Assembly (NCBI RefSeq): GCF_004010195.1
Contig: NC_057718.1
Coordinates: forward strand, 43,160,395 to 43,224,394
Source of the DNA: Chiloscyllium plagiosum
Taxonomy: Eukaryota
Direction: 5' to 3'
DNA length: 64,000 bases
This document shows, in pieces, positions 1 through 64,000 of the stretch. The notes below the pieces were generated by a model, which ran no database searches, was not told where the DNA came from, and worked only from the letters and a program-made list of their open reading frames with translations. Made by a program: the position numbers and the translations under genes. Each line of letters begins with the position of its first letter. Position 1 is the first letter of the stretch.

Positions 1-769
1 CATTGTCAATGGGTTTCATACTGGAGTCATGAGTCAGGTACTAAGTGGACAAGCTTGGCCACCCAGTGGCCGCCTTCTACTTTGCTGTGATGGTTTAAAA
101 TGCTGATGGTTCAAATATCTCTCATAGAATGGAGATTGCTGCCACGATACCAGACAGTGATTTTCATAATACGTTTTACATGGTCGCATATTACTTGGAA
201 GGAGTGCAGTCAGTTCCTGTCATCGGCAATCAGTAGCTAATAAGTATGATTGTTCAACTAGGAAATTCCATGTCATTTGTCATTGGTTCTGTGGGTCCTC
301 GCATGGTTGAAGAATCCCGATCCTCGATCTGCATCTCTGACCACATATTTGGCAGGTATTTCTGCGAGTTAGAATCGGTCATACATCTTAAGTGTTAACA
401 TGCAGCTCCTGCAAAGTGAAGTGTGTACAATCAACGCAGACTGCATCATGGAGGGCCATGGTGAAGCTAAATGTCCCTCTGCTGTTGTCGAGAAGGAGCC
501 TAACGTGTAACAGCTTATGACCATGGTCACCTTCACATCCACTGATGCGGTGTCGTCCTGGCTCTGTCCTGAAGCTATGACCGAGGTTGTAAGAGGTAAC
601 CTACTTCAGTGTGCACTTGGTTGGTGAAGTAGAGGCAGTGATATGCCGTTCTTCGCTGAAGTTGAGAGAGGGAGAATTCTGTTCTGAACACCCTATGTGG
701 ATATGGCCTGCTCAGAGCCCTTCTGTCCCAACTCTATTTGTTACATTTGTTCATTTTTCTTGTCATGGT

Positions 770-1149
770 GCAGGCCAAGGGGGATATAATCTATCCCACT
801 CTCCATCGAATTGCTATAATCTTCAGCTCCAAAACCCTCTGAGACATCAGCAGTCATTTGCCGTTGACTTCTTTAATATCTCTAATTTTGACTACTCCAC
901 CGTGGGTGGTCATGCTTTCAGCTGTTTGGGCAGTATTTCTGTAATTTCTCTCGGCTTCTCTACTTTGTTTTTCTCCTTCAGCATGCTCCAAAAAACCAAC
1001 CACTTCAGCCAAGTTTGGTTATCTGCCCTTATACCTTCTTATGTGGCTCGATGTCGTATTTTGATTTATGATGCACCTGTGAAGTGCCTTGGGACATTTT
1101 GCCCCATTAAAGACACAATATAAATGCAACTTGTCATTGTTATTGTTGA
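770..1149 (+). mobile_element. Old L2-clade LINE 3' fragment
   Basis: Degenerate ORF2 end (GGHAFSCLG, resembling the L2 GGRAFS motif) followed by an L2-type tail gtgaagtgccttgggacatttt...taaagacacaatataaatgcaacttgtcattgttattgttg. Confidence 0.65.
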
Positions 1150-2088
1150 ACAACTGGAAGCCACAAATTATACTGCCGAATACACCCTGTGCTGACCACA
1201 ATGACAAAGGAGTTCTGAGTGCACATTCTTCATTAGAAATTTAAATTTTCATATCAGTGGCTCACTTGCAGGTATGTCTGTTTTCTCCCAACATTAAAAC
1301 TATGTAGCAAAAACCAGTGATGTTATGAACTCTGTGTGTGTAGCTGGTGTGTAATTCAAACAGCAGTGTGCAGTGACCGCTTGGGCATGGCTTCACATCC
1401 TTTGCTTCAACATGCTTCAGAGTCAGGTTTTAATCTGTTTCATGAGCTATGTTGCCATTCTTGTGCTGATGTGTATTCTTATAAAATATGACCGTTGAAC
1501 ATTAAATCTTTGAAATTCTGTTAACTCTTGTTGATAGCTTTTAAAGTTACTAGTGGTTTGAATCATGAAGCAATGATTCTATATTGTAGAATCTTTCTGA
1601 AATGAGCAGCAAGGTTAATGTATTTAATGTGCAATATTTGCATACTTATATTAAACAGCCAAATTGTTTGGACTAATAATGGTTTTGACTTGCATATGTT
1701 TTCAGAAGAGATGCACCCTATAATGGAGACAGCAAGGAACAAGCTAATTTGAGTCTTAGAAAGACATTTACCAACTGGCAGTCAACTTTAGTAACTTTTG
1801 ATTCCATACAAGGGAAGTAAATAAAATCAAACAGCTGACTCTAAATGATAATCCCTCTCAAGAAATGTAATTGATTGTTAGTTTTGAAGTTCGTCACCAG
1901 AATCCCTGTAATCTATATTCTTTTTACATCATTGGAAATCACATTTTTACTGATTTATTGTAAATACAGAAATTAAAAGCAAACAGAATTCAACCCCCTT
2001 CCTTTCCTCAATGGTTCAATGAAGACATGTACAATCTATTGTGTTTCCTCAGAAGCTGTTACATTGCACACATGATCCATGCAGTGGG

Positions 2089-2320
2089 TTCACACAGAGG
2101 GTGGTGCGTGTATGGAATGAGCTGCCAGAGGAAGTGGTTGAGGCAGGTACAATTACAACATTTAAACGGTGTCTGGATGTGTACATGAATAGGAAGGGTT
2201 TAGAGGGATATGGGCCAAATGCTAGCAATTAGGACTGGATTAATTTAGGATATCTGATCGGCATGGATGCTTTGGACCTAATGATCCTTTTCCGTGCTGG
2301 ACAGTTCTATGACTCTACGA
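2089..2320 (+). mobile_element. CR1-clade LINE 3' fragment
   Basis: [33 protein letters not shown] (CR1 ORF2 C-terminus) plus 3' UTR ending ctatgactcta. Confidence 0.9.
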
Positions 2321-3411
2321 TGTTGGGTTGCCGAGTGCTGATGCTGCATGGCCAGTTGAAAACCAAATCTATGGTACTGTTGAAAAGCAGTGATGTTTAA
2401 AGATCCAGTTAAAATGTAACAAAACTGCAGAGTACTTGTTCGTAAGTTAGTGAATGGAAATTTTCCATTGGCCAGAGAGAGCAAGATAACATTAATTCCC
2501 AGATTTTCATGTACAGAAAAAGCACCTGTTTGACACACCGAGGATAAATTGTATTTGGGTGTAAATCAGCACCTTAAGGACAAAATGAACTGAACGAGAA
2601 CAATCCCTTGTTAAAGTTGCAGTGATAAGATGAAAGTATTCACAACAATGTGTAGCCTATGTACAGCAAACATTGCTAATTTGAATGGAGTGATTAATTC
2701 AATTCTGCATCTCAAATTTTTAGAGAATAATTTGCATCTTTAACTTCATGTGAAATGATATTTCTGTTTTTGATTCAAATGCAACTTCTTTCTTTTGATC
2801 TGAACATTTAACAATACTGCATTATCTGAAGCTATAATAATTACAGAAGAAGGTTAGCGTCATAAATGAGTTTTTGTACTAATGGTAAACATCATGAAAA
2901 AGGATTAACATTGTTGGAATTTAGTCATACTTGACTATTAATTTACCAAAATACTTACAAATCTGATTATTACTTAAAAACAGTTTCATAAATTGCTTTA
3001 GGTAGCTGCAGTGTGGAATCTTATCCCTGCTTCATTGTAAGTAATCAAGCTCTGTAAGCAATCTAAAATGTACAAGCTAGAGTTTTAAAGTCGCATCAGA
3101 AACTTTAACGGTATTTTCTTGTAGAACTCTTATTCAGTGGGTAGCTGCTTGAATGCTTTGTACTGTTCACTTGCAAATGATGAATTGACAACCTTTCAAT
3201 AGGTTTAGCAGAGAATCGTAGAATGTAAGTGTTGCTTTTAATTGAGAAAGCATCACATGCAGCAATCGTTATGGTTGTGGGAAATTTAGGTTACTTTAGA
3301 TCTGCTTGATCTTTCTCCAGAATTCTCTCCTCAATACTGCCTGCAATGTTCTGCCAAACAACTTAATTTTGTGATCTTGTTGATTGGCCCTTCATTGCAT
3401 GCTGTTATCTG

Positions 3412-4506
3412 GTAGGCTTATGCGGAAAGTCAGGAGGCATGGGATAGAGGGAAATTTGGCCAATTGGATAGAAAACTGGCTAACCGGTCGAAGGCAGAGA
3501 GTGGTGGTAGATGGTAAATACTCAGCCTGGAGCCCAGTTACAAGTGGAGTTCCGCAGGGATCAGTTCTGGGTCCTCTGCTGTTTGTAATTTTTATTAATG
3601 ACTTAGATGAGGGAGTCGAAGGGTGGGTCAGTAAATTTGCAGATGATACGAAGATAGGTGGAGTTGTGGACAGTGAGGAGGGCTGTTGTCGGCTGCAGAG
3701 GGACTTAGATATGATGCAGAGCTGGGCTGAGGAGTGGCAGATAGAGTTCAACCCTGCCAAGTGTGAGGTTGTCCATTTTGGAAGAACAAATAAGAATGTG
3801 GAATACAGGGTTAATGGTAGGGTTCTTAGTAAGGTGGAGGAACAGAGGGATCTTGTGGTCTATGTTCATAGATCTTTGAAAGTTGCCGCTCAGGTGGATA
3901 GAGCTTGTAAGAAGGCCTATGGTGTATTAGCGTTCATTAGCAGAGGGATTGAGTTCAAGAGTCGTGAAGTGATGTTGCAGCTGTACAGGACTTTGTTTAG
4001 GCCACATTTGGAGTACTGTGTGCAGTTTTGGTCGCCTCACTTTAGGAAAGATGTGGAAGCTTTGGAGAGGGTGCAGAGAAGATTTACCAGGATGTTGCCT
4101 GGAATGGAGAATAGGTCGTACGAGGATAGGTTGAGAGTGCTAGACTTTTTCTCGTTGGAACGGCGAAGGATGAGGGGTGACTTGATAGGGGTTTATAAGA
4201 TGATCAGAGGAATAGATAGAGTAGACAGTCAGAAACTTTTTCCCCAGGTACAACAGAGTGTTACAAGGGGACATAAATTTAAGGTGAAGGGTGGAAGGTA
4301 TAGGGGAGATGTCAGGGGTGGGTTCTTTACCCAGAGAGTGGTGGGGGCATGGAATGCGCTGCCCGTGGGAGTGGTGGAGTCGGAATCATTGGCGACCTTT
4401 AAGCGGCATTTGGATAGGTACATGGATGGGTACTTAATCTAGGTTAGAAGTTCGGCACAACATCGTGGGCCGAAGGGCCTGTTCTGTGCTGTATTGTTCT
4501 ATGTTC
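3412..4506 (+). mobile_element. Young 5'-truncated CR1-clade LINE (RT C-terminal half, frame open to stop at 4442)
   Basis: SGVPQGSVLGPLLF, FADD catalytic motif, RPHLEYCVQFWSP, WNALP; 3' tail tgttctatgttcta; flanked by TATCTG at 3406-3411 and 4507-4512. Confidence 0.97.
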
Positions 4507-6072
4507 TATCTGATGCAACTATGCTTTATATTTTACAGATAAATGCCTATTTAAAATTGTAGTCTAAGTTGCAGAAAAAATGGACTTTTAATCAGGACGT
4601 TAGTATGACTTCTAATTTGCTGTTAAACCTGCAATGTGGTTTCACTACATTTACCTCAAATTGTGGTTCCTTAAAATTATTTGAGAATATCTATACAGTA
4701 TCTTGTCTATATTTGCAGAGTTGTCACTTACAATTGTGGTTGAATTCCCAAAAATGGTGATTTTAAGTGAAACAACTTTAAGTGAAGCATGGTTTCCCAT
4801 AGGACTCAGTGTAAAAGCCAGGGTTGGGTTCCTGTAGAAGTTTCTTGCCTAGAAAAATATCTATATCAGGCATTAGCATCACTGTGCATTTGTGGTTGAG
4901 ACAACTTGCAAAATAAATTAAGCCACTTACGATCAAATGAATGCCATCCTGATTCAAGAGAAAACACTATCATCAAATTTGGTGGGTTTTAAAATAGGCA
5001 TTTCTTGTAACCTTGTAACCTTTCTACCAATATAACATTACTGAAACACAATGTGGATGGTATTTACTTAATCACAAATTGGAAATCATAGCCCAACAAA
5101 TTCTATGATACCAACAAATTAGATTTCCGTTTCAACTGTGAAAATGAGAAGGAAGAGCTAAATGTGAAGTAAGTTGTAGTTTTTGAATGATTGGTGGCAT
5201 TTTGCCTTTTGGCTCATTCCTGAGAGTTCCCTTTTTTACTCCACTTCATGCCTGATTGTTAGGAGAAACTAAGGAGTAGGAAATGGAGGAACCTGTGGGT
5301 TTTCCCAGCAGCAGTTTTCATAGTGCCGAACCCCCAGGGTTAGGCCCTGATACGAAAGTCATGACAGCAGGGATGGGGTGGGGAAACAAGTGCCTGCACC
5401 ACCTATAGTCACCAACACTCACCCCTTGCCTCACCCACCTTCATTTCTCCTCTCTACTGGTGATTTCATAAGTTCTGTCCTTTCTTGTTCTCTGTTCCAT
5501 CATTGAGAGTGGTCAGAATTGCCTCCTCCTCTTGATTCCAATTCATACTCCTCCCAGAATCAGAGTAAATAAACTGTGCCAGGAGTGGCCTATGTACACC
5601 AGTACTTTGTCATCTGCTTGCCCACCATCAGAACAGGGATAGAGTGTATCTGTGATACGGATATTATGCTGATTTGTGATTGATAATGTGCGGAATCAAC
5701 ACACAATTCCAAAGTCAATGTATAATTTAAATGCCAAATGCATATATGAATATAATGTGTAAGATAAAATGAAAATTGCAATGAAACCATGAAAAAAGGC
5801 CTGAAAGAAATAGTCAATCTTAAAACAAAATGATGTTACACAAGGCAAATTAAATGAGGACTTACTTTACTATATTGTGCAATAAAATAACTCAGAGTAT
5901 TGCCCATAATCAGTGAAGATTCATGCTCATCTTTTTGAAGGTTGATCGATATCAATGTCTTTCGACATTAGATTGTGGATCTAGGAACTCTTGCAACTGT
6001 GACAAAATTGGTCAGCGTTTTAATCTTGGGAAAGGAAACCAGATGTTCTGTTGGCTGAAGTGATTCTCTTGA

Positions 6073-7343
6073 AGTCATACAGTCATAAAGCACAGAAACA
6101 GACCCTTCGGCCCAACTCATCCATGCTGACCAGGTTTCCTAAACTGAACTCATTTGCCTGCACTTGGCCCTCATCTCTCTAAACCTTTCTCTACCTGCAT
6201 CTTTTCAAGTGTCTTTTAAATGTTGTAATTGTACTCATCTCCAACCCTTCCTCTAGCAGCTCGTTCCATATGTGCACCATCCTCTCTGTGAAAACGTTGC
6301 CCCTAAGATCCCTTTTAAATCTTTTCCTTTTCACTTTAAATCTATGTTTTCTAGTTTTACCCTTACCTAAGCCCCTCATGATATTATAATGCTCTTTAAG
6401 GCCAACCTTCAACCTCTGACATTCTAGGGAGAAAAGTCTCAGCCTATCCAGCTTTTCCTTCTAACTAAAACCCTCCAGTCCCAGTAACATTCTTGTAAAT
6501 CTTTTTTTGCACCCTTTCCAGTTCAATAACATTCTTCCTATAGCAGGGTGATCAGAAATGTAGAACTCCAAATGTGGTGCACACAATGTATTGTACAAGT
6601 GTAATTTAATGCTCTGACTGGTCAAGGCAAGTGTGCCAAATGTCTTCTTCATCACCCTGTCTACCTACGACACAACTTTCAAGGAACTACAAACCTGCAC
6701 CCCTAGGTCTCCCTGTTCGACAACACTACCCAAGACCTTACCATTAATTGTCCCTGCCCTTGTTCATTTTATCAAAATGCAATACCTCACATTTATCCAA
6801 ATTAAACCCCAACCCATTGGACCAATTGATCAAGATCTCTTTGTAATCGTAAATAAACTTCTTCACTGTTGACTATACCACCAATTTTGGTGTTACCCGC
6901 AAATGAGCTGACCATTCCTCCCATATCCTCATCCAAATTGTTTACATCAATGATGAACGACAGTGAACCCAGCAACAATCCTACTGGCACACCGCTGATC
7001 ATAGGCTTCTAATCTGAACAACAACCGTCCACCACCTCCCTCTGTCTCCTACTGTTAAGCCAATTTTGTATCCAATTGTCAAGTTCTCCCTGGATCCCAT
7101 GTGATCTAACTTTACTAACCAGTCTACCAGGCAGGAATCTTGTCGAAGGCCTTGCTAAAGTCCGTTTAGAAAATGTCTAACGCTCTACTTTCATCTATCT
7201 TCTTGATCACCGCTTCAAAAAACCCAATCAAGTTTGTGAGACATGATTTCCCATACACAAAGCCATGCTGACTATCCCTAATCAGTCCTTGACTTTCAAA
7301 ATGCATGCAAATCATAACTCTCAGACAACTTACCCATCACTGA
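6073..7343 (-). mobile_element. Degraded CR1-clade LINE
   Basis: Minus-strand fragments SGVPVGLLLGSLSF...FAGNTKIGG, KRFTRMLLGLEG and WNELLEE, with frameshifts and deletions; 3' UTR/tail at the left end. Confidence 0.92.
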
Positions 7344-7481
7344 CTCAACTCATCTTTATCCATATTTTACACAGACTCAGATCCTTTTTTATAATTCAAG
7401 TCTCCCTCTCTGGAAGCATAATCTATTCTCTTGGAGTTCTGATCTAGAAAAGCATAGTTTGTTATGCAAATAATTTTATAA

Positions 7482-7986
7482 TGTGGAGGTGCCAGTGTTG
7501 GATTGGGATGGACAAAGTTAAAAATCACACGGCACCAGATTATAATCCAATGGGTTTATTTGGAAGTCCAAGCTTTCGGAGTGCTGCTCCTTCTTCAGGT
7601 AGCTAGTGGAGCAGGATTACAGGACACAGAATTTATAGCAAAAGATCATAGTGTCATACAACAGATGCGACACATGTGATTTACACATGAAAGAAGTGAA
7701 ATTATCATGGTATTCGAACAGATGAAAGACTCAACAGACAATCAAGGTATTTTTCAGTGTATAATTTCAGTTACATCACACTGTAAATTTTTGCTATAAA
7801 TTCTGTGCCTTAGAATTGTGTCTTCCACAACCACCTGATGAAGGAGCGGCGCTCCGAAAGCTAGTGTGCTTCCAATTAAACCTGTTGGACTATAACCTGG
7901 TGTTGTGATTTTTAACTTTGTACACCCCAGTCCAACACCAGCAACTCCCAAATCATGACTGTTGGAACATAACCTGGTGTTATGTG
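7482..7986. mobile_element. Compound Penelope-like-derived element (family A): older copy 7482-~7672 plus a less diverged opposite-orientation copy ~7673-7957 and a residual arm to ~7986
   Basis: Left arm ...acaaagttaaaaatcacac...tttggaag...agctttcggagtgctgctccttcttcagg... is the reverse complement of the right arm ...cctgatgaaggagcggcgctccgaaagct...gtgatttttaactttgt...; the same family recurs at 10721, 13636 and 57386. The Penelope assignment rests on the CTGANGA...GAAA core and inverted-arm layout. Confidence 0.75.
7832..7866 (+). ncRNA. Minimal type I hammerhead ribozyme motif
   Basis: CAC-CTGATGA-A-GGAGC-ggc-GCTCC-GAAA-GC-T-A-GTG: core CUGAUGA and GAAA, 5-bp stem II, palindromic AGCU stem III, 3-bp stem I (CAC/GTG). 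Activity untested. Confidence 0.6.
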
Positions 7987-9008
7987 AAAAATAATTTTAT
8001 GTTTAATCAAGTAGTGCCTCATTTGAGATAACTAATTGTTAAAAGTATTTATATTTTATGATACATTTTGCAGTTGCTGCATTCAATTACCAAAGTAGAG
8101 TTAAATGATAAACTAAGAAATAATGAAACATCCCATTTTAATTTAAGACAAAATTTAGGATGGCATGACATAATTTTCCTTTTGACCTGTGACCCATCCG
8201 GTTAAATATTACTGACAAGTGAAGGAATTTCTGGCTCCTGCTATACTAAAAGTGCATTGTGCACTCTTTAAATCTGTTTCACCTCTCCTTGGCCCAGCCC
8301 AGATCTCTACTGACATTGCAAATATTGGCTGCAGTTCGGGAGGCTATTGACTTTTGACCCAAAGCTTATAGGAAGTGCCAAACTAGTTATAGCATCTAGT
8401 GCCAAAGAGTGAGGGCATTACTACACACTTGAGGTCACTTCCATAAACCATGGGGAGTAATTTAGCAACTGTAGCCAAGAATTTGCAGCCAGTATAATCT
8501 TATTGTGCCCAAGAGATAAATTTATTTTCTAAATGGGAAACTTTTTTAATTGCTGTAGGCAGGCCTCAGGCACTAGTTGCAGTATCAGCAGGCAATAGTC
8601 ACTATTTTTCATGTCAAGTGGTAGATATTAGTCTGGATTATTTTGCATGTCTAGTCTTGGTGTTGTGGATCTAGTGTAAACTGAATAGAGTTCAAGGGAT
8701 GGCGGAACTTGTCCTCCATCTCTTCTATTCACTGAAAAGCAAGCTGCTGGTTGTACCACCACAGGTAACTCATTTCACTACGAGGAGCAAATGTTGGGCC
8801 ACCTGCCTGCCAGAAACAACCCTCAGGTGAATTCCTGGATGAGGTTGGAATGAGCTGTGCTGGGGGAGGCGAGACATAGAAAGATGAGAACTAAGTGTCA
8901 GGTACTTAACTTTGGCTGGTGGCCATGGGGGATGCTAAATAATCCTGGGATTCCAAGACATTGGACTCATGAGGTAACGAGTTTGTCAAAGAGCTGCCTT
9001 AATAACTA

Positions 9009-9215
9009 GGAGAAAGTGAGGACTGCAGATGCTGGAGATCAGAGTCAAAAAGTGTGGTGCTGGAAAAGCACAGCCAGTCAGGCAGCATTCTTGGTGCAGG
9101 AGAGCTGACATTTTGACCTTATTCCTGATGAAGAGCTTATGCTTGAAACATTGACTCTCCTGCTCCTCGGATGCTGCCTGACTGACTGTGCTTTCCAGCA
9201 CCACACATTTTGACT
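9009..9215. mobile_element. Penelope-like-derived inverted-repeat element (family B) with 15-bp TSD
   Basis: Arms ~9040-9104 and ~9155-9218 are reverse complements; CTGCCTTAATAACTA at 8994-9008 and 9216-9230; loop contains CTGATGA-A-GAGC-ttat-GCTT-GAAACATT. Confidence 0.8.
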
Positions 9216-10091
9216 CTGCCTTAATAACTACCACCATTAAATGAGCACCCTGAAGAGACCCAAATGCCTGAACAAGGTGGAATTAAATAAAATCAGCTTT
9301 ACCAGACTCCTGTGCCCAGATCATTGGGTTCAAGTACCATCATGGTTCAATGAAAATGGTGCTGAAATACATGACTTCCCAGAACAAATCCAGAAGGCAA
9401 AGGACATGTGGTGGATAGTGAACTCCCAAAGATCCAACAATATGCTATTATTATTGTGACATGCAAAGGTTCTTTGAAGCCACCGGGGCCATCTGTAGAT
9501 CAAAGTCAAATGGACAAATTTATCTGCTCACAGGTTGGTGTTTCTCATTTTAAAGATGAAAGTGTTATTTGTCACTGTTGGAATGTACATTTTCATCAAC
9601 TCTTGAACTGTGAATCTACAGTGTCACAGATACTCTTCTAGGCTAGCCCCTGTGGTAGAGTCCATTAATAAATCATCATTGATTGGAGAGCTGTAACATT
9701 GCCATCAAATAGATGAGAAACAGCAAAGGCTGAAAAGTAGCATAGCTGAGGTCTTCAGCTCTTTTGACTTACGTTTACATCAATGTATTCATCAATGGAT
9801 TTAGAGGAAAATGAACTTGGCTCACCTAACCCAACTTCAGGAATATGGTTATAGTGATTATCTTCACATAAGAAAATAAGTGATAACATGGAGCCTCCTG
9901 AGGTAGCCTTCCTGCTTGACCATTGCAAGTAAAATCCTGACACACATTCTCCTGAATCAACTAACTGCTGTGGCTGAACAAATCCTCCCAGTAATCAGTG
10001 GTGCTTTATCTAAAGAATCTTTAGGCATAGATACATCTAGCAATAAAGACCCAAGAGAAATATCTGGAACAGCACCAAGAACTGTTTAATA

Positions 10092-10320
10092 AAAAACAAA
10101 GCACTGATAATGTTGGAACTCTGAAATAAAACAGGAAGTGTTGGAAAAACTCAGCTCAGCAGGACTTGCAGCATCAGAAAAGTGAAAAACTAAGGTTAAT
10201 GTTTTGAGTCCAGTGACCGTTCTTTAGAAGGGTCTTCATTCACTGCATTCAATGTTGACTCTGTTTTTCCCTCCACAGATGCTGCCAGAATTATTAAGCT
10301 TCTCCAGCACTTTCTGTTTT
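10092..10320. mobile_element. Degenerate Penelope-like-derived inverted-repeat element (family C)
   Basis: aaaacaggaagtgttggaaaaact...gcagcatc...gttaatgttttgagtccagtgacc pairs with ...ttgactctgttt...gatgctgc...tctccagcactttctgtttt; degenerate flanking duplication aagaact(g/c)tt(t)aat. Related remnants near 35245-35340, 36525-36620 and 38045-38118. Confidence 0.6.
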
Positions 10321-10720
10321 TGACTAAGAACTCTTAATGGCATTCATCGGCCTGAGCGAAGCATTTGAACCACTAAATTGTGAGTCTTTGTGAGTGGTGT
10401 TCCAAAGATTTATATGTCCAAAAACATCACAAACCTACAATTATTTCATGATAATATATAGGATATTGGAAACAAATATCTTCAAATCTGACTGCGACCA
10501 ATGGCCATGCAATTGCCCTCATAATATTAACAATCTGCTTGAAAGTGACTATTCACTTCATCAAAGATCAACTACCCTCTGCTATCAGTGTTAAATACCC
10601 ACTTAGAGTGAAAACTCTTTAATCACAGTTATTTCTGTGCCAAACCTAAACTGACCATTATAGACATACAGATCTACAGTGTGGTATGGCTGTAATGTCC
10701 ACAAGAATGTTCCCAAGAAT

Positions 10721-10873
10721 GATTTGGAGGTGCCGGTGTTGAACTGGAGTGTACAAAGTTAAAAATCACACAACACCAGGTTATAGTCCAGCAGGTTTAT
10801 TAACCCTATCGCAAGTGCTTCCAGTTAAACCTGTTGGACTATAACCTGATGTTGTGTGATTTTTAACTTTGTA
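10721..10873. mobile_element. Family A hairpin element inserted into a CR1 fragment
   Basis: ~48-bp inverted arms at 10752-10799 and 10826-10873 with 2 mismatches; flanked by gttcccaagaat (10709-10720) and gatcccaggaat (10874-10885). Confidence 0.8.
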
Positions 10874-11345
10874 GATCCCAGGAATGAAAATATTAACATA
10901 TGAGGAACGTTTGAGGACTCTGGGACTATACCCAATGGAAGTTAGAAGGATGAGGGAAGCTCTGATTGAAACTTACAGAATACTGAATGGCCTGGACAGG
11001 GTGGCATTGGAAACATGTTTCCATTGGCAGGAGAGATGAGGAACTGAGGGCACAGCCATAGAGTAAAGGGAAAATGGAGAATCTCCCTTTAGAATGAAAA
11101 TAATGATAAATGGCTGAAGCCAGAGAGTGGTGAATCTGTGGAATTCATTGCCACAGAAGACTGTGGAGGCCAGGTCAATGAGTATGTTTAAAACAGAGAT
11201 AAGTAAGTTCTGATTGCCCAGGGGATCAAAAGTTACGGGGAGATAGCGGGAAAATGGGGTTGAGAAACCTATCAGCCATGATTGGCGGAGCAGATTCGAT
11301 GGGCAGAATGGCCTAATTTCTGCTCCTCTGTCTTATGGTCTTATG
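10874..11345 (+). mobile_element. CR1-clade LINE 3' fragment (second subfamily)
   Basis: ccaggaatgaaa...tatgaggaacgtttgagg...gagagtggtgaatctgtggaattcattgccacag (WNSLPQ) and tail ctgctcctctgtcttatggtcttatg. Confidence 0.85.
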
Positions 11346-11519
11346 TTGATGCCCACTGTGCACCAGATTTGCAAGCCAATTCAATTTTTTTCAGTTCTGT
11401 ACACAAGAAACTCAGCCTGAATGTCATCAAAACTAAAACTCGGATATTAATCCACATCTGGTCAGAAAAACATTCCACCTCCCATATATGTTGAAGAAGA
11501 CACTGTGGAATATGCTGAG

Positions 11520-12778
11520 CATAGAGTCGTAGAGTTATACAGCATGGAAACAGACCCTTTGGTCCAACTCATCCATGCTGATCGAATGCCCAAAAACTAT
11601 CTAATCCTATTTGCCAGCATTTGGCCGATATCCCTCTAAACCCTCTAAATCATGTCCCCATCCAGATGCCTTTTAAATGTTGTAATGGTACCTGCCTGTA
11701 CCACTTCCTCTGGCAGCTTATTCTATACATGTACCACCCTCTGCATGAAAATGTTGCCCCTCAAATCGCTTTTAAATCTTTCCCCTCTCACTTTAACCCT
11801 ATGCCGTCTAGTTTGGGAAAAAAACCTTGTCTATTTACCCTATCCATGTTCCTCATGGTATTATAAACCTCTATAAGGTTACCCCTCAGCCTCCGATGCT
11901 CCAGGGAAAACAGCTTCAGCCTATTCAGCCTCTCACTGTCGCTCAAACCTTCCAATCCCAGCAGCATTCTTATAAGTCTTTTCTGAACCCTTTCAAGTTT
12001 AACAATATCTTTCCTAAAGGAGAGAGACCAGAATTGAATACAGTATTCCAGAAGTGGCCTAACCAATATCCTGTACAACCACAACATGACATTCCAACTC
12101 CTATACTCAATGCACTGACCAATGAAGGCAAGAATGCCAAACACCTTCTTCACCGCCCCACTTTCAGGAACTGTGCATCTGCACCCCTTGGTCTCTTTGT
12201 TTGGCAATACTCTCCAGGGCCCGACATTGACTTCCTAAGTCCTGCCCTGATTTGTCTTACAAAAATGCAGCACTTCACATTTATCTAAATTAAACTCCAT
12301 CTACCACTCCTCCGTCCATCACCCATCTGATCAGAGTACAAGGTCCCGTTGTACTCTGAGATAATCTTCTTCAATCTCCATTGTACTACCAATTTTGGTA
12401 TCATCTGCATGTTTACTAGCCAGGCCTCCTATATTCACATCCAAATCATTTATATAAATGACAAGAAGCAGTGGACCCAGCAATGATCCTTGCAACACAC
12501 CACTGGTCATAGACCTCCAGTCTAAAAGAAACCTTACAACACTATCGTCTGTCTCTTACCTTCAAGTCAATTTTGTATTCAATTGGCTAGCTCCCCCTGG
12601 ATTCTATTTGATCAAATCTTATGGAACCTTGTTGAATGCCTTGCTGAAGTCCACTTAGATAACATCTACCATTCTGCCCTAATCAACCCTCTTCAAAAAA
12701 CTCTATCTAGTTAATGAGACATGACTTGCCATGCACAAAGCCACATTGACGGTCCCAAATCAGTCCTTATCTTTCCAA
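11520..12778 (-). mobile_element. Degraded CR1-clade LINE
   Basis: Minus ORF 11788-12207 (LVRPLLEYCIQFWS...LERVQKRLIRML); 3' tail catagagtcgtagag at the left end. Confidence 0.93.
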
Positions 12779-13635
12779 CAACGTTGTCCAACAGTGCAAA
12801 GTCAAACCTTTCAGAGTTTTCATTGGGAAGGCTGGCCATCACAGTCCTGCCTAGTGAGAAGAGGCAGGAACAGACATGGAGCTGAGACAGAAGGCCAGAA
12901 ACCTTTTGAAAAGTAATTTAGGGCATTTTTAGGAGCTTATGGAAGGTATTGGCAGCATGTGGAGTAAGGTAAGTCAGGGAGAAGATAGAAACAGGTAGCT
13001 TCTCTCAGAGGACCCAGGAAGGATTATTATTATGTACTTAGGTCAGTTGGCAGCACCTGGAAGAGATCATTGGAACTCATTTAAACAATGGCACCTGAGG
13101 TGTTCCCTTCAGTGGTTCTACTCAGGGGCCATCTCATCTTCGGTCTCTCCTTGGGTTTGCTGGTTGAGTAAGCAACTTCAAGTGCAGCAGAAACTTCTAC
13201 TGGGCAAGTTGTGTTTCCTGGCAGCCTGGCACTGGAAACGGGATTGCAGTTATGGAATTCATCCCAGTTCCTTGAATTGGCATGAAAATCTCAGTTGAAT
13301 TGCAGAGTGATGAAATCTTTACTTTGCTACCCCTGTCTCCAAATATGTTCTGCTCATCAACCAGTGTGGATTTGCCTTTTCACTAATACCCATGCTTGAT
13401 GTCAATGAAACTAAAATGGTGGTAATTTGTGCTGAATTATGAGCAATTTCTTTCTGTCAACCCGTGGAAACCAGGAAAAGACCCTTTACTGAATATTCAT
13501 ACAACCGGCTAAAAGAGGAGACATTTCTTTCAATCTACAGCTCAAAGACATCAAGTGACCTATTCTTCTCAACATGCCTGCTCATACGCATAAGCCATTT
13601 AAAATCTAATCTACAAGTTTCATCACTAATAAGTG

Positions 13636-13747
13636 ATGCTGCTGCTCCGAAAGATAGTGCTTCCAAATAAACCTGTTGGACTATAACCTGGTGTCGTGTG
13701 ATATTTAACTTTGTACACCCCAGTCCAACACTGGCATCTCCAAATCT
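13636..13747 (+). mobile_element. Truncated family A element with 9-bp TSD
   Basis: gctccgaaagatagtgcttccaaataaacctgttggactataacctggtg...ctccaaatc; TAATAAGTG at 13627-13635 and 13748-13756. Confidence 0.8.
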
Positions 13748-14009
13748 TAATAAGTGCTTGTATAACTCACATGATTATAAATGACTGCATGGTACTTAAG
13801 GACTGAAGCATTTCATTGAGAGAAAAATGTCAGTGCTATAAATACATGTGATATATTATTAAATGTCTTCACTCGATTTTTAGATGCTCATAATTAAAGC
13901 ATTGCTGTTGTGTGCTGAAAATTAAAGTCCATGCAATAGATCACCATAACTAATTTCACACATTGTTTAGATTTTCTTGCTTGAAGAAAGTACAGTTGAT
14001 AAATGGTCA

Positions 14010-14600
14010 ACTGAGAATAGGAGTTGGGAGGTCATGTTGCAGCTGTACAGACATTGGTTAGGCCACTTTTGGAACATTGTGTGCAATTCTGGTCTCCCTA
14101 CTATAGGAAGGATGTTGTGAAACTTGAAAGATTTCAGAAAAGATTTACAAGGCTGTTGCAAGGGTTGGAGGGTTTGAACTCCAGGGAGATGCTGATTAGG
14201 CTGGGGCTGTTTTCCCGGGAGTGTGGAGACTGAGTGGTGACCTCACAGATCATTATAAAATCATGAGGGCCATGGATAGGATAAATAGACAAGGTCTTCT
14301 CCATGGGGTGGGGAGTCCAGAACTAGAGGGCACAGTTTAGGGTGAGAGGGGAAAGATTTAAAAAGGGTCACAAAGGGTGGTACATGTATAGAATGAGCTG
14401 CCAGAGGAAGTGGTGGAAGCAGGTACAATTACAACATTTAAAAGACATCTGGATGGCTATTTGAATAAGAAGGGTTTAGAGGGATATAGGCCAAGTGCTG
14501 GCAAATGGGACTAGATTAGGTTGGAATATCTGGTTAGCATGGACAGCTTGGACTGATTGGTCTGTTTTCGTACTGTACATCTTTATGACTGTATGATTGT
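14010..14600 (+). mobile_element. CR1-clade LINE 3' fragment
   Basis: LVRPLLEHCVQFWSPYYRKDVVKLERFQKRFTRLL followed by the family 3' UTR and tail. Confidence 0.93.
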
Positions 14601-17600
14601 ATTATCAATGATTGTCATCTGTTTGCATAGATTTGTAGTGATAGACCATGGAGTCCTTTGAACATGTAATAATGGGTTCTAGACTAAAAGAAAACATGCA
14701 GTATGAATAGCAGCCATTTGAAACCAGTTTAAATGTCACTGAGTGCAATAATGCACCTAAAAATTGATTTCTGTTTGATACAAGCTAACTTAAGGAAACA
14801 TTCTTTTAAACCACCCTTTCTATTGCTTGACATTACAACAGTAAGAAGATTGTCATATGATACATCCAAAGAAGTTGAGAAGGTTAATTGATTTCTTCAA
14901 AAAAAATGATTTGACTCAAGTCACATATACTGTTGTGCTTTCCTTTTGCATTCCTTCCTTTCATCATTAAGTCCTGTTTTGTCCTGCTCTATGTTTGCCT
15001 TAATTGGCAGCTCATATTCTATCTGCCACTGCATATCCTTTGCCAACTTCCATTTGACTGTATAACTTGTCTTATTTCAAACCACTGATCAATTTTATAA
15101 ATAGCAAATTGATTCCCTACAGTTTTATAAGAAACCAAGAGATGCATAATATATTTGTTTTTTTTTTACGTACTTCCTCTTTTGACATCAGTGAAACAGA
15201 ACTTTAAGAAAGCCAAGAAGGAAGTTCATAAAAAAGACAAGCACAATCTTAATAATAGTGTTAACATATATATTTGGTATAAAAATTTAAATTATAAATG
15301 TAAACTTCTTTCAATCTGTTTCCTAACAATTGATGTGACTTGTCCACTTTCTGAAAAATCGATCCTTTCACACTAAATCTTTGTTCTGAGCATTTTATTT
15401 CTCCTCACTCCCAAACATGTAATTCTCCTTGTGAATACTGTTTATATGAACTAGTGCCAGAGGCTGATACAATTGCAGTGTTTGTGTCTGATTCTGAGAG
15501 AATTAAGTTAATCAAACACTAGATTCATTTCTCAATATTTGTCATGACATGTTTGGAGGTGTTCTTCGGTAACATGCTGCACGAACATTTCAAATTATGT
15601 AAACTGAAAAACAAAGAATAGAGACGTTTTATCATTTTTTTTGACGCTAGAACATTTGAATTATGTCATTTTTCTACCTGTAAACCTGGGTGTGGTACAG
15701 ACTTTTAACTTTGAGCAAAAGGATCCATGTTATTTTGGAATATACATTTTGTCATTTTAACAAAGCTAGTACTTTATCTTTCTCTCTCTATAGCCACTAA
15801 ATAGAAATGTTATTGCTTCGTAAATATATTGTGATATTTTATTCCACAGCATATGTATTTTCAATCTGAATTATAAATATATTTTGAGACTGAAAGTGCA
15901 ACATAGGATGAATAAATCATCATAAAGTGCTTCCATAAATCTGGCTGCTCCAAACTGGCAGGATAAAACAGGCCTTTATTGTGGAAAGATAGTGAAGACT
16001 TATTGTAATTAACCCATTACTGCTATTGCTTTTAGACATTTCATCATTAGTGTCTGTTTGTGCGTCTTGGTGATATTTAAGCACTACTGTATTGGATTGA
16101 CAGTAAGTATTTGTAGCTATTGTATTCAGTGCAATTTGCTGTTAACATATTAAGTGGAATGTGTGACATTAAATTAATTCTATAAAACAAACTAAAAATG
16201 TAAGACAGTTCACTGTTTTCAATGTAAAAAAAGTTCTCAAAAAAGAAGGTTGCAGAAGTGTTGCCAAACAGATGTGAAGGGATTAAAGGATTAACTCCAG
16301 GGTCAAGGCTATTCACTTGCCTAACATATTCATGGCGTTAACGATAGGGCAGTTCACACCTACTGTCACTAGAAGGGAAAAAGGGTTTAGCGCTTTTGTG
16401 TCCTGAGGTTTTTCAGTCACAAGTAGTATATATGGACAATTGATGAGACTCTTCTGTATTGAGAAAAGAATAAATCAGTTTGAAATGCTCTACTTAGTAA
16501 ATGGTTTGATATTCTGAAATTATATACTAATCGGATTAGGAAACATAATAGTAGGATGTTGATTGGGTTTCACTTTATTTCTATAATTTCTGAAGTTCAA
16601 GTTAAAATAGCAGAAAATGTGTGCCATCATAGATTTCAGCCTACAATATTAACAGTAAAGAGGAGACACTTAATCCCAGTGGATGGCAGTATGCTGCTTT
16701 TGTATGAAATCACTGTAACTAAAACCATAGATTGATTTGGAACATCTTCTCCAATTCATCAGGAGTATTCTGCAATTTTCTTTTCACTATATTAGACGCA
16801 ATATGGTTTTTGCACACTTGTGATTTTCTGAAGAAGAGCCGTTCATTAATGAATGTGTTTAAAATTAAAAAAAAACTTTTTAGAAGTATTGAAAACTTTA
16901 GACTATCTTAGATAATATTTATAAATGCATGGAAGAGAAAATGGCACTTTAAAACTAACTTTGGTACTAAGTGTCACTTTGCAAAAATGAGTAGAAGAGT
17001 AAACTAAGAATAGCCTCAAATCTAGAGTCATTTATAGCATCGTTGATGCTTATCCAAACAGGGATATGAGCCAATAGTGCTGCAGATTCACACCTAACAT
17101 TCTCGCATTGGTGTTATTTGATTTACAGAAATCCATAAGCCCATTTTGATGGATTGATTTTGACAGTTTGGGAACTCATAATTATTAAAATTGAACCGAT
17201 GGTAAATATTTAGTAGCCAAAATATAGTTTTATTAGAACGTGTCAGTGATAAACTGCCATGGCAGGGTGATGGAGCAGCAGTTGGCTAGTTGGGAATGTA
17301 ACTTGGTGAAGGCATGAGGATAAACCTATATAAAGTGGATTTTCTCCATCTTGCAGCTATTTGATTTAAACTCCTCACAAGCCGTATAAGCCATTACAAC
17401 TTTAACAACAGAGCAACAGTATGCACTAACTGCATATTTACAACTTGCTGCAATGTACACTCTGTCTCTTTTAATGCTGTTTATTCTATTAAAAGCAAGG
17501 AGCTATTTAATATCCTAACTAACAACCTGGAAATAATTTTTAAGCAAAGTCAATGTTGTTTGCATGTTTTGTGCTAAAGGGAAATGCTTTTAAAAAGAGC

Positions 17601-18848
17601 AACCTGATGGTAGAAGGGAGAATGAGATGGCAAGCTAATTATTTTTTCAACCAAATAGTGAATATTCAAAGTTCATTTATCCTCCCTGGGGAACCTTGTT
17701 GCAGCTACAATTATAGTCAGCATTTTTTTTCACATTGTAAATATGTTAATTATTACATTTACAAAGTAACAGAATTAGTTGTTCATGTGCTGCTTGACAG
17801 AGCAGAGAAATAATGGCAATGTTCCTATGAAGACTTTTATACCTTTATCAAATAACTGAAATATCTATTTTTGTAAGCCATATCATCAAATGTAAGATGC
17901 AGACCCCTCTACAATTACTGGCTGTGACCAGGAGGACCGTGTTCATCCTGGCTCGTTGGGAGTTCTCCAAGGTAATTGAAATTCTACCTCCATAGAGTTC
18001 AGATGAGAAGTGATATGAAGATGTGGGAAAACCTGAGCTGAATTGATTTTTTTTCCCCTTAATGTTTGGACAAAGAAATAACTTAGCTAAGTGTAGCAGA
18101 GATGATAAGCGCATTCAGTCATGGTAGATTAAGAGGCCTGCATCAGTTAACACAGACTGTATTTTATTCTCTCTCTATGCGCTGCCATGTTTAGATTGGA
18201 GATTAATTGCAATGGAATTACTGTACGTCTGTTTGTTTTTTTAACAATTGCAAATTACATTAAACAGCCGATGTGTTTTCTAATATGATTGTTCTTACTT
18301 GATAATTGGGATGGCGCCACATGAGCTTTTGATAAGAAATTCATAAACACTCCTTTATGAAGCCCTCATGACTTCATTTTGTGACTATCAAGGGTGACAA
18401 ATTATTTGAAGAAAGTAAACCTATACACAAAACACAATGCTCTGTTTCTTTCAGCATTACGACTGTTTGTTTATTTTTCAAATATTTGCCCTCTGTTATC
18501 TGGCATATGATGAGGAATATAATGAAATGTTATACAATGGCAATGTTTCCTGTTAATTTCTTTATTTGCTCCTCCTGAAGCCTGATGGCTGTACTTGGGC
18601 AGAAAGTATGAAATTGTTATCTGCTCGTGCAATTAGAGATCAGCCTCTTTCATTCCAATCCTGTTTGAAGATTGATTTGATTTTCGTCCAATAACAAAAA
18701 AATAACAGAACACAGCTTGGGTTTTGCGCAGATATCTGTAGCTGTGAAGTGTTAATTGCAATTTAGATAAGGATTAGAAGGACCATATCTCAGTAGACCA
18801 CATTTATTTGCAAGTGCTATACTGTAATGCATCAGGATTCTCAGGTTT

Positions 18849-18883
18849 TGTGTATGTGTGTGTGTGTGCGCGCGCGCGCGTGC
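18849..18883. repeat. Compound (TG)n(CG)6 microsatellite
   Basis: tgtgtatgtgtgtgtgtgtgcgcgcgcgcgcgtgc. Confidence 0.95.
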
Positions 18884-19397
18884 TACTGTATGTGGTCCCT
18901 TGTGTAGCTGCTTTCAGATAATAGGGGTTAAACAAGCCCTCTCGCCAGCACCACTCCAGTTAAGATATTGGGCAGTGGCACTGCAGGCTCTGTGCAAATT
19001 CTTAAATACACAGATTGTTCCAGTCTGCTGATAACTCTTAAGATTGCTGAACTGGTCCGATTTAGAGAAATGTCTCCTTGCATGTCCCTCACCCAACCTC
19101 CTCCCAGTCTGCAGATTAAATCAGTTGAATGGTGGTGTTGCATTCTCTTAAATTCAGCCAGATTCATATTGAATTTCCAACTGTTTAAATGAGTCTACAA
19201 TATTTGCTGGCTTAGAGGTACAATTTAGTTTTTATTATGATCACAGAAGAATTTGTTGTGAGGATGTTGCTCTGAGGCCTCTACATGAGGGTTGGTCTAG
19301 AAATGCAATTTGCTATCATATAGAATATAATGGTTGGGTTGGTAGCCACTTCCTATTGACTGCCTGGCTGTTGTTTCTCCAGACTTATACACTTACT

Positions 19398-20163
19398 AGG
19401 AAGGTCCTGAGGATTGGTGCTGAACATAGAGACCTTGGAATGCAGGTTCATTGTTCCTTGAAAGTGGAATCCCAGGTAGACAAGATAGTGAAGAAGTCAT
19501 TTGGCATGCTTGCCTTCACTGGCCACTGATGGGGGTGTGGTTAGTGAGAGGGGGAGGGCACCTTGGGAGGGGGGGGGGGGCTGGANNNNNNNNNNNNNNN
19601 NNNNNNNNTGGGGATGCTGCAGCTGTACAGACATTGGTTAGGCCATTATTGGAATACAGTGTGCAATTCTGGTCTCCTTGCTAAGGGAAGGACGTTATAA
19701 AACTTGAAAGGGTTCAGAAAAGATTTACAAGGATGTTGCCAGGGTTGGGAGAGTTTGAGCTATAGGGAGAGGTTGAATAGGCTGGGGCTATTTTCCCTGG
19801 AGCATTGGAGGCTGAGGGGTGACCTTGTAGAGGTTTGTCATAAGGAATATTGATAAGGTAAATAGACAAGGTCTTTCATAGGGATGGGGGAGTTCAAAGT
19901 ATAGGGCACAGGTTTAAGGTGAGAGGAAAAGATTTAAAACAAACCTAAGGGGCAACTTTTTCATGCATAGGGTGGTGTATGGAATCAGTTGCCAGAGGAA
20001 GTGGTGGAGGCTGGTATAATTACAACATTTAAAAGGGATCTGGATGGATCTATGAATAGGAGGATCAGAGGGAAATGGGCCAAGTACTGCCAAATGGGAC
20101 TTGATTAATTTGTGTTATCTGGTCAGCATGGACAGGTTGGACAGATGGGTCTGTTTCCATGCC
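19398..20163 (+). mobile_element. CR1-clade LINE fragment spanning an assembly gap
   Basis: LVRPLLEYSVQFWSPC, ggaatcagttgccagaggaagtggtggagg and the family 3' UTR. Confidence 0.9.
19586..19608. other. Assembly gap (23 N)
   Basis: Run of N shortly after a poly-G tract. Confidence 0.99.
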
Positions 20164-23100
20164 ATCCTTCCCAGAAAAAGTAATACACTTAGCTGCAACT
20201 GATAAAATACTTCAAGTATTATTTTTAGTTTGAATACATTAAAGTTTTCATTAAAGAATTTTTAAAAAATTCATACACAGGTGTGGACATTGCTGGCAAG
20301 GCTAGCATTTATTGTCCATCTCCTTAGTTCTCTGGATTATCTGGGGAAAACAAAATCCACCAGATTGATCCTTCTCTGCCTGATATTCTGTAATTAACTT
20401 TGGAATTGCAAATCCTGTAACCTCAGGATTGTTGTTTATGTGAGTATAAGTACTTTGTGCCTGACTTACGCTGGTAAAGCTTGGGTAGGACAAAAATGCA
20501 AATATGGGTTTCAAATCAGATTGGGGTTCACTATGAATACATTTATAGTTAATACGAGAAATATCATAGTAGTGGTTTTCATACACTCAGTGCTATCCTT
20601 GCTGAACTTTCAAGAATTCAGGATTGTAGGATGTAAACACTGCAGACATTAGTTAGGTATGAATCCACCACAATCATTCTGGGTGTGGTCTTAAAGGTCA
20701 TAACTTGAAATCATGACTTTCTGTGTTTGAAGTTTGCATTATGCCATTTAGGCAATGGTTACATGAATATTAAATAAACGCAAGTCGTGAAATAACATGC
20801 AAGAACTCTTAATTTGCATATTTAAGTAGGGTTAGTGGTGAGATTAAGCCTTGTGGAAAAGTATTGGTGGGGACATCAGGAAGGGTAAAGACTTGACTGT
20901 GCCCTATAAACCATAACTACTACTTTCACTTATAATTTTCAATATATTTCCACCATGTGTCAGAAGTAATGTCTCTTTCAAAAGCTTCAGTTGCTGCAAC
21001 TGTTACGTCAAGGACACACGAATAAAGTAATCTTCGAAATGTGGCCTGGGAGAGAAGGTGGTGGGGCCCTGCTTGATTCCTAATTAATTGACATTTTTAA
21101 TTACCCGGATGCTATGCATTATTTGGAGTGCGTATGAAGCGCAGGATTAAATATATTGTAGTGGCTAAAGAGCTATGGCTTATGATTAGCTGATATGAAA
21201 TGGAAAGCCCCAATTCACTTTGGTAGTTTAAAAAGGCTAAAGTTGATATTATGTATACCAATATGGTACATATACAATGTTGGAACTGGAGCCCTGGAAA
21301 TACTGTGTTTAGTTTGAAAAGTTATATTTTTATAAAAATGACAAAACTGACTTGCTTATATCAAGTAACTTCCTAGAATCTCTTCCCTTCCATGTGGGAC
21401 ATTAAACAATCCTAGTATTAAACAGATCCAAAGTAAAGAATGCTTTCTTATGTAAATTATTTTTCCACTGTACGAGTACTATCATTGGGTTTAAATGGGG
21501 TGAACATTTAGAATCTATTTTCCTGAATGTACTCATCACTTGATTTATTGTTGAAGTTTTAATAGCAATAAAAGCAGACCCTCACAAGCCAAGAAGATCT
21601 ATTAACATATCAAAATGGTAGGGTGCCTGAGACCTGCTACCTTTTTTCAATGTGACAATTGCATTGTCTGATCACATGGAGATTATTTTATCAGTTGTTC
21701 TCATGAATTGGGCCACAATGTGCATTTTGAGAGTAAACTCTGGAACTGAATGTGGCCTTTCTTTTATTTCCTCTGATTTCTTAAGGTAAATGTATGTTGG
21801 CAAAGTCTGTACTTGCAGATTAACAGCAATGTAGATATTCATTGTGCTTTCTGGAAGGAAGCATAGAGTCATCACTGCCCTCTATTGTCAAAAATGGAAT
21901 AGCTGGATATTTTAGCAACCGGTGTTCAAGCTACTGATCACAGTTAAATAATACAACATTCCTGAAATGTCTTCTGCTACTGCTGATGTGAAATAAAACT
22001 AAATCCAGAATCATCTTGGTCAAAATAAATGGCCTGGCTGTTTATTGTAGGAAACCTGGGATAATTAAATGAGAATTACTTGAAAGCGATTATTAAAAAG
22101 ATTTATAACTTATTAAATCACAGGTGCTTTAAATACAAAAGTTTGTTAAACATTCTGATTAAGATTTTGGGATTGCAAGGTGATGTAAATGTAAAATTGC
22201 AGGTGATGCAAAAGTCCATCTGAAGAATGTTTTGGGTACATTCTGTAATCAGTAGAAACATTCCTTCAATCCAGTGATTACAAAACATTCAGCAAGCACT
22301 TATGAAAAGCATGATTTTAGAATCAGGTCAATATAGTTTGTGTTTTGATGTGGTTTCCCACCCCCAAATACTTAAAACTTCTGCTGACAATGATGGCAGT
22401 AAGAAACTGTTCAAAATAAAATGTCTAACATTGTTAAATGTGCATAAAGACAAAAGGTGAGCCACAAAATGATGCAAATACATGGGAACACTCACTTTAT
22501 CACCTGGCAGCTAAAGGTACCCCCATTCTTATCAATTATTTGATTCATGTTGATCTGCATAATTTGTTTTTATGATCTTCATCTTTTTACATACTTTCAA
22601 GGATTTATTAAAAACAGATCTAAAAGGAATGAATTTGGATTATTTCGGGCATTCACAAGCAGAACAGCTGATATTTTCCTTGTCAGTTTTTCAGTAATAA
22701 AAATTTGACTTATTAAAGGCTTCACTAAACATTAATCGGTATTTGAAGGTCCTTATTGCTTCACTGCTACTTGGTTACATATTCTATTTTACAATATTAG
22801 TTTGTTAAAACATTACTTTTCAAGATTGTATTGAATATTTTGCATTTGTGGTACACATAAGAAGACACCTGTGACCCTTACAGCATGGCAATGCAAAGCA
22901 CAACACTTACATCCATTTGAGCAAAATTTTTTAATTGGGTAATTATTGCATTTTTCATTCTATATTCTTGAATTTACAGATCATTAGTGCATAAAGAGTA
23001 TTGCACAAAGTTAATATTTTAAAAGGGCACCAGTATTTTATGGGTTAACATAGTTGTGCTGAGGGGTGCATTGGTCATTAGTGAAGCAGTTGATATTAAT

Positions 23101-25599
23101 CTGAATTAATTTAGAAATTAATATTCTGCTTTCGTGAATGTGATACCATTTTTATACAATTTGTGATGTACTTCCCACAATTAATGAGTGTTCTGCCTGG
23201 TTGGATGTAATAGTTGGACAGTTCTGAGATACTGATAATAATTGGCACAAATATACTAGCCAATGCCACCAATTTACTTATGGAAATGTCATTTTGTTTG
23301 GGAGGGTGGAAATTTTCTGTTAATACTTTCATCAGCGTGTCAGAAAGATATGTAGCATGGTTCAATACTACATTTTTAGGGTGCCCTGTTTCAGTAAGTG
23401 CAGACATTGCTAAAACTCTTTGTGAGCTCCATCTCCATGAAATGCAGCATTTTTACATGGTAGACATTGTGTGGTCATGAGACTACTTCCATGTCACACT
23501 ATTGAACAATGACATGTTTACACTGGCCTTATGAAGAAATGTATTCTGTATACGAATACACAGCAGATTGCTTATGCTTTCCTCTGCGCTTATTGCCAAA
23601 CATTGGGTTAATGTAAAGTTTGTGTTCAGAAAGGATGCAGAATTCTCACGTTGACAAGTGCAAAGTGGCTGGGTCTATGCCGAAGCAGATTCTGCAGGTT
23701 CTGTTGGTACACGATGTGGCCAGTTGACACAGTTACACCAAAAAGCTGAATCTGACACAAATAAATATGAAATGTGTCGGGGTGGTCAATACCACATGAT
23801 CCAGGCCATTGCACATGATAACATTTCTTCTAAGCAGCACATCAGAGATGAAGTAGATTGTCGGTATGTACTGTCAGTATAGCATATAGCAATATCAAGG
23901 GCTGGTCATGTGCGATTGATGGAACTAGGTGCATGGTTGCTCCTCCTGTTCATAATCAGAAAGGATAAAAAAAGATGTTTTGTCATTGTTTGCATACAAG
24001 TTTTTTTATAAAGAGATATGTTGGAACTAAAACAAACATCTCATTTCTGTTTAAAATATTCGCTTGGGTGGTTTGAAAGTCAAAGGAGCTGGTGCAATCA
24101 TGTGGTGTTTTACCTGAAGAACTAACTGTAAGTGTAGTGTGAGGAGAGTTTATGTATCTTGGCTGTGAAAATCTGGGGAAAGGACTATTGTATTGCCTAC
24201 AATGCCAGAAACTTCCAAATTGACCAGTTAATGCCGTTTTCAAATGGCATTCTTTTTGTATGTGAGTAATGACATTAAATCAGTGTTTGATTTGAATTTT
24301 GGATAAGTTGAATTTAAATTGGAAGATAAAAAACATGAAAACTAGAAACATAAGAAGTGCAGAAGTTTAGTTTCCAAATACATTTTCTATTTTGTTAGAC
24401 AAATCTGTGAATCGTAACAACAATTACTAGGGAGCAAGCACTTGGTCTTTGATAAATGGCAAATGGATTTGGACAATTCATTTCTACAGTATAGATACAA
24501 TGAAATAGTATATTGATGAAATCTGCAAACTAAACTGAATCTGGTCATTATCTATACTGTATTTGGACAGAATTCTTGTTTGTTAAATATTTTTAACTTG
24601 GATTGGAAATCTTTAGGAAACACTTGCAAAAAAGCAACTGCCAGCACTATTGCACTTGCAGAATGGTTAATTTAACATCAGAAGCAATTCTGAGGCAGCT
24701 TTGCTTTTGGACAGTAAAAAGGGTTTACATTGGGTTAACGGAATGCAGGGAGACAGCCAGCTGTTGGAGCTCGCAGCTCTTGAAGGAGACCATGATTGGA
24801 GGAGTTGTATTTCAGAACAGTTCTTGCAATGGGTTTGACGCCGGTTAGCCTTTGTACTATTGCTTCAAGCCACATTGTTGTATTGCTCTGTAGCAAGCAA
24901 TTCATGTCAACACAGTAAAAGACATTGGTGTTTGCACAGGGGAAGTATTTATCATCATACTTCTAGTGAATCTTTACTTTCCAAGTTTGGACAGGAAGGT
25001 GCAAATGTGATACCTCAGCTTTCTTCTTCTGATTTTGTGAGAAAGAAAAAAAAGCCACATTGGGAAATTGAAAATATGTACTTAATGTAGCTGGTTAGTA
25101 TATAAAACTATAAGACAATATAGGTGTATAAATTTTGAGAAGGTAAAAATGACAAGAGAGCCCTTTAAGAGCAGCTTTCAGATTATAGTGCATTTTGATA
25201 TAGATTTTAATCATTTAAGAAAAATAGAGCACTGTGCTTGCCTATAAACTGCTTTGAGCAAAGCTATACAGATATGACTTTTGGGAAAGACAGTTCAGCT
25301 TTAAATAGAGGAAAACACCCCTTTGTGTATTTTACATGAAAAGATGCTAAAATGACTTACTGTAATACATTCTGTAAATATACATCAAGAGAATTTTTTC
25401 TACTGTACAAAATTGTATTGATAATATTACAGATAAAATAATTGTGACAGATTTGTCGTAAAATGCATTCTGTTAACATAGTTATGCTTACTGTAACTTC
25501 GCAAAGAAGCAAATGGATATTGTCCCTTTAAGCTTTTTTGAACACTGTTTTCAGACTAATAGAAAATTGTGCTTCAGATGCTACACTGTATAAGGCTGT

Positions 25600-25780
25600 G
25601 GAATTTTGCTTCCCTCCTCCCAGTTTACAGACTTCCCGCCTACTGTACCTGCATTGCTTCCCTAAGCTTGTGTCGGAATTGTCCTGTCTGCAGTGCTTTA
25701 CTCTGAGTGGCTGCAATCCCACCAATGCGATGACTGGTGAGGTCGGGGATTGCATATGTAAAGACCTGCTTCATATTAAT
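25600..25780 (+). promoter_or_regulatory. Putative ESRRG proximal promoter
   Basis: Immediately upstream of the 5' UTR, locally richer in GC and CpG than the AT-rich flank. CCAAT at 25722-25726 and AT-rich catattaata at 25772-25781. Positional inference only. Confidence 0.5.
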
Positions 25781-25949
25781 AAGCTACAATCGGGACTTTA
25801 AGACCTTGATTAGGAGAGTGCGAGCCTGGTCCCAGCTGGCTTTGCCTATAGGCTGTCACCAGAGAACATTTGTGTTAATTGCGCCACTCTGTCAGGGAAC
25901 TTTGATTTATTGCCAGGAGTGTAGGCTCGAATAATGGTGCTGAGCGCAC
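25781..25949 (+). promoter_or_regulatory. ESRRG: ESRRG exon 1 5' UTR (start approximate)
   Basis: Contiguous with the exon 1 ATG. The sequence aagctacaatcgggactttaagaccttgattaggagagtg...agagaacatttgtgttaattgc...actttgatttat...ataatgg...cgcacATG closely resembles my recollection of the human ESRRG 5' UTR. Confidence 0.75.
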
Positions 25950-25978
25950 ATGGATTTGGTAGAACTTTGTCTCCCTGA
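25934..25978 (+). promoter_or_regulatory. Overlapping upstream ORF (MVLSAHGFGRTLSP*), out of frame with the ESRRG ATG
   Basis: ataATGg at 25934 (A at -3, G at +4), 14 codons, TGA at 25976-25978; spans the main ATG at 25950. Confidence 0.65.
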
Positions 25979-26005
25979 ATCTTTTTCTCTTCACTACGAC
26001 GAAGA
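25950..26005 (+). CDS. ESRRG: ESRRG coding exon 1 (long-isoform N-terminus MDLVELCLPESFSLHYDE + 2 nt)
   Basis: Manual translation from ATG 25950 matches the vertebrate ERR-gamma N-terminus (human MDSVELCLPESFSLHYEEE). It ends GA|gtaggt (donor at 26006, phase 2) and joins exon 2 in frame (GA+G = Glu, then LLCRMS). Confidence 0.95.
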
Positions 26006-29000
26006 GTAGGTACCTTTTTTTTTCCATTCTGGGTTCTTTGCAGTGCTATAGGGGTTTGCTGTATATGTGTATGTCCCTGTGTGTCTGTGCTGCTTGCTTG
26101 CATGTTTTGTGCCAGGATTATGTCCCACTCTCTCTGTGCAACGGATGTTCTCTGAATTATCTCCAGATTCCCAGAAGCAGTCTACTGTTACTGCATATTG
26201 TGCTGCTATTTGTAATTTAGCCAAAGATGTGAGAAAGCCAAAGGAATGGGCGAGGACTGCATTGTCAAATGCTATATGTAGTTTCTGTATCTATTATACA
26301 GAAATTTTGAATGCTTATTTTTAAGGACGCAAGGATATTTAAAAACGCTTCTTTTTTGCTCTAAAAGCTAATTTGTATGATTTTTTAAAAATATGATCTG
26401 TTTAGTGTAATGAAAGTCTCACACATGGTCTTTGTTTTTGAATCTAAGAAAGGATTTTTAACTGTGGCAGCTTGCAGCAAAATAAAGGGACGGGGGAAAT
26501 AAGCTGTTCCTTGATATCAGTTAGCTGACAACTTGTCTCAAGTTCTTTCACTTTTCATTGTATCATTCATCTCTTTAAATGATCGCCCCTGTTCAAGTCA
26601 GCAACAGGCTCGGTATAAGACGAACGTCACAAACCTGTATGAAAATACCTACACATCTCAAAATATCGGAGTTTTTTTCCTGCTGTAACAGCATGATTTT
26701 GCATATTTGCACAGAGCTTTAAATATTGCAAGAGGTCAGATGTTCCAAAGATGCAGGACGTACATTGTAACAACCTTGCATTTGCAGGGAATACGGCTAT
26801 TTAGAGTATTCATTTAAATATATTTTTCTGCACTCTTTTGTTGTCAGAGCCTCCTATGCTACAGTAATTAACCTGCAGTAAAAATAAAACCTTTACAACT
26901 CCTGATTTCATTTCCTACCAAAGCTATTTTTAACAGGTTTTTATATTCAGTAAACGTTATAGAGCTGCAGAAGGCTAGCTATAATATTTTAATTGCAAAG
27001 TCTGAGAAAAACAATATATTTTTGATCTGCTCAATGTGTCTCTGTGTCACAGTGGTTAAGCTCTCCAGAGGAAATAGCCGATTACAGTGAAGCAGTTTGT
27101 GCAATATTATCTCTTTTACATTCACTTGCCTTGTATTAAATTGTCATTGTCCTAAACCGAGAGAGAAATGAATTGCAGCTTTCAATACTGTCTGGCAGTG
27201 AAATATTTACCCCCTGTGTCCCCAATCATACTTCACGTGTGTTTGATAATGTAGCTCCGACATGAACAATCTCACTGGTTTGATGCTCAGTTATTGCCTC
27301 TTCCTTTGCTTCTCCCTCCCTGGACTTTAAGTGACGCAAAAAGAAAGTTGATTCCTGATGGTTCTTTCTCTCCCTTCTATGTTTATATTGAAATACCTGT
27401 TCAGCCATTATCAAGTGTCACCTCAAGTATAAGCAAAATGTAAATTGATATAAGACATGTTAAAGGGTGATGCAGTGAGGCAGATTTAGCTCTTTTGTGA
27501 CAAAATGGCCTTTCCTTAAATGACCGCATAAGCTGTTGTGGCAGGAGAAGGGTGCAACTCTTTGTTGCGGTGGCCTCTTTACTGTACCCATATGGAGCGA
27601 TGTAATTGGCTTCAGATTGTATTAGTCGGTAGAGCCTTACAGATCAGCACTGTCAGGTTTTAACATTAGTATGAATGACACCTGTCCAATCAATCATGTG
27701 GCCACAGCTCCACAAATGGAATGGGTCTTTGCCTACTTCAACATGCTGCTGAATCAGAGCGTACACTTGGCTTAATTTGTACTATTATTCTTTCTGGAAA
27801 ACAAGAGGAAAGGCTCACTCCACACTTAAGGACAGTTTGCAGACATAAAAGTGTGTATATGGGGGGAGGGAGGAGGTTGGAGATAGCTGGCGTACTGGCA
27901 AGTGCTATAATTGGCTTTACTGTGTTAAACTAATCCCAGCAGGTTACACAGATAAGACATTTCAGAACAACTATATGTCCAGCTTCACTTGAAGCTCAAT
28001 GCCAGTGTTGTCCATTTGTCCAGTCTGAATTCTCATGCAGATAATTCAAACAGTGCCTTTATACATTAGCACTGCTAAAGATCCAAGTGTTGTTTTGAGC
28101 TACTCATTCATACATTATAGTTAGTCTAACTTGTACATTACGTTGATTTTTTTACAAATAATTTTGTACAAAATTCAAACACAAAATTCAGGAATTCAGA
28201 AAATAAATGTCAACTTGATATATATTTTATGTTAATGACACAAGTCAAACAAGCCTTTACAATTTTACTGGGCAAAGACTGCATTTATTAATTTGGTTAT
28301 ATTCAGTTTGTGACACTATTATATCATGATTGGACATCTGGTAACCCAGACAATATAGAATGTATAAATTGTCCTGTTCAGCTACTTTGTAAAATGATGA
28401 GAGCTTTGAAATGTTGATACATTTTGAATAGGTATGGGCAATCATTTCTAGAGGCAGCTTGTTACCCAGTGTGAATAAAATACCAAGTTTTACATCAGTG
28501 AAACTCAATGATTCATACTTTGGATTTCAGTTCAAACAGCAGTAAGCCATGCTGTGGCATCTCAGTGTTCACTTTTTTTTATCCTTGTGACAGTGTTGGA
28601 TAATTCAACTGAGGAGACATGCGTAAAATGACTACCTTTTCCCAAAGTCGATTTAGTACAGCAATTTCATTTTCATTCAGTCTGCTTTAGGCAAGCATGC
28701 AATTCAGAGGGTTATTTTTTCAATTTGTTCCAGTAAGCATATAAAAGAATTCATTTCTAAGCTCCAAAGTTTTGTTTTTTATATACTGAAAAAAAGTTTC
28801 AAAATTACTTCAGGTAGTTGAAGACTGTTTTATAAAAAATTGGGATTTGTTTCTAAACCATTTTTATGTGGAAAAGCTTATAAGTTGCACTAATTCCATA
28901 ATCCTTCAGTTTACTGCTGCTGCTGAACTCCAGGATAGTCCCTGTGGATATTGTAATTCATCTGTGGACCTTTTTGACAAGTACTTTTTAATTCCTCAGT

Positions 29001-30290
29001 TCAGGCGTGGGTAGGAAGCCAGATTTTAATTTTATGGTGGACAATATAATCTTCAATGTAATACATTAGACCTTCAAACAGTTATATTTTGTTAGCACAT
29101 TTGAAAGAGCAGTAACCATTGCAGCACCTTATTCTTTTTAATCAGCATAATAAATTGCAGATTTGCATTTTGTATGTATCTCAAATTTGTCTTGACGGAA
29201 TAATGTTGATCTTCAGTGGCATGCCACCAAAACTTATCACACAGAGCTTAGATAAAGATGGATAATAGTTAGCTTTGATAGCTTGTGAGAATTTAACAAC
29301 TCGGGGCCAAAGATAGGAACTTTCATTCTCATGGAAGACAGCGGTTCATACCCCAATTGCCTTTTTTTTTCTTTCTTTTGCCTATTTTCCTTCCGGATTG
29401 AGTTAGGTCTAATCAGGTTGTTTGTGTGCATGATATGAGTCACTCCCTAAAACAAAATAGTTTGGTCAAAATCTAGTCAGCAGCTGGTGTGTACAATGCA
29501 AAAACAGGCTTGTGCCAGAAGGATGTGGACAACCCAAACAGACCAAAGCAAAGCGAGAAGCGTTCTTCCGCTGGGCTTGGTTTGTTTCCTAAACAAAGTG
29601 CAGGGTGCCTTAGGAAGGTCCCCTCCCTACCAATTTAAAAAAAGGCCAAGGAATTAATGCATTTAAAATTTTTATTCAAATTATTAAAGCTTTCGACAAA
29701 AGAAAAATTAGATTATCAAATTAATATAGACTGGAATTCGAAAAGGTTTTGTTGGTTTGTTTTTGCAAAGTGTTCTGCTCCAAGCTCTTATTTGATTTGG
29801 ATTGCAAATACTTTTACACTCTGGCCTTGATGAGAAACAGTTTCCATTGCATGTCAGCTGGAAAGGTACAGAATAACTTGAGTCAATTACAAACCCAACT
29901 GTAATACCTGTCAAATGAATCTTGGGCTGGGAATAGGGTGCAATATCACCCCAAATTGTTGTGAGTCTGGGTTGATCTGTTGAAAGATCTAATTATCTTC
30001 TAAATTTTACATTGGGTATTTTTAATCTGATGAGAAGATCGATGCTCCAACTCACTCGCCATGAATGTTAAAACACACAACAGGGAGCAGGAATTTGTAA
30101 TAGTATGGACAAAGTGATTTATATCCTGCAATATGACTTTTGCCAACTCAACTTTATACTTTGCAGCCATCGGTTTAGACCAGTAGTATAAAGCAGAGAT
30201 TTAATGAAAGAGATAGTACAGACCTGAGGAAAACGTAAAGAAAATATTTTTAAAATTAGGAATGTGATGCAGAGCATGCTATGAGACACT

Positions 30291-30421
30291 TAGAGTCATA
30301 GTCACAGAGATGTACAGCATGGAAACAGATCCTTTGGTCCAACTCGTTCATGCCAACCAGATATTCTAAATTAATCTAGTCCCATTTGCCAGCACTTGGC
30401 CCATATCCCCACAAACCCTTC
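30291..30421 (-). mobile_element. Short CR1 3'-end fragment in ESRRG intron 1
   Basis: tagagtcatagtcacagagatgtacagcatggaaacagatcctttggtccaactcg...ggcccatatccc is the reverse complement of the 3' UTR seen at 2200-2320 and 14480-14600. Confidence 0.88.
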
Positions 30422-33400
30422 TTTGATAAAAGAAAATGAATAATTGCAATATATAGGTGATTTATATCTTGACAGGTTAAAAATTTTAAGGACATATAAT
30501 GGACAAATAGTCTTTGTCATTTTGGGCATAAAAAAGATAACCTAAAATTCATGAAAGACATGTATTGATAGGTGCCCAATCGACTGCCTCATGCATGTTC
30601 TCCAGTTTTTCTGATACATATCTTAAATAATTTCACTGGATTGTTTATACTTAGAACATATATATTAAGGTTAGCTGTTACTTCATTTCCAAAGAAAGTA
30701 GAATTATTAATCTTGCAGCAATTTTTAAGCCGTGCTGAACCAAACAGGACAGTGACAGAGATCTTTGGTCAATGCACAGTCTCCAACATGAAATAGCAGT
30801 GTCCAAAAAAAGCAGCATAATTCTGACAGTGCTGGATTGACGCTAATATACCTGGAAGGAAGCTAGTTCGCGCTGAAGCGACCAGCGTCAGACAGGGCTA
30901 TGTGCCATCTGTCCCACCTGCTGCATAGTTAGTCCATCTGGTTATTCAGAGTGTGCTTTGTGGGTTTTACCGGAGCAACTTCAGTGCCAGTAGGCAAGCA
31001 AGCAGAGTAAATTATTTAAGCAGCCAATGTAAACTGAAAGCTCTCACCCTAGATGCTGGGGATTGCGTTAAATGCTTGAAAGCTTCTATTTGCATATAGA
31101 TTTAGATACAGTATATAGATCACTGAGGAGATTACAACCAAATTATCTTCACCTGGATCCTTACAGGGCATCTTTTTGCCTGTATTGAGTCACAGTTCTG
31201 GATGGTATTTTGTTTTTGTTTTGTAGGGAAGAGGAAATTAAAAGGATGTGATTTATTTCCAGCACAGCAGCCTGTTAAAGGAACACTAATTGTTAGCAAA
31301 TTTGTTCAAAACTCTTCAGAGTGTCAGGTCTGCACATTTTATTGTTCCCTGTCACCAATTTACTTACTGAGCACTCTTTGCAAATCTGATAGGGGATTTG
31401 TAATGGAAATGAAACAAGTAGAAAATACTGCACCAAAAAGGTGAAATGAATCAAACAAGGAGTTTAAAGACAACAACATCTGTCCATAAGTTTATGTTGC
31501 ACATTGGTAGGTGTTTGCAACACTTGAACTTTTGTTAGTGCTGCAAAGGTTCATTTTAAATGTCAGGAATCAATTGTATTCCTTCTGATTAGAATGACTC
31601 TATATGTTTAACAGTTCATTGAATTAAGTACAATAAATTCCTCAATTCACCAGTTAGGACATGAGCTACTGCCTGACAGCAAAATGTGCATTGGTTGAAC
31701 ATTATAACAAGAAAAACTTTTCAATACATTTTTTATTTTGTAGAGACAGAGTAAAGTTAAAATTACTTTTCTTGATTTAACTTTGGTTTTGAATCATGAC
31801 AAGAGAGTTTTTATTCTCAGAACAGCAATATCATGTAAAATCACTTTTTTCAGGAAATTTAACTTTGGTCAAGCAGATATGGATTTTAATATATGATGAA
31901 TTCACAGTAATATTAACTGCAATACTTCCAAATCCACAAATTCTAACTCATTGAGATCTGAAACTTGCCTCTATTGGATCTAGAATCTACTGAGAGTATG
32001 ACCAAGCAAATTGACTTGCACCAAATACATGCACAGAGTTTAGGCTTCTCCTGGATAATCAAAAGTAGAGAGTAAAACTTGCTTGGCAGCTTCCAACGTC
32101 CATACTTTAATTCTGAATGTAGGATTCCAATTTGCATATTTGAGAAACCTATGGCTTCTTTCAAGCAGCTGCATCGGAAGATGTAAAATGATTCAATTAG
32201 TTTGCACATAACCAATTTTAATATGAAGTTTGACACTCTAACAATGTTTTTCTAAATCAGTTTTTTGGGGGGAGGGGGGGGCACGGTGGTGGGTGGGGGC
32301 TAATGAGTGTATAATTTCTGGGTGATGGACCAAATGGAAATATATTTGTGCTGCAGTGCTAATATTGTTTAGCCACTAGAGGCTGCTAGATCATTTTTAT
32401 GCTATTGTGACTTAAGTGGTATTACCCCCAGCTTGTTGATAAAAATTTGAATGATACCCAAGTTGAAACTGGGTTGGACTCTGGGTGGGGGCCTGAGGCT
32501 GTTCCATGGATGCACCTCTGGTAAGTTTCTGTGTCTCCTGCTGGTTTGTGCAGTGTCTTATTCTTTCATTATTTCCCACTTGTTTCCCTCCCCCTCGCTG
32601 CAGGACAGATATTTTGTTGGCTATACTTCCATGGGAGCAATGAATCTTCAGAACCTTGTTCAAATGGTTGTTTTTCAAGTGTGACCCTTGGACAGTGAGT
32701 GCTGGAGTGTTATTCTACTGCATAAGACATTATAATGAAACCAAATCTAACCCATATATATGTTTATGGAATGAGTAACTGAATTGCATGCAGAATTGTG
32801 TCCTCTCATTGACAAGTGTTAGCATTTACCTATTTAGCCGTGGGATCCTGCAACCAATTGTACGGTCACAGCTGCTGCTCTGGCAGAGGGCAGAACCTTG
32901 CTAACCTTTCAGACAACTGGAGCAGGTAGCTTCAGAAATAATCAAAGGGTTAGTTGAAAATTGGATGTGCTGCATAATGATGTATGCAGATTACCTAACC
33001 AGAAATCACTAAACTTCTGAACAAGTTTTGAATATTCATGTTTGGGTTTGGAATGTGGAGTATTGCTTGTTAAGCAGTTCTGTGTGTGAGCTGATCAAAT
33101 TAAAAACAATGGTTCATGTTAATGATTGGTTCAAGCGTCACTCGAGAGCAATTTGCAGTATAGCTGTCTTAATCTATTGCCGCTGCACAATGTGTCTTAG
33201 GAGTGCAGTATATATTTTAGCCAGTGGACAGATATTGAAAATGCTTGAACTACATAGTAGGGCATCAGTACCTGAAGGAGAAAACATAGATCCACATTTC
33301 TGCAAAGAAGTTATCTCATCTTTGTCAGTATTGGCAATACTGTGTCAATCTGCAGCATATTCCATTTTTATTTTGTACAGCCATCATTTCTGATTTTACT

Positions 33401-36400
33401 TTTTAATAATCCTACAGTTGCCAGCAATCCATGAAAGAGAATATTTTCACCTTAGGCTCAAAGAAAAGGAATTGATTCACTTTTTGTGTGCATCAGATCA
33501 GAAACTCAATTAGTTGTCATGATATGGAAATAACATCAGCTCATTCTCAATGAAGGGTTCTGGTGTCTTATTGCCACATGGATCAGCTGTTAAGAGCGAT
33601 TCTTGATTGGCTTCTCCCCTCCAAGCCAATAAGATCACTCCAGCTGAATAGCTCTGTTACAATCAGTGCAGCTTTCTGCATATATTGTGGAATCAAGTAA
33701 CCCCCACATTACACACTACAGCTCCCATGTACTGCCATTCCCTACATGTTCAGCAACCCACATCATGCACCTTCAATTCTGAAATGCATTATAATAGTCC
33801 CTGTTCAGAAGGACAGTCCATCTGTTTTGGAAGAAATGGGAGCACGTTAGGCTTTACTGATAGATGGGTTAAATCAACTGATTTAACTGATTTCCCTCCA
33901 GAGGTGATATTTTATTTATATGATAAAATGCTTGGGAAGTGATTAATTTGTCAAGGGAATGTCTTGTTACTGTAAATTCACTGAAACTGTAATAAGTGTA
34001 TTGCTGCTACACAGATGGAGGAACAAAAAGGCACTGACTAATGAAGAGATGGAGATTCACTAAATGTTTTACCCACATAATTTAATTTTACAAAATGTAC
34101 CTTTTGGTTTTAATTCAGATAAGACCAGAGTTAGGTATTAGCAATTTTAGCAAGGGCTCCAAAATATGGCAGTGACTGCTTGTTTTGTCAAGTCGATTAA
34201 GTTAATTGTACTACCATTCATAAAAGCTTCATTCAGCCATGCTAAATTGCTTCTAACCCTTGATTTAGCCATCCAGTACAGTCAGTGATGTGGGAAAGAG
34301 AGTGTGATGTGGGATACATGCAGTAAACATATTGCATGTTTATCGAGGAGATGATAGAGGAGAAATCCTTATTATTAGCACCTGATTTTTGTGTGCTAGG
34401 AATAGGCCTGCAGCACATGTGCAACTGAATTCTTGATGGGCAAGACATTCACACTTGGTACCATGTTGGTGAGGGCCTTAGAGCACATGCAGTGGCATCC
34501 ACTGAAGTATGTATAGTAGGTAAATCTTGACATCAGGGACATGAATGCTGATTTAATGCCAACGTGACTATTTTATAGTTCAAAATTACAGCCAACATCA
34601 TAGCTTTACCCATCAAAGCTGAACACACATTGACACAGGAAGGATGACTCACCACCACTGTTTAAAGTGTTGGTCAACAGGTTAGTTATTGGCTTGTTTC
34701 TTCCAGCTATTGTTGCAAGTCTAAAAGTGTTTGGTTCTTTTTGTTGTTGCAAGTTGCAAAATTCAAAATGGAATAGTTCTTCAGGTGGTGATCTTATTCT
34801 AACTTCAAGGCTTCTATTCAAGCTTGTTGCTCCCAGATATGCATGCGTTCTTGACTTTTATCCTTGGAAAATGATTATGGAGTAGTATGTTACCAGAAGT
34901 GAGATGAATGGAGCAGTGACACCTAATTTTCCAGGGTCTTTGGGGGGCAATTCTGTATCTTGAGCCTCAGCAAAGAATAACGTGCACTCGCTGAAATCTG
35001 GCACAAGCTATAGTCACGATCTCAGATGCTGAACAGGGCAAGGACTACATTGGAGCTGGATACATTTGCAATATCTCACAGTTTGCCATCTGTGTTTGCG
35101 TAAGGGACGTCACTGACTCCTCTATACTCGAAAGGACCTCTCTATATTTCATTCTCACTTGTCAAGGGTAAGCAAGAAGAGTGAACACTTCCCCATAGTG
35201 TGTACACATAGTTCTGCAGGAACCACGTATCAACACCGAGATAATAAAAAAAGAGAAAATGCTGGAAATACTCAGTAGGACAGTCAGAATCTAAGGGTGA
35301 AAAACAGTGAATATTTAAGGTTAATGACTTTTTCTCAGAACACAAAAAGTCAACTTTGCTGTACACTTGAACTAAAAGGGATTTCATCACCTCGAAGACT
35401 CAGATGGTGTGTGACCAAACAAAATGAATTATGCAGGTCAGTGCTCAGTGTTTTGGCAGCAATCATGATGCCTTCATTCTGTGGCAGTTTGCTGTGTGTA
35501 ATGTACCTGCAATGAAAGCCACATTACCACAGAGTGGAGCAGACCTTTGGCACGCTGAAACAATCTTTCTGTTACCTGTGCCACTCTATGGTACTTGGCA
35601 GAGTAGGTGTCCAGCATCTTGGCAGTCAACTGTGTGCTGCTGAACCTCCCCCAAAATGGGGTGGGGTTACGCTTACCTGTAGATGTACGGCAAGCAGCTG
35701 AGGACCAAAAGCATGACACGTGGAGGAGAAAGAAGAAGAGAAAGAGGAAGGGAGAGGGCAATCATTCTGTCTTGGTTGCCCTTTTACAACTATGATGTCA
35801 GTATTCTAATTCATCAGTCATCTGCAGTCACGTATCTTACATTCCCTCCATCATTAGCATCCCCTCGATCACAATCGCAAAAGAAAAATCCATTACAACA
35901 TGAACACTGCGGTTCAGATTTATAAATGAAATCATGCCATATTGCAAAGAATTGTCAGTTAGTCTCCTCCCTCTCTATTTACCTAGTGCCTTTGACTGTT
36001 CCTCTACAGTGGGGTAGCTTCTACATATCTACCCTAGTGGCTGTGCCATGGCCACTGAAAAGCTGCTGACTCCACAGCAGTTGGCTTTAGAGGACAGCTT
36101 TAGAGCAGCTGTGGCCCTCTGGCTGTGATGTGGAACATTTTTGCTTGGGTGGCAGCCATATTGAAAGGCAACACTAGGGCATGGGCAGAGTGGCGGGGGG
36201 GATGGAGGGAAGGAGGACAAATGCTCCCATCCTGGGAGAGGCTAAAAAGTTCATGCTGCATGAAGCCACTGCCACTGTCCTGAAGTGATAGCTCCATAAT
36301 CTTCCTAATCTGTTGGAGGACAGATTTCTGGGTGGCTGTGATATCCTCCAAACTTCCTTGAACCCCAGTTCACAGTCATGATGACAGCAGCCTGCACTTG

Positions 36401-37834
36401 CATGCCAAGAAATTGACTTTTTATAATAAGAACCTAAGCTTTCGCTTCAGATGTCAAATAGCTGCTGTATCTGCTGCAATGGGAGATGCAACATTAGCTA
36501 TTAGATGATGTATCATGAAGCATAAACAGAAAAAAAAAAAGCGCAGCTGGTCTGGCAGCATCTGTGCAGAGGTAAAAAGAAGTTAGCATTTCGAATCCTG
36601 TGATCCTTTGTCAGAATTTCAGTTTGATCAGGCAGTGATTAGGCCAGCAAGAGGCCTTTCCCAGGAATGAAGATACTTTGCCAATGGAGAGCTGCTAACC
36701 AATCAGAATCTGTTGTGCTGAGCAGTTGCTAAGGGAGCCCATGGTTGCTTCTGGAAGGACAGAGAGCCAAGACCCAGGAATTGCCAAGGTCACAGACAAG
36801 TGATGTTGGCTGGAGCTTGGGGGACGTTTAGTTAGGATGGAAATTGCAGGGAGAGAGGTGCAGGAAGGGGTTTGGGAACAAGTTCACAGGGTGGCACTTA
36901 GTGGAGTGCCATACTTCCTGATGTCCAGTACCTCAACCAAGCACTAAATGGCCTTTACCAAGGGATGCAGTCATTCCCAGGAGGTGGCAGGGTGGCTACA
37001 TGGTTTCAGTTCCATGCTGGCTATGGTTGCCTACCTGCAGCTGACATGAAAGGTCAATCGTGTACCTTCCACTCTAGAACATAATTCTGGAGGAAGCTGA
37101 AGGATAGCAAGGTCAAACTACACCCCCCCGTCTGACCTAACTAAATATTATTCTTGGTTGATCACTTTTGTGAGGTCCTTGACCTTTTGCAGTATTGAAT
37201 CCAGGTCCTCACAACTTGATTGACCTCTGTGGCCATTTATTCACAATGCGTTTTGTGCACTCAGGACATCTTTCCTGCTTTTCACCCATCTCCATCAAAA
37301 CCACCAGTGCACCCTCTGAAGACTTTGGAGATCCCTTTCCTCCCTGTTGTGTCATTTCACATTCTCTCCAGGTCAGATTGTCTTTAGTCACAAATCCCCG
37401 CATTGCCCCACTTACAGTTTACCTTGCTGTAAGAGTACAAGTTAATTTTAAGAGGTTGGAGCTGCTGTAGCTTTTGTTACCATCGCTTTCAAACATTGAA
37501 CAGCATGGGCAATACTGGCTGAACCTTCATGTCACTCAAAGTATAGGTCTCCAAGTTGGTGTACTGCCTGCATTCAGCCTGCAGTTGTGGCTAATCATGT
37601 AGCATGATTTCCACACTGGTTTTCAGGGATTGTCCAATTGAGATCCCAATTTTCTTGTAATGTGGTACAAAATTTGGAAGATGTGAACTGTAGACAGTAT
37701 ACTATGTTATCCTACCAAGCTATTCTAACTAAGCTTCTCAAAGAAAGGACAAGTAAATGACCAATTTCAAGTGATTATAAACTGAAGATCAGCATGATTA
37801 AATGAAGAGAAGAAAAATCCTCAGGATCAAAGTA

Positions 37835-37925
37835 CTTCACAGCCAGTGATTGTGTTTCTGTTGTAACTAACATTTGTAAGTTAGGGAAACATGGCAATTA
37901 TTTACGCAGAGCAAGGGTCTGCCAA
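37835..37925 (-). mobile_element. Possible ancient DeuSINE-like remnant
   Basis: cttcacagccagtga...tgtaagttagggaaacatggcaattatttacgcagagcaag resembles my recollection of the reverse complement of the shark Deu-domain SINE 3' region; highly diverged. Confidence 0.35.
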
Positions 37926-38778
37926 GAGATAACTAAATTATTGTAACTGAATAACTGCTAGAAAGGTTGGTAAATTTGAATTTATAAACTTGTATAAGAT
38001 TTTGATTTGCTAAAAACTAATAAGGAAAAGTGAATTTGACAGCAACTGTGGAGAGAGAACAGAGTTAACACTTCAGGTTGCGACCTCACGTTCTAATTAA
38101 AGGTCTTGACTTGAAACATGGGGCAAAATCTTTGCTGTTGGAGGTAGGTACGATATTTAATTAGGCAGGCTGGTTGCACACTCTTTAACTGCTGCTTTCT
38201 CAGCTCTACCAGAATTTATCTTTAGTTGTGAGAACCTATAGGTTACTGCTCAACCATCAGTTGAGTCCTTGCATGGCCAGTTAAAAACTACTTAAAGACC
38301 TCATCCTACTGGCACTAGGAGCTGAAAACAGGTCTATCATCATGTAGCACATCCAACAGACCAAATTATCCACTTGTTAGGTGAAGTGGTGGGATTGAGG
38401 GACTGGGTTTCTCACTGGCAGTCAATCCCTTTCTTTTCTTCTGATGCTTCAGCCCTCTCTCTCCCCTTATCCAAGAAACATCACTTACTTCTGTCCTGGT
38501 TCCTCTGTCACCTTGGCATTCTAGGATTGCTCCTCATTTGCACTGCTTTCATCAAATGATGCTGCGGCAGCTCCCATTGGGTGGCACCTCTGTCCTCAGG
38601 ATCTTAAGGTCCAGGTGAAGACCCACCAGTATCTTCACTGCTTCCTGATTGGCATGTGCTTCTGCAGACATTCTTAGAAAACTCAGCACAGGCTTGTTGC
38701 TAATTCTTCAGTCACTATTGAGACTCTTGATGTCTGAAGAAGATTGACTGATTGAATAACTTCTATTTCTCCACCACA

Positions 38779-39104
38779 TGGGTGGCACGGTGGTTAGTAC
38801 TGTTGCCTCACAGCGCCTGGGACCCAGGTCCAATTCCGGCCTCAGGCTGTGTGGAGTTTGCATGTTTTCCCACGTCTGTGTGGCTTTCCTCCACATGCTC
38901 TGCTTTCAAACCACAGTCCATAGACGTACAGGTCAGGTGGTTTGGCCATACTAAATTGGTTATAGTGTCCAGGGATGTACAGGTGAGGTAGATTAGCCAT
39001 AGGAAATGCAGAGTCATAGGGGTGGGGGGTTGGTCTGGGTGGGATGCCCTTCAGAGAGTTGTTGTGGGCTTGGTGGGGTGAATGGCCTGCTTCCACACTG
39101 TAGG
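38779..39104 (+). mobile_element. tRNA-derived V-SINE (HE1-like), near full length
   Basis: tRNA-like head ggtggcacggtggttagtactgttgcctcacagcgcc...ggtccaattcc, V-domain tgtgtggagtttgcatgtt...tttcctcc, CR1-like tail gaatggcctgcttccacactgtagg. Confidence 0.9.
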
Positions 39105-40944
39105 CCTGCTTTCCCTTTGCCCTGACAAAACATCACTAACCTCATCAGCCTGCTTGTCCTGTCCTTTTTAGCAGTTTCTCTGTTGGCTTGTTTAAAATGA
39201 AAAATATACTGAACAAATTCACAAGCAGTCTGTCAAACTTTCTGATTCAGGACAGGTATATGGAATTAGAGGACTGAGGTAATTGAGGTTTTGAAACCAA
39301 AATAGAATAACTAATGTATTTTAACAAATTAAGAGAGGATGTTAACATGTAATGTAAGTATAGAAAGAGCAACCAACTCTAAATTCGTAGGCACAGTTTT
39401 AAAATGCTGCAATCAGACAGTAATTTATTAAATTAACTACGAAAAAGACTTAATCTTAACAATGTTACATAATTATAGAAGTTATATTTCACACTGCTTA
39501 GAAGTATTCATTAAAGGAAGAATCTGAAGAAACTAAATAATTGAAGACTTTTTTATGCATGTCATGCTACAAGATCGCAGCACTGGAGAACATTGGTGGA
39601 ATTTGAGTTTATATTTGTATGTTATAGAATTTATGCTTGTGGGAAGTGCTGTGTAAAAGGAAGGATTTTTTAAAAAAGTCTGATCATAATGCTGTAAAGC
39701 AGGAAATATTGATTTATAATAAGACTTAAAGTATCCAGATACTTCCTGTAAATTGGATGTACTCCTCACTGAGTGCTATATTCCACTGTTGCATCTACAT
39801 AAGTTACGTAGTTGGATATTTATATATACAATTTTATTCATCATTTTTCATTCTAATAACATATTGTAGTAAGCCATTCACAGTTCCAATATCTTTAATG
39901 AAACATTTTTAATGCCAAGCATCTGATGGGATACCATGAATCATGAGCTGGGGTTTTACTGGGTGCAGGAAGTGGGTAGGAACAGCATGACTGTGTGTGT
40001 TGGGAAGGTAAAATTAAGTGGGATGGCAGGGGTGATGTGCTTATTGCCTGCACATTGCTGGTGTTTTGTCATTGTCAGGGAAGGGAGCAGGCAGCCCAAG
40101 TCACCTTGGGCCAATTGAGGTATCTTCGGGCACATTGAGGGCTACCTTAGAACTTCTTTCCATTGCCATTGGTATTTTTCAATCATGGATGGAGACTTGG
40201 CCACAAGGGGTGCCACTTGTTTGCTCAGGCAGCCTCCTCAGGAGTGAGCCAAATTGATCAGGCATTTAATAGTCCAGGGAAGCCCAAACTCACCTTGTGA
40301 AACAGGCTGCTGAAATATCCCACTCTTGCGCTCTGTCCTAATGACTGACCATTGTCACACTCTTCCCCAACTTTCTTGGGCCTGCCTGAATGGTCCGAAC
40401 ATTTTCCACAGGACCATTCATGCACAGGGGCCTTCAGTCTTGTAGATGCTCCAGGCCAGTTGCATTACCAGCAATGATCACTATTCCTGATGGCACTGCT
40501 GCGACTGAAGAGTTATCAACCATCTGATTATCTGACAGCTCTTCTGGTGGACTTTATTCCTTAAAGGAGTAAATGACACAAATTTAGATAATTCATGACC
40601 TGATGATCATAAAATGCAGTCCCTGACTTTCTGGTCAATGGATTAGGCTATGGCTACCCTGAAAAATGTTGACAATATGGCTTACATTGTAAATTCAAAC
40701 TTGTGTAAATATTTGGGCAGCCCAAGATGGAACTTATTTTCTCATTCTTTTGTCAAGTGATCAATCTGCAGTGCTCATTAATTTATTTCTCAATGGAATC
40801 AAATGCCTAAATATGACCCTTATACATAAAGCAATTGAAAGTGGTCGACATAAATGGAACCAAATTATTAAATTACACCCACCATCTTGTCCTGGCATTA
40901 AAGCTGCTCTTTTATTTGTATCCAGACAAAAAGTCACATGTAGA

Positions 40945-41601
40945 GAAGGTAGTTAGAAGGCGATTAGCACGCTTGCCTTCATTGCTCAAACCTTTGAGTA
41001 TAGGAGTTGGGATGTCATGTTAATATTATTATACAGGTCATTGGTGAGGCCTCTTCTGAAATACTGTATGCAGTTCTGGTCACCCTGCTATCGGAAGGCT
41101 ATTTTTAAATTGGGGAGGCTTCAGAAAATATTTACCAGGATGTTGCTCGGAATGGAAGGTTTGAGTTATAAAGATAGGCTGGGTAGGCTAGGCCTCTTTC
41201 CACAGGAGCGTGAGAAGTTGAGGGGTGACCTTATAAAGGTTTATAAAATTATAAGGACATAGATAAGGTGAATAGCAAGGGTCTTTTTCCCTAGGGTGGG
41301 GGAGTTCAAAACAAGGGGGTGTACTTTTAACATGAGAGGAGAAAGGTTTAAAAAGGACATGAGGGGCACCGTTTTTACACAGACAGTGTTTAGTGTGTGG
41401 AATGAACTGCCAGAGGAAGTGGTGGATGGAGATACAGTCACAACATTTAAAAGATATTTGGATAAGCACATGAATAAGAAAAGTTTGGAGGGATATGGGC
41501 CAAACGCAGGCAGGTGGGACTACTTTGGTTTGGGAATACAGTCGACATGGACTAGTTGGACCGAAAGGTCTGTTTCCATGCTGCCTGATTCTGTGACTCT
41601 A
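40945..41601 (+). mobile_element. CR1-clade LINE 3' fragment in ESRRG intron 1
   Basis: [43 protein letters not shown]; tail ctgtgactcta. Confidence 0.93.
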
Positions 41602-44600
41602 AAGAAACAATATGGTAGTTTCATCCTCTGTTAATCAGACAGATCAAATATTATGACAATATCTATTTTAAGACTTAGCCTGTACCTTAGTTTTCCACAT
41701 TGCCCTTGTGCATGTATGTTTTCGTCTTGACCATTGTTGGGTCAATGCAGAGATGGGGTATTGAAGTACCCAATGAAGAATTTATATTTTAAGCAGCATC
41801 TACTTCATTGACATAAGTAGACCTTCTGAGACTGAGTTAGATGGCAAATTTATTGTCAATCCTTTGGCACAATTATTGCACCTTGAAAAGAAAACTCCCT
41901 TGCATGTTTCTGCAAAAATGTAATCAATTTCAATTTTGTACCAAAATTGTGCACTCTTAAAAGGTGGAACCAAGCATTGTTGTTTGGACTGAAAATACTT
42001 GGAGCGTGCAATCCAGTCCAAACAAACTTCAGTGCCATTAAAATTAAAGTTTCTGCTCAAGATGCTATACATCCCAGCTATCTTTGAAGATATGTGTTTT
42101 GACACATTTGCTCTGGTTGCTTCCTACCATTGCCTTTATACCTCTAATATTTTAATATTTATCACCACGAGGATAAGTGCTGTTACAAGCAATGCATTAA
42201 GTTATTTACTTTTATATAATTGCCAAAAAGTTTTGTGAGGAATAAACCCCTGTATGTTATACTAGCACATTTTATTTAACAATCAAATTTAACAAATAAA
42301 TCCAGCCTTTCCTTTGCTAAAACGAGGAAACTATTTCTACGTGTGCTTTATCACTTCAAGCACACAGGACGCAATATAGAAAATAGAAGGTGAGAACAAT
42401 GCTACCAGTTGAGTGGATTATTAACATTGTACTGAAAGTGATGTGAAACGATATAAAATCAGATATAGTGGTAAAGTCTGTGTATATTATATTTTATGTA
42501 CATGTATATTATTTTCAGAGCTTACAGTAAAATATTGTTGAAAATGTATATTATAAATTACTCAGAGCTGAACTGATTAAAGCTATAAGTAATGCAGTGG
42601 CTCTGCCACTTATAGCAATGAGGTTTTAGATCCTTTATGGTGGGATTTAAGAGGCTTTATTTGGAAATCTTCTCAAAGCTAGCCACTGAGTTAGAATTTG
42701 AACATTCCATTTTTTAAAAAAAGTAAACAATAAGTCAAATTTGATTTTGAGTCATTTGTTCTAGCAGATGGCCTTCTTCAGATTTAAGATGCTTTACAGA
42801 TGGGAGTCGCAGCAGCCTGTCCTGCCACAGCTACCTCTGTCGGTTGATAGATGGGTATAAATCTCAACAATCCTTTCTTGACAACCAATTTATAGAATCT
42901 GATCTGGTTAAAGACATGTCTTTCATACTCGAGCCACAGGAAATAGGCTTTTTTTTTACAGTCTTGTTATACCCTATCAGATTCTCCTCTTAATGAAATT
43001 GGCTTTAATTACACGCTTGTTCCATCTCTCTGTGACCCCTCTAAATGTACATGTGTGAGAAGACCCCTGGATTTTACCCCACATGAATTCATTAGGAGCC
43101 CTGATGGTTCTTAGTCTGACTGACATCTTTATTACTAAATCCAAGTGCATAAAATCACCTTGTCACAGTGTCATCATAAAAAAAAGCGAAGGTGGTTACC
43201 GTGGAGTATTTGAAACGGGACCTAGGACAATCAGTGTATTAAGTCGGTATCTTAATGGCAGTAAAATCAAATGTGCCAACAACTTCACGACTCCCTGCTG
43301 CTGGCTGACAGCATGGTGCAAGATGCTAGGGCTAAACATTCAGTTAAACAGTGATTGTGATGAAATGCCACTCCATGCTTAGCACAAAATCTGAACAGGT
43401 GTAGAGCTTGGTTTTTCTTTGCGGGCTGCAGGAGTGTCACAGTGAAACACATCCTGTGTATTTTATTTCTGAAGTATGTGGAAGTGTGAATGAAATCCTA
43501 CGCCAGACTGTGCAATACGTTGTGTGCTCATTTTATTCAAATCTACTATACTACACAACAGCAGTCAATTTTAGAGAAAAGAAAAGCATGTTTTTAAAAA
43601 CATTGTGAGAGAAGAGGTATTTCAGTTGAATGGCAGTATAGTTCATGGGAAAATGTTTTTATTAGGGACCATTTTCCGAGATACTATTTGATTGGCAGTG
43701 ATATCTGTTTAGTGAGGACACCTGAATATAAGGGACACTTTCATTTTTAGTCTCTTACACAGGAGTTGTCATAGAGTTGAAATCTATGTACAAGAAACAA
43801 ATAGCAGCAGTTAAAGTACTTGTACCAGTATAAAAGTATATGTTTTCTTTGTTTGCTAACATGGATTTAAACATTAATAGTTATGGTCCCAAATAAACCT
43901 GGTGTCATGGCAGGATTTTCATTTCTAGTCTGCCTTCTCAATTTTATTTTCCTTTTCTTTGTGTTTAATTCTTTACCTTCCTCAGTTTCCTTTCCTGAAA
44001 TAAACACTTTTAAGATTCAAATTTGAGGTCAAGTGGCCATTGTTTCCCGATTGGCCAGGCCCCCTCTTCTACTCAGTGGAATTTTGGTTATACTACACAA
44101 ACAGGAATATGATCAAAGCCTAGAAAAAATACACAGCATTCCAGCCTCTTATTGCTTTTGTTAGTGAAAGTGATAGTAGTAAATCTGGATGGTGGGTGGC
44201 TGCTTTTGAATCATCAGTGGTACTGATGTGCTGCAGTACAACATGTCACAAATGCTATGAAGATGCAGACCTATGGAGCAACTTCATTAGTAGCCAATAT
44301 TGTTGAAAGCTTTTTTATTCCCATTTCTTCATTTGGTTGCAGAACTGAAGGACATAAAGAAAACCTTTGAACTGTTACTTCCTGCACTCAGTTTCTTCTT
44401 TGAAATAATTAGAAAATCTAGGTAGGCAGGTTAGATTTATTTGATCTGGGCTTCTCTCTACTCTGTGCAGAGATTCTGAAACCGTGACCAATGTCCTTTA
44501 ATATTAAAAGGTTAACTTCAGTTTTCATCAAATTTACAAAAAGAAAAATATGCTGAGATTATTACTGTTTGAACAGCATCAAAGTGGTGAATTAATGCAG

Positions 44601-47600
44601 AAGGAAAAGTGAATTTTGCTTTTCCAATCATAGATCCTGATCTTTCTTAATATAAAGCACATTTTGACTTAACCTTCACTGGTTTTTGTAAAACAAAATA
44701 AGGAAAGTGAGGTTGTATTTACAGAAATGACAACACTTCTGTTGTATGTAACTGAATATGATTGCACTCTGCAAATTGGCAGATGCAATAGAGAAAGACT
44801 TGTGAACTTTATTTGTAATGGTTCGACCATTGGTATCCTTCCATCAATTGTAGGATGCTGCTTAATTGACATGCATCAGAAATTGAGTAGGTGGGACAGT
44901 TAGTGAACAGGGCGAAGAGATAAATCTGCTAAGATTCCTAACATTCTATAAACAATGGGATTTTACAACAGTTACTTAATCGAATTGAGTTGGTTTATAT
45001 TTGTTCTTGCAAGGAGGTGGGATAGAAATCTTGAGCTCTGTTTAAATTAATTGTCTTTTTCGTTTGCTGGATTAAAGTTTGTGGAAACATTTTCACACAG
45101 TAATATATTAATATGGACTATATTTGTTTGTGTCAGTTGGGCTCTTTAATCAGAAGTGAAATTAATACCATGACAGCAGTTTGGATCCAACAATAAAATA
45201 TGGTTCAAACATTGTTTCTGTCTGACATGCTGCATTGGTTTGATAGCAAAAGCATATAGACTGCTGTTGTGGAGTAATTTTACAGAATATTAGAGTAAAA
45301 ATTGCATTAATGAGCTTCACTATTTTCATCAGCATTTGGAATGAATAAAATTAAATTAGAAATTTAAAAATAGAATCAAGAAGGATGATTATTATCACCA
45401 TAACTGCATCCATTCCCAATGAACAGAATCACACATCACAGATCTCGACCTGTTACAGATGGGAGATATTTTTTCTTGTCCATTATGCAAGATTCTCCAA
45501 TCTGCACTTGACCCTTTCTAATTTATCTCTTTCAGACAATGTGTTCGGCTGCATTATAGCAAATGTCATTTGCTTTATTGTTGTATTTCAATAGCCACTT
45601 TCTTGCCAGGAGAGTAAAAGACTGCGGTATGCTATTAAGAGGATTGTGTGACATTATGTCAAATTCTGATGAGTGGTTGCAGTATTTAGCTCCTAGTTTT
45701 CCTCTTAACTCTTCTTGCTGTAATTTCTGTAGTTTGCCAAGTTTAACTCTTTGAATTCCAAAACATTCTTTGCACTCTACCAATGACTTTAATATAGTAA
45801 TATTGTATTCCCTGTCCTTCATTGTAGCAACTGACAATGTATGTGGAAGTAATTTAAAAATACATGCATGATTTAAGAAAAAAGGGAGTGCATTTTTAGA
45901 ACAGCGCATTGCATTTTGTTCCCCTTTCTGACCGCCTGCTCCTCATTTCATTGATGCTCTGGAATTTAGTCCCAACCTCCAGAAATCTCAGATACAGCTA
46001 TAAAATGCTGTTGTTGCTGGAATAAAGAAGTGTTCTCTCCTCACCACTATGCCTTAATGCAATGATGATATGTTTGCTCTGGCAGTTGACAAGCCATTGT
46101 ATCATTTAGATTTCATAATGACACCTTGTCACACTGAAATGGTCATGTTTTCCCAAATCATATGTTATAGTGTTGATTCCTGACACACTGTATCAGCTAG
46201 ATGTGCTTTCTTTCCCTTGTCCAAGTTGAATGCAGTTTGGTGCCATTTTCCTATTGACTGATCCATATTTTGGCACCTTGTGTAGAGAGTACAATTAGTT
46301 CAAGCAGAAAAGTGAATTACAGTGTGTTCTTCAAAGCAGAAACGTTAACATTGTAGCTGGATTCTTTCACTGGAGCACAAAAGAATTACAGTGATTACTT
46401 TCAGAACTGCTAATCTAAATTCAGAGAGGGTTGCTCCCTCAGTTTGCAGAATCTTTTCAGAGCAAGAAAAAAAATGCATTTGAATGAGATGGAGAAGGGA
46501 ATTGATTCATAAGAATGTCTTCAAATAACATTCAGTTCAGATAAAATAACTTGCTAGTTGTAAGTTGCCACATGTCCAAAATCTGGTTGAGTCTCATGAA
46601 ATGCAGTGCTTTTCAAAATCTATTGTAAATGTCACTATTTTGAAAGTATCTTGTGCAACTATTACTTTTAAAATTTTATTTTAAATAACAAGTGTTTTGT
46701 TGAAACTAATTACTATCCTGTATCCAAGGAGGAACAGTTAGGAAACCACATAATTCTAAAAGGGATCTTTATTGTCTTGAGTTTGTGGTTTGCAAGGATG
46801 TTTCTACTTGCTAAGCAGTACGTTTTGGTCTGTTTACGTGTTGGAAGATTGAAAATGGAGACAACCATGTCCATTTTGTCTAATTTTCACAGTAGAAATT
46901 ATATTGATAAATTTGGAAATATAGTCTAAAGACAGTCAGTTCTTTTTTAAGGCAACCTCATGTTATAGAAAATCATGCTTTAGAAACAGCGTTTTAAGTG
47001 TTGGTGCTATAATCGTGTTACAACCAAAAGACATTTGAAAAGTTTGCACTTTAGAAACAACGTCCCCAATTCATCAATTATATTACAGCAAATTCACGGT
47101 GACAAAATGCGAGTTATAACAGAAGGATCTGTATTTGTAAAGTGCGGCTCTGTTTGTCAGGCATCATTTATTTAGTTACTTTTGGCATGTAAGCTGAAAT
47201 ATTTTCTAAAAATTTGACAATTTTTAACAGTTTTAACAACTCAGTACATTATCTCATTTAAAGTGATCATCCAGTTTGGAAAGTACAGTGCCATTTGTAT
47301 GACTGCATTGACTTCATATTGTTTTGAGAAAGGATAAAGGGAGGACTTATTTTCTTCCATTTACTTGCTTCTTTATTGATGACTTGCCACCTTGGGAAGG
47401 TATCTTGGTCCATGTCATTAGGACCTACATGACCATACACAATCACTGAAGCATAAAGAGCTCAGTGCTACCATTTTCTCTTTTTCCCTGCCCGAAATTC
47501 ACTTAGCTGAGGCAATATATTCATGTCGAACCATTAACAAGCATTTAAGCTAATGCAGTACAGGTCAGAAGGAAAATAGCACATTCACTGCGTTTTTAGG

Positions 47601-49510
47601 CCATTGTCAAACTTGAAGCTTATCAATAAATTGTCAAAATCACACATATTTGTTCTTATATCACTTAAAATTGATCAGTAATACAGAGTTCAAGCCTCTT
47701 GTAGAACCTGCCGTGCACTATCGATGTTAAAATCTTTAGGAGTCATCAAACTTAAAGGGAAATCCAAAATGTTTCAGATGCCAGTGGATAATGTGATATA
47801 ATGTACTCCTCATCAATGGATATGCATGTAACCAATGAGGTTATTTATTTTTATGTTTTGCTTTCATTTTAATCTTATCCTAAACACGTTTATCTTTCAA
47901 TATATTGTTTTGAAACATATGAAAACATATTCAACACATTTGCAGACAGAATAGTTCCAATACCTGGAGGTAGATAATGTTCTCATTGCAAGTAGATACC
48001 CTGGGGAAAACCGAGCAAATGAAGGAAATAACTTGTAATGGCACTACTTCATATTTTGCTATTAGTTACCTGATTGCACCTTAACCAATAATAAGTTGAA
48101 AATAAGGCTATAAATGCACATCTTGTTTTGAGTAGAAAATATCATGCACCTTGCAATTAGTTAATTGCATTTGGTCATTCATTTAATTCAAGGTTTCTAT
48201 AGTTGTTTTTTGTATTTATCTTCAACAGATTATTGGATGTCTTCTTCAAACATTATAGTGTGTTATAGATTTCTCTTTGTTCATATAAGACGGTGTTAAA
48301 GCATCGAACTGTTCTTTCTGTCCAGCTCTGGTGTGGTATCAGAGGGACATTCTTTACAAGACTGCAGGAGTCAAAAACCTTGCCTGCAACAAATTTTCCT
48401 TGCAGGCAGTACTTTAATGAGAGCAGTAATTAATTGATATCTCTCCCATCCCTTGACTACCACTCGGGGCAAAGAGTGGGGATTAAATTTTTCCCAAGTC
48501 AACATTAGAGAGAGCTGAATGTGCATTGACTTACAACAGCTCTGCGAATTCCTCTAATTTAGAGTACTTACTCTTCCACTTATTACATTGTAATTACTCC
48601 TCTCCAATACATTATGTTCACAGACTTCAGTTTGAAATTATTAGTGCACTCTCCCTCTCTCCCCTTGAAATTCCATGGCTCTATTAATGTGGGATTGGAA
48701 CATGCGCAACTATCTATAAATTCAGTTGTCAGGTGCTGGGTTTTTTTCTGGTCTGCAGTTGAATTTAAAATTAGAGGCACTAAAATTCACATTAGCAGCA
48801 AGAGCAATGGAATTCTAAAAACTATATTTAACAAAGAAAACCTTTTCTGTCAGAAAAAAGCTATTTGGGAGGTTATGATCTTATCCTTTTGTGGGTGAAG
48901 AATTGACTTCATTCCATTTTGTGCTGTCAATGCAAAATTTGATGTCACTCTGCACCGAGCACCGAGATTTGGTTGTGTTTTTCAAATGGGGGTTAATTTG
49001 TGTCAATTGAAAAATTATTCAATCAATCTTTGGGGATTTTTGTCATTGTACTTTTTTTGTTGCAAGTTTCCCATTAGCATTTTGAGACAACTCTCATTTA
49101 AATCTCAAAGTCTTAACCATGTAATTGCTTCAACTCTATTTTGCCTAGCATAGCTATGCTTTTAAAATCTTGCCTTTTTCTTTGAAGCAACAAGGCAGAA
49201 ACAGATTATATTCAGATAGCACATATTTTTAACTGTTGCATAGTGACTCGTAGAATTTGAATGAGAGAAATTATATTGTGGAGGGAAGCAGTTCATACTG
49301 ATTTCTTCTCCCCACCTCCTCATTCCCCCACCCCCACCTTTAAGTTTTGTTTACCACCTGTCTCCAGCTTTGATAAACCTCTGTCATGCCCTTATGCTGA
49401 TTATGTTCGTGTAGAACAACTTGTATTGACTAACGAATGAATGATGCCTGGTCCCTTGCCTATCAGAAAGCCCCTAAAGAATGTTGTTTTTAATTCAATG
49501 CTTTTCACAG

Positions 49511-49923
49511 GCTTCTCTGCAGAATGTCAGCCAAGGATCGACACATTGATTCGAGCTGCTCATCATACATTAAGACAGAGCCATCCAGCCCTGCTTCACT
49601 GACAGATAGTATCAATCACCACAGTCCAGGTGGCTCCTCGGACGCCAGTGGGAGCTACAGCTCCACTATGAATGGACACCAGAATGGCCTGGACTCTCCC
49701 CCACTCTACACGACGACCAGCTTGGGCAGCAACGGCAGCTCCCGTAAACGGTACGATGACTGTTCGAGCACTATAGCCGAAGACTCGCAGACCAAGTGCG
49801 AGTACATGTTGAACTCCATGCCCAAAAGATTGTGTTTGGTCTGCGGCGACATAGCATCAGGATATCATTATGGTGTTGCTTCCTGTGAGGCCTGCAAAGC
49901 ATTCTTCAAGCGCACTATACAAG
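49511..49923 (+). CDS. ESRRG: ESRRG coding exon 2 (A/B domain and first C4 zinc finger); internal ATG 49524 starts the short isoform
   Basis: Acceptor cttttcacag|G, donor CAAG|gtaata. Encodes [66 protein letters not shown]...[30 protein letters not shown], including the ERR P-box CEACKA and the [12 protein letters not shown]/phospho motif. 413 nt. Confidence 0.98.
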
Positions 49924-52160
49924 GTAATATTTCTTTCCGATTCTTTCCTAATGTTCTTACATTTTTGAGTAAAGATAAAAAAAAAGTTATGACGCACATT
50001 AGACAAGGACTCTATGGTGCGCTCTTAGTTTCAGCACTAATGAAACAACTTTGTTTTATTCAGGTTCTAATTAGTTAACTGATCAGTTTCCTCAGGAATG
50101 CTGGAGTTCTTTCTTCCTCCAATATTCCATTTAATAATTTCCACTGATTTTAGCCAGAAGCGGCTAATTATTTTCAATCAGATTTAAGCAGAAAAATAAC
50201 AGCTTAAATGTTTAAAAAAATGCTTTATCCAGTCACTACTTCCCTGTACTTCTGAAAAAAGACACAGACTTAAAAGAAAAGATATTTACTGACTTTCTGC
50301 ATTGTTCTTGTTCTATAACTGTGATTTGTCCATACTAAAATTTAGCCAATCTTTTGCAGTTCTTAGCAAAAAAGAACAACTTTATTCTTCTTTTATTTAA
50401 ATGTTTATCACTAATTTCAATATATCTTTCCTATCTGTTGACTAAAAATTGAAATTGCTACATAAATATCTTCCTTTGTGGAAAAACTTGCTCAATTGTT
50501 TTCTATCATCTAAGATGAAAATGAGCAGTTAATGGTGTGTACAGTAATTAATGACTAGTTAATGATGCATATAATAATTAATGATGGTGCTAGGAGATTG
50601 AAACTTCAAAATAATTTTTGAAAGAATACTTTTTCACATCATATTTCTCACAGGTAAGTTTTACGATTAACAATGTTACCTGCTCCATCTAACCTTTCAT
50701 TTGCCTGATTTCTGTATAAGGCATTCACATAAATTATGATGAGATAGAATTATTTTAAAAATATCATTTGCAATTTACCAGAACCTTGGCTCTGAATAGT
50801 TTTTGTATTCTTTGTATCATCTGTCGGATATCAATTTGATAGCATCAGCCATATAATTCTAACTTTTTTTGACATGAAATATGATTTCTTATCTGAACAT
50901 GTGGTTAAATTTAAGATAGCTGGAATTTCCTATTCTTGCACAATATTTAGTGCTTACGCGACCTTATAATACATGTGGCAGCACAATGCACAGCACAAAA
51001 CTATTGCAACGAAGCTCTTACTCTCCAGTAATACCTGAATTCATTAGATTACTACATTTATAGTAGTGCATCACCATTTAATTTCTCAGAGTATCTACAG
51101 GTAATTAGGTTATAATGGAATCAGTATTTGGTCACTAATTTTGTTTTTTGCTCAGCATCTCTTACCTCTGGCCACATTAGTGTCTACTGTGCTTAGTGAT
51201 ATTGGTCTGTTCGATGCACCATCATTGCCCCATATGCTACATTATGCAGACCAATTGCTGTTTCCATTTATGTGGCTATGAAGGCACTTTTACAGCAAGT
51301 TACAGATTGCATCTCACCATAAATGTTTCCGTAAATGGACCCCAGTAGATTTTCCTAATTCTTAATATCCTCAATTAAGCAAATATAGATGAGAGCGAAA
51401 GAATATTTTATACTAAAAGAAAAATACTAAAACTTCTGGACCATATGCCAGTTTCCTGCTGGTAACATTAATGGCCCTCTCTATTCAAAAAAACCTTTGT
51501 TTTTAAAGAATATTTATGTATACATTGTTAAGCTTTTTAATATTTTTATTTCCTGCTGTATAAATTGTACAGTTTTCATCTGCTGGATACCAGTTGAATT
51601 GTAACATTTTCTCCTAAGGAGTATGTTTATGTGAATAGATTTCTTTCCCAGATCTGTTGTTTTATACAAGGTTTTACATTGAGTGAGGAGTTTTCAGTGT
51701 TTAGTCTCTTAGTGTTCCACTAATCTGTTATTTAATGAGGAAGCATCGGCTCAGAGAAGGGTAGTCAATATAAATCAGTGTTTACAAAGTGTGATTAACT
51801 CTGAAATATTTCATCAGAGCTGCTGTCCCAGGTGGATGCGGTGCTAATTACAGGGAGTTGCATATGTTTCTAGGGGAATGTGATGGACCCTGAGTACTGC
51901 TAACATGTAGTATCAAGGTTACAATTACACTCACTGCCAACCTGCCTTGTCTGCACTAGCAATTTATGCACTCTGTGTGATGACCCTCCTCTCCAGAGGA
52001 CAATAAACAAAATGCATTTTCATTAAGACACTAATGTATTTAACCACAGAGGACCAGAGAAGGATGGGGAGGAGGGTAGGGAAAAGAGCAAAGAGAGGGA
52101 GAAAGAGTGGGACCGATTTGAGAAATCAGCAGATATCCCAGCTCTGTGTTCTCAAAGTAG

Positions 52161-52421
<261 letters not shown>

Positions 52422-53165
52422 TAAGAAAAGAAACTTAAATATTTTAGATTCTACAGTATAATGTAAGATGCAGTAATGTTTCTTTGGATTTTATTTTGTT
52501 TTATCACTTTACTTACAACTGAATAGACAACATGACACCTTTTAATGCAATTAAATGTGTTATATGCAGTCTTTGCAAATCTGCACAGGTAAGTTAAATA
52601 CAACATATAAACCAGATATATATTTATAGTAATTTGACATATGTGCAGCTGGTATAAAAATCTTTCTTCATTAAAACTTATTTCATTGTATTCAATATAA
52701 ATTGACTAAATGGTATTTGTTGTGGGTGATGTACCATAAATAACATTGAAAAATGTAAATAATTGTAATCAAAATAGAGATTCAGTGATTTTATTAAACT
52801 GATTGATTATTTCAGCAGCAAAAATTTTTGAAAATTGGTTTTTTGACTTTTTCTCCACATGTTTATTTACGTATAGAATCTGACTGAATAAAGAGGCTTC
52901 TAGTCAAACAGTGTTCTTCCAGTTACAAGGTAGAGAGTTCAAATCCAGTTTTATTTCAACTTGCTTCTTAATTCCTGGCAGAGTTCACCAGACGGAAGAC
53001 TACCCGTGAAAATGAGACATTCAATCCTGAGCTCATGGGGGTGGAAAGACTTTGTGGTGGGAAGGAGTGGAACTGATGCAGGCTAGGTTCCCCCTGCCTG
53101 AATTTCACCTCTTGACCAATCATTCACAAAGCTGTGTTTATTACAGTCACATCGATGTCTGACTG

Positions 53166-53193
53166 ACATATATACACACACACACACACACAC
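53166..53193. repeat. (AT)n(AC)n microsatellite
   Basis: acatatatacacacacacacacacacac. Confidence 0.9.
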
Positions 53194-56100
53194 TCTTGAG
53201 CAGATGACAAAAAATACAAAGAAACTGATGGAAGAACAAAACCTTTCAATAAAAAATACATTTTTGAAATGAACAGTATGTGGAAATTGGAAGGGTAATG
53301 CTTCAATGTTTTATACAGTACTGCTAATCCTGACTCCTGCAAGAGGAGCACTCACTGTACTTTGCAATTAAATGTTAATAGTAATGGCTCTTGAAAGAGA
53401 AAGAATCCCCTTTATCACCTTCTACTAGACTGCATTTTAAAACCACCACAAATCAAATCCACATGACCTACCTTTTCAAATGTGGCCATCTTTCACAGAA
53501 TAAATAAATAAGAAATTGAGCTAATCCACTTCAGGTATCACATTGAACATAAGAGATGGGTCATTTTATAACATAATTCAATTTATTAATGTATCCTGAG
53601 ATGTTTAATGTCAAGAATTTGCAAAACAAAAATGTTGTGATACGCTGACACAGCTAAAAGGACACTGTCATTGTAATGTCATTGTTGTATGATTTCTTTA
53701 CCAAGGTTTTCTCCATTCTGCCTTGAAAAGTAAACCTTAATGCATCTAGTACTGGTCCAGCCTCAAAAGTATCAGTTTATATGTAAGGTTAATTCCAAAA
53801 TAGGGTCCTGTCAATTTGCTTCATAGCCACCATAGCCTTACTGCAGTCACCAGAAAACCCATTTTATGATACAATTTAGAGTGAGTTTCTGTTACTTTTA
53901 TATATGCTTCTTTTCAAAATTATCTTAGATGTTGGTAAATTATCAGGTCTTTGCAACATTCCCTTCCTCTTTTTGTTTTTTAAATCCATTTCTATCTAAA
54001 GACAAACTAATCACACAGTACAGTTGGTGCTACTCCCTTCCACATATGGTGCCAGTGTTGTACCAGCAAGTGTGGAATTATCTCAGTGACATTGTTATTC
54101 AGAACTGTAATTGTTTTTATGCAATATGTTCAATCCACAATGCAATATATCCTTTCCTTCAGATATACAATTCTTCAATCGTTTAATCAGTAACTTCTGT
54201 TTTCAGATAAATGCAATATAATAACGTCTTCGGTAGCTACTGTTTCTTCACATTTGCCTAGATATTCCTCTACCTTTACAGCGGCATCCATTATGCAGGT
54301 CTGTTTTAAATGTTTTAACATTTGCTTATGTGCAAGAGTTCAGATGACAGCTCAGTAATTGATAAGGGAAGTTAGAGACAGGCCTGACGGATGTTGTGCT
54401 GGTTTTGATATGGCATCTTTCCCCATGAGCCTTCAGACAAATAGCAGCCTTTTGTTCTACTCCCAGCCACCCATATACACATATATCAATATGGCACTCC
54501 CATTTGTTGTGATGTGGTTGAATTTGATATTGGGGTCCTTCCTTACACTTGAATTACTGCGTCAAATAGGCAATTAGAGTGTCCACAGTGGAAACCTTGA
54601 AAACTCTGTAGCCTAATGAAGCACAAATTTGGACGCAGAACATGAAGATATTTGAAGTTGGTGGTGCCCTCTGGGGAGATGATTGCCATTTGGGAGCAAT
54701 CATATAGCTAGGTTCCTCCTCCTTTTTTTTTGCCTGAAGTGAACTGTTTTGATATTTAGTTTTTTTTTGACAGCAACATGGAAGAGAATCTGCTTCATTT
54801 TGTCATGTTGATGCCAGCACTGGTTTTCACAGTGGCTGCTAGTTCATTTGCCATGTTTGAATCAGTTATTTGATTAAAGAATGGTTGTGTTCTTTTAGTA
54901 TTTGTCTACAATTCTTCCCTCACCCCATCTGTTGAGGAGAGTAGTTGTGGATCAGCTCGTCTGCAGGTACAGGTTTCACAAGAGGTAACTACAGCCTGGC
55001 TGCCAAAGCAAGCCCACTGAGAGCAGCTGTCGAGCCTCCCCCTTTTGCACTTTACCCTCTGTGGGCCCTACGAATCTTCCTGGCTGGAGGCATAAATCAT
55101 CGTCTTGTCACTAGCTTTTGGAGTTTATATTATGCAATGCCTAAATTGATATAGAGCTGTTGGACTGAAAAGATAACCAATAACTAACTAACAAAAAAAG
55201 AAATTATTCTTGTGCATTTTAACAATATTACTTTTTTGTTTTTCAGTAAAATCTCCAGTAAGGTACAGTATTAGAATTTCTGAAGCTAATTGAGGCAATC
55301 ACTATTGTGATTCAGACCATGTTACTCAATGGCTGATAATATAACTGCCTACCCACGTAGTGATTTGGTACAGGTAACATTTTGAGCAAATTGATACATT
55401 GCTAGCTTTTTAATTGGGATTTTTCTCCTATCCACCTGACAAAAACTGAGAAAGCAGGATGTTAAATCAGCTAGGTGATCTATTTGTGGTGTTCTGCACC
55501 ATTCCTGATTTCTGATCAGGTAACAATGGCACTTGTCTGAAACTTATATTAATATGCAGATCAGTCTTTGATTATGTCATCGGCCCCCATTGCAATTGTA
55601 ATTTTGATCTGAATGTGGAAGCAGTTATAGCTTTCCCATCTGGTGAAAACAGAGGAAAAGGATTCAGATCCTGAACAAATCTATTTTAAACTTCCATTGC
55701 AGGTTTAGAATCTGCAGGACTGGTTAAGGCCTCTCTTATCTCAGACTTCTCTCTCTTCTGACACACCTGAAACCCACTCCCAACTACTTACTTTGTTGTT
55801 AGTGACCTGTTAGTATCCAAGTTTCCAAACCAGGTTCATTTACTAGCTGCTGTTTTGCCACCCATTTAGGGTGATCAGTGATATGTGGATGCAACCTTCG
55901 ACTTAAAAACACTCAGCTCTTGCACTGCCAAGGTCAGTAGGGTATGATATTCATCTTGCACTCCACCCATCCGATTCCACTATTGGCTAAAATCAGGACT
56001 CTTGTGACTGTGATCATTGAAAGGCTAGTTTTGAGTGTTGGACCATTACTCCCATCAGTTGGAGCATGATGTAACTTACATTAGTGAAGCAGAGAAGTAA

Positions 56101-57385
56101 TGATACTTTATTTGAAAATGCAGCTAATGTAGTCGCTCATGTAACATACTTTAAAGAATGAATGCCACTCTCAGTTGAGCTTATTGTAAACTATGCATCT
56201 ATATTTGATTACTTTTTCATTGTGCCATGTTTGGTAATGCAGAAGCACAATCTCCATTTCACTAAAATGACATTTAAAGCTATACTTTAGAAATTTCCAT
56301 GAAGCAGAGACCCTAAAATCTCATTTTAATTTAAAAAGGCACTAGCCATGAATAGCTTCTGACTAAACCAATTTGTGTAGTAAAATACATTGAGATATTC
56401 CAATTACAAATTGATGAAGAAGTAACTGATGTAATATTTCTGGTCAACCTTTACTTCATCTTTTAGGAAGGTCTTTTCTAAAATGCTTAAGCTCGTTCAC
56501 TTATGTTGGTTCATTGCCATTCACTTATTCACTATGTGTATGTCTATTTTTTGTTCTCATTAATTAAATTGGAAAGCACATTTGCCTTTATGGAACTCCA
56601 AAATCAAAATGTAAATAAGTTTTTTAATAAGATAATTTTTTAGTTCTCATTCTTTGACATTTACTTGTTAATTTGTCAGATGCTTTCTGTAATAACAAGT
56701 GGCTGGCCTTTTGCATTTTAAGTAGATAAAAACAAAAGAAAAAAAACAACAAATGATATCACATAGTTTATCATATTGGACAAAAGGAAGAATTTTTTTA
56801 ACCATTCCAAAGTTGTAAAGTAAGTCCCCGTAGATTTTCTATTGATCAGGTAAGCATTTCCTGAACATGTTGTACTGTCAGGAGCTAATGGTGATTTTTG
56901 TCAAGTGTTGCCTTCTGGGAGCTTGAATACAATTAAGGGGTAAGTGTTGGTGAATATTTTCGTACCCTTTGGAGGGTCTCTGGGGAGGAACTAGCAAGGG
57001 ACACAAGTCATTTCCAGCTGCACCATATTCTCCACAAGTAGTTTCTTTCCCAAGCAAAAAAAAAAGTGCAGCTTTTGACTGGCTGCCTTCCAAAATAACT
57101 TCCTCATTTTAATTCAGAAATGGAGAATTAATCCCTTTGTGTTGTTTTCCTGCCTAAAGATATTTTTATATTTTGTGTCAAATATGAAGTAAGTTGATTA
57201 TATTCTTAGACCATTTGTCTTTTGTACTTGCACAGGGTTGAAATTGATTGCTTTAAATGCCTTATTTCATTTTGCTTTAAAGTATTATTCCAAAGAAAAC
57301 TATTTTGCAGAATAAGCATCCAAATTTGCAGCTATTTAGATTCATGATTTAGTAATCCTACTCTTGGTTAACAAACATAGTAACC

Positions 57386-57540
57386 CCATGATTTGGAGAT
57401 GCCGGTGTGGACTGGGGTGTACAAAGTTAAAAATCACACAACACCATGTTATAGACAACCACCTGATGAAAGAGCAGCGCTCCGAAAGATAGTGCTTCCA
57501 AGTAAACCTGTTGGACTATAACCTGGTGTTGCGTGATTTT
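57386..57540. mobile_element. Family A inverted-repeat element with 13-bp TSD in ESRRG intron 3
   Basis: AAACATAGTAACC at 57373-57385 and 57541-57553; arms aaaatcacacaacaccatgttatag / ctataacctggtgttgcgtgatttt; contains CTGATGA (57463-57469)...GAAA (57484-57487). Confidence 0.85.
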
Positions 57541-60500
57541 AAACATAGTAACCTCAGAAATCAGAAGTCAGTATCAGTGCTGGTTTTCTAGTCACAGGTT
57601 GTTTTGGTTTAAAGTAATTGAAATCATTTGTTATAGGTGAAGGCTGAATGGAACTATCACAGACAAGAGAGAATGACTATGTATGACAGTTATCATAGTT
57701 TTAACTGAACTTTGCAATTGCCATAGCCATCATGCATGCACCTGATTATAAAACATATATGAGATTCTGAATGCATCTTAGTGAAAGATGAACAAAATAT
57801 TCTTCAATTCACCCTGTTTACTTACATTTATATAGATTGTTGCTTCTGATTCATGAATCCATGACAAACATGGCAAAATAGCATTGTAAATAAAGCAATA
57901 TTTACAATTATTCTCTGTTAATCTTAAGAGACTTTCCTGCTATAAATATTTTCATTTATTTTAAGACTGGTGGCATTGATATTGGTTAAAAGATGTAGAA
58001 TTTATTTCTGCATAATATATTGTGGTTTTTCATTGATAATTTCCAAAGTGAAAGAACTTTTATTTTCAGAGGAAGGTTAGCCAATAACAGTCTAAAACAT
58101 TTTAAATGATATTTTCTGATTATCCTTGGACAAGCAAAGTGAGGAATTGGATTGGATGTTTTTATCAACATATTTCAAGTTTGTGCATATGATTTTGGAT
58201 ATCCAAATGGTAATTGCTGATAGATTTTTCCTTCAGCATTTTTACCATTTTAACAAACCAAGCACTTTAACAATGATTAATTTGCCATGCAAAAATAAAT
58301 TCAAGTGAAGCATCGGAGGGAATTCTCAAGTAGTTTTAATATTCCAAATTTACATCTTTAAACCGATTTTGTGCTTCACTTCCCAATAATTCTATTTTTT
58401 TAGCAAATTCAGTTAAACTGTAAATGTTGGAATTAATGAATGAATTTGATTTTCAATGATGTAGACACTTCTTTCCTGAAATGATCAAATCTAGACATAA
58501 GGCTCAGGCAGTTATCATTTGTCTATTTTATATGAATTAATACTAACCACAACAAATACGGTAATTATACAAATGTCTTTCCTTGAAACCCATTATATGA
58601 GCTTGGAAATGTTCTGATTTATGAATACTATCCTAGAATTATATTATCTGTAACAAAAGTGTAAGCCAGAATAAATTTAATATGTTCACAATCGGGTGTT
58701 AATTTAAATATTTTGTATTTGTACTCTTTAAACACATAAGCACACTAGAGACACACACATTTTGAATACTGAAGCCACTCAGAAAGTGTTAGTGTAAGAG
58801 AAGCAATCATATCACTGCCTAAAATATTCACCTAAGCCCCACTAGCTGTTTAAATGTCTAATTTGGGCTATATTTGGGAGTTGCTAAAGTGTGGAGATAA
58901 GATTAATCATACACAAGCAAATAAAGCTATGGTTAAGACCTCTCATTCTACATTCCGAGTGTCAAAATGTTGTCACAAGACACAAATGGAATGTGGTGAT
59001 CTCTGAATGGTAATCTTAACATTGGCTCTGGTTAAACACACTGTATGATAGTTTGATGTCAATATTCGTATTACTTCTGAAAAGAATGTTCTTTAAAAAG
59101 GGATAAACTGTTTTGGCTCGTATTGCACTAAAACCGGCCATCAATCTAGACATAATTTTCTTCCAAAGTAGCGCAATGTCCATGCATTTGTACACATTCA
59201 ATTTTGTTTTATAACTGCAAATGCAAAGAAAGTGTTCTTTTACATTTTTCTTAGAATTGAATAGAGACTAGCGGCTCCTTCCATTATTTGTTAGTACACA
59301 ACAGTTTTGCACAGTTTCAACTGTAACATGCCACGCATAGTTTCTCAGTAACCTTTTAAGAAGCTAGGATTAGTAAGTGTAACACTGAGAAATCTGAAGA
59401 GCAGACAAGTGGGTCATGAGTTAATATGATTTTGATGGCTGCAGGAAAATGCAATACTTTATTGCTTCATACAATAGCTTGTTAGCACAACATAGTCTTC
59501 CTTTCCTCTTAAAGCATTAACAACTGCAAATGCCTGCAATGCACTCTTGACATCAGCCTGGCCGTAAGTCTCACCAGGGATGAATAGTAGTTGTTGGCAT
59601 AGCAAACTGTGTTTGTGACCTCTTTGCACTCTAGACAGCTGTTAAGACCCTGCCTTTAATAGGCAAGGTTAGCAGAGTGTAGGCTTCTTCTCAATGTACT
59701 GACCAGATCCCCTATTGCATAAAGAAGAGAACAAAAGACTGATGACAGCTCCTGATGTCTGAGCATTTCAAAAGCTGGCTCAAAAGTTCATCATGATAGA
59801 CTGGATTAGTGCACATTACAGCATCATTTGCCAAATATGGATGTAGTATCCTACAAGCCTTTCTATGCACGTCAGGTTATCCATCATACAAACTATGCTA
59901 GCTGCACCTGGAAAGATGTTTCTTCTTGTACAGTTATTTTAGATGCCGTGATAAATTCAGTTTTTAGAATTTGAAGCCACCCTCTTTTGCATCCGCATTC
60001 TACTAGTACTGCTGGTAATATCATCAAGATTACTCAAATCAAAATCCAAGTTAATAAAAGAGGGGAAATAATTTAAGAAAAGGAAAATGTTTTTCACACA
60101 TTTAAGGAACATAAAATCTATTTCAAATATGGCATGATGACAGCTGTTAATGGAAATTAGGGGCCCTCCCACAAGAATTACTGGTGATTAGAAAATTCAA
60201 AAAACGGAGTAGTACAACAAACACAATAATTTATAAATGCCGATTTATTGAACCTGGTTAGACTGTTAATATCCTCAAACAGGAATTTAAAGTTGGCATT
60301 TTGCATTAGCTTATTACATTGCATTCTGATCACACTGTGTATTGGGGAATTCTGCAACTGTGCCCATATTCAAACTAAGAAGAAAAAAGATGTCACAGAG
60401 GGTCACAAATTATGTTCAGGTTTGACAGATTGTAGCCTTGCTTTACAAGAGCAGTAACATCTCATTTGTCACAGTTTGATCAGTAAGTGCGTGAATGCAA

Positions 60501-63500
60501 GCGGAAGGCTTTCCATCTCTGCACCAATTTAATAGTTCTGAGGCTGTCACCAGGCTAGAGCCACCTGCCCAAGAATTGCAATACTGATCTGTTTTAATTT
60601 AATCGGCCGTCAATCGGAATGAAATCATAAATCGTCTCCTTTGATTCCTCTGGCAGTATATTCTTTTCAGTGGTATTGCAGTGTTAGAAAAAGCACTTTT
60701 TTGAAGGCGTATGTAGGCAGTATTTAATACCCCTGAAAATCAAAACCTAGTGGACAGACCATTGGGATTTTCACACATTAGATTTATCTTGCACTATTGC
60801 TTCAGTCACCAGGAATTTCCTGAAAACAGTGAGATGTATGTGGGGTTACGTGAATTTTTTTTTGAGGGGTTGGGGTAGGGGTGCAGAGGAGGCAGGCTGA
60901 ACAATTGTACTAAGGAAACGTGCCAATTTTGAATTGGCAAATTTGAACAACAAAATAAGCCCTGGCACTTGGATGCTGTACAGACAAACTTAGTCGCCGC
61001 ACCAGATAAGATAAATGTGACCAAAAGCAGATTTTCCCCTCCCCCATGATGAAAATAGCAAATGACAGCACATGCCCTGAAGGAGGCTGCTGTCTCTTTA
61101 AGTGAGTTTACTAAATGCATTTCAGTTTTGAGAGTAAATGGAGTTAGTCTATTGTACATGTTTAATTCCCTATTAGTCCCCAGTGTTTACTGCTGTGGCC
61201 AAGCTGGGGCACCTGTAAATTGGGTTAAATACAACACATTGTCTAAACATATCACAGTTACAATCATTCACCTCGAATGGTGATAAGAAACCTCTTGTAT
61301 TATTGAATCTACAATGGGGAGGCTCTGCAGGCACAGAGATAACAGCTAGTTATTTCTCCTTAAGTAGAAAGAAAAACAGTGGCTTGAGCTTGCTGTTATG
61401 ACTGTGACATTAATTATAACTCACTGAATTGTTTTATGCTGCTGGAGTGGTTTTGAGATTAAGCTCGCCCTCCAAGCTCCCGTGCATATGGCTCTGATTA
61501 AAAATATTTGTCATTCAAGAAAACTTTCATTTTCAAGCAGAGATGATGTATTTATTTTTCTCTGTGTAATCTTGCAGTTTTAATTAGTGGCACGCCAAAA
61601 AAACAGATTGGAATTATTTCAGCCGAGCAATTAAAATGGAATGCTAAGTGAAAGCTATTTCAGGTCCCCTATAGGGATTTAATGTTAACAATGTGTACTT
61701 TTTCTTTGGTGAATCCTTGATAAGCAGGATGGCGAGACAGCTTTCATTATCATCAGAAGCACTTCATGGTCATTCTTTAGTGTTTGAAAGGAATATTTGT
61801 TCATTGTAAATGGTCAAATTTTTTCAGGCTTTTGAAATATAATTTACAATTTTTAATTTGATCCAATTTGATTAAATCATTAATTAGCTTGGAGTTAATT
61901 TTCTGGAAAATAAACTGCAATAAGGGTTAGCATTATTAGTTTACTATGCACGAGGTATAAGTAGCAGGAAATAAGCTGACACAAACACAGGCAGTCATGT
62001 TGTTAAACTTGGTGACAACTAAGTATAGCAATTTCTGTCATTACCTCTGCAGTCACCCATCGTAGAAAGACACCAGATGGTGTCATTGTGGTAAAGCACA
62101 GTGGAAACAGGATACATTGAGTGATATCACAACAGTTGTGTGTAATAAATAAGCTTATATTGCCAATACTTTGGTTTCAATATGAATACCAAGTTAGCTC
62201 TCCAGTGGTCTAAAATATTGTGTAGCATTTGGGAGCTATTATTAATCCAAGAGAGTTTTCGGCTTTGTAGTCAAAAATAAGTTATCCGAAATCGGTTCAA
62301 ATATGCAGTGAATCCAATAGTATACTGGTAACTGTGAATATTAGTTCATTTTACTCTTAAAAGGCATACTTTGGCAATGGATTTTTTTAATGCACCCATG
62401 CTTCCTGCTCAGGGGTGGCAGTTGCAGCCAAGTATTCTTTCCTCTTGAATCACACAGTTTAAAGTCTGGAAAAGGTTGCAGTAAACTCACTGATGATTTT
62501 ACTGGTGATGCTGTTACCCACAGAAACTGTTGGCTTAACCGACTATCTCCTGAGCAGGACAGTTATGCCCTCTAGTACTGTAATCAGACTGCCACTGCCA
62601 ATATCAGATCAGTAGTTGCTGTTTAGATTTTAGGTACCTAATGTATATGGAGAACTGCCTGTCTGTAATCTCAATTATTTAGCCTGGAAGAGAATTCTGA
62701 GCATGCATTAATCGACAAACTCTCTTGTACCAATTTTGTGTGCACCCGAAGTTTTTTGTCTTTTAAGCATAATTTCTGTATTGTAGTTCCATTTGTCATA
62801 CACAAGAATAGCAAATAATTACTCACAAGGGCTGACAAAGCCTAATATGGACATGAAGGAAATATTAACTGAAGTTTTTTTTTTCCTGAGATGCTTCAGA
62901 AGTAATGAAAAGAAGCATTTTGAATCCATGTTGAGTTCATAAAGAATCATATTGAAAGATTAACATTCCAAAGGCTATTTCTATGTTAATTCTAAAAGCG
63001 CTATTTAAATAGAAGAGTGACAGCAGAATAAGCTTTAGATAATCATTTTGTACAGCTTTTTATCCAATTCACTTTAGCCAGAATGGTGTCTATGTCCACA
63101 GACACTTAACATTTATACAGTTGCATTTTTCTCTCCCAATTCCTCACTAAAACAAAAAGTTAGGCAGAAGTTCCACCAGCTGCTCACATATTAAGTAGTT
63201 TAGCTTTGCAACATCTATCCATTGTTTGAATAATTGGAAACATAACATTTTCTACAGTGGGAATATTAACATTTAGCTTTAAAGGATGATTTATTGCTAG
63301 TGAATAATTTCTGTTTTATTGCTATCCATCCATACTTTAATAGGACAGTCTTGCTATAACAAAATTAGTAAGTATTGATTGGGGAAGACATATTGAGAAT
63401 AATGGCAGCAACAACCTAGTGGTGTAGTGATAAGAATTCAGAGGTTGCAGGTTAGAACCCAAGGGCCACCTGACACTTGACTCCGCCAACCTCGAATGTG

Positions 63501-63768
63501 ATGCATTTTGTCAGCTCCTATCAAGACACCTCGAAAGACAACTTCACGTTGCCTTCAATGGGAGACAATGAGCACATAATTCTAATCTGTCCTTTTGCAG
63601 CCATTTCTTCTGTTTTGAAATTAGATTAAATATGGCTTTAGTTTGATCTTGCTATGGCAAGAGGGTAAGTGACCATGGGGGAACTCTACAGTAAAGACTG
63701 AGGAACAAAAGGTCACTGGTGAGAAGAGAGACATTACTGTGTTCAAATAGAATTGTAGCATTTATTCA

Positions 63769-64000
63769 ATTAGATTAGATTAGATTAGATTACAGTGTGG
63801 AAACAGGCCCTTCGGCCCAACAAGTCCACACCGACCCGCCGAAGCGCAAACCACCCATACCCTTTACCTAATACTACAGGCAATTTAGCAGGCCAATTCA
63901 CCTGACCTGCACATCTTTGGGCTGTGGGAGGAAACTGGAGCACCCGGAGGAAACCCACGCAGACACAGGGAGAACGTGCAAACTCCACACAGTCAGTCAC
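63769..64000 (-). mobile_element. Young HE1-like V-SINE, running off the window end
   Basis: (ATTAG)4 tail, acagtgtggaaacaggcccttcggcccaac (CR1-like 3' end), V-domain ggagcacccggaggaaacccacgcagacac...tgcaaactccacacag; CpGs retained. Confidence 0.92.

What the first reader, a model, noticed from the sequence alone, without database searches (positions are those of the whole stretch)
7832..7866. Intact minimal hammerhead ribozyme core in a short dispersed shark repeat
Seen: CAC/CUGAUGA/A/GGAGC-GGC-GCUCC/GAAA-GC-U-A/GUG, i.e. the conserved hammerhead core, a perfect 5-bp stem II, a palindromic AGCU in place of stem III and a 3-bp stem I. Known: Penelope-like elements carry minimal type I hammerheads with palindromic stem III in their pseudo-LTRs, proposed to cleave as dimers. 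Inference: this non-coding family (5 pieces in 64 kb) is a Penelope pLTR derivative that spreads ribozyme motifs. Predicted cleavage is after A7863. Caveats: stem I is very short and there is an extra A after CUGAUGA.
Basis: partly seen in the sequence, partly recalled or inferred. Interest (0 to 1): 0.75.

Follow-up and report, generated by a model that had tools for sequence, protein, structure and literature searches.

The report
Penelope retrotransposon's minimal hammerhead ribozyme
This is a real but already described kind of tiny predicted self-cutting RNA motif, carried at the end of a very abundant Penelope-type jumping gene, and most of the element's RNA likely stays uncut when it is copied, so it is mostly ordinary apart from a clue to how these elements likely rebuild their end repeats.

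Summary
The motif is there exactly as written (7832-7866; predicted cut after A7863). It matches the published minimal hammerhead of Penelope-like elements (PLEs). The 'extra A' and the 3-bp stem I are hallmarks of that class, not defects. The repeat is not a separate non-coding family: it is the 5'-truncated 3' end (pseudo-LTR) of a ~3.47-kb Neptune-type PLE with RT and GIY-YIG endonuclease. Near-full copies carry the motif at both ends, and 12,186 exact motif copies exist genome-wide. No footprint of cleavage was found: 0 of 95 copies start at the cut site, and RNA reads run through it. Instead, 52 of 95 copies start at the motif's first letters, 30 nt after a TATA box, often with a non-element G (2,744 copies), which suggests run-off from a capped, uncut RNA. 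RNA reads are polyadenylated 30 nt after the cut site, upstream of where genomic copies end. That gives an LTR-like U3-R-U5 layout. The scan has noted this family and the start-site pile-up before, in this and other genomes; the poly(A) site is added here. New member of a known kind; cleavage untested.

The parts
7832..7866 (+). Minimal type I hammerhead motif (stem I 7832-34/7864-66; core 7835-41; extra A 7842; stem II 7843-55; GAAA 7856-59; palindrome 7859-62; predicted cut after A7863)
   Evidence: matches the consensus in PMC4209133 Fig. S3; 12,186 exact copies with free loop in G000, control 0
7675..7960 (+). Younger, 5'-truncated copy of the 3' end of a Neptune-type PLE (3' UTR, pseudo-LTR, tail, first two codons of the ORF)
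   Evidence: up to 94% identical to other copies over 7675-7957; same sequence flanks RT-EN ORFs and precedes the ORF start in partial tandems
7797..7803 (+). TATA-like box, 30 nt before the inferred start
   Evidence: sequence; conserved in copies; promoter function inferred
7827..7827 (+). Inferred transcription start, 8 nt before core C3
   Evidence: mode of 5' ends, 10 of 95 copies; preceded by G in 2,744 copies vs A or T in 1,227 and the element's own C in 18,404; 30 of 30 G-copies examined begin there
7875..7880 (+). Poly(A) signal (ATTAAA; AATAAA in some copies)
   Evidence: sequence; variant seen in reads
7892..7895 (+). Poly(A) addition site of family transcripts, followed by a GU-rich tract (7898-7913)
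   Evidence: 403 + 488 reads of run X21 end in poly(A) here, of 3,096 laid; 320 + 358 of 2,879 on a second copy
7917..7954 (+). Optional ~38-nt PLE 'tail'; copies end either before or after it (45 short, 52 long of 97)
   Evidence: equals the sequence just before the ORF's ATG in partial tandems
7955..7957 (+). ATG that opens the ORF in full-length copies
   Evidence: oriented copies L082, L091, L093, L096
7478..7670 (-). Older, opposite-strand copy of the same end, with a damaged motif at 7567-7601 (stem I broken)
   Evidence: 81.5% identical to the + arm, 79-86% to its best-scoring other copies; descriptor hit only without stem I
7959..7987 (+). Short extra fragment of the pseudo-LTR
57387..57557 (.). 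Fold-back stub of the same family; + arm starts at the inferred start site; motif damaged (G10.1 and palindrome changed)
10719..10881 (.). Fold-back stub of the same family lacking most of the motif
13644..13746 (+). Stub of the same family starting inside stem II

Best explanation
The motif is the minimal hammerhead in the pseudo-LTR of a highly abundant Neptune-type Penelope-like retrotransposon; it likely sits at the very start of the element's RNA, is predicted to cut only weakly and only as a dimer or with the element's protein, and most RNA that gets copied is likely uncut. Shown: the window copy is a 5'-truncated 3' end of an RT + GIY-YIG element; full units have the motif at both ends about 3.47 kb apart; family transcripts are polyadenylated 30 nt after the cut site and read through it. 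Inferred: the TATA box starts a capped RNA 8 nt before the core; the RT starts at one of two sites 90-130 nt into this RNA (as shown for the anole PLE), and often runs off the cap, which gives the many stubs that begin at -8 with an extra G. Two motifs (the 5' and 3' copies of one RNA, or two RNAs) could pair through their AGCU palindromes to form an active double hammerhead that occasionally cuts after A7863. This particular copy is a dead passenger that inserted next to an older copy in the opposite orientation.
For: Link to ORF: 25 of 29 endonuclease-chosen loci; one frame runs from RT (GTAMG, YIDD) through a CX4CX2C linker to the GIY-YIG with two Cys between its halves; RVT_1 E 6e-6 and 1e-5 in 2 of 8 frames; Atlas neighbours 0.95-0.97 with RVT_1/GIY-YIG. 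Motif ~90 nt before the ATG in partial tandems and at both ends in 6 of 10 long loci. Match to the published consensus including extra nucleotide, G10.1-C11.1 and palindrome. Other PLE-end families in this genome keep the core but change stem I, stem II and the palindrome in pairs (read by eye). 52 of 95 copies start at -15..+3, 0 of 95 at the cut site. G excess at -9. Reads cross the cut site without a drop (depth 1350 to 1291) and show no pile of ends there. The active double-hammerhead fold is far from the dimer's best fold (-18 vs -45 kcal/mol). Published min-HHRs cut poorly in vitro; the anole PLE motif cuts only with protein and is not needed for insertion in vitro.
Against: No cleavage assay. 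Pfam hits for RT and GIY-YIG are below the curated cut-offs; no PDB match; no RT tree was built, so the clade rests on motifs. Within the family the core is no more conserved than the downstream flank (3.2% vs 2.4%). A few copies do start at the cut site (36 pattern matches vs 15 at a control position; 19 of 30 examined are apparent starts), so rare cutting is not excluded. The poly(A) library would lose a 30-nt cut fragment, so the uncut share cannot be measured. The RNA run may be of a related species and most poly(A) reads may come from host read-through. The start site is inferred from DNA ends only; the extra G could be templated by the opposite arm in 6-8 of 30 copies.
Confidence: 0.78

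Rival explanations
1. Circle model (Cervera and De la Pena 2014): the 5' and 3' motifs cut as a dimer, the ~3.47-kb monomer is ligated into a circle, and RT runs round it to give more-than-unit copies; the stubs are a side product of uncut RNA.
For: Motifs at both ends with unit spacing 3,460 and 3,474 nt. 5' pseudo-LTRs reach 150-340 nt upstream of the inferred start, which a simple linear RNA cannot template. The core is kept across families. A circle would leave no 5' ends at the cut site, so their absence does not count against it.
Against: No circle junction can be told from the genomic sequence. The dominant 5' ends point to linear capped RNA. Published activity of such dimers is low.
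Confidence: 0.25
2. The motif does not cut at all in this family; it is kept as a 5' RNA structure or protein-binding site, or as a relic.
For: No cleavage footprint; weak stem I (0.27); CUA triplet; core mutants of the anole PLE still insert in vitro.
Against: All core nucleotides are kept across diverged families while the helices change, which is best explained by selection on catalysis; the anole motif does cut when protein is present.
Confidence: 0.15
3. The short pieces are an independent non-autonomous element (a retrozyme or SINE) that copies itself as a short ribozyme RNA.
For: Stubs of 90-130 nt with a fixed start are the commonest form. Animal retrozymes derive from PLE pseudo-LTRs.
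Against: No tandem array of the unit in the window. Stubs carry the same subfamily variants as ORF-linked copies. Lengths grade up to the full element.
Confidence: 0.05

Closest known systems
Minimal hammerheads (min-HHR) in pseudo-LTRs of metazoan PLEs (Cervera and De la Pena 2014, PMC4209133; main text parts 1-2 of 4 and supplement file 2 parts 1-2 of 3 read)
   Same: Type I core, one extra nucleotide between 9 and 10.1, G10.1-C11.1, no helix III with palindromic 15.2/16.2, 3-bp helix I as in several listed species, location at both ends of RT-EN elements, mostly solo and inverted copies.
   Different: No cartilaginous fish among the rows of Fig. S3 or Table S1 that I read (name search of file 2 gave 0, file 1 unreadable). 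Exact-copy number (12,186) is above the 4,000-9,000 they report for coelacanth and Xenopus. Helix II is 5 bp.
Neptune-clade EN+ Penelope-like elements (Craig et al. 2021, PMC8557442; passages read)
   Same: C-terminal GIY-YIG with CCHH, CX2-5CxxC linker, DKG motif, 5' truncation, partial tandems, inverted 5' copies, optional 30-40-bp tail.
   Different: Clade not confirmed by a tree; Nematis also has a (reduced) linker. No intact ORF was seen among the copies examined.
Poseidon element of Anolis carolinensis, PAc (Frangieh et al. 2024, PMC11167929; parts 1-2 of 4 read)
   Same: Two 3' ends that bracket a tail, matching two internal RT start sites; hammerhead near the ORF start; no RNA-seq ends at the cut site.
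   Different: In PAc the ORF starts inside the hammerhead and the RT starts 111-118 nt into the ORF; here the ATG lies ~90 nt after the motif and the tail ends at the ATG. PAc was assayed; this one was not.
Animal non-LTR retrozymes (bioRxiv 10.64898/2026.07.22.740005; passages and section 14 read)
   Same: Type I hammerheads derived from PLE pseudo-LTRs; reported, with PLEs, in one chondrichthyan genome.
   Different: Retrozymes are tandem arrays with a hammerhead per unit; these copies are dispersed truncated ends.

Membership tests
PLE minimal hammerhead (min-HHR) | Core CUGANGA ... GAAA ... UH | tested here: met
PLE minimal hammerhead (min-HHR) | One nucleotide between 9 and 10.1; G10.1-C11.1 closing pair | tested here: met
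   A7842; G7843-C7855 against the consensus
PLE minimal hammerhead (min-HHR) | No helix III; palindromic 15.2/16.2 | tested here: met
   AGCU 7859-7862; kept in 43-44 of 44 copies at 7860-7861
PLE minimal hammerhead (min-HHR) | Located in both pseudo-LTRs of an RT-EN element | tested here: met
PLE minimal hammerhead (min-HHR) | Compensatory change in helices | tested here: inconclusive
   None within the family; seen by eye between families; the formal alignment was out of register and not counted
PLE minimal hammerhead (min-HHR) | Self-cleavage as dimer or with protein | not testable with these tools
   Indirect footprints negative or faint
Rfam hammerhead families | Score against the covariance models | tested here: not met
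   no hammerhead match at E<=5; the models expect a helix III (recalled)
EN+ Penelope-like element | Single ORF with RT and C-terminal GIY-YIG | tested here: met
   one frame holds RT core to EN end; N-terminus; Pfam scores below cut-off; Atlas
EN+ Penelope-like element | Partial tandems, inverted 5' copies, optional 30-40-bp tail | tested here: met
Neptune clade | CX2-5CxxC linker plus CCHH in the endonuclease | tested here: met
Neptune clade | Placement in the RT phylogeny | not tested
   no reference PLE sequences on hand
Non-LTR retrozyme | Head-to-tail array with one hammerhead per unit | tested here: not met
   no such array in the window or among the 97 sampled copies; arrays elsewhere in the genome were not searched

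The most novel reading that the evidence does not exclude
This PLE rebuilds its pseudo-LTR the way LTR elements do. The pseudo-LTR is laid out as U3 (TATA) - R (start at 7827 to poly(A) at about 7893, holding the hammerhead) - U5 (tail up to the ATG). RT starts in the 5' copy's tail, runs to the cap to make a 90-130-nt strong-stop-like cDNA, and either inserts there (the thousands of G-capped stubs and fold-backs) or jumps to the 3' R and goes on. This explains why genomic 3' ends lie 20-60 nt downstream of the poly(A) site, and a second jump would give the partial tandem, without any need for hammerhead cleavage.
Probability: 0.3. Interest if true: 0.65.

Novelty: new member of a known kind. 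Interest (0 to 1): 0.27.

Why it matters
The motif itself is expected: PLE hammerheads have been in print since 2014. Its value is as a large natural data set. More than 12,000 exact motifs and more than 30,000 end fragments record where the element's RNA starts, ends and is copied. How PLEs regenerate their pseudo-LTRs is an open question (PMC2377424 states that there is no obvious mechanism other than tandem formation), as is whether their hammerheads cut in vivo. A mapped start, poly(A) site and two RT start points make the jump model and the circle model directly testable. The family may also donate thousands of poly(A) sites to host transcripts.

Tried and rejected
Rfam scan: no hammerhead hit. 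Folding z-score of the region: uninformative. Long open frames of 685-1,542 aa reported were microsatellite tracts or assembly gaps, not intact ORFs. The upstream motif in L063 was an unrelated solo insertion. PDB sequence search: no match. Within-family conservation test: no excess of core over downstream flank. Cross-family alignment by MAFFT was one base out of register, so no pair count was run. 5' versus own 3' pseudo-LTR identity (91.5-98.2%) was not clearly above cross-locus values except in L135 and L136, so it does not tell the models apart. The reading of 7478-7956 as a single fold-back insertion was rejected because the arms are only 81.5% alike. Cut-site footprint: 0 of 95; 36 vs 15 genome-wide, of which 11 of 30 examined were merely mutated full motifs. 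No RNA holder on record was listed for the stretch; run X22 laid 0 reads and is no test. The rise in read depth at 7825 was not used as start-site evidence because read length can produce it. Four reads joining the early ORF back to stem I do not join at the cut site and were not taken as a circle. Literature searches with no relevant hit: hammerhead ribozyme + Penelope + shark, hammerhead ribozyme + cartilaginous fish, Penelope + pLTR + transcription start + polyadenylation + tail, Penelope-like + strong-stop; the library lacks most subscription journals, and Repbase/Dfam were not available.

Full report
Observation. The sequence at 7832-7866 is as described: 3-bp stem I, CUGAUGA, an extra A, a 5-bp stem II closed by G-C with a 3-nt loop, GAAA, a palindromic AGCU and A17 at 7863. 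A descriptor for this shape, written after seeing it, finds only this site in the window and nothing in 300 shuffles. The bare core pattern is not significant on its own (6 matches; 4 of 100 shuffles reach 6). Rfam finds no hammerhead. Stem II is predicted stable (0.96-0.97) and stem I weak (0.27). The family has 8 pieces at 4 places in the window; only this one is intact.

What it belongs to. Thirty best genomic relatives share a fixed 3' end about 90 nt after the motif and have variable 5' ends, often with an inverted second copy. Two extend more than 1.3 kb upstream into an endonuclease frame. That protein has 54,900 first-look candidates in the genome. Of 29 loci chosen by the endonuclease, 25 have the motif downstream on the same strand; the 4 others have 1.1-1.7 kb of N. 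One frame runs from the RT core (GTAMG, YIDD) through a CX4CX2C linker to a GIY-YIG domain with two cysteines between its halves, the Neptune/Nematis layout described in PMC8557442 (passages). Pfam RVT_1 hits 2 of 8 frames at E 6e-6 and 1e-5 and GIY-YIG 1 of 3 at E 0.012, all below the curated cut-offs. The Atlas gives neighbours at 0.95-0.97 with RVT_1 and GIY-YIG on part of their members; the PDB gives nothing. Copies chosen by the ORF's N-terminus show the same motif and tail directly before the ATG. In 6 of 10 long loci the motif stands at both ends; spacing is 3,460 and 3,474 nt in the two cleanest, and 2,517-5,208 in those with deletions, insertions or gaps. Every copy examined has stops, frameshifts or truncation. 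The motif with a free 3-nt loop occurs 12,186 times exactly (control 0), and a 31-mer after it 31,931 times.

This copy. The + arm (7675-7960) is up to 94% identical to other copies; the - arm (7478-7670) is 79-86% like its best-scoring relatives and 81.5% like the + arm. I read this as two insertions of different age side by side, not one fold-back (inference).

Is the motif selected? Within the family, no: among 44 copies from 41 of 58 loci chosen by protein sequence, non-CpG mismatch is 3.2% in the core, 1.6% in stems, 2.4% downstream, 8.0% upstream and 26% in loop II with its CpG sites. Between families, yes by inspection: other repeats in the fetched loci, one also present in the window at 9125, keep the core and the extra A but have different stem I and II pairs and ACGU instead of AGCU. 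That second family also lies downstream of its own GIY-YIG frame, about 30% identical (3 of 29 loci). No formal covariation count was possible.

Does it cut? I fetched the first 97 of the 100 listed matches (of 31,931) to a 31-mer downstream of the cut site; 95 were usable (2 touched N). 24 extend more than 40 nt upstream of the core, 2 start at -27, 52 start at -15..+3 with a mode at -8 (10 copies), 12 at +4..+24, 4 at +25..+33 (none at the cut, +29), 1 at +34. Genome-wide, the base before -8 is the element's C in 18,404 copies, G in 2,744 and A or T together in 1,227. All 30 G-copies examined begin there; the opposite arm could supply the G in 6-8 of them. Position -8 lies 30 nt after a TATA box. 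I infer a capped RNA starting there and copied uncut; the idea came from earlier scan notes and was retested here. A two-base test at the cut site gave 36 matches against 15 at a control position; of 30 examined, 11 were mutated full motifs and 19 apparent starts; the control was not examined. So cut-site starts are rare, and a small excess is not excluded. In raw poly(A) RNA reads of run X21 (about 2% of the run; species match not established; most reads 90-99% alike, so family-level), 3,096 reads were laid; depth crosses the cut site without a drop, no pile of ends appears, and 403 + 488 reads end in poly(A) at 7892 and 7895, after an ATTAAA/AATAAA signal and before a GU-rich tract (repeated on a second copy, where depth falls to about 5 inside the ORF). 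Such a library would lose a 30-nt cut fragment, so it shows uncut RNA but not its share. The active double-hammerhead fold of two RNAs is computed at -18 kcal/mol against -45 for the best dimer fold.

Mechanism. Most likely the motif is a weak, conditional ribozyme at the head of the element's RNA. Published min-HHRs do not cut as monomers and cut poorly as dimers (PMC4209133); the anole PLE motif cuts only with its protein and is dispensable for insertion in vitro, and RT starts at two internal sites that define the tail (PMC11167929). Here copies also end at two points (45 short, 52 long of 97). Both points lie downstream of the poly(A) site, so the template for a copy's 3' end is likely the 5' copy of the repeat, a read-through RNA or a circle. 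The simplest new reading is an LTR-like run-off and jump; the published rival is the circle. My data do not separate them.

Novelty. The motif class, its place and its likely weak activity are in print. No cartilaginous fish appears in the rows of the 2014 supplement that I read, a 2026 preprint reports PLEs and retrozymes in one chondrichthyan genome (its supplements are closed and may list this family), and five searches found no paper on shark PLE hammerheads or on a strong-stop step in PLEs. PMC2377424 (passages) maps a TATA-less promoter in the Drosophila pseudo-LTR and argues that pseudo-LTRs are not made by reverse transcription; PMC3846280 (passages) notes a TATA box and Inr in a rotifer pseudo-LTR and explains inverted junctions by self-priming. 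PMC6155905 was read as passages only. The scan holds 529 notes with these words in at least 33 genomes. Verdict: real, new member of a known kind, interest 0.27.

Noticed in passing
window 9040-9230: Fold-back stub of a second PLE-end family with its own minimal hammerhead at 9125 (4-bp stem II, ACGU palindrome in intact copies), here decayed at CpG sites; linked to a different GIY-YIG frame in 3 of 29 loci.
   Followed up: partly
L132:1371 and L021:737: A third motif variant with a 3-nt loop II and a 4-bp stem I after a pyrimidine-rich stretch; parent element not looked for.
   Followed up: no
window 7875-7913: The pseudo-LTR holds a working poly(A) site; with over 30,000 copies the family may end many host transcripts.
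   Followed up: partly
window 10815: The + arm of this fold-back starts at or within one base of the predicted cut site, one of the few such cases.
   Followed up: partly
L139:985 to 773: Four RNA reads join the early ORF back to the first base of stem I; probably one rearranged genomic copy, not a circle.
   Followed up: no
L266, L271, L273, L279, L290: Five loci on different contigs share the same motif-bearing stub with identical upstream flank, so the stub was carried inside another repeat or duplication.
   Followed up: no
L063, L064, L065 (3' UTR region): The element's 3' UTR holds a CA-rich microsatellite that has expanded to 2-3 kb in some copies and fakes long open frames.
   Followed up: partly
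window 2089-2321, 3909-4427, 6073-7300, 11520-12778, 14012-14597, 19389-20162, 30300-30423, 40955-41601: Another dispersed repeat family, 66-82% alike between copies; looks like LINE 3' ends from recall, not tested.
   Followed up: no
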